Below are positions 1 to 32,000 of a stretch of DNA of 32,000 nucleotides, in pieces. Below the pieces are notes generated by a model, which made no database searches, was not told the DNA's origin, and was given only the letters and a program-made list of their open reading frames with translations. Every line of letters starts with the position of its first letter. Position 1 is the first letter of the stretch. Made by a program: the position numbers and the translations under genes. The stretch comes from Candidatus Nanosynbacter lyticus. Lineage in GTDB: Bacteria > Patescibacteriota > Saccharimonadia > Saccharimonadales > Saccharimonadaceae. Where the stretch lies: positions 300,001 to 332,000 of the forward strand of contig NZ_CP124549.1 of assembly GCF_030253515.1 (NCBI RefSeq), in the 5' to 3' direction.

Positions 1-315
1 AATAGATGAGGACAAAAATGTACATTTAACACTTTAGAAATACTTATTCTGTCATTATACTTTAGGACAAAATGTCTTAATGGATGATGACATTTTTAGG
101 TTGTAATTGCTTATTTCTTCTCAAGCTCAGCTTTTGCGGCAATATGCATAGAGATGGTGCTACTTTATGCTGCGATAAATCTGTATAGAATAGTGAAGCT
201 TAGCTGAGATTCTACTATCAAAAGATTTCATAATACTTTCTCGAGGAAAATAGGCTAGTTGTTCGGTGTCTTAAGTCAGGTATCAGTGACGCTAGCCCAA
301 GTCACTCGCATCTAT

Positions 316-1701
316 TCAGATGAATTTCTCTAATCCAGGGGGATGCGCCCCCTTGCTGTCCTGTTTCTCAACCTCGATGACGTGAACGCCGAGGCGTTCC
401 TTATGCGGTGGGTAGATCTTGTGAAGGAGGCGAAGCGCCTCTTCTTTGCTTTTCGCCTGCGGCACGATCTGCTGCCATGACTCAGCCGCCAGCATGTCGG
501 CGAATTTACTGTAGATTCGAATTGACTTGATTCGCACTACACCAGACGCATGTCCGTTTTCGAGCTGTAATAGCTGACCCTCCTTAAGGCGCTTGATGCT
601 GTTGTAGCCGATACGAACTTCTAAGGTCTTGCGACCCGACATGATTGCGTCATAGTACGGCCGCTTTATACGCATCTTACGCACGGGATCTCCTTTCTGG
701 AGGCTGAGCCCCCACTGCTGAACAGTGACGTCTGGCGCATAGCCTTCGGGAAACAAGCCTTCAATCATCCAGCCGTGGCGCTGGAGGCAGGCAATCTGCC
801 ACGGCTCAGGAACAAGGTGGATATACAGCTTGTGACCATAACCGGCTAATAATTGTGGCAAGTTAGCTATCAGTGCTTCGAAAACAGCCTCTGATTTTGC
901 TACCAGCGGCATGATTTTGATCGGCTGGCCTTTCTTTGGGGTTGCAACGACAACGCCAATAACCTTTCTATCCTGCTCGGCGATGAAAATGAGCTTATAC
1001 TTAGCGTTGACGTCTCGGCTCTCACGCCGTTGGTAGCTAGCAAATAGCGCATCCACCCATGTATCATCCACACCATTAAAGTCACTGCCCACTCGCGATA
1101 GGATCAGTTGGCGCGCCGCTGCAGCGTGCTTTTTCTCGTCAAACGGGACGATTGAAATGCCTGACAAATCAGGAGTTAGACCCTGATTCAGCGGCTTGTA
1201 CAGCATACACTCGTCGATACCGGGTTTATAATGATCTTGCGCCTTGCCGACCAGATGAAATCCTTTGCGCAATAGAAACTTGAGCGTGGCTTGGTTTTGG
1301 GCAGCTACTGTACAGTAGAGTTGCCGAGCGTGGTGTTTGCGAGCAAAATCCTCAGCATGACGAAGCAATTTACTGCCAATGCCAAATTGGCCGCGATATT
1401 CTGGCGCAACGATGAGCGGACTAATTTTAACTGTTCCCTGCTTCTTGCCGACCAGATGAATCATCCCGGCGGGATGATGATTGACTTCTGCAATAAACAT
1501 GTATTGTCCAAGTGAAAACTGCCCGGCAGAATCGACGTTGCCATTGATATGCGTGGTAAAAATCCGCTGTGCATGAGCTTGATGATCGCCATTGTAAAAC
1601 GGCCCAAGTGTTTCTGCCATCAAGTGGGAAACGAAATCAACATCGCCTGTTTTGGCTTTACGGATATCCACAGTGACTGACGATTTCTTATATCGGTGCA
1701 T
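316..1701 (-). CDS. Fusion protein: GNAT N-acetyltransferase + second degenerate GNAT-like domain + C-terminal ASCH (PUA-like) domain
   Basis: 461-aa ORF. N-terminal third has a GNAT acetyl-CoA loop (RGQFGIGSKLL). The middle third is GNAT-like without a clean loop. The last ~110 aa fit the ASCH pattern (RPYYDAIMSGRKTLEVRIGY..EGQLLQL). Motif recognition only. Confidence 0.7.
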   Translation of the reverse strand: MHRYKKSSVTVDIRKAKTGDVDFVSHLMAETLGPFYNGDHQAHAQRIFTTHINGNVDSAGQFSLGQYMFIAEVNHHPAGMIHLVGKKQGTVKISPLIVAPEYRGQFGIGSKLLRHAEDFARKHHARQLYCTVAAQNQATLKFLLRKGFHLVGKAQDHYKPGIDECMLYKPLNQGLTPDLSGISIVPFDEKKHAAAARQLILSRVGSDFNGVDDTWVDALFASYQRRESRDVNAKYKLIFIAEQDRKVIGVVVATPKKGQPIKIMPLVAKSEAVFEALIANLPQLLAGYGHKLYIHLVPEPWQIACLQRHGWMIEGLFPEGYAPDVTVQQWGLSLQKGDPVRKMRIKRPYYDAIMSGRKTLEVRIGYNSIKRLKEGQLLQLENGHASGVVRIKSIRIYSKFADMLAAESWQQIVPQAKSKEEALRLLHKIYPPHKERLGVHVIEVEKQDSKGAHPPGLEKFI

Positions 1702-1898
1702 GAGTTTATTGTCTTATACCCTATACAATAATACAAGTTATCTATCGCTATACATGCGTAATTTATGGCTATAGCTAGTCAAATTGGTACAAGTACAGAC
1801 CGTAACCACTACTAAGGCGCGAGACATTCCGCCTTGCGCCGTAAAAGCCGCCCATTGCTTTTGGGTGGTTTATGCTTCTGTTTTGGTGTTGGGGTGTC

Positions 1899-2488
1899 TT
1901 ATGTTTTTGCTAGATAATCTCTCAGCATTACAAATCCATCAACCGCCTCAATCGCCGCCAAATATTCTTTCCACTCCTCATCATTCAGCTCTGCCAAGCT
2001 GCGCCCGGGAAAGCTCGAGTGTCCATAAATATACAGTAATTCCGTCCAGCCATGGAGATTATCACCGCGCGGCTCATCAATGATAAATCCCTCCTCGTCG
2101 GCCGCGAAAATATGGTCTTCTTTACCGTCAAAATAGCCAACCGCGAAAAAAAGATGGCTCTACGATCAGTTTCATCTTGCATTAGTTTGATGATGCCGGG
2201 ATAGCTAAAACTATCCAGCAGCAATTTAACGAACGGCCCCGGAAAGCCTTTCAGCGCTGGGATGAAAAAGCTGCGATCATCAACGATCAGGCGCTTGTTT
2301 GGAAAAGCTTTCTTGGCCTGAGATAGTTTACTTTTGGCAATCGTTTGAATATCCAGCCCCCGCCCCTCGTCAAAATCATAGTCAAGTTGCTGTAGGTCAA
2401 CACCGAGCGGTTGAAGAAGTTGCTGAAGGCTGGCGAACTTGCGCTGGTTGGAGGTAATGAAGTAAATTGGGTGGAACTGACTCGTCAT
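1899..2488 (-). pseudogene. HAM1/RdgB-like non-canonical NTP pyrophosphatase, reading frame broken at an A7 tract (2146-2152)
   Basis: N-terminus (FITSNQRKF, LKGFPGPFVK) is HAM1-like and paralogous to 4937-5491. After ..DRRAIFF the annotated frame turns to nonsense. The adjacent frame reads AVGYFDGKEDHIFAADEEGFIIDEPRGDNLHGW...LAELNDEEWKEYL and stops at 1899-1901, matching the paralog (ITYFDGNK...LAEMTDDEKVEL). Confidence 0.7.
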
Positions 2489-2541
2489 GATATTAAGTAT
2501 ACGTCATTCGGCACTATTTACGCAGGCTCCTAATGCTTTAC

Positions 2542-3027
2542 TTATTTGCTCTCACCATAAGCCCCTAAAATCGCCCTCAAACTCACGCTATGACGGAAGT
2601 TTATGTCGTCAATCTTACCCAGATCAACCCACTCCGGCGTGCCGTTAGTATAAGTTTTTTCGCTGTCGGTTATGTTGTCGTTATTGATTTGCCCATGCAG
2701 CTGGCTGTGGGTGAAGTACAGTTGGATTGACTGGTTAGCTTGCGCCTCGGCGTTGCGCTTAAAAAAGGTGGTCGCTTGGTGAATGATTTTATCCGGCATG
2801 ATGGTCAGTCCAGTTTCTTCCTTAACTTCGCGGACAATTGACTCCTCAATCGTTTCGCCTTTCTCGATACCACCACCAATCAAGCTGTAACCGTCCCATT
2901 GTCTAGTCAAAAGAATCTTATTATCCTCAATAATCACCGCGTACACACCGACACGAATATTTAGTTCGTCAACGGGAACGGTGTATTGATTACCGAAGAC
3001 GTCTTTACAGATGATGGATTTGGTCAT
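2542..3027 (-). CDS. Nudix hydrolase
   Basis: Perfect Nudix box GGIEKGETIEESIVREVKEETGL. AAGGAG Shine-Dalgarno (SD) sequence 5 nt upstream of the ATG. Confidence 0.85.
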   Translation of the reverse strand: MTKSIICKDVFGNQYTVPVDELNIRVGVYAVIIEDNKILLTRQWDGYSLIGGGIEKGETIEESIVREVKEETGLTIMPDKIIHQATTFFKRNAEAQANQSIQLYFTHSQLHGQINNDNITDSEKTYTNGTPEWVDLGKIDDINFRHSVSLRAILGAYGESK

Positions 3028-3064
3028 CTTTGCTCCTTATCGCAGTAACTTTCTAAAATTTGTA

Positions 3065-3335
3065 CTAATCAACCCGCTCGGCAAGCGACATTACCTGATA
3101 GCCGTATCGATCAATATCTTCTTGTTTCCAAAAATCAACTTCTTTCGTACGTAAAACTTCGCCGACTATGTGACGCACTGTGCGGCCAGTTGGTGTTCCG
3201 TCATAATTTATCTCAATCTGCTCCAGGACGTCGCCGGTCTGGACGTCAAAATCAGCTACTCTCATATCAAATGTCTTCTCACCTGCTAGGACTTTTTCGA
3301 ATAAATCAGGGTAAGATTTTTTGGTGATGACTCAT
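3065..3335 (-). pseudogene. Small ASCH/DUF3850-like protein, apparent frameshift in a T6/A6 tract (3317-3322)
   Basis: The ORF from ATG 3265 lacks the conserved N-terminal ASCH strand. The same frame stays open upstream (..KKSYPDLFEKVLAGEKTFDMRVADFDVQTGD) but has no in-frame ATG/GTG/TTG. An ATG at 3335 (MSHHQK) sits in the neighbouring frame, and removing one A from the A6 run would join them. Confidence 0.55.
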
Positions 3336-3486
3336 TATAAAGCTACTTAATTTAGTTCACAAGCCGATGCTAAAATTGTGCGGCGAATACTACTTGATTT
3401 GTTAGGGGTCAGGTATTGGTTGTAGTTTTATTCTAGTATGAGTGAGTGGAAATTAGCATGGTTTACGGTGATTTTCGTACGATTGC

Positions 3487-3515
3487 TTGACTTCGGGTCC
3501 TATTATTGATATAAT
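3487..3515 (+). promoter_or_regulatory. Sigma-70-type promoter TTGACT-N17-TATAAT
   Basis: TTGACT at 3487-3492, exact 17-nt spacer, TATAAT at 3510-3515, in an AT-rich intergenic region upstream of the 3576 and 3847 ORFs. Confidence 0.55.
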
Positions 3516-3575
3516 ATGTATCAGCGTTTTGGAATAATCCTAACGCTTCCTTCTACTCGAGAAAGGCCTACAGTT

Positions 3576-3794
3576 ATGAAAATTGAGGGCTATGTTAAAT
3601 GCGGCGACAACTGTATCATCAGAAAACTGTCTAACGGCGAGCACGCCGTCTTGATCCCTGACCGTGTGGTCGGCGGCGAGGTGTGGTACAGGTGTATGTA
3701 CGATGTGTACCTGCGCTACCAGGTACCGTCGCGTAACACGGTTATCGTTAGCAGACCGTCCTGCCGGTCTGACTGCTGTTGTCGAGAGGAGTGA
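3576..3794 (+). CDS. Hypothetical small Cys-rich protein (72 aa); could instead be a structured RNA
   Basis: ATG with GAAAGG 10 nt upstream. The first half looks protein-like with G/C-ending codons. The C-terminus is odd (..CRSDCCCREE), the segment is rich in nested hairpins, and both strands are open. Confidence 0.3.
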   Translation: MKIEGYVKCGDNCIIRKLSNGEHAVLIPDRVVGGEVWYRCMYDVYLRYQVPSRNTVIVSRPSCRSDCCCREE

Positions 3795-3846
3795 CACAAT
3801 AGACCCGAGCAAGTCTATAAACTGCTCACTTTCAAAGAGGGTTGAA

Positions 3847-4122
3847 ATGAATGATCCAATTGAGATATCAGTTGCCGAGGAATTATTATTCCTAATAGAT
3901 AGCGCCATAGAAAAAAGAGATATTAAGCAATTGACTAGTATTTATGGCATAGTCCATGAGTTTATTGGTAAACCTATTTATGATCCTCGGGCGGACTTTG
4001 TTATTATAGATGATTATATTTATGATCTAATTGATGAGCTTGAAGCTGGTAAAGAACCAACCATTTACAATGGTTTACGCAAGAGGATAGAAGAAGATTT
4101 ACATAGTTCATCTAAATTATAG
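3847..4122 (+). CDS. Hypothetical small acidic protein (91 aa), AT-rich gene
   Basis: ATG preceded by AGAGGG. The listed ORF 3664-4122 is longer, but its 5' part overlaps the previous ORF. No recognisable motif. Confidence 0.5.
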   Translation: MNDPIEISVAEELLFLIDSAIEKRDIKQLTSIYGIVHEFIGKPIYDPRADFVIIDDYIYDLIDELEAGKEPTIYNGLRKRIEEDLHSSSKL

Positions 4123-4142
4123 GGGCCAGTAGAATGATAGAC

Positions 4143-4160
4143 CAGTAATGCTAATTACTG
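4143..4160. terminator. Hairpin between convergent genes (CAGTAAT-GCTA-ATTACTG)
   Basis: Perfect 7-bp stem with a 4-nt loop, 21 nt after the stop of 3847-4122 (+) and 3 nt after the stop of 4163-4468 (-). The U-tracts are weak. Confidence 0.4.
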
Positions 4161-4162
4161 CT

Positions 4163-4468
4163 TTACCTCCCTCTCCGCGCGGCCAGCGCAAACCACATAA
4201 AGTAATCCTCCAACGATTCGTCCTCCATGCCGGCGAATAGTTCGCGGGCGCGCAGGACTTCGCGGAGTTTTGGCGATTTTTGGCGGGCAAGCTGCTCGGC
4301 GGTGGCGTCCAATAAGTCCAAGCCGCGCTGCCAGGCGCCAGTCATCGCAGCCGTGTCGCCGCGGCGCCGGGCGGCAAAGGCTCGCCCGACCTCCGAGCCG
4401 ATGTTGCCCATTTGCTCGAAAATCGTCAAGCTTTGCCATTTCTCCCGGTCAAAGACATGTTCACTCAC
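4163..4468 (-). CDS. Hypothetical helical protein (101 aa), translationally coupled to the upstream gene
   Basis: GTG start at 4468 overlaps the upstream stop (GTGAGTGA). The sequence SEHVFDREKWQSLTIFEQMGNIGSEVGRA.. matches no family I can name. Confidence 0.6.
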   Translation of the reverse strand: MSEHVFDREKWQSLTIFEQMGNIGSEVGRAFAARRRGDTAAMTGAWQRGLDLLDATAEQLARQKSPKLREVLRARELFAGMEDESLEDYFMWFALAARRGR

Positions 4469-4802
4469 GGACGACTCCGGCGATGATATCGATAATTTGC
4501 TGCCGCGCCGCTGGGTCGAGCACATCGCGCGACGGATTGTTTTGTCGTGGACGAATGCTTATCATACTGTCAAACTCGATAAATTCATCGGTACCAAACT
4601 TATCCGGATGTAGGTTGATCCCCCATAGATCTGCTTGCTGCGATCCGCGTTCTAACAAATACGCCTCGCCATCAGCATGCATATCCATGTCGATCGCCAC
4701 AATTTTCTTAGCAACATCGACATCCGCTTTGACCATCGTCCCGTACATCCTCTCGGCCATCGGGCGAAGCTCGGTGAGGGTTATGGTATCAATAATCTTC
4801 AT
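4461..4802 (-). CDS. DUF5674-like protein (family name recalled from memory)
   Basis: 113-aa ORF with ..DMHADGEAYLLERGSQQADLWGINLHPDKF..FIEFDSMISIRPRQNNPSR.. The family label needs an HMM check. Confidence 0.6.
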   Translation of the reverse strand: MKIIDTITLTELRPMAERMYGTMVKADVDVAKKIVAIDMDMHADGEAYLLERGSQQADLWGINLHPDKFGTDEFIEFDSMISIRPRQNNPSRDVLDPAARQQIIDIIAGVVRE

Positions 4803-4936
4803 GATTTAATTGTAGCACAGACGGCTGGTGCTTTAGCAGGATATGCTTTTAGCGGTGGATATGTCGTATGGGGTGGCGGGGGCTGGGTTTTGTTTGATAG
4901 TAAGTGGTGCTTCTCTACTTATTAAGTATATAAGTC

Positions 4937-5491
4937 TTATTTGCTGCTTTTTTGCAGCCACGCCGCCAACTTTTTCCAAACTTCCGCAGTCAGTTCCACC
5001 TTTTCATCATCAGTCATTTCAGCGAGTGTTTTGTTTTTATCGTCTGGCAAGAAATATTTGTCGTAATTGCGCCCGTTGTTGCCGTGCGGTTCTTTTAATA
5101 ACGTGCCGCGCAGTTTTAAGGTAAAGATTTGCGGTTTGTTGCCATCAAAGTAAGTAATCGTGCGCTGCGTGTACGCTCGAGCGGCGCCGCCGAGCAGCTG
5201 AATTGTCCTGTCAATACCGATAGTGACGAGCGCGTATTTGGTGTAAACGCCGGGAAAGCCGTTCAGCTCATCGATGAACAGACCTGAATCCATCACCACC
5301 AGCGGACGCTTAAGTAGATCGTAATATTTTATCGCTTTATCGACAGAGACGGCTTGTTGATCGTCGGACTGGATTTCTGGCACGTCAGGCAAGGTTTCGT
5401 CTGGTGCGATCAAGTTGATGTCCGTTCCTGCCAGCGCCTGTTTAGCTCCAGCAAGTTTGTGCTTATTAGTCGTCGCGTAGATTAAGTCCAT
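4937..5491 (-). CDS. HAM1/RdgB-like non-canonical NTP pyrophosphatase (intact paralog)
   Basis: IYATTNKHKL.. and LNGFPGVYTKY motifs; 184 aa. Confidence 0.8.
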   Translation of the reverse strand: MDLIYATTNKHKLAGAKQALAGTDINLIAPDETLPDVPEIQSDDQQAVSVDKAIKYYDLLKRPLVVMDSGLFIDELNGFPGVYTKYALVTIGIDRTIQLLGGAARAYTQRTITYFDGNKPQIFTLKLRGTLLKEPHGNNGRNYDKYFLPDDKNKTLAEMTDDEKVELTAEVWKKLAAWLQKSSK

Positions 5492-5515
5492 AATTATAGT
5501 TTAGCACTATCTGTT

Positions 5516-6901
5516 TTAGGCAAACCTCACTACAAACCGCATACCCTGCCCGTGCGGCACAAACTCATAGTCCAGACCCTTAGCGTCGAGCAGCATTTTC
5601 ACGGTGTAGAGGCCGATGCCGCTGCTGTCGGCGTGTTGTTTCGTGGTACCAAGGCTCCGATAAAACGGGTCGAAAACGTGCTGGAGTTGTTGTTTGGTGA
5701 GTGGCTTGCAGGCGTTTTCGATGGCCAGCTCATGCTGGTTGCAAGTAATTTTTATGACGCTCCCTGCGTCGCCGTGGCGCACCGCGTTTGACACCAGGTT
5801 CGAGATGACGTGGCGCATCATGTCGCGGTTAGCACGAATGGTTGTTGGCTCTGTATTAACCGTGAAAGTCATGCTGCGCGTTTTTGCTAGCAGGCGGTAA
5901 TCGTCAACCACTTCAGCAACTAACTTATCAATCCTCAGCCGTTTTTCCTGGTGCAGAGCTTGCTCGGCCACGCTTCCAGAGCGCAACACATCATTCACCA
6001 TCGCTGCCAAATGGTCAACCTGCGCCACCGATTCCGTCAGGTATTGATCGCGATTTTTATATTCGCCGATATTCAACTGCATGTTCTCAAGCATGATCCG
6101 TAGCGCTGCCAATGGCGTTTTCAGCTCGTGCGAGGCCGCACGGAGGAAGGCGATTTTCTCTTTCTCAAGCTGGGTTATCCGCTTATTCTCATGTTCCAGC
6201 GAACGAATCGTTTGCCATAGATTTTGATAGAGCTCATTAATGTTTCGCCCTAGCACGCCAATCTCGTCATGACTACTCACTGGGTAATGCGCACCCTTTT
6301 CCAGTTGCTGCATGGTCGTCGTCACCGCCGCCATCTGGCGAATCGGCCGCGTGATAAAACGGCTATAGATGTAAGAAAATATCAGCGCCACCAACAGCGA
6401 GCCGATCATGGTATATGGCAATACCTGCAAGGTAGCGAGCTTGGCCTGGGTAACGGGCGCCACATCGGCCAGCAGCTTGACGGCGATCGTTTGACCTTGG
6501 TTATCCGCCACACTGCCCTGCCGCAAAATCACCGAGCGCGGATCGACCGTTTGGCCATCAGCAATTTTTACCACGCTAGTGTCAACCGATTTACCACTAT
6601 CGGTCACAATATTGATCGACTGAAAACCTTGAAAGTACTGGTCGCGCCCGTCAACCGTCAGCGTAATGTTGACGTTTTTCATACTCGCAAATTCCTGGCT
6701 GATTCGGCGCATTTCCTCAGTCGATTTACCGCGTAGTTCAGCCACGAGCGCCATGAGATTGTCCGCCGCCTCGCGCTCTTTTTGCTGCAGATAAAATTGC
6801 GGCATCAAGGTGTAAACCAGCGCATGTACCAGGATGATCAATGCCGCGAACAAGCCAATTGATACCAAAAACGTCTTGGGAAATAACTTAAGCCGCTTCA
6901 T
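5516..6901 (-). CDS. Sensor histidine kinase (2 TM, HAMP, HisKA, HATPase_c)
   Basis: H-box SHELKTPL; N, G1 and G2 boxes (NAVRHGD.., SGIGLYTV); 14-nt overlap with the upstream regulator gene. Confidence 0.9.
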   Translation of the reverse strand: MKRLKLFPKTFLVSIGLFAALIILVHALVYTLMPQFYLQQKEREAADNLMALVAELRGKSTEEMRRISQEFASMKNVNITLTVDGRDQYFQGFQSINIVTDSGKSVDTSVVKIADGQTVDPRSVILRQGSVADNQGQTIAVKLLADVAPVTQAKLATLQVLPYTMIGSLLVALIFSYIYSRFITRPIRQMAAVTTTMQQLEKGAHYPVSSHDEIGVLGRNINELYQNLWQTIRSLEHENKRITQLEKEKIAFLRAASHELKTPLAALRIMLENMQLNIGEYKNRDQYLTESVAQVDHLAAMVNDVLRSGSVAEQALHQEKRLRIDKLVAEVVDDYRLLAKTRSMTFTVNTEPTTIRANRDMMRHVISNLVSNAVRHGDAGSVIKITCNQHELAIENACKPLTKQQLQHVFDPFYRSLGTTKQHADSSGIGLYTVKMLLDAKGLDYEFVPHGQGMRFVVRFA

Positions 6902-7541
6902 AGCGATAGCCCACCCCCTTCACTGTGATGATGCAGTCCAGGTGCAATTTTTTGCGTAAGTTTTTGATGTAGACGTCAATCACCCGGTCAAACGGCACCT
7001 CGTCATCACGCCACAGCTTGTCGATGATAGCCTGCCGACTCCAGACCATGTTTGGATTATCGACGAGCAACTTGAGGAGTTGGACTTCCTTAGGTTTGAG
7101 GTGCGCGTCATTGTCATCATAAAATCCCTGATATGCCATAAAATCCACCGAGGCCAGGCCGCGCTGCCACAAGGTTTTTTTGACAGACTGCTGGCGGCGA
7201 AGCAGCGCCTTAATTCGCTTCTCTAGAATCACCAGCGAAAACGGCTTACTCATATAATCATCCGCCAGCTCGTCAAAACTAGCGACCTGCGTCGGCTCAT
7301 CATGCAGCGCCGTCAGCATCAGTACCGGCACGTCGCTGGTCTGGCGAATCTTACGTAGTGTCTCGATACCACTCATCCCTGGCAGCATAATATCCAGGAT
7401 AATCACATCTGCCCCAGCAAATTTTTCCAGCGCCTCCTCACCACTAGCCGCCGTCAACACCGTAAAGCCGCGCTGGCGGAGGAACCGCTCAGTGCCAGTG
7501 CGCAGAGTAGGTTCGTCTTCGACAAGGAGAATCGTTGCCAT
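6888..7541 (-). CDS. OmpR-family response regulator
   Basis: Receiver domain (ILLVEDE..DIMLPGMSG..SKPF) plus a winged-helix C-terminus (..TVKGVGYRY). Confidence 0.9.
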   Translation of the reverse strand: MATILLVEDEPTLRTGTERFLRQRGFTVLTAASGEEALEKFAGADVIILDIMLPGMSGIETLRKIRQTSDVPVLMLTALHDEPTQVASFDELADDYMSKPFSLVILEKRIKALLRRQQSVKKTLWQRGLASVDFMAYQGFYDDNDAHLKPKEVQLLKLLVDNPNMVWSRQAIIDKLWRDDEVPFDRVIDVYIKNLRKKLHLDCIITVKGVGYRYEAA

Positions 7542-7555
7542 AGGTATAGTATACC

Positions 7556-7585
7556 GGAAAATGCCGCCCGTGGTAAACGGGCGGC
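7556..7585 (-). terminator. Intrinsic terminator after the Gre-family gene
   Basis: Minus strand reads GCCGCCCG-tttacca-CGGGCGGC followed by ATTTTCC; an 8-bp GC stem. Confidence 0.6.
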
Positions 7586-7628
7586 AGGGGGCGCGTGGTC
7601 AGCGTCAAATTGGGACGCTTGGGTCGTA

Positions 7629-8090
7629 TTAGCGGACGCCGACCACTTGCAGGCGCCGGGTGGTGCGACCGAGACCGAGAGAGATGGTTTCGGTGGCGTG
7701 GCGGTTGAGGAGGCTCTGTCCGAGGGGGCTATCGACCGAGATGCGGCCGTCAGACGGATCAGCCTCGAGGCTGTCAACGAGGGTGTAGCGAAAGAGCTGA
7801 CCTTGCTGATCGATGAGGTCAACCACCGAACCAATGGCGATGCGCAGCCGATCGCGCTTGCGTGGCAGCGGCTTGGCGGTCTTGAGCGCAGTGCGTTTCT
7901 CGGCGAGCTTGCCATGGACGTTTTCGAGATTCATAATAATGTCACTGCGGCGGAGTTTGTCGTCGCGAGACTTGGCGCGGCCGATGTCACGCAGTTCAGC
8001 TGAGAGTGCTTTTTCGCGGATTTCGAGTTCGTTGATCTGCTTGTGTAATTCTTTGAAGCCTTTTTTACTGAGATATGTTGTCGTATTCAT
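7629..8090 (-). CDS. GreA/GreB-family transcription factor homolog
   Basis: The C-terminal domain matches the Gre pattern (YTLVDSLEADPSDGRISVDSPLGQSLL). The N-terminal coiled-coil lacks the canonical GDLxENAEY tip. Confidence 0.7.
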   Translation of the reverse strand: MNTTTYLSKKGFKELHKQINELEIREKALSAELRDIGRAKSRDDKLRRSDIIMNLENVHGKLAEKRTALKTAKPLPRKRDRLRIAIGSVVDLIDQQGQLFRYTLVDSLEADPSDGRISVDSPLGQSLLNRHATETISLGLGRTTRRLQVVGVR

Positions 8091-8204
8091 TCTTACCCTT
8101 TCCGGTGAAGCTCACCTCACCTGCGATCTATTACACCATGGTATTCTGAAAATTAGCTGAAAATTACAAAAAAGCATAAGAAAAGCCATACCACCAGAGG
8201 TGAA

Positions 8205-9164
8205 TTACAGAGTTTTTGGTAGTGAAATGGTGAACGTTGTGGTGCCCTTGCGGCTGGCGGCGGTGAGTTGGCCACCGAGGGCGCCGGCCAGTTGCTTGGC
8301 GAGACTGAGGCCAAGGCCGTAGCCACCACTGCCCTGCTCGCCAGAGAAAAATCGCTCAAAAATATGCGGTAAGTCACGTGCCGCGATTTGGCCATCGTTC
8401 GTCAAGCAGACGGTGACGCGGTGGTTCGTGGCCTTGATGTCAACCTGGACGCGAGACTTACGCGGGCTGTGGCGCAGGGCATTGTCGAGGATGATGGCGA
8501 TGAGTTCGCGGACGATGAGGCGGTGGCTGGTCAAGGTGATGGCCTCGTCGGTGATCAGTACGGTGCGCGCATCGGCCTTGCGTTCAGTGATCAGCTTTTT
8601 GGTGAGGTCAGTGATGTCAAAGGTCTCGGTTGTGGTTTCTAGTTGTCGATTGGCAGATGACAATTTGAGCAGCGTCTCGGTCAGCTGCGTCAGGCGGTCG
8701 GTCTCTTCGAGCGTACTTTGGAGCGTCTGGCGGAGTGATGCTTTGCTGGTGCGTCGGTCGGACAATGCCAGCTCGGCCTCAGCCTTGATGACAGCCAGTG
8801 GTGTGCGCAGCTGATGGCTGGCGTTGGCGGTAAAGCGCGACTGGGCGTCATGTGCTGCCTCGATCGGCTCAAGCGTCCGCCGGGCCAATATATAGGCACA
8901 CACACCGCCGCCGAGCAGTACGATGAGGTTGAGATAGCCGAGGCTGATTAGTAGGTTGGTGGTCGAGATTGACGGATGGTCGCGGATGATGGTGGTTTCG
9001 GTGTGGCTATCAGTTTTGTGATGCTTGCTCCAGTTACTGAGCTGGACGTCGAGCTCGGAGCTGGTAACTTGAAAGATAATGCCGCTAAATAGCAAGCTGA
9101 CGGTCATCAGAATGAGCAAGTACCAGCCGGCGAGCTTGAGTGTTGCCGAGAAAAATAATTTCAC
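8205..9164 (-). CDS. Sensor histidine kinase
   Basis: H-box ASHQLRTPL, HATPase_c boxes, two N-terminal TM segments, ATGA overlap with the regulator gene. Confidence 0.9.
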   Translation of the reverse strand: MKLFFSATLKLAGWYLLILMTVSLLFSGIIFQVTSSELDVQLSNWSKHHKTDSHTETTIIRDHPSISTTNLLISLGYLNLIVLLGGGVCAYILARRTLEPIEAAHDAQSRFTANASHQLRTPLAVIKAEAELALSDRRTSKASLRQTLQSTLEETDRLTQLTETLLKLSSANRQLETTTETFDITDLTKKLITERKADARTVLITDEAITLTSHRLIVRELIAIILDNALRHSPRKSRVQVDIKATNHRVTVCLTNDGQIAARDLPHIFERFFSGEQGSGGYGLGLSLAKQLAGALGGQLTAASRKGTTTFTISLPKTL

Positions 9165-9835
9165 TCGCCAGCCTCCAATTTATACCCAAAGCCACGCACG
9201 GTGTGAATCAGCGGCCGGCGAAACGGCTTGTCGATTTTTTTGCGCAGCTGCTTGATGTAGGCCTCGACGTTGTTGGGTAAAATATCGGCATCAAAATCCC
9301 ACACATGGGCGATCAATGTGTCTTTGCTGAGTGTCTGGCCGGGGTGGCGCGCCAGGTATTCGAGGAGCGCGTACTCCTTGCTAGTCAGGTCGATCGCGGT
9401 GCCAGCACGAGTGACGGATTGTGTTGTCTGGTCGATCACGAGATCGGCGATCTGGAGCGTGTCCGGTTGCTGAATTGGTGGGCGCCTGAGGAGCGCTCGC
9501 ACGCGGGCGGTGAGTTCGGCGATGGCGAAGGGCTTGACGAGATAATCATCAGCGCCGCTGTCCAGGCCGGACGTCTTGTCCTCAGTCGTCCCCAGCGCTG
9601 TCAACAGCAAAATCGGCATATCCTTGCCCTGCCCACGTACTGTCCGCACAATATCCGTGCCACTCTGTCCTGGTAACATCCGATCAACGACTAGTAGATC
9701 GTACGGCTCACTCATCGCCATATTCAGCCCCTCGTCTCCGTCATGCGTCACGTCCACGGCGTGATGCTCACGCCGCAAGGCCTCGGCGATAATCCGGGCA
9801 ATCTTTGGTTCGTCTTCGATGATGAGGAGGCGCAT
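9161..9835 (-). CDS. OmpR-family response regulator
   Basis: Receiver domain (LLIIEDE..DRMLPGQSG..VKPF) plus winged helix (..TVRGFGYKL). Confidence 0.9.
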   Translation of the reverse strand: MRLLIIEDEPKIARIIAEALRREHHAVDVTHDGDEGLNMAMSEPYDLLVVDRMLPGQSGTDIVRTVRGQGKDMPILLLTALGTTEDKTSGLDSGADDYLVKPFAIAELTARVRALLRRPPIQQPDTLQIADLVIDQTTQSVTRAGTAIDLTSKEYALLEYLARHPGQTLSKDTLIAHVWDFDADILPNNVEAYIKQLRKKIDKPFRRPLIHTVRGFGYKLEAGE

Positions 9836-9929
9836 AAGTATATTATATAAAATATTTTGCTAGTGTGTATAGTGAGCATCTCATACCTGGAGTTACTCAA
9901 CACAGTATATAGGCTTATAATTATAATCA

Positions 9930-10253
9930 ATGCATCTGGACGATAAAACATTTACCAATCTACTAATCATTTGTCAGGCTCTTGATGCGAAGTTCCCTCA
10001 TGGTGCTGACATATTCCAGCGCGTATCGCGGTTGTGCGAGGAGAGTGGCGAGCTCGCTAGCGCCGTTAACCACCTTGAAGGTATGGGCGTCAAGCGCCGC
10101 AAACACGGCCAGCCGCAGTATGATAATCTCATCAAAGAGATTCAGGACGTCATGCGCTGCGCGGTTGGTATAGCTATACATTACGGAGTAGAGCGTGAAG
10201 TTGTAGCGGCGATAGCTCAGAGCGCCGAGGGAGTAGGGCGAAATAAGACATAG
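9930..10253 (+). CDS. MazG-like all-alpha nucleotide pyrophosphohydrolase
   Basis: 107 aa with an EESGELASAV motif and a second acidic helix (IKEIQDVM), typical of small MazG-domain proteins. Confidence 0.6.
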   Translation: MHLDDKTFTNLLIICQALDAKFPHGADIFQRVSRLCEESGELASAVNHLEGMGVKRRKHGQPQYDNLIKEIQDVMRCAVGIAIHYGVEREVVAAIAQSAEGVGRNKT

Positions 10254-10313
10254 TACCTTACGTCCCCTGCTCCACCCACATAGTGTATAATAGGCAGAAA
10301 GAAAGGGAGATAT

Positions 10314-11078
10314 ATGGGACGAGATACAGCAAAACAGCAGCAGCCGATTGTCGAGATTCGTCATTTTCGGATGGCGTTTGGCGACAAAACGGTCATCCAG
10401 GACCTCAGTTTCGAGGTGCGATGCGGCGAGGTGTTTGGGTTTTTGGGCAGCAACGGCTCGGGAAAAACAACGACACTCAGGGCACTACTGGGACTATATG
10501 AACCGGCGGGTGGCGAGCTGCTGGTTGATGGCAAACCGTATACGGTTGAGGATAGCGTCAAGCTAGGCTACCTTCCGGAGGAGCGTGGCCTGTACAAAAA
10601 AGAAAAAGTTATCGACACCATGATTTATTTTGGCCGATTGAAAGGACTCAGCAAAGAAGAAGCTCGTACATTTTCCATGAACTATTTGGAGCGAGTTGGT
10701 TTGAGCGACAAGGCAAAGATTCGGCTGGACAAATTATCAGGCGGCCAGCAGCAAAAAATTCAGCTGGGCGTGACCATCATGGGCGACCCAGAACTGCTTA
10801 TTTTGGACGAGCCGACTAAGGGTTTTGACCCAGTCAATCGCCGACTGCTAATGAACATCATTGAAGAGCGGCGCAAGGCTGGCGCAACGGTGATATTTGT
10901 CACCCACCAGATGGAAGAGGTCGAACGGCTATGTGATCGGCTGATTCTATTAAAAGACGGTCGAGCGGCGGCGTACGGTACGCTAGCAGAAGTGAAAAAG
11001 CAGTTCGGCGGCGCGTCAATGGATGATATTTTTGTGAAGGTTTACGGTGGCGAAAAGCAGGAGGTACGTCATGAGTAA
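10314..11078 (+). CDS. ABC transporter ATP-binding protein (ABC-2 type)
   Basis: Walker A GSNGSGKTT, signature LSGGQQQK, Walker B LLILDEP. SD AAGGGAG; TATAAT at 10286-10291. Confidence 0.9.
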   Translation: MGRDTAKQQQPIVEIRHFRMAFGDKTVIQDLSFEVRCGEVFGFLGSNGSGKTTTLRALLGLYEPAGGELLVDGKPYTVEDSVKLGYLPEERGLYKKEKVIDTMIYFGRLKGLSKEEARTFSMNYLERVGLSDKAKIRLDKLSGGQQQKIQLGVTIMGDPELLILDEPTKGFDPVNRRLLMNIIEERRKAGATVIFVTHQMEEVERLCDRLILLKDGRAAAYGTLAEVKKQFGGASMDDIFVKVYGGEKQEVRHE

Positions 11079-12303
11079 AATGCATAATTTCGGGATGGTA
11101 TTCAAATTTGAAGTGCTGCGTACCTTGAAGAAGCCAACCTTTTGGCTGATAGCGCTGGGTTTTCCGGTTATGATCGGATTGATTTTCGGTATTGTTCTTT
11201 GGTCAAATCAGGCGACTAAAGAGGCGGCCGATAAGCTTCAAGAACAAAAATTTAGCATTACTATGACAGATCATTCAAAGCTAATCAAGCCGGAAGTCGC
11301 GGCGGTGATGAAAGTCCAATCAGTTGACTCCGAAGCTGAAGGTATCGAAAAAGTCAAACGCCGTCAGACGGATGCTTACTTCTATATACCGAAGAATCTT
11401 GAGAAGGACACGATCAGGATATACGGCCAAGATACGGGGGTTTTTGAGAACAATAAGTACGAGGCGGTTGTCCGCACACTACTGAATCAGTCGGTTGATA
11501 GTAGGGTCACCGGATCGGAAGCGGCAGTGATCAAGCAGAAAATTAATTCGTCACTCAAGACCTATAAAGACGGTAAAGAAAGCGGCGGTGTGAACGAGAT
11601 GATCGTGCCAGGGTTCTTCCTAGTGCTGTTTTACATGCTTGTTGCCTTCTTTGGTAATCAGATGCTGACGAGTACCGTCGAGGAGAAAGAAAACCGCACC
11701 GTCGAGATGCTGCTAACAACAGTGCAAGCCAAGACACTGATCGTTGGTAAGATCTGGGCGTTGATCGCTCTATCGCTGATTCAGGGGATGGTTATCGTTG
11801 TGCCGGTGTTAGCTGCCTACTTCGGATTTGGTTCGCAGCTACATTTGGCTAGCTTTGACCTGTCGCAAATTGTATTTGATCCGACAAGGATTGCTATTGC
11901 TGTCGCGTTATTCGGCGCGAGCTTTACCATGCTGACCGGTTTGTTGGTGGCTATGGGGGCAATGATGCCGACTGCCAAGGAGGCAGGTTCGTGGGTTGGT
12001 CTGGTGATGATATTGCTGTTTGGGCCGCTGTATGCCGCGTCAGTATTTGTCTCATACCCAGAGTCAACCTTCTCGATGGTCATGTCGTACTTCCCGCTTA
12101 CGGCGCCGATTCCGCTGATGATTAGGAATACGGTTGGCAATTTGTCGCTCATTGAGGCCTTGATCGGCGTAGCGGTCTTGGTGGTGTCTGCGGCGTTGAT
12201 TATGATGCTGGCGGTGCGGGTTTTCCGCTACGGCGCGATGTCATATGATAGCAAGTTATCTCTGTCAGCGTTGCGGATGAAGCGAAAAACTGGTAAAGTT
12301 TAG
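11071..12303 (+). CDS. ABC-2 family permease
   Basis: The start is moved to ATG 11071 (AGGAGG 6 nt upstream, ATGA-type overlap with the ATPase stop). One N-terminal TM, a large loop, then 5 C-terminal TMs. Confidence 0.8.
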   Translation: MSKMHNFGMVFKFEVLRTLKKPTFWLIALGFPVMIGLIFGIVLWSNQATKEAADKLQEQKFSITMTDHSKLIKPEVAAVMKVQSVDSEAEGIEKVKRRQTDAYFYIPKNLEKDTIRIYGQDTGVFENNKYEAVVRTLLNQSVDSRVTGSEAAVIKQKINSSLKTYKDGKESGGVNEMIVPGFFLVLFYMLVAFFGNQMLTSTVEEKENRTVEMLLTTVQAKTLIVGKIWALIALSLIQGMVIVVPVLAAYFGFGSQLHLASFDLSQIVFDPTRIAIAVALFGASFTMLTGLLVAMGAMMPTAKEAGSWVGLVMILLFGPLYAASVFVSYPESTFSMVMSYFPLTAPIPLMIRNTVGNLSLIEALIGVAVLVVSAALIMMLAVRVFRYGAMSYDSKLSLSALRMKRKTGKV

Positions 12304-12306
12304 GGT

Positions 12307-13446
12307 ATGAAAGTACGCATTGAAATAGACACCAAAACATTTGTGCGGTTTTGGCTGGTGGTTATCGGATTTGGGCTGGCGGGGCTGATGATTTATTCGG
12401 CGCGGGATGCGCTGATGGTGCTCGGGACGGCGTTGTTTCTGGCACTGGCACTGAACGCGCCGGTGCGTAAGTTGGCATCGTGGCTACCCGGCAAGAGTCG
12501 GCTGGGCGGGACGGCGTTGGCGTTTATGCTGCTGATCATCATCTTGACTAGTGTGATTTGGTTCGTGGTGCCGCCATTGGTGCAGCAATCGGCCAAGTTT
12601 GCCGAGACGCTGCCGGGGCTGGTCAATGGTGTTAACGAGCAGTGGCACGGGCTGAAGGGTTTCGTTGAGCAGAATGGCTTGCAGCCGCAGATTGATTCCC
12701 TGATGAATAATATCCGCGGCCAGGCATCCAGTTGGGCGGCGAGTTTTGGTGCGAATATTCTCGGTAGTATTGGCTCGCTGGCATCATTTTTGGCATCGGC
12801 CTTTCTGGTGCTGGTGCTGACGTTCTTGATGCTGCTCGAGGGCCAGGAATGGATGGAGCGGCTGTGGCGACTGTATCGGGATGAGCAGCGGCGCGACCAT
12901 CACAAGGTGCTGGTTGGCAAGATTTATAACGTGGTGACTGGCTACATCGTCGGGCAGCTGACGGTGTCGGGAATCGGTTCGCTGTGTGCCGGGGCGTTTG
13001 TGTTTGGCATGAGCTGGTTCATTCCGGAGATCGCAGCCAACTTGGCGATGCCGACGATTCTGCTGGTGTTCCTACTCAGCCTGATCCCGATGTTTGGGGC
13101 GACGATCGCCGGTGTGGTGGTGGGACTGATGCTGATGCTCAATAGTGTGTCGGCGGGCGTCATCTATCTCATCTATTTCGTGATCTACCAGCAGATTGAG
13201 AATAATTTTATCGCGCCAGTTATTCAGGGCAAGAAAGTCGAGCTGTCGGCGCTGGCGATCTTGGCGGCGGTGACGGTCGGGCTGTATGTTGGCGGCTTGG
13301 TCGGTGGTGTGGTGGCCATTCCGATCGCTGGATCGCTCAAGGTGCTGATGGACGATTATCTGGCGCATAATCGTGAGCCGCAGGCGCCGCCTCGCCGCTC
13401 GCCGCTAAAAAAGGCGCTCAAAAAAGCCGCCAAGGAAGCCGGCTGA
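12307..13446 (+). CDS. AI-2E family (PerM/UPF0118) transporter
   Basis: 379-aa polytopic membrane protein with the characteristic ..YQQIENNFIAPVIQGK.. segment. Confidence 0.8.
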   Translation: MKVRIEIDTKTFVRFWLVVIGFGLAGLMIYSARDALMVLGTALFLALALNAPVRKLASWLPGKSRLGGTALAFMLLIIILTSVIWFVVPPLVQQSAKFAETLPGLVNGVNEQWHGLKGFVEQNGLQPQIDSLMNNIRGQASSWAASFGANILGSIGSLASFLASAFLVLVLTFLMLLEGQEWMERLWRLYRDEQRRDHHKVLVGKIYNVVTGYIVGQLTVSGIGSLCAGAFVFGMSWFIPEIAANLAMPTILLVFLLSLIPMFGATIAGVVVGLMLMLNSVSAGVIYLIYFVIYQQIENNFIAPVIQGKKVELSALAILAAVTVGLYVGGLVGGVVAIPIAGSLKVLMDDYLAHNREPQAPPRRSPLKKALKKAAKEAG

Positions 13447-13462
13447 GTAAGCGGCCGAGAGA

Positions 13463-14893
13463 TTATCGGTACGACCAAACTTGACCAGATGGGGTGTCGC
13501 GTAGGGCGATGCCCTTTTCGTCGAGTTGAGCGCGAATATCGTCGGCAGTCTGCCAGTTTTTGGCGCGGCGAGCTTGCTGACGCTCGAGGATGAGCCGCTT
13601 GACTTCATCATCAATATCTGGCGTGCCGTCCATCAGCCCTAGGCCCAGCACCTCGTCGATCACCTCGAGTAGTTGCAATAAACCGCCGCGGTGAATTTTC
13701 TCTAACGGCGCATGATCCAGCCGCGAAAATGCCTCGTCGATCAGCGCCAGGGCCCCCGGTGTATCCAAATTATCATTCAGCTTTTCAACCAGCGCCTGCC
13801 GCGCCGCCAGCAGCGACACCGTGCCTTCCTGCTCATCTTTCTCATCGTCATCATCTAGCGTGTCGTGCGTCTGGTGCCGCAGCGCCGCATAGCCGCGCCA
13901 ATGGTCCAGCCGCGCCTGGGCCGCCTCCAAAATTTCCCAGGTGAAATTGCCCTCGGTTTGGTAATGCTTGCTGAGAATCGCTAGCTTGAAAGCCATCGGG
14001 CTGAAACCGCGGGCGGTGATATCAGTGAGGGTGATGATGTTGCCCAAGGATTTGCTCATCTTGCGGCCATCAACCTTGATGTGATTGTTGTGTAGCCATA
14101 TTTGAGAGAATTGCCGCCTGGTCAAGCTCTCGCTCTGGGCAATTTCATTAGTGTGATGCACTGGAATATGGTCGATGCCGCCAGTGTGGATGTCAATTGA
14201 ATCGCCCAGTGTCTCCCGGGCAATGGTCGAACATTCTAGGTGCCAACCCGGAAAACCGACGCCCCACGGGCTGTCCCACTCCATGTCACGCTTGGTGTTG
14301 GTCGGTGAAAATTTCCAGACGGCGAAGTCGGTGATGTTGCGCTTGCCCTCGACGCTGACCCGCGCGCCAGCCTCCAGTCCGGCTACGTCTAGTCGCGCTA
14401 ATTTGCCGTAATCTGGCAGTCGCGACGTATCAAAATACATGCCGTCGCCATCAATTTTGTATAACAATCCCTTCTCATCTAGCCCGCGAGCAAAGTCAAT
14501 TTGCTGCTGGATATAGTCCGTTGCCCGCACCAGATGGTCGGGTCGTACTAGTTTCAACACCTCGTAGGCCTCGTGCTCGGCGATGGCGATGTACTGCTCG
14601 GCGATATCCCAGGCAGTCTTCCCCTCGCGGCGTGCCCCCTTCTCCATCTTATCCTCGCCATTATCATCATCACTGGTCAAGTGTCCAACGTCGGTGATAT
14701 TCTGCGTCCGAATAACCGAGATGTCCTGCCAGCGCAGCAACCGTACCAACACATCCCAATAAATATAGCCAACCCAATTGCCGATGTGCGGCTGCGAATA
14801 CACCGTCAGCCCACAGGTATACATGCGAACCGTCCGTCCGTCGAGCGGCTGGAGTTTGTCTTTATGGCGAGTGAGGGTGTTGTGGAGCTTCAT
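13463..14893 (-). CDS. cysS: Cysteine--tRNA ligase
   Basis: Class I signatures HIGN and KMSKSLGN; length and order are typical of CysS. Confidence 0.95.
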   Translation of the reverse strand: MKLHNTLTRHKDKLQPLDGRTVRMYTCGLTVYSQPHIGNWVGYIYWDVLVRLLRWQDISVIRTQNITDVGHLTSDDDNGEDKMEKGARREGKTAWDIAEQYIAIAEHEAYEVLKLVRPDHLVRATDYIQQQIDFARGLDEKGLLYKIDGDGMYFDTSRLPDYGKLARLDVAGLEAGARVSVEGKRNITDFAVWKFSPTNTKRDMEWDSPWGVGFPGWHLECSTIARETLGDSIDIHTGGIDHIPVHHTNEIAQSESLTRRQFSQIWLHNNHIKVDGRKMSKSLGNIITLTDITARGFSPMAFKLAILSKHYQTEGNFTWEILEAAQARLDHWRGYAALRHQTHDTLDDDDEKDEQEGTVSLLAARQALVEKLNDNLDTPGALALIDEAFSRLDHAPLEKIHRGGLLQLLEVIDEVLGLGLMDGTPDIDDEVKRLILERQQARRAKNWQTADDIRAQLDEKGIALRDTPSGQVWSYR

Positions 14894-15052
14894 TACTCTT
14901 ATTTTACAGGAAAAAGCAGAGATTGGCGAGCGACCTCGCTCCGCTGCAACTGGATGTTACCCCGTATCTCAGTCGTTATCTGGGTGGCTGTAAGATCTAC
15001 CCGTGCCTATGGTATGATGATCCTAGGAAGTGTAAGGCGAGAAAGGTGATAT

Positions 15053-15511
15053 ATGGATACAACCTTGTTTCAGTACTGTCAAAAAATAGTGCTATTCAGT
15101 CAAGACGGCTCTGCCGTGCTGCTCGCTAGGCGCCGCGGGGAGGCTGATTATGATGGCGTGTTCTCGTTTATTGGCGGCAAGTTGGAGTCGACGGATGGCG
15201 GCCTGGTGAATGGTCTTCGGCGGGAGAAAAATGAGGAAATTGGCTCGGCTGCTAAAATTGCGGTGGTAACGAGTATCAGCGTTAATGAATATTTTGTCAA
15301 AACTAATGGACAGGCCATGGTGCTGCCGCATTATTATGCCCGGTTTATCGGCGGTGAAATTACGCTCAATGATGAGTATTCTGAGTATCGGTGGGTAAAC
15401 CTACGTGAGTTAGATCAGTTTGAACCAAAGATTGAGACGGTCGCCCCTATGGTTGAGGCTGTCCAAAAAATTATGCGAGTTGCCACCGAGGCGGATTATC
15501 GAGAGATGTGA
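15053..15511 (+). CDS. Nudix hydrolase (variant box)
   Basis: GGKLES..LRREKNEEIG, a Nudix box with a short insertion. SD AAAGGTGA and an extended -10 TGGTATGAT at 15010-15018. Confidence 0.75.
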   Translation: MDTTLFQYCQKIVLFSQDGSAVLLARRRGEADYDGVFSFIGGKLESTDGGLVNGLRREKNEEIGSAAKIAVVTSISVNEYFVKTNGQAMVLPHYYARFIGGEITLNDEYSEYRWVNLRELDQFEPKIETVAPMVEAVQKIMRVATEADYREM

Positions 15512-15726
15512 CGCGTATCGGCTACTCTCCACGCCCTCCAATGCTGGCCTAGATTTACGGTATTTTCTGTATCGAGTTCGCTTTCGTCGTTTCCGACTCA
15601 TCAGCATAGACATGCATCTATGGAGCGAACTGACAAGCAGAAGGTGGAGGAAAGTTAACTTTGCCCGCCAGTTCGTAAATGGTGTGTATTTATCAATCAC
15701 CCCCCTTTGGTGTGATTACGAATGGT

Positions 15727-16002
15727 TTAGACAGGGTATGGACCTATTGGGATATTTCTGTCTGTTCCGTATGCTTTACGGTATGCCTCCTCAATCCACG
15801 CTGGGTCAGAGTCGTGGTGGACTCTTATGGTGTACCCGTTGAACTTGAAGGTGACGAGCACCTTCTCCTTTACTGCTGCGGTCCAGCCATTGGACCGCTC
15901 CAGCCGCTCAGCCAACTGGATGGCCATCCATGCCGCATCAAGAACAAGCGTTCTTGATTTGACGATGAGTTCAACTGCTACGATACAGTAGTCGTCTGTC
16001 AT
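15727..16002 (-). CDS. Hypothetical protein (91 aa) driven by repeat copy 1
   Basis: ATG 16002 with GGGGAGG 8 nt upstream. No recognisable motif. About 185-nt leader from the repeat-borne promoter. Confidence 0.5.
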   Translation of the reverse strand: MTDDYCIVAVELIVKSRTLVLDAAWMAIQLAERLERSNGWTAAVKEKVLVTFKFNGYTIRVHHDSDPAWIEEAYRKAYGTDRNIPIGPYPV

Positions 16003-16188
16003 AATGTTCTTCCTCCCCACCCGAGCGGATGCTCATGTGAAAAACACTGGTCGACACTCGGATGGGTCGACTCGAGATGGGGTGTTTTGGTGCTTCTTAT
16101 GATACACCACGACATCCCACCTCAAATCGAAACTTTCTCTGCTTGTCAAACTACACTTTCGGACAAGGATGTACTCAACTCGTCAACA

Positions 16189-16280
16189 AAAGCTGATATA
16201 TATATCACTAATAGAATAAAATGTCAATGGATTTTGTCAAAAATGTGGTATTATATGCCTTTTTCAGCGTTTTTGGCCTG
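16189..16280. repeat. Copy 1 of a ~92-bp near-identical repeat (partner at 18844-18934)
   Basis: Aligned by eye, the copies differ by 2 substitutions and 1 single-base indel. The last 30 bp of this copy encode the der C-terminus and stop codon. Confidence 0.85.
16199..16227 (-). promoter_or_regulatory. Repeat-borne promoter TTGACA-N17-TATATA (copy 1)
   Basis: Minus strand has TTGACA (16227-16222), a 17-nt spacer ending in TGA, and TATATA (16204-16199). It points toward 15727-16002. Confidence 0.5.
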
Positions 16281-17684
16281 TTTGTAGGCCTTGGTGACCG
16301 GTGCCAGGCCGCGGGCGACGCGTTCGCGGTTGGCTTTTAGCTGCTTTTCGTCGCGGAAAGATAGTTTAATTGGTGTGCCAGCAAAGTTGAAGGCTTCGCG
16401 TAAAGTTCGCTCCAGGTAGCGTTTGTAGCTCCAGTGGACGAATTTGAGGTTGCTGCCGTAGATGACGAACCATGGCGGAGCTGTGTCGGTCTGGACGATG
16501 TAGCGGAGCTTTGGATGCGAGTTCTTCAGGCCGGCTGGCGGATGAGCGGCGACGGCTTTTTGTAAGAGGTCGTTGAGGACGCGGGTCTTGCATTCTTGGC
16601 GGCGGCGCTTATAAATATCGAGGGCTAGGTCGAACAATTTGGCGACGTTTTGACCGGTAACTGATGAAGTGAAAATCAGCGGTGCGTAGGGCGTGAATTT
16701 GAAATGATAGCTAATTTGCGGCGCTAGCTCGTCACGGGTGTAGGCGTCTTTACCTTCGACGGAGTCCCATTTGCTGACGACCAGGACTAGACCTTTGCCT
16801 GCTTCGTCGATGATGCCTGCCAGGCGTTGGTCTAGTCCGACGTTCAATTCGTTGACATCCATCAGCAGGAAGCAGATGTCGGCTTCGTTGATGGCCTGCA
16901 TGGTGCGCAGGACGGAGAACTTTTCGATGCCAGTTTCTTGTTTGCCCTGGCGGCGGATGCCGGCGGTGTCGAGTAGTTCGATGGTCTGGCTGTGGTAGCG
17001 GACTTGGACGCGGTTGACGTCGCGGGTGGTGCCGGCGACGTTGGCGACGATGGCTTGCTGCTTGCCTGCTAGGGTGTTGAATAAGTTGCTTTTGCCGACA
17101 TTTGGCCTGCCAATCAAGGCGACACGGATGATGTCGTCTGGCGTGGTTTGAGTGGCTGGCGGGATGAGATCGGCAATGTTGTCAAGTAGCTCAGAGATGC
17201 CGATGTTGTGCTCGGCAGAGGTTTTGATGATGGTTTTGATGCCGAGACGCTTGAATTCGTCGGTGTGGAGTGAGCCTTTGAGGTCGGCTTTATTGGCGAT
17301 GAGGAGGACGGGTTTGCCGCTTTTGAGGGCTTTTTTGGCCAGTTGGCGGTCAGCATCTGATGGGTAGACGGTGGAGTCGACCATAACGAGGATGACGTCG
17401 GCCGCGGCGGAGGCGTCAGCGATTTGGTCTTGGATGGTGGCTTCGAATTCGTCTTCAGCGGGTTTGAGGCCGGCGGTGTCGATGAGCCAGAATTCAGCTT
17501 GGCTTGCCTCATCAGGAGATGAGGCGCGGCGTTTATATGAGACTTTGCCAACGACGTTATCGCGGGTGGTGCCGGCTTCGCGGGCGACGATGGCGGTGCG
17601 GGCGCGCGTCAAGCGATTGAACAATGAACTTTTGCCAACGTTAGCTTGGCCGATGATGGCGACGGTAGGTAATTTATGAGACAT
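16251..17684 (-). CDS. der: GTPase Der (EngA), double G-domain plus KH-like domain
   Basis: Two P-loops (GQANVGKSS, GRPNVGKSN), DTAG motifs, NKAD and SKWD. Confidence 0.95.
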   Translation of the reverse strand: MSHKLPTVAIIGQANVGKSSLFNRLTRARTAIVAREAGTTRDNVVGKVSYKRRASSPDEASQAEFWLIDTAGLKPAEDEFEATIQDQIADASAAADVILVMVDSTVYPSDADRQLAKKALKSGKPVLLIANKADLKGSLHTDEFKRLGIKTIIKTSAEHNIGISELLDNIADLIPPATQTTPDDIIRVALIGRPNVGKSNLFNTLAGKQQAIVANVAGTTRDVNRVQVRYHSQTIELLDTAGIRRQGKQETGIEKFSVLRTMQAINEADICFLLMDVNELNVGLDQRLAGIIDEAGKGLVLVVSKWDSVEGKDAYTRDELAPQISYHFKFTPYAPLIFTSSVTGQNVAKLFDLALDIYKRRRQECKTRVLNDLLQKAVAAHPPAGLKNSHPKLRYIVQTDTAPPWFVIYGSNLKFVHWSYKRYLERTLREAFNFAGTPIKLSFRDEKQLKANRERVARGLAPVTKAYKQAKNAEKGI

Positions 17685-17741
17685 AATTACGCCTATTATA
17701 CCAGAGGCTTGGGGTTTTGGCGAGGATGAGCGTTATGAGGC

Positions 17742-18197
17742 TTAATTACTATTTGTTGGGGTGGTTGTCGCTTCAATGCTTGGTACAGGACTAGTTGGTG
17801 TTGGCGAAGTGTAACCGCATTCAGGGCTGTTAGGGATGGCGGTGATGCTGCCTGTTCTTGAATTAGCGTTGTAATATCGATACAACAGCGTAGGTCCATT
17901 GCAGGCTTTTGCTATATGTGAGTAAGCACTCAATTCCCCTTCCTCGCAGTCGTCGCCACCAGCACAGCCTTTATCAACAATCTTCCAATCAAGATCGGGG
18001 TTGCCTCTTGAATCTGTCTTCGTGTCAGCCGCAGGGCTTCCCTGCTCTTGTGCTGTACTGGTTACTTCCGTCTTTTCTTTTGGTGCGCAGCATCCTGACA
18101 TAAATAGTGCAGTGGTGGCCACAGCACCAAGTACTGCTCCCGCTTTTTGCCATAATGATTCGTTGCCACTATTTGGAAATTCTGATGTATTGCTCAC
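17742..18197 (-). CDS. Putative secreted Cys-rich lipoprotein (151 aa)
   Basis: GTG 18197 with AAAGGAG 5 nt upstream. Signal peptide ends in a lipobox-like FMSGC. Eight Cys residues; Thr/Pro-rich C-terminus. Confidence 0.6.
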   Translation of the reverse strand: MSNTSEFPNSGNESLWQKAGAVLGAVATTALFMSGCCAPKEKTEVTSTAQEQGSPAADTKTDSRGNPDLDWKIVDKGCAGGDDCEEGELSAYSHIAKACNGPTLLYRYYNANSRTGSITAIPNSPECGYTSPTPTSPVPSIEATTTPTNSN

Positions 18198-18233
18198 GAC
18201 TACTCCTTTGTACGCTCTGTATTTATGATATAG

Positions 18234-18262
18234 ATTATACAATTTGTGTGAGGCTATAGCAA
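18234..18262 (-). promoter_or_regulatory. Promoter TTGCTA-N17-TATAAT for the lipoprotein gene
   Basis: Hexamers at 18262-18257 and 18239-18234 on the minus strand; 36-nt leader containing the SD. Confidence 0.45.
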
Positions 18263-18361
18263 ACTAATTCGTTAGAATTCCCTGCGCTTACTGGTGGCCG
18301 TGGGCAATGTGTAAACATACATAATAGGGGCACGGGGTTTTGGCGAAAGACAATGAAAATA

Positions 18362-18469
18362 GCCCACCGAATGAGCTCAAACCAGAACTGGATATGTCTC
18401 AACCCAGGAAATGCAAATGATGCATCTCAACCAGTTTGAGGTCAGTTCGGTGAGCTATTTTCGGTGGGC
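18362..18469 (-). other. Large compound hairpin (terminator-like or small RNA)
   Basis: GCCCACCGA (18362-18370) pairs perfectly with TCGGTGGGC (18461-18469), and a further 6 bp lie inside. The interior holds sub-hairpins ATGCA/TGCAT and CTCAA/TTGAG and three CTCAAMCCAG copies. It begins 8 nt after the upstream stop and is followed on the minus strand by TATTTTC. Confidence 0.4.
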
Positions 18470-18476
18470 GTTAGCC

Positions 18477-18767
18477 CTATCTCTTTGAAGCCTCCTTTCT
18501 CTTGATGTCGAAGAGACTCAGCATCGTGATCACCCCCGCAGGGGCGATCACGATGACGATGTAGATCGTCATCGCAATGATGAATCCCCATCCTCTTGCC
18601 CAGGTGGCGAGGAGTAGCGGGAATAGTGTGGCCGCGAACCAAAAGAGGATCCCCGCTCCCCGGAATCTCAATTCGTCGGTGACGGTGCAGACCGCGGCCG
18701 TTGCCGCGATGGTCGCCCCCACAAGGAGGATCGCGATCATAATGATCATCGGCGCAAACTGATTCAC
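18477..18767 (-). CDS. Small membrane protein (about 96 aa, 3 predicted TM) driven by repeat copy 2
   Basis: The listed start at 18863 lies upstream of the repeat promoter. GTG 18767 follows AAGGAAAG; the alternative is ATG 18749. The protein is hydrophobic throughout with a basic C-terminus. Confidence 0.55.
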   Translation of the reverse strand: MNQFAPMIIMIAILLVGATIAATAAVCTVTDELRFRGAGILFWFAATLFPLLLATWARGWGFIIAMTIYIVIVIAPAGVITMLSLFDIKRKEASKR

Positions 18768-18843
18768 AATCTTTCCTTTCGGTAGAAGAAAAAGCTCAAA
18801 GCTAAAGGGCGACTTCCCGCTCTTTATCGAAAACTTTGAGCTG

Positions 18844-18934
18844 AAAGCTGATATATATATCACTAATAGAATAAAATGTCAATGGATTTTGTCAAAAATG
18901 TGGTATAATATGCCTTTTCGGCGTTTTTGGCCTG
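18844..18934. repeat. Copy 2 of the ~92-bp repeat
   Basis: See 16189-16280. This copy ends 2 nt before the stop codon of the pseudouridine synthase gene. Confidence 0.85.
18854..18882 (-). promoter_or_regulatory. Repeat-borne promoter TTGACA-N17-TATATA (copy 2)
   Basis: Same hexamers as copy 1 (18882-18877 and 18859-18854). This copy also has a plus-strand extended -10, TGGTATAAT, that copy 1 lacks. Confidence 0.5.
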
Positions 18935-18936
18935 GG

Positions 18937-19656
18937 TTAATCGGTGAACGGTTGCTTAACGAATTCCCCGCGTTTGATGTCGCCGAGGCTGTAATTACCA
19001 AAATCTGTCCGGTGGAGTTTGGTGACGGTGTAGCCGAGGGCGGCGAAGGTGCGGCGGATTTGGCGGTTGCGGCCTTCGCTCATCTGGACGATCCAGCGAT
19101 GGTCGTCGCCCTCGTGCTGGCGTTCGAGCGTTAATTGGCTGGGTCCGTCAGGTAGCTGCACGCCAAAGTCATTGATCATTTGCCGGTGGAGCGGCTGGAG
19201 CGGTTGGTCGAGCGTGACCAGATAGCGCTTTATTTTATAAAACGACGGATGTGTCATTTGATGGGCAAAATCCCCGTCGTTGGTGAGGAGGATGAGGCCC
19301 GAACTGTCTTTGTCCAGGCGACCGACGGGTTTCAAGTGATGGAGGCTGGTCGGTAATAATTCGTAAATAGTCGGTACGCCGCCCTGAGAGGCGCGTGAAC
19401 AGAGGTAGCCGACGGGTTTGTGGAGGAGGATGAGTTGGTGGGTTTGAGCGGTGAGTGGTTTGTTGCCGTAGCGAATGATGTCGGTTGTAGTGATGCGTTG
19501 ACCCAGCTTGGCGGGCTGGTCATTCACCGTGACCTTGCCCTGCTCGATCAGCTCGTCAGCCTGGCGGCGCGACACACCAAGCGCCAGCGCCACGAATTTG
19601 TTGAGGCGCTGGGCGGATGAATCGGTAGAATCGGATGTTTGCGTTGGTGTCGTCAT
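18937..19656 (-). CDS. RsuA/RluB-family pseudouridine synthase with N-terminal S4 domain
   Basis: S4 region (LNKFVALALGVSRRQADELIEQGKV) and catalytic motif GRLDKDSSGLILLTNDG. The start lies 1 nt after the upstream stop. Confidence 0.9.
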   Translation of the reverse strand: MTTPTQTSDSTDSSAQRLNKFVALALGVSRRQADELIEQGKVTVNDQPAKLGQRITTTDIIRYGNKPLTAQTHQLILLHKPVGYLCSRASQGGVPTIYELLPTSLHHLKPVGRLDKDSSGLILLTNDGDFAHQMTHPSFYKIKRYLVTLDQPLQPLHRQMINDFGVQLPDGPSQLTLERQHEGDDHRWIVQMSEGRNRQIRRTFAALGYTVTKLHRTDFGNYSLGDIKRGEFVKQPFTD

Positions 19657-19657
19657 A

Positions 19658-21088
19658 CTAGGAGGCTACCGGTGGCTGCGGCGGAAAGGCGTTGGTCGGC
19701 GGCTGGGGTGTCGCTGGCTGTGCTGTGGGCGATGGCTCACCTTTAGGGGTTGAGGTCTGCTCTGGCTCGGACGCTGGAGCTGGGTCGGTCGGCATCGGTG
19801 CTGGGGTGGGCAGGACGAATGGCGTATCATCATTTTGTGGTTGTGATGATGCCGTGTTGGCGAGCTCGGCATTGATCGCGGTACCGGTATCAAGTGGCTG
19901 GTCATCGGCTGGCGTCGGCAGCGGCTCGAGTGCATCAAGCGTCAGGTCGCCGTGCGGCTCGGTCATAGCATCAGGCGTCGGCAGCGTGAAGTCGTTTGAA
20001 TCTGGCGCTGGCTGTGATGAGGCCTGCATAGACTCGAGTTGGTCGCTGAGCTCCTGTTCCATCATCTTGGACATGTCTGGCTGTGGCTCTTGGCTCAGTG
20101 GCTGGATCACCCGCTCACCACCATGGCTGGTCGGCTGCGGCGATGGTGATGAGACTGGCGCTGTTGGCTCTGGCAGGGCGTCGGCCGGTGGCGTTGGTGC
20201 TGGCTCAGGGGACGGCGCTGGGTCAGAGACCGGAGGTTGCTCTACCTCGGGTGCTGGAGTTGGCGCTGGGTCGGCTGGCGTCACTGGTTCTGTGGTGGCC
20301 GGCTCGGCGGTTTGCTCAGTCGATGCGGACGGAGCCGTCGGTGCCAATGGGGCGCTCGGCAGGACGAACGGTGCTGGGTCAGTTGCTGGAGGGGTCGAAT
20401 TATCTGGATTAGCTTGAGTGGGCGTGGTAGCTGAGCCATCCTGAGTTAGCGGGGCCATCGGTGCAGTCGGTGCTGGGGTGACAACTTGTGTGGCGATTGG
20501 TCCAGCGAATTTATCGCTTTCGAGGACTGTGCGCTGCTCGGCGGGGACGGCAGAAATTTCATCTAAAAACTGTCGAGCCTGCGCGTCGGCAGCTGCTATC
20601 TCTGTCGGTGATGGTAAGGTGACTGCCGGAGCGTCTTGCTGGGTGGCCGGTGCCTTCAACGGCGCGTCAGCTGCTACGGGCTCTGCGGCCGGCTCGGGCG
20701 CGACGGGAGTCGGTTCTGGCGCATCGCCGAGTACTTCGTGGACGGTGCGCACCACGTCTTCGATGCCAACTTGCGACTTAACGAGGTAGCGATCAGCGCC
20801 GAGGGCTTCGCCACGTTGCCGCTGGTCTTCGGATGACAGCGCGGTCATCATGATGACTTTGACGTCGCGTGTCTCGGTGGTCGAGCGCAAGATATCCAGC
20901 ATGTCAAAGCCAGAAATCTTGGGCATCATCACGTCGCTGACGATCAAGGCCGGGCGTTCTTTGATAGCCATAGCCAAGGCCTCTTCACCGTCGCCCGCCG
21001 AAACGATGTCGTAGCCTTCAGCTAGTAACCTGACGCCGTAAATCTCGCGCAGGCTTTTGTCGTCTTCTACTAGTAAAATCTTTGTCAT
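19658..21088 (-). CDS. Response regulator receiver domain fused to a ~355-aa Pro/Ala/Thr-rich low-complexity tail (no DNA-binding domain seen)
   Basis: aa 1-120 form a CheY-like receiver (ILLVEDD..SDVMMPKISG..VKS). The rest is an uninterrupted PAT-rich ORF with recurring PFVLP(S/T)/FTLPTP motifs. Confidence 0.8.
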   Translation of the reverse strand: MTKILLVEDDKSLREIYGVRLLAEGYDIVSAGDGEEALAMAIKERPALIVSDVMMPKISGFDMLDILRSTTETRDVKVIMMTALSSEDQRQRGEALGADRYLVKSQVGIEDVVRTVHEVLGDAPEPTPVAPEPAAEPVAADAPLKAPATQQDAPAVTLPSPTEIAAADAQARQFLDEISAVPAEQRTVLESDKFAGPIATQVVTPAPTAPMAPLTQDGSATTPTQANPDNSTPPATDPAPFVLPSAPLAPTAPSASTEQTAEPATTEPVTPADPAPTPAPEVEQPPVSDPAPSPEPAPTPPADALPEPTAPVSSPSPQPTSHGGERVIQPLSQEPQPDMSKMMEQELSDQLESMQASSQPAPDSNDFTLPTPDAMTEPHGDLTLDALEPLPTPADDQPLDTGTAINAELANTASSQPQNDDTPFVLPTPAPMPTDPAPASEPEQTSTPKGEPSPTAQPATPQPPTNAFPPQPPVAS

Positions 21089-21133
21089 AACTACCCCTAC
21101 TATACCGAAGTTTGCGCCAAAATACTATAGTGG

Positions 21134-23110
21134 TTATGGTTTTTGTTGGGCAGCGTCTGGTTCTGGGGCGGCGAGCGGTACTGATGGCGTGGGTGTAGCG
21201 GTTGGCTCAGTTGGTGGTGCGGGCATCAGCGGCAGCGGACTAAAGTTGGGCGGCGGCACGGGCGGTGTGGCCGGCTTAGTCAGGACGGTAGCGGCGGCAT
21301 CCGGCTGCGTGGCATTGATCGGGACAGTTGGCTGGACGGCGACAGCGGTTGGCGGTTCGGTGGCTAGTGGTGGAGCAGCGGGCGCGGGGGTGGTTGGTAA
21401 TTGGCGCATGGCCTCGTCGGTTCGGGTGCGAGGAATCTCGAGAAAGAAAGTGCTACCCTTGCGGTATTCGCTGATGACGAATAGGCGGCCGGACATCGCC
21501 TCGGTCAAGCGGCGGCTGAGATACAAGCCGAGGCCGGTGCCGCCGATCTCGCGAGTGTCGGAGTTGTCGACGCGGTAGAACTTTTGAAAGAGGTGTGGCA
21601 CATCTTCGGCGGGGATGCCGATACCGCTGTCTTGGACGCTGATGGTGATTGTTTTATCATCGCCGGTGATGTCTACGACTACTTCCCCGTCGGGCGTGTA
21701 CTTGATGGCGTTTTCGATCAAGTTAGAAACAACTTCACGGAGGTGATCGGCGTCAACGTTGGCGTAGTAGGCTGGCTGGACAGTGGCGGCGGCGTCCGGA
21801 CGGAAGGTGCAGACGAGGCCTTTTTCGGCGGCGCGTGGCGCCAGGCCCTCAAAGATCTCGCCGACGAAGGTGGTGATATTGATAATCTGTGGCTCATTCT
21901 TGAGGCGGCCGTCTTCGGCGCGGCTAATGTCGAGCAGGTCTTGGAATAACCGACCGAGGTGCTGGGCTGAGGCGTGGGCCTTGGTGATGAAATCGCGCGC
22001 CTTGTCGTCAATGTGGGCGGTGGCTGGGTTGAGGGCCAGGCCGAGATAGCCCTCGATGGAGGCGACGGGCGTGCGCATTTCGTGGCTGGCGGTAGAGATG
22101 AATTCGGCTTGCTGGCGCTCCTCGGCTTTCTCCTTGGTGATGTCGCGAAAGACGACGATAATGCCTTCGCTATCTTTACCGACTGGCGAGGCGACGATGG
22201 AGACGAGGATTTGCTTGTCAGAGGCGGTGCGGAGGAGTAATTTGTCGGAGTGCGCTGGCCGATTATTGATCAGTGATTGCATGACCGGGTTTTCGGTGAC
22301 GGTGACGTCTTTGCCATCGGCGGTGACTAATTGGATGACGCTTTGCCATTTGAGGCCGAGGGCGTCGCCTTGGTTCCAGCCGATGATCCGCTGGGCTGAG
22401 GGGTTGATTAGCTCGATATTGCCCTCGCGCGAGATGGCCAGCACGCCGTCATCAATGGTGTTAATGACGATGTCAGAGGTGCCCTCGGCGGTGGATAGCT
22501 TGGTGCGAAGTTCAGATATGTCGCCGAGCTTGCTGACGCGTGGCTGATGGCGCCAGATAATAAAGCCAAGAGCTAGTGGCGCCAGGCCAAAAAATAGGGC
22601 GCCAATCGTGGCGATGGGGCTGGCGTGCTGGGTGATGGCGGCAGTGGTGATGGCGGTGACGACGAGGAGGCTGGTGCCGAGGACGACGGGCCAGCCAAAG
22701 AAGCCGGCGAACACCGCAGCGCTGAGCCAGGCGGCGGCGAATGGCGAGGCCAGAAAGCCGCTGGTGGCAACCAGCGAACCGACGGCGAGGATGATTAGGC
22801 CATAGACAGCGATGGATGCGGCGGTGATGGCTCGGCGCGGTAGCCACAGACAGAGGATGAGGGCGGTGAGGCTGACGAGGGCGCTGATGGCGGCGGCGAG
22901 GTCGGTGATGGCTTCGCCGATGGGTAGCCGGTAACCGGTCGGGATAAAGCGCGCCCAGGAGTAGAGGAGGACGATGACCAGCCCGACGAACAAGGCTGCC
23001 TCGCACAGTCGCCGCAGCCAAAATCGCGACAATTCACCGACTTGTGAAATATCCCCCGCCCACTTCATGCTTGTATTATAGACCGAGACGAGCAAAAATG
23101 ATACCCACAT
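21134..23110 (-). CDS. Multi-TM PAS sensor histidine kinase with an ~87-aa Pro-rich C-terminal tail
   Basis: About 6 TM segments, a PAS-like region, H-box SHEMRTPV and HATPase_c (GTGLGLYL). The likely true start is ATG 23068, which has TATAAT 6 nt upstream. Confidence 0.85.
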   Translation of the reverse strand: MWVSFLLVSVYNTSMKWAGDISQVGELSRFWLRRLCEAALFVGLVIVLLYSWARFIPTGYRLPIGEAITDLAAAISALVSLTALILCLWLPRRAITAASIAVYGLIILAVGSLVATSGFLASPFAAAWLSAAVFAGFFGWPVVLGTSLLVVTAITTAAITQHASPIATIGALFFGLAPLALGFIIWRHQPRVSKLGDISELRTKLSTAEGTSDIVINTIDDGVLAISREGNIELINPSAQRIIGWNQGDALGLKWQSVIQLVTADGKDVTVTENPVMQSLINNRPAHSDKLLLRTASDKQILVSIVASPVGKDSEGIIVVFRDITKEKAEERQQAEFISTASHEMRTPVASIEGYLGLALNPATAHIDDKARDFITKAHASAQHLGRLFQDLLDISRAEDGRLKNEPQIINITTFVGEIFEGLAPRAAEKGLVCTFRPDAAATVQPAYYANVDADHLREVVSNLIENAIKYTPDGEVVVDITGDDKTITISVQDSGIGIPAEDVPHLFQKFYRVDNSDTREIGGTGLGLYLSRRLTEAMSGRLFVISEYRKGSTFFLEIPRTRTDEAMRQLPTTPAPAAPPLATEPPTAVAVQPTVPINATQPDAAATVLTKPATPPVPPPNFSPLPLMPAPPTEPTATPTPSVPLAAPEPDAAQQKP

Positions 23111-23167
23111 TGAGCCACGTCATGGCAAGTCAAGCATGGTACGCATTTGGCTGCCCTGAGGGGCCGC

Positions 23168-24427
23168 TCAGCCCTTCCCTAAAATCGCCTCGAGCATCTT
23201 CATTCGCGAGGCCATGATGGCGGGGATGGCACCGCTGATAATGGCGACTACTAGCACAACCTCGGCACGGAATAGCAATTCCCACCACGATATGTTGAGT
23301 GTCACGTCAGCAATTGGCAGACTGAACGGATGCGCCACTACATATGGCACTAGTCCACCGAGGAAAATTACCAAGCCGACCGCTATACCGCACACCGCAT
23401 AAAATAGCGCTAGTAGAACGTAGCTAAAGACGATCACTCGCGGCTTGACGCCAATTGCCCGCTGAATGCCGATTTGCCGCCGCTTGTTGATGATGTCAAC
23501 GTAAATCACGATGAAGATCGTCACCGCCGCAATGATAATGCCAACTATCAGCATAATAGCGTTGAGCGACTGAAAGCTACCGGTAATCGTATCCATAACC
23601 GTCGCTCCGTCACGCCAATCGTGAACCCGCAGGCCCGGATAGTTCAGGTCAGTAAGTGCTCGTTGCACCGACGCTTCCTTGCCGCGGCTGGTGCGCACGA
23701 CGATCATGCTGGCATCGTTCTCGCCAGCCGTCAAATGGCTCGGTATACCGCTGGTGAGCTTGCGCCATAAACCGCGCGAGATGTACGCCTGAATATCTGC
23801 ATTATAGAACTTCGTCGAGGTAATACCGCCGACCTTAACGTTGACCTTTTTACCGTTAACATTTATCGTTACCCGATCGCCAACTTTAACCCCTTCAAGC
23901 GAACCTCTCTCGAGCAGCCGGCTACCCAGCATGATCTCGTCGTCGCTCGCCAAAAACGTTCCATCCGACACGCGATTAGCGACCTCCAGGGTTTGGCGAA
24001 AGGCTTGCGGATTAACGACATTGATCCGGGCCTGCACTTGCTTGTCATCGTTATATCCTAATACCGCCGGCACAGCCAGGATTTTGTCAGCCGCCGTCAC
24101 ACCGTCGATGCGTTTGATCTCGGCCAGCTTGTCATCGACATTGGTGATGTACTCGCCAGGCTTTTTGACATCAATATAGGCCTCACCGACCATTAAATTC
24201 TTGATCTGCGATTCAATCGCCGACGTGACGCCAGCTAGCAGCGACGATATGAAGGCTAGATTAATGAATGCCACCGCCACCAGCAGCGTCGTCAGGCCCA
24301 GAGTCCACTTGCGACCACGCACGATGTACTGCCGCATCAACCGCCAGCCCAGCAAGAACTCGCGCCACAGATTGTTCTTGGGCTGGCGCGGCGTTTGCGT
24401 TTCCTGCGTTTTGCGGGACTGGCTCAT
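23168..24427 (-). CDS. MacB/FtsX-type ABC transporter permease
   Basis: N-terminal TM, ~230-aa extracytoplasmic domain, C-terminal FtsX-like 3-TM bundle, ATGA overlap with the ATPase gene. Confidence 0.85.
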   Translation of the reverse strand: MSQSRKTQETQTPRQPKNNLWREFLLGWRLMRQYIVRGRKWTLGLTTLLVAVAFINLAFISSLLAGVTSAIESQIKNLMVGEAYIDVKKPGEYITNVDDKLAEIKRIDGVTAADKILAVPAVLGYNDDKQVQARINVVNPQAFRQTLEVANRVSDGTFLASDDEIMLGSRLLERGSLEGVKVGDRVTINVNGKKVNVKVGGITSTKFYNADIQAYISRGLWRKLTSGIPSHLTAGENDASMIVVRTSRGKEASVQRALTDLNYPGLRVHDWRDGATVMDTITGSFQSLNAIMLIVGIIIAAVTIFIVIYVDIINKRRQIGIQRAIGVKPRVIVFSYVLLALFYAVCGIAVGLVIFLGGLVPYVVAHPFSLPIADVTLNISWWELLFRAEVVLVVAIISGAIPAIMASRMKMLEAILGKG

Positions 24428-25146
24428 AGTAGTCTCCCGGCTGCGGGCTGACGCTCGCCTTTTAGCTTGCCGTTTTCAAACACGATTTGCCGCTTGGCGT
24501 AAGCTAGTTCATCAGCTTCATGCGAGATCATCACCAAGGTTATGCCGCTGGCATTAATTTCCTTCAATGTTTCCATGACATTTGTTGAAGCAACTGTATC
24601 TAGGTTAGCCGTCGGCTCGTCGGCAAAGATAATGTGCGGCTCATTGACCAGCGCTCGGGCAATCGCCACGCGCTGCTGTTCGCCGCCGGATAATTGCGAT
24701 GGCAGGTGGCGCGCTCTGTCCTTCAAACCAACACGATCCAGTTCGTGCAGAGCTTTTTGCCGAGCAATCTTCGCCGAGCACCACATCAGTCGCGGCAACA
24801 TGACGTTTTCTAGGGCGGTGAGCTCACGAATCAGGGCATACTCTTGAAAAATATAGCCAACTTGGCGCAGGCGCAGTTCAATTCGCTGTTTTTCTGGCAG
24901 CCGAGTGATCTCTATCGCTGGTGTTTCGTCACCCCTACTATCAAACCAGATTGTGCCGTTATCAGGGCGGTCCAACATCGCCACCTGATGCATAAAGGTT
25001 GATTTGCCCGAACCGTTGCGCCCTGTGATCATCAGAAAATCGCCGTGACGAATCGAAAAACTGACGTCCTTGAGCGCACGCGTGGCGCTATCACCCGAAC
25101 CGTAGGTCTTGCTGAGATGCTCAATGGTAAGAATTTCGCGGGCCAT
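24424..25146 (-). CDS. MacB/LolD-type ABC transporter ATP-binding protein
   Basis: Walker A GRNGSGKST, signature LSGGEQQR, Walker B IIFADEP. Start set at ATG 25146. The listed 25182 start is a TTG that coincides with the -35 element TTGAAG. Confidence 0.9.
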   Translation of the reverse strand: MAREILTIEHLSKTYGSGDSATRALKDVSFSIRHGDFLMITGRNGSGKSTFMHQVAMLDRPDNGTIWFDSRGDETPAIEITRLPEKQRIELRLRQVGYIFQEYALIRELTALENVMLPRLMWCSAKIARQKALHELDRVGLKDRARHLPSQLSGGEQQRVAIARALVNEPHIIFADEPTANLDTVASTNVMETLKEINASGITLVMISHEADELAYAKRQIVFENGKLKGERQPAAGRLL

Positions 25147-25200
25147 AGTATCAGTATAGCGCGCGGTGGGGCGCCGCTTCAAGCCGAGATCCCGAAAAAC

Positions 25201-25650
25201 CTACTGCAGTTTTGTTATCATTTCTACTTCGCGGACCGTAAGACCATATTTTTCATAGAACGCTATGGCACGCTGGTTGCTGCTCAGCACTTTTAACCGC
25301 AAGGTATCGCAATTTTTACTCTGGAAATAGTGCTTCATTTCATCCATCAAGGTTCGTCCGATACCGCTGCCGCGCTGCCCTGGCTCGACATAAAGCAATC
25401 CGATCCAGCCGTCTTTTCGCGGCGCATGCACTGCATCGAAAACGGCGTCCTGACCAGGCTGATGATCAATAATCACGCCTTGAATAAAGCCGACCACCTG
25501 GCCGTTCTCCTCGGCAACATACATCGCGCCGTCCATATCCTCGCTATCGTCAATCATCCGCTGCATGTAGTCGCGTGCGTGGCAAAGGCTTTCCAGAAAC
25601 AGGGTCAATCTGGATAGTATCACCGGTGATTTCATCAAATAAGAATTCAT
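25201..25650 (-). CDS. GNAT family N-acetyltransferase (5' end uncertain, lies at the island boundary)
   Basis: Acetyl-CoA loop QRGSGIGRTLM and a C-terminal NQRAIAFYEKYG motif. The first ~20 codons lie in the AT-rich sequence that begins near 25640. Confidence 0.75.
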   Translation of the reverse strand: MNSYLMKSPVILSRLTLFLESLCHARDYMQRMIDDSEDMDGAMYVAEENGQVVGFIQGVIIDHQPGQDAVFDAVHAPRKDGWIGLLYVEPGQRGSGIGRTLMDEMKHYFQSKNCDTLRLKVLSSNQRAIAFYEKYGLTVREVEMITKLQ

Positions 25651-25999
25651 CGCCTATAGTATGGACTAAAGCTTTTCTAAACACATTGTTGCCAAATAGC
25701 CGGCTAGCTTCCATGTCATATATACTGCATGCCTTTTTGTCTGCCCTAAGGATATCAGACATATAGTCTTTGCTGGCATACGTATGTCCGTCGCTTTCTA
25801 TGACTATATTGCTGTATAAAAATGCACGACTTTTACCTTTAGGAGGTTCAAAAGACATGTCCCCAATCTTGGTATTGATATCGCTAAGTAGTTTAAGTAA
25901 ACTCTCTCTAGTAAGAACTCCTTCACTTGTTGTAGAGTAAGTATTCTTACTTCGCCATTCTGATACAAATCTAATAAGGTCATCTACTGTTGTTGCCAT
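25550..25999 (-). CDS. Hypothetical protein, third gene of the island operon
   Basis: ATG 25999 with a GGAGAT SD, overlapping the upstream gene by 16 nt. The last ~25 codons run into GNAT coding sequence in another frame, so the true C-terminus is uncertain. Confidence 0.5.
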   Translation of the reverse strand: MATTVDDLIRFVSEWRSKNTYSTTSEGVLTRESLLKLLSDINTKIGDMSFEPPKGKSRAFLYSNIVIESDGHTYASKDYMSDILRADKKACSIYDMEASRLFGNNVFRKALVHTIGDEFLFDEITGDTIQIDPVSGKPLPRTRLHAADD

Positions 26000-26475
26000 A
26001 TCTTATCTCCATTATTGAAGCTTATTATTGCAGTATTTTTGAAGGAAAGTTTTAAGTCTTTATTTGCTGGTGGTAGACTTGAACGACGATAAGCTAGTAA
26101 TGCTTCTTTAAGCATAAATAATAGCTTGTCGCTATGAGGACGTATTTTTTCTGGAGCAACAATCTTAGTAGCTATTATAACGATTTCTTTATTTTGGCCT
26201 ATTATGTCTTCGTAGTAGTCAATCCTTGTAGCAGTGTCCATCCATATTAATACACCAACGCCATCAAAGGCGTTGTCTACACGAAAACCATTATGTGCCC
26301 GACCAAACTGACCCTGTATAGACGCAAAAAGCGCATCCTTTTTCGTATCACGAACGCACATTGTTAAATTACGCTCCATGGTGTCGTCACGACCAGGCCA
26401 GGGTGCGGATAGTTTATACTTTTGTATTATTTCTTTAACTTTTTTCTCGCTGAGCGTCTCGTTTCTAAAATCCAT
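25984..26475 (-). CDS. Hypothetical protein, tandem paralog B (163 aa)
   Basis: ATG 26475 (AAAGGA upstream) aligns with the start of paralog A. Shared blocks: K-VKE(I/L)..KY(K/N)L, VLIW...RID.YE, (K/R)I(V/I)AP and (D/E)(K/E)IW at the C-terminus. Confidence 0.6.
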   Translation of the reverse strand: MDFRNETLSEKKVKEIIQKYKLSAPWPGRDDTMERNLTMCVRDTKKDALFASIQGQFGRAHNGFRVDNAFDGVGVLIWMDTATRIDYYEDIIGQNKEIVIIATKIVAPEKIRPHSDKLLFMLKEALLAYRRSSLPPANKDLKLSFKNTAIISFNNGDKIWQQQ

Positions 26476-26572
26476 ATCATCCTTTCTAAACAAGCTTCTT
26501 GGTGGCTAATATTTCTATAACCGTTAGGTTAATACCCCCTTTTTTCCTTAATAGACCAACTGACAACTCCCT

Positions 26573-27091
26573 CTACAGTTTCCATATCTCATCCTTATCC
26601 ATAAAAGTTATGTCAACTCCTCTAAAACCGCTCTTCTTCTGACTGTCTCTGGGCAGAAGTGTGGCTTGATGAAGAGCAAGAGAACTCTCTTCAACTAGTT
26701 GTGCAATTTTTTCCTTTTCACTCTTCAGTTCAGTCGGAGCTATAATACGATTTGCTACTAGTATGAACTCCTTGATTTGTCCATGTCCACTATTAAACTC
26801 TTCCACATTGAGACCCATAAAACTTTCATACAAGTCTATGCGTATGTTAAACCCCTTCCATATAAGCACATTTATTCGAGGAATTCCTCCTGCGAGTAGC
26901 TGACCGTTAAGAGATACCCCTTGTTGAGACTGTACTGAAACGCATATTGCGTCGTCTTCTTTGCTGTATGCCACTGCAATCATATGGCTATCAAGGGAAT
27001 GGCTGTCGTCAAATCCTGGCCTAATCAGGTTATATTTATCAGTTAATTCCTTAACCTTATCTTTGTCAATCAGTCTACCGATAAAGCTCAT
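26573..27091 (-). CDS. Hypothetical protein, tandem paralog A (172 aa)
   Basis: The start is trimmed to ATG 27091 (MSFIGRLIDKDKVKEL..) by alignment with paralog B. The 43 upstream codons of the listed ORF look non-coding. Confidence 0.6.
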   Translation of the reverse strand: MSFIGRLIDKDKVKELTDKYNLIRPGFDDSHSLDSHMIAVAYSKEDDAICVSVQSQQGVSLNGQLLAGGIPRINVLIWKGFNIRIDLYESFMGLNVEEFNSGHGQIKEFILVANRIIAPTELKSEKEKIAQLVEESSLALHQATLLPRDSQKKSGFRGVDITFMDKDEIWKL

Positions 27092-27288
27092 GATTTTTCC
27101 ATTTAATAAATTAAAACAATTACCTTTATTATAAATATACACTGCAAACCATACAAACTTTTCTTGATAAACAAAGAAGACGGAAACTCCGCCAAATTTA
27201 AAACCTAATTGGTGAGCCAACCAATATAAATGTGGAACTCCTTTTTCGCGATTTGTTTGTACTGCGGGATCGCTTCAAGGAGCTTGGT

Positions 27289-27345
27289 ATGGTTATCAAA
27301 AATGGCGAGGTGTATTTGCCGGATTTGGACGAGCGCGATGTTTAA
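27289..27345 (+). CDS. Possible 18-codon upstream ORF coupled to the nuclease gene, or the tail of a lost gene
   Basis: AAGGAG (27277-27282), 6 nt, then ATG. Its stop overlaps the nuclease start (ATGTTTAA). The frame is open back to 27202 (..VELLFRDLFVLRDRFKELG..). Confidence 0.25.
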   Translation: MVIKNGEVYLPDLDERDV

Positions 27346-27799
27346 TTTGCGAAAATCGAGCTCAAAACTCTACGACCAGAACACTTTTGACGACCAGTTT
27401 ATGCGCGACTTACGAAGAGCCCGAAAAAGCGTTATTATCGAAAGCCCGTTTCTCAGAACTGCCCGAGTTGAAAGATTCATCCCGATATTTCATCGGCTCA
27501 AAAAGCGTGGCGTGGCAATATTGCTTAACACCAAACCGCTTGAAGAATACGATGAGATATACAAATTGCAAGTCCAAAAATCTCTAAGTTCACTACAATC
27601 TGCGGGTGTCGACGTTCTTTTTACAGTCAAACATCACCGTAAATTAGCCATCATTGATAGGCAGGTTATTTACGAAGGTAGCCTAAATATTCTCTCATAT
27701 CACGATAGTTGTGAGATAATGAGAAGGACAGTATCTGTGATTGAAGCGAAAATGTTGATAGATTTTATTGGCTTAAATAAATTCATGGAGGTGAAGTAA
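27338..27799 (+). CDS. Single-HKD phospholipase D-family nuclease (Nuc-like)
   Basis: HKD motif HRKLAIID followed by GSLN. 153 aa from ATG 27338; the upstream part of the listed ORF is low-quality sequence. Confidence 0.8.
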   Translation: MFNLRKSSSKLYDQNTFDDQFMRDLRRARKSVIIESPFLRTARVERFIPIFHRLKKRGVAILLNTKPLEEYDEIYKLQVQKSLSSLQSAGVDVLFTVKHHRKLAIIDRQVIYEGSLNILSYHDSCEIMRRTVSVIEAKMLIDFIGLNKFMEVK

Positions 27800-27801
27800 T
27801 C

Positions 27802-28026
27802 ATGAACGACGAGAACACAATCAAAGATCTTCACCTGTACGAAGACGAAGAAACGATTCAGAAAACGATCCACTATCTGGAGCTTCATGACCCGAACAAC
27901 GCCAATCGCGAATATGCAGTCGGATTTCTGAAATTCATGCAGCGATTTGCACATGTTGCCAGCAAGAGTGAGGGGTTTGATTTTGAGGGGTTTTTGGAAA
28001 AGTATAAAGGCACCAAAAAAGAGTAA
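27802..28026 (+). CDS. Hypothetical small acidic protein (74 aa) immediately after the nuclease
   Basis: The ATG lies 2 nt after the nuclease stop. No motif recognised. Confidence 0.5.
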   Translation: MNDENTIKDLHLYEDEETIQKTIHYLELHDPNNANREYAVGFLKFMQRFAHVASKSEGFDFEGFLEKYKGTKKE

Positions 28027-28043
28027 TAGCCTTTTGCTACTAC

Positions 28044-28319
28044 CTAGCAATCATCTAACCTTGTATGCAATAAGGATAGCACGCTTAAAGCATCCAAACA
28101 GTGTTGCTCGGTAATGACACCTGTCGCAGACAAGTCATTGTGTGTTTCGTGAGATAGGGGATTTCGATAGCCGCTAACGATTCCCGCAGACAAGTACCTC
28201 TGTGCAGCCTCGAGACTTTTCTTGGTTTTGTTATCAAAGGGAGTTCCGTCTGAACGGGTTGCTGATTGCGCAATGTGTAGCACGGCCTCTTGTGGGTTTT
28301 CGCTAAACACTTTCATCAT
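28044..28319 (-). CDS. HEPN-motif protein fragment (TIGR02391-like C-terminal part)
   Basis: Rx4H motif in GYRNPLSHETH, with flanking pattern ..VFSENP.. and ..LSVLSLLHTRLD. The N-terminal helix pair I recall for this family is absent, and stops lie directly upstream. Confidence 0.55.
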   Translation of the reverse strand: MMKVFSENPQEAVLHIAQSATRSDGTPFDNKTKKSLEAAQRYLSAGIVSGYRNPLSHETHNDLSATGVITEQHCLDALSVLSLLHTRLDDC

Positions 28320-28530
28320 TAAAGGGCCTTCGTCTAGCTCACTGATCGTACGAGATTTGTCTGGATTTTGACTAATTGACTTAGCCCTAGGTAAATATTA
28401 GCAGAGTTTTAGTTGAATGTCAAAACATTGCCCGGATAAACGCCCTAAGCGTAAGTCATTTAAAGTACCTCGTGAAATTTATGCTGTGTTTAAGAAAATA
28501 CTAACAACCCTGTGCTATACTTAGACACGC

Positions 28531-28962
28531 ATGGCTTCAAAAAATATTATTCACCGTTATAGTTCAGGAGGGGTTATCCTTAAAGATAACAGGGTTCTTA
28601 TAATTGAATCATTGCAACCAATCAAGGAATATTCTTTTCCTAAAGGCTCTATAGAACCCGGAGAACATCACCGTGACACCGCAGTGCGAGAAATACTTGA
28701 GGAGACTGGATACTACACAACGATTCTAGGGTTTATTGATACTCTAATATATGAATTCTCAACAGGTGATGGACACGTAGTGAAAAAGGTTTCATACTAT
28801 GCTATGTCTATTAATAGCTTAGTGCCTCGGCAGCGACAACAGCTTCAACCGGGAGAGGATATACGCCCCTTATGGGTCAGCTTGCCAAAAGCTTTTCAGC
28901 TCCTCACCCACAAAAACACGAGACAACTTCTTGCTAAGGCAATTAAAATGTACCGTCATTGA
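28531..28962 (+). CDS. Nudix hydrolase
   Basis: Perfect Nudix box GSIEPGEHHRDTAVREILEETGY. TATACT lies 9 nt upstream of the ATG with no SD. Confidence 0.85.
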   Translation: MASKNIIHRYSSGGVILKDNRVLIIESLQPIKEYSFPKGSIEPGEHHRDTAVREILEETGYYTTILGFIDTLIYEFSTGDGHVVKKVSYYAMSINSLVPRQRQQLQPGEDIRPLWVSLPKAFQLLTHKNTRQLLAKAIKMYRH

Positions 28963-29734
28963 AGCAACAACTACCTACAGACTCCTCTACGGTGCGGTGT
29001 GAGAAAAAGTAATTTGCTAGGATGAATATAATATTTCTATCATCTGGAGACATAGCAGCAACATTAAAGACAGTTAGTAGCCTTAGAGACATCATTACGC
29101 ATATCTCTCTATTAATTTTGCTAAGGATATTCTTGTCTATACCTTTGATATAGTACTTCATATAATCATGAACTATTCTTTGGCGTGAGGTATTGAGGTT
29201 TACCCATACTTTACCGTCAGCATGAGTGATCTCTTTAGATCTGCCTAGCGGATTAGGTTTAGACTCTGCCCATTTCGCATACGATGGTCCAAAATAATTT
29301 CCTCCACATATAATATGATGGATGAATGTTGATATGTCAGTAGATAGCCTGTTCCATCCAGCCGCCTCAAAATCAACAAGGTAGCCATTCTGAAAGATAT
29401 TCATATCATGAACATCCCCTTGAGAGGGTATGACATATGTATTATTCATGTTTTTTTGCATATCTTTAACATATTTCTTTACCGCATAAAGCAGGTCGTC
29501 TAGTATATAGACGATTAAGCCGTTCACGCTTTTTAGCGACTCATCCGCACAAAATTCCTCGTATTGTCTCAAAAATTGCGGCGATTCTATCATATGCAAT
29601 CGATTAATATAAAAGCTTTTCGTGCCTCCAGCTTTAATATGAGACCAAATACCCATTGTGTTTGCAAGGCTAGACAGGTCTCTGAAAAACTCAGACATAT
29701 CTATGTCCGCGTCACTACGAAGAATGTGTATCAA
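28943..29734 (-). CDS. APH/choline-kinase-fold phosphotransferase-like protein, N-lobe apparently missing
   Basis: Catalytic-loop-like GDVHDMNIF and a DFE motif (LVDFEAAGWN) sit near aa 105-125, whereas I recall about 190-210 in full-length APH enzymes. The 5' end overlaps the recombinase remnant antisense. Confidence 0.5.
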   Translation of the reverse strand: MIHILRSDADIDMSEFFRDLSSLANTMGIWSHIKAGGTKSFYINRLHMIESPQFLRQYEEFCADESLKSVNGLIVYILDDLLYAVKKYVKDMQKNMNNTYVIPSQGDVHDMNIFQNGYLVDFEAAGWNRLSTDISTFIHHIICGGNYFGPSYAKWAESKPNPLGRSKEITHADGKVWVNLNTSRQRIVHDYMKYYIKGIDKNILSKINREICVMMSLRLLTVFNVAAMSPDDRNIIFILANYFFSHRTVEESVGSCCFNDGTF

Positions 29735-31043
29735 ATCGATTGATCGCTTTACACGAGGTGGTGGTGATTACTATTCTCCGCTCAAGCGGCAGTTGACTAA
29801 GCTTGGTATTGCACTTGAGGATATGTACGGAGTTATTGGTAAGCAGCAAATTAACACTCTTGAGCATACCGGGTTCAAATATTACTGGAGTGAGTTTAAT
29901 CCAACACAAAAATCTGAGTATCTGGAGGCTGAGCGCGCCAAGGACGAGATGCGCGCTGCGCATGTTTATACAAACCCGCAAATTGCCGATGAGCTTAATT
30001 CCATGGGCTTTCGCTCTCGCGTGACGATTGTGCGCGACAAATACGACCGAACAAAAATTAAACGACAGATTGGTGGCCGAAAAATGACTGCCAAAATGAT
30101 TGATCAATACACTAGTAAATTGGTATATTGCGGTATTATTAAGGAAAAATGGACGTATGATAAGCCAGTTAAAGCGCAGTTTGATGGGCTCGTTAGCGTG
30201 GATTTATTCAACGAAGCTAATCGCGGCCGAGTCTTCGTGGAGATTGATAGCCATGATAGTATCACCATTAAACGTAAGGCTGTTCCGAATCATTTGAAAA
30301 GTAAACAAGTTTATAACCCAGATTATCCATATAAGCAGGTAGTTGCCTGTCCTAAATGCGGTAAGACACTATCTGGTAGCGCTCGTGGCAAGCTCGGTAA
30401 ACACTATCCAGCTTATCACTGCAGTCGCGATGGCCATTACTTCCGTGTGTCGAAGCCTGAATTTGATAAGACGATAGAAGACTTTGTGAGGGCTATTACT
30501 ATCAAGCCAGAGTATGTTGACGATGTTATCGCCGCCATCGCTGAATTGTGGCGCGAACGTCAGGCCAAGCAGATTGATGCTAGTAGGCAACGCCTAGAGC
30601 ACCGCGAGAGCTTGCAAAGCCAAATCAAGGTAACCGTTGATCGGATGTGTATTGTCACAAGCGAGACAGCCCTAAAATACCTTGAAGAGGATATTGTTAG
30701 CGTCGAAAAAGAATTAGCAGAGCTGGATGAAGAAATTGCTAGGCAGCCGAATTTACAAGCTGAATTTGACCAAGTTTTGCAATATGCAAAATATATTTTG
30801 GAACACCTTTCAGAGCTGCTACTTGACCTCTGTAATCCACTGCGAAAAGCCGCTTTTTTCGGTGCTATATTCAACAAGCTTCCAACCTACGAACAAATAA
30901 ACTTTGGAACCCACAAAAACAGCCCACCACCAGAGGTAAACGAGCTATTTCAAATCCGAACGGAATACAAATCCCTGTATGGTGACCCTACCGGGAATCG
31001 AACCCGGGTTGCTGGGATGAGAACCCAGTGTCCTAACCGCTAG
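29658..31043 (+). pseudogene. Large serine recombinase lacking the catalytic N-terminal part
   Basis: Recombinase domain and zinc ribbon are present (CPKCGKTL..YHCSRDGHYFRV) with a C-terminal coiled coil. The ORF opens only at the end of the resolvase domain (SIDRFTRGG), so the Ser nucleophile region is absent. The last 21 codons are antisense to the tRNA. Confidence 0.7.
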
Positions 31044-31054
31044 ACGATAGGGCC
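30980..31054 (-). tRNA. tRNA-Glu (anticodon CUC), CCA encoded
   Basis: Hand-folded cloverleaf. Acceptor GGCCCTA/TAGGGTC, D stem GTCT/GGAC, anticodon stem CTGGG/CCCAG with loop TTCTCAT. 4-nt variable loop, T arm CCGGG-TTCGATT-CCCGG, discriminator A plus CCA. Confidence 0.9.
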
Positions 31055-31071
31055 GCGTAAGCTACCGGGCC

Positions 31072-31100
31072 ATTATAGCATGGTTAGCTGGGGGCGTCTA
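31072..31100 (-). promoter_or_regulatory. Putative tRNA promoter TAGACG-N17-TATAAT
   Basis: TATAAT (31077-31072) lies 17 nt upstream of the mature 5' end. The -35-like TAGACG overlaps the stop of the upstream regulator gene. Confidence 0.45.
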
Positions 31101-31472
31101 GCCCATTTGGTTGACGACGTCGATCAGCTTGCGGGGCGTGATGTCGGCCTTGATGAGGTAGCCGTCGACGCGGTTCATGATGGCGGATTTGGTGGCGTCG
31201 TCTTGCTCAAAGTTAGTCATGATGAGGATTTTACTGTTGGGAATCAGGTCGGTATCATCAGAGCGCAGGGCGTCTAGAATTTGGTCGCCGCGCTGTTCGG
31301 GCAGCATCAAGTCAAGGATGATCAAGTCAAACGGCTGACTCCGGGCCATGACCAGCCCGTCATTACCATCGACCACCCAGGTCACGTCATAGCCAGCTTT
31401 TTGCAGGCTGCGCACATACATCTCGCCGATAAAGCGGTCGTCCTCCACGCACAAGATTGTTTTGATTGCCAT
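31098..31472 (-). CDS. Single-domain CheY-like response regulator
   Basis: 124 aa, receiver domain only (ILCVEDD..LDLMLPEQRG..IKAD). Confidence 0.9.
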   Translation of the reverse strand: MAIKTILCVEDDRFIGEMYVRSLQKAGYDVTWVVDGNDGLVMARSQPFDLIILDLMLPEQRGDQILDALRSDDTDLIPNSKILIMTNFEQDDATKSAIMNRVDGYLIKADITPRKLIDVVNQMG

Positions 31473-31484
31473 ACTTCCCTCCTC

Positions 31485-32000
31485 TTATCCTCGATACATA
31501 GCGTGATTTTTTATCCAGCCACCGCCCTGGCGGATCAGATTGCGATTGAGCTGTCCGTCCTCGAGTAGCTTGTCCTTAACGGCGGCGTACACCGGCACAG
31601 TAAACGAAAAGACCGAGCCTTCGTTTTCTTTGGAGCGAGCGGTGATGTGACCGCCATGGCTCTCGATAAAGGCCTTGCAGATATAGAGGCCGATGCCGGT
31701 GCCAGAGACGGTTTCGCGGCTGCGGTGCGAGCGGTAGAATTTGTGAAATAGATTTTTGACGACGCTCGGCGGCATACCGACGCCATTGTCAGCGACAGAG
31801 ACTTCGATAAAGTCACCTTTTTGTTCGGCGCTGACAGAGACAGTGCCGCCCTCAAAACTGTATTTGATGGCGTTGTCGATGAGGTTAGAGATGACCTCGC
31901 TGATGCTGGAGCGGTCGGCAGCGATGGTTGGCAGGTCGGAGGGGATGCTGATGTTGAGCAAGCGGTGCTGCGTCGATGCGCGTAGCTGCATGTCGTCGGC
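31485..32000 (-). CDS. Histidine kinase, C-terminal part (gene continues beyond the window)
   Basis: HATPase_c boxes (NLIDNAIKYS, DNGVGM, GTGIGLYICK). The frame is open to the window edge. Confidence 0.85.
   Translation of the reverse strand, partial: ADDMQLRASTQHRLLNISIPSDLPTIAADRSSISEVISNLIDNAIKYSFEGGTVSVSAEQKGDFIEVSVADNGVGMPPSVVKNLFHKFYRSHRSRETVSGTGIGLYICKAFIESHGGHITARSKENEGSVFSFTVPVYAAVKDKLLEDGQLNRNLIRQGGGWIKNHAMYRG

Follow-up and report, generated by a model that had tools for sequence, protein, structure and literature searches.

In the 32,000-nucleotide stretch of Candidatus Nanosynbacter lyticus DNA analysed here (the window), two small paralogous genes, A and B, on balance probably encode cytosolic proteins that give immunity to a polymorphic toxin exported by type I secretion, of which the window would keep a decayed remnant only. 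In that remnant A appears as an orphan copy beside an 18-codon vestige of a large gene and B lies beside codons 1-142 of a toxin gene, the putative immunity genes alone surviving (Table 1). The family formed by A and B is named SMALL in this report. No description of a toxin of this RTX/SPM kind in ultrasmall oral bacteria was found in the literature searched, nor any of RTX, SPM or type I secretion toxins in Saccharibacteria/Patescibacteria.

Table 1. Features of the window around genes A and B (positions are those of the whole stretch)
Feature	Position	Strand	Details
GNAT acetyltransferase remnant, 5'-truncated	25201..25574	minus	PF00583, E 3e-22, profile positions 17-115
Deletion junction	25575/25574		L048 alignment ends here; GNAT gene cut too
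5' stub of putative toxin gene	25575..25999	minus	Codons 1-142 (N-terminal domain, NDOM) of a 1,932-codon SPM-RTX gene
Small paralog B	25984..26475	minus	163 aa; WLD46721.1 / WP_162454128.1
Vestigial 18-codon start (METVEGVV..., then stop) of A's cognate large gene	26529..26585	minus	Overlaps last 13 nt of A
Small paralog A	26573..27091	minus	172 aa; exact match to WLD46722.1, NLML1_0342
Degenerate copy of tRNA-Glu 3' end (tggtgagccaacc), att remnant	27210..27222		11/13 bases match 30980-30992; left edge of separate integrated element
Separate integrated element	27223..30979		PLDc_2 nuclease-like gene (27230-27799), 74-aa ORF, Hypoth_Ymh fragment, NUDIX, 263-aa ORF, 5'-truncated large serine recombinase
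tRNA-Glu(CTC), integration site	30980..31054	minus	3' end 30980-30992

An earlier note on this DNA had described A and B as diverged paralogs of about 170 aa, and the description is borne out by two minus-strand reading frames of 172 and 163 aa that align over their full length with 28% identity (BLASTP, E 1e-24) and have the quoted VLIW, RID.YE, (I/V)AP and C-terminal IW blocks in common. The same note was right that B overlaps a third reading frame (C, 25550-25999) by 16 nt, B ending at 25984 and the next ATG lying at 25999, that this frame has its own SD (GGAG, 11 nt 5' of the ATG), and that A, B and C hold no recognisable motif, as none of them has a match in Pfam, PADLOC, NCBIfam or PHROGs scans. 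The third frame, taken for a 149-aa gene, is nevertheless not a complete gene. Window positions 26480-25575 are 98.2% identical in DNA to positions 275-1180 of the related locus L048, where the same frame runs for 1,932 codons, while in the window a deletion cuts it after codon 142, from where it passes out of frame into the truncated GNAT gene and stops at 25550. The deletion took about 5.4 kb of toxin gene, the ABC transporter and MFP genes downstream and the 5' end of the GNAT gene, the remnant of which is host DNA outside the module; GC content changes from 0.39 to 0.52 across the junction. The deletion is genuine rather than a product of assembly, given that other samples and a second complete genome carry the same truncated allele (...PLPRTRLHAADD). 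The three reading frames consequently do not form the working three-gene module that had been proposed, since the third is a dead stub and both toxin and exporter are absent from the locus.

Related loci indicate which large gene each paralog belongs to. A 98%-identical counterpart of B in L048-L053 overlaps the gene of a 1,932-aa SPM-RTX protein by 16 nt; judged from sequence, the truncated toxin gene is the one to which B is cognate. In L005-L012 the orthologs of A, 87-89% identical to it, share 13 nt with a full-length SPM-RTX gene, and the ATGGAAACTGTAGAGG at the junction between A and the vestige is found unchanged where A meets the large gene in L006. Beyond about codon 5 the vestige is no longer similar to L006, a breakpoint that is also seen in L019. 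A is thus read as an orphan copy whose presumed cognate toxin gene is gone from the locus; its dN/dS against orthologs is 0.14-0.28 (omega 0.14 at dS 1.06 against L001, and 0.16 against L015). A promoter and terminator scan gave counts that lay no more than about two standard deviations from those expected in shuffled sequence.

The operon is intact in about 25 related loci, all of them from Ca. Saccharibacteria, in which one to five tandem SMALL genes are followed by a gene for a large protein of 1,070-1,932 aa, which overlaps the last SMALL gene by 13-16 nt, and then by genes for an HlyB-like ABC transporter and an MFP. The large protein starts with a variable N-terminal payload, which is followed by an Asp-Pro bond (RID/P site at the SPM boundary), an FrpC-type SPM (residues 471-640 match 6sjw, E 8e-41), RTX repeats and an HlyA/CyaA-like C-terminal block (residues 1062-1204 align with the RTX blocks at the C-termini of CyaA and HlyA, E 2e-42 to 1e-21). 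Pfam finds HemolysinCabind and HCBP_related in it, and PF26745 is recorded for both L007 and L048. All the parts that mark an SPM-RTX protein, namely the Asp-Pro bond, the SPM, the RTX repeats and the C-terminal type I secretion block, are present in the relatives and absent from the window. The payload, of about 475 residues, comprises the hypervariable NDOM (residues 1-135), a middle region and a hydrophobic Gly-rich segment; its profile has no match among PDB sequences, and the predicted structure of the toxin N-domain has a pLDDT of 45. The ABC transporter carries a C39-like domain (DPGLYCF) that is probably inactive, with Pro where our reading places the catalytic Cys.

SMALL appears to be a tiny family, known from Saccharibacteria alone. 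A profile search of 1.84 billion representative proteins returned 24 matches, essentially all family members, and word-seeded homology searches returned close relatives only. Fifteen SMALL members compared with Pfam at E <= 10 gave one spurious sub-threshold match (HU-CCDC81), the SMALL profile has no match among PDB sequences, and a Foldseek search of the whole PDB with a SMALL model gave none that was significant (best E 0.047; TM 0.28-0.35), so that the fold and profile searches suggested earlier as a check for a characterised family found none for SMALL. Its conserved positions mostly belong to the hydrophobic core. The maximum 19-residue Kyte-Doolittle hydropathy is 1.07 for A and 0.76 for B, neither of which has a hydrophobic N-terminus.

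Given its gene order, with a small gene of about 170 aa, an RTX gene, an ABC transporter with an inactive C39-like domain and an MFP gene, the operon resembles hlyCABD. HlyC-type acyltransferases have about 170 aa and are encoded just upstream of the RTX gene, and this agreement in size and position, together with several GNAT-fold proteins among the weak Foldseek matches, would suit a toxin-activating acyltransferase of the HlyC/CyaC kind that modifies the toxin post-translationally. We give this reading a very slight chance. SMALL has no match to Pfam HlyC (PF02794) or to acetyltransferase families even at E <= 10, the fold matches are insignificant with no toxin-activating acyltransferase among the top 50 PDB matches, no His, Cys or Ser is conserved in 106 unique SMALL sequences, and an enzyme needs neither divergence to 25-30% identity in step with NDOM nor two to five copies. 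Membership of SMALL in the HlyC/CyaC/ApxC family was rejected for lack of a Pfam match at E <= 10, of a PDB fold match better than E 0.047 (TM 0.28) and of a conserved His, one half of the catalytic His/Asp pair that marks that family. The operon therefore differs from hlyCABD in a small protein that is not an HlyC-type acyltransferase and in an RTX protein with an SPM and a swappable N-terminal cassette.

In layout the large protein resembles FrpC and ApxIVA, where an SPM also lies behind an Asp-Pro bond, with RTX repeats and a C-terminal secretion block after it. [quoted passage not shown] Its gene directly precedes frpC, and the protein has a Kd of about 0.2 nM for FrpC residues 1-414 (PMC5233953; PMC7078468). 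SMALL, likewise encoded directly upstream, is predicted to bind an N-terminal fragment, as FrpD does (PMC5233953). The shared SPM, the gene position and the tight binding would fit a SMALL protein that binds the payload with high affinity after secretion, once Ca2+-triggered 'clip-and-link' has fixed it covalently to a target surface, and so aids adhesion of the epibiont to its host, a reading that we hold to be highly improbable. Signal peptide, lipobox and membrane segment are all absent from SMALL, which is thus not surface-displayed, unlike the lipoprotein FrpD; its model has no significant Foldseek match in the whole PDB, although FrpD entries in that PDB copy are unconfirmed; and an adhesion anchor leaves the arrays of diverged orphans unexplained. 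As candidate members of the FrpD family, A and B were rejected for want of a lipoprotein signal, a hydrophobic N-terminus and a significant PDB fold match (with the same reservation about the FrpD entries in the searched copy). Further differences are that FrpD is a single protein, whereas SMALL is cytosolic, unrelated in sequence and organised in multi-copy diverged arrays, that the payload on the Saccharibacteria chassis is polymorphic (NDOM type and lipase type), and that the host is a CPR/Saccharibacteria epibiont and not N. meningitidis or, for ApxIVA, Actinobacillus pleuropneumoniae. In the literature the SPM is said to be confined to Gram-negative bacteria (PMC7078468).

One line of evidence for the immunity reading is how the variable end of the large protein and the adjoining SMALL protein differ between loci. 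In the relatives, though not in the window with its 142 remaining codons, a conserved delivery region is joined to a hypervariable end, mean identity being 64% for NDOM, 74% for the middle region, 89% for the SPM and 85% for the part after it. The small gene lies directly at this variable end, with the 13-16-nt overlap in 26/26 NDOM-type loci, all 26 genes being coupled to a SMALL gene. Between L019 and L006 the hydrophobic segment, the SPM and the post-SPM part are 97-98% identical, as compared with 43-44% for NDOM and 31% for the adjoining SMALL; likewise, between L026 and L034 the hydrophobic segment (98%) and SPM (95%) are conserved while NDOM (43%) and SMALL (41%) are not. SMALL and the first ~135 toxin residues thus appear to swap as a pair between toxins that are otherwise ~97% identical. 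There is one exception that weighs against the immunity reading, since the NDOMs of L039 and L037 are 100% identical and their adjoining SMALL proteins only 54%; moreover, co-variation is expected from genetic linkage alone, even between genes whose products never interact.

There are about 4 SMALL genes to every toxin gene (93 SMALL genes, 3 of them truncated). Of the 75 copies that are unique, 17 have a full-length toxin gene coupled to them, 9 have a stub and 46 lack a downstream NDOM ORF, the remaining 3 lying at a contig end where the class is not assignable. Arrays of one to five SMALL copies are accompanied by toxin-gene fragments, stubs of 37-72 aa with breakpoints that cluster at codons ~37-48 and longer ones at 63-72 aa. 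The subtype of 54/64 orphan or stub-linked copies is toxin-coupled in another genome, omega is 0.06-0.3 for most SMALL ortholog pairs, and the orphan copies are intact and under purifying selection. These arrays also bear on whether SMALL could be a cytosolic secretion chaperone or holdase, acting on the toxin N-terminal domain and keeping it export-competent or inactive until export, with no role against incoming toxin. Type I secretion runs C-terminus first and the N-terminal domain leaves the cell last; translational coupling to the 5' end of the toxin gene, co-variation with NDOM and the cytosolic location of SMALL all suit a chaperone, for which the physical interaction would be the same as in the immunity model. 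A chaperone, however, should not exceed its clients 4:1, stay intact under purifying selection once its client is lost, or pile up as two to five diverged paralogs before a single toxin gene, and we regard this reading as unlikely, if the most serious of the rivals.

Additional evidence for an immunity role comes from a second payload on the same SPM-RTX chassis, a class-3 lipase (PF01764, 27.6 bits, GHSLG motif), which in 4/4 loci has an upstream partner, coupled to it, from another family; this family is found as tandem paralogs and has an N-terminal membrane anchor, the bulk of the protein being predicted outside the cell. An immunity protein sits in the compartment where its toxin acts, and the lipase pairing supports an immunity role because the anchored partner sits where the toxin would act. 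Such a partner is unlike a cytosolic export chaperone, though it could be a Lif-like foldase. The two partner families are interleaved in the same arrays and are not significantly related (hhalign, probability 0.5%). The lipase cassette resembles the type VI Tle/Tli pairs in its class-3 lipase with the GHSLG motif and in an extracytoplasmic membrane-anchored partner present as tandem paralogs, but differs from them in secretion route and protein families, and the comparison concerns the sister cassette type and not A and B.

In the CDI CdiA-CT/CdiI and Rhs-CT/RhsI systems, a conserved chassis bears a hypervariable toxic end, a small cognate gene swaps with that end, and orphan immunity genes accumulate in arrays with toxin fragments. 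The Saccharibacteria loci share the conserved chassis, the small gene that swaps with the variable end and the displaced orphan arrays with toxin-gene fragments, but their polarity is mirrored. With the type I secretion signal at the C-terminus, the payload has its place at the N-terminus, and therefore immunity genes and orphans lie upstream and the stubs are 5' fragments. A further difference is the predicted type I export and release by Ca2+-triggered self-cleavage, as opposed to type V or VI machinery. The earlier proposal of a polymorphic immunity-protein array accordingly fits the tight coupling of SMALL to the toxin-encoding end of a large secreted protein, its co-swapping with the N-terminal domain, the mixed orphan arrays under purifying selection and the second payload type with its own partner family.

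According to the immunity reading, SMALL would be translated along with the toxin N-terminus, bind NDOM and protect the producer, while the toxin would be exported through the type I system. Extracellular Ca2+ would then fold the RTX and SPM parts, and the SPM would cut the Asp-Pro bond, freeing the payload, possibly with a reactive anhydride end, to act on neighbouring cells; toxicity of the payload and its specific neutralisation by the cognate SMALL are putative steps. The extra diverged SMALL copies may guard against toxin variants of rival strains. Recombination within the first ~45 codons of the toxin gene, which are conserved, seems to be the route by which new cassettes of SMALL plus NDOM enter, and it would push older SMALL genes and short 5' stubs upstream. 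In the window the remainder of the toxin gene and the exporter genes were deleted, so that immunity alone would be left. Several points weigh against this reading. Immunity genes are usually found downstream of the toxin gene, and their upstream placement here is accounted for only by the argument from an N-terminal toxin domain. No recognisable toxin domain is found in the NDOM-type payload, and toxicity could reside in the hydrophobic Gly-rich segment itself (as a pore or ionophore), in which case the immunity protein would be a membrane protein and not a soluble one. Orphan SMALL copies could also serve a matching toxin elsewhere in the genome, and the literature reports no cytotoxicity for RTX proteins that carry an SPM (PMC7078468).

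A further reading takes A, B, C and the divergent PLD nuclease gene together for an anti-phage defence system of several genes, carried on a mobile island; we assign it next to no probability. In its favour, the low-GC island adjoins a tRNA gene, the PLD gene weakly resembles the Mokosh MkoC/MkoB nuclease regions and the NUDIX gene weakly resembles PDC-S07. The island, however, is composite: a separate insertion at tRNA-Glu (27223-30979) is recognised, and a single island shared with A and B is not. This insertion, which has its own att remnant and carries the PLD and NUDIX genes, is missing in five related genomes, where gene A directly adjoins the tRNA, window position ~27215-27222 being joined straight to 30980 (L015, L016, L017, L021 and L023), and the PLD/NUDIX segment is located elsewhere in L020 and L023. 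Adjacency to the nuclease is thus not conserved, a functional link to it is not supported, and there is no link to a defence system, because the nuclease belongs to the separately integrated element. Moreover, A, B and C have 0 PADLOC matches (PADLOC-DB v2), and the conserved neighbours of SMALL are RTX, ABC and MFP genes. Synteny already contradicts such a system; the survey of family neighbourhoods that had been called for found an RTX toxin-like gene and type I secretion genes.

The window proteins are exact matches to those of Ca. Nanosynbacter lyticus ML1, and since ML1 is cultivated and naturally transformable (PMC10633639), the predictions are directly testable. Competition among Saccharibacteria/CPR epibionts, and the ways in which they damage or exploit their hosts, are largely unknown, and the gene comparisons suggest that this locus points to a compact toxin system limited to this lineage. 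It joins type I RTX secretion, the 'clip-and-link' SPM of FrpC and polymorphic cassette exchange of mirrored polarity, which had not been linked before in the literature searched. Tentatively, and with less confidence than we place in the immunity role of A and B, oral Saccharibacteria may carry an undescribed interbacterial weapon, a type-I-secreted RTX protein whose Ca2+-triggered SPM frees a swappable N-terminal toxin and may 'clip and link' it covalently to its target. It would be guarded by upstream arrays of two new immunity families, one membrane-anchored and the other the cytosolic SMALL, whose fold would be new and which would be the first family of cytosolic immunity proteins paired with an SPM-RTX toxin, and the weapon may be aimed at rival epibionts or at the Actinobacteria host. 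If true, this would give SPM-RTX proteins a concrete biological role and define two new candidate immunity families.

The earlier note had described A and B as paralogs, and their end-to-end alignment (28% identity, E 1e-24) bears this out, since a match of that strength over the full length is far beyond chance. Also confirmed were the 16-nt overlap of B and C, with GGAG lying 11 nt upstream of the ATG of C, and the absence of a recognised motif, as Pfam, PADLOC, NCBIfam and PHROGs gave no match for A, B or C; all three products are annotated as 'hypothetical protein' in Candidatus Nanosynbacter lyticus. Across roughly 25.6 to 31 kb of the window, GC drops from about 0.55 to about 0.39-0.42. 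Strain ML1 of this species is cultivated and naturally transformable (PMC10633639).

Coordinates of features in the window and in related Saccharibacteria loci (L handles)
Feature	Sequence	Position	Strand	Content
GNAT-ASCH ORF	window	316-1701		461-aa ORF, GNAT acetyltransferase domain and C-terminal ASCH domain
High-GC segment	window	19000-23200		GC 0.59-0.63 (0.43-0.50 elsewhere in the window); response-regulator protein and histidine kinase with long Pro/Ala/Thr-rich C-terminal tail
GNAT acetyltransferase gene	window	25201-25574		5' end gone in the same deletion as the toxin and exporter genes
C	window	25550-25999	minus	149-aa ORF, exact match to WLD46720.1
B	window	25984-26475	minus	163-aa ORF, exact match to WLD46721.1
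A	window	26573-27091	minus	172-aa ORF, exact match to WLD46722.1 (NLML1_0342)
Element at tRNA-Glu	window	27223-30979		~3.8 kb; PLDc_2, 74-aa ORF, Hypoth_Ymh fragment, NUDIX, 263-aa ORF, serine recombinase
tRNA-Glu(CTC) gene	window	30980-31054		
Lipase-type toxin gene	L028	13671-16700		
Lipase-type toxin gene	L044	11428-14457		
Lipase-type toxin gene	L042			
Lipase-type toxin gene	L045			

A scan across a genome collection gave 33 loci, every one from Candidatus Saccharibacteria MAGs, and the window and 47 fetched loci were annotated with locally built HMMs. The recurring order is one to five tandem genes of the A/B family (SMALL), a large gene (overlap with the last SMALL gene 13-16 nt), an ABC transporter and a membrane-fusion protein. 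The large protein is an SPM-RTX protein: in that of L007 (1,235 aa), residues 471-640 match the self-processing module of FrpC (SPM; 6sjw, E 8e-41) and residues 1062-1204 the RTX blocks at the C-termini of CyaA and HlyA, and the Pfam families found are HemolysinCabind and HCBP_related. Directly before the SPM, nearly all loci carry R-I-D/P and three carry R-V-D/P (the slash marking the Asp-Pro bond, D476-P477 in L048), and within the payload, the part ahead of this bond, hydrophobicity is strongest in the segment at residues ~401-447. The transporter (749-774 aa) has an N-terminal Peptidase_C39-like domain with the motif DPGLYCF, which we read as HlyB-type with Pro replacing the catalytic Cys; if this reading is right, the domain is inactive. 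The membrane-fusion protein (~447 aa) matches the BSH and Beta-barrel_AprE families. Judged by sequence, the operon belongs to the FrpC 'clip-and-link' kind of RTX operons with type I secretion; as a whole, it may be carried on an integrative element.

C, previously taken for a third gene, proved to be a stub of the toxin gene. It shows homology to the N-terminal end of >1,000-residue proteins encoded after A-like and B-like genes on other contigs; in L048-L053, a 98%-identical B shares a 16-nt overlap with the gene of a 1,932-aa protein, and window positions 26480-25575 align with L048 275-1180 at 98.2% nucleotide identity. Because the alignment ends at 25575, the window retains codons 1-142 of the toxin gene. 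Past codon 142, the frame of C enters the GNAT gene, which has no 5' end of its own (its Pfam match begins at profile position 17); an ORF caller would still give a 149-aa product starting inside the toxin stub. The truncated end (...PLPRTRLHAADD) recurs in further samples and in another complete genome, and full-length alleles of 1,931 and 1,932 aa are present in metagenomes; the deletion is genuine and fixed in a lineage. After A comes a vestige of 18 codons (METVEGVV... to a stop), the first 16 nt of which are identical to the A/toxin-gene junction of L006. The window holds only a decayed remnant, with the putative immunity genes retained.

The divergent nuclease gene that the earlier note had set beside A and B is not conserved as their partner, since the adjacency is not conserved and the PLD gene lies on a separately integrated element. 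Positions ~27215-27222 are joined straight to 30980 in L015, L016, L017, L021 and L023, and 27210-27222 (tggtgagccaacc) repeats, in degenerate form, the 3' end of the tRNA (30980-30992, tggtgaccctacc); the low-GC 'island' is therefore composite, the tRNA-Glu element having been integrated separately. Its PLDc_2 nuclease-like gene, with homologs located elsewhere in L020 and L023, has weak PADLOC matches to MkoC/MkoB, its NUDIX gene weakly matches PDC-S07, and its Hypoth_Ymh piece is a C-terminal Hypoth_Ymh/TIGR02391 fragment; the N-terminal catalytic region is missing from its large serine recombinase, so the element is probably immobilised. That A and B belong to a phage defence linked to this PLD gene, a reading for which a tested defining feature was absent, is exceedingly unlikely. 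In L005-L008 and L051, a full-length serine recombinase, a Replic_Relax protein and two small ORFs, one of them weakly ParD-like, lie at tRNA-Glu shortly before the toxin operon, upstream of gene A; in L009, an IS1595 transposase adjoins gene A, and post-SPM and RTX fragments lie upstream of the ABC gene.

For 21 unique pairs, mean identity was 51% for SMALL, 64% for the hypervariable N-terminal domain of the toxin (NDOM, residues 1-135), 74% for the middle region, 71% for the hydrophobic segment, 89% for the SPM and 85% for the post-SPM region. L019 and L006 are 97%, 98% and 97% identical in the hydrophobic segment, SPM and post-SPM region, with 43% identity in NDOM and 31% in the adjacent SMALL, and L026 and L034 are 98% and 95% identical in the hydrophobic segment and SPM, with 43% in NDOM and 41% in SMALL. 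From these mosaics it follows that SMALL and NDOM are exchanged together, as one cassette, while the chassis stays conserved, the one exception being L039 and L037, whose NDOMs are identical but whose neighbouring SMALL proteins share only 54% identity. Conservation within NDOM extends over the first ~60 residues, the variable part covering roughly residues 60-135, and the stubs found in arrays are mostly of 37-48 aa, with a few of 63-72 aa; both features fit recombination in the conserved 5' segment, displacing older cassettes upstream.

Payload type matches partner family. In four loci, a different N-terminus of ~412 residues, with a GHSLG motif and a match to Lipase_3 (PF01764, class-3 lipase; 27.6 bits, cut-off 22), stands on the same SPM-RTX chassis. 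The gene overlapping these lipase-type genes is not SMALL; its product, of ~248 aa, bears a membrane anchor at the N-terminus (hydropathy 3.1 over 19 residues at residue 16). The family of this protein, without a match in Pfam, numbers 44 members from 26 loci, and in the upstream arrays its genes are interspersed among SMALL genes. All lipase-type genes are coupled to the anchored family (4/4) and all NDOM-type genes to SMALL (26/26). In alignments, the soluble part of both partner families opens with a similar motif, F/I-x-R-x-x-(T/D)-K-E...L-x-x-K-Y (residues 3-22 in SMALL, ~33-55 in the anchored family); homology between the two is unsupported by hhalign (probability 0.5%), and the resemblance could reflect convergence or a very distant relationship.

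An exhaustive SMALL profile search of 1.84 billion representatives recovered only 24 proteins at E <= 1e-3. Among the proteins from this search, P0051 (234 aa) looks like SMALL with a duplicated C-terminal half, and P0049 (1,586 aa), Cys/Asp/Glu-rich and repetitive, matches weakly in four stretches (E 1e-5), probably spuriously. The AlphaFold2 model of A, a confident one (pLDDT 85.8, pTM 0.84), has an alpha/beta fold, for which Foldseek gave nothing significant in PDB (best E 0.047, TM 0.28) or BFVD, the insignificant PDB matches including a few GNAT-fold proteins (E 0.05-1.3). Hydrophobic residues make up most of the conserved positions across 106 unique SMALL sequences; R84 and Y88 are conserved too, and no His, Cys or Ser is. 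Neither a signal peptide nor a membrane segment was found in SMALL. That SMALL is an FrpD-like adhesion partner is very unlikely, and that it is an HlyC-like enzyme highly improbable, a tested defining feature being absent in each case.

SMALL genes fall into 13 subtypes (at >=80% identity), and 3 of 93 are truncated. When the 75 unique copies are sorted by what follows them, 46 lack an NDOM ORF downstream, 17 show coupling to a full-length toxin gene and 9 to a stub, and 3 lie at a contig end, where this cannot be judged; for 54 of the 64 orphan or stub-linked copies, the subtype is toxin-coupled in another genome. Most pairs of A-orthologs, both-orphan pairs included, have omega of 0.06-0.3 (dS 1.06 and omega 0.14 for A of the window and that of L001), with values up to 0.64 in a few low-divergence pairs (dS <0.06). 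Orphan copies are in excess and under purifying selection. A pure secretion chaperone, the main rival, predicts the same SMALL-NDOM binding as an immunity protein but explains neither the orphan arrays nor why the lipase payload has a membrane-anchored partner, and we consider it unlikely. On balance, and with modest confidence, we take SMALL to be an immunity protein.

No description of RTX, SPM or type I toxins in Saccharibacteria was found in the literature. In the proposed mechanism, the toxin would be exported via the type I system, the payload would be set free at the Asp-Pro bond in response to Ca2+, the released payload would be toxic to neighbouring cells, and SMALL would bind NDOM and neutralise it. 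As predicted from these sequences, the system would be of the same kind as polymorphic toxin-immunity systems, here with mirror-image polarity, type I export and SPM release.
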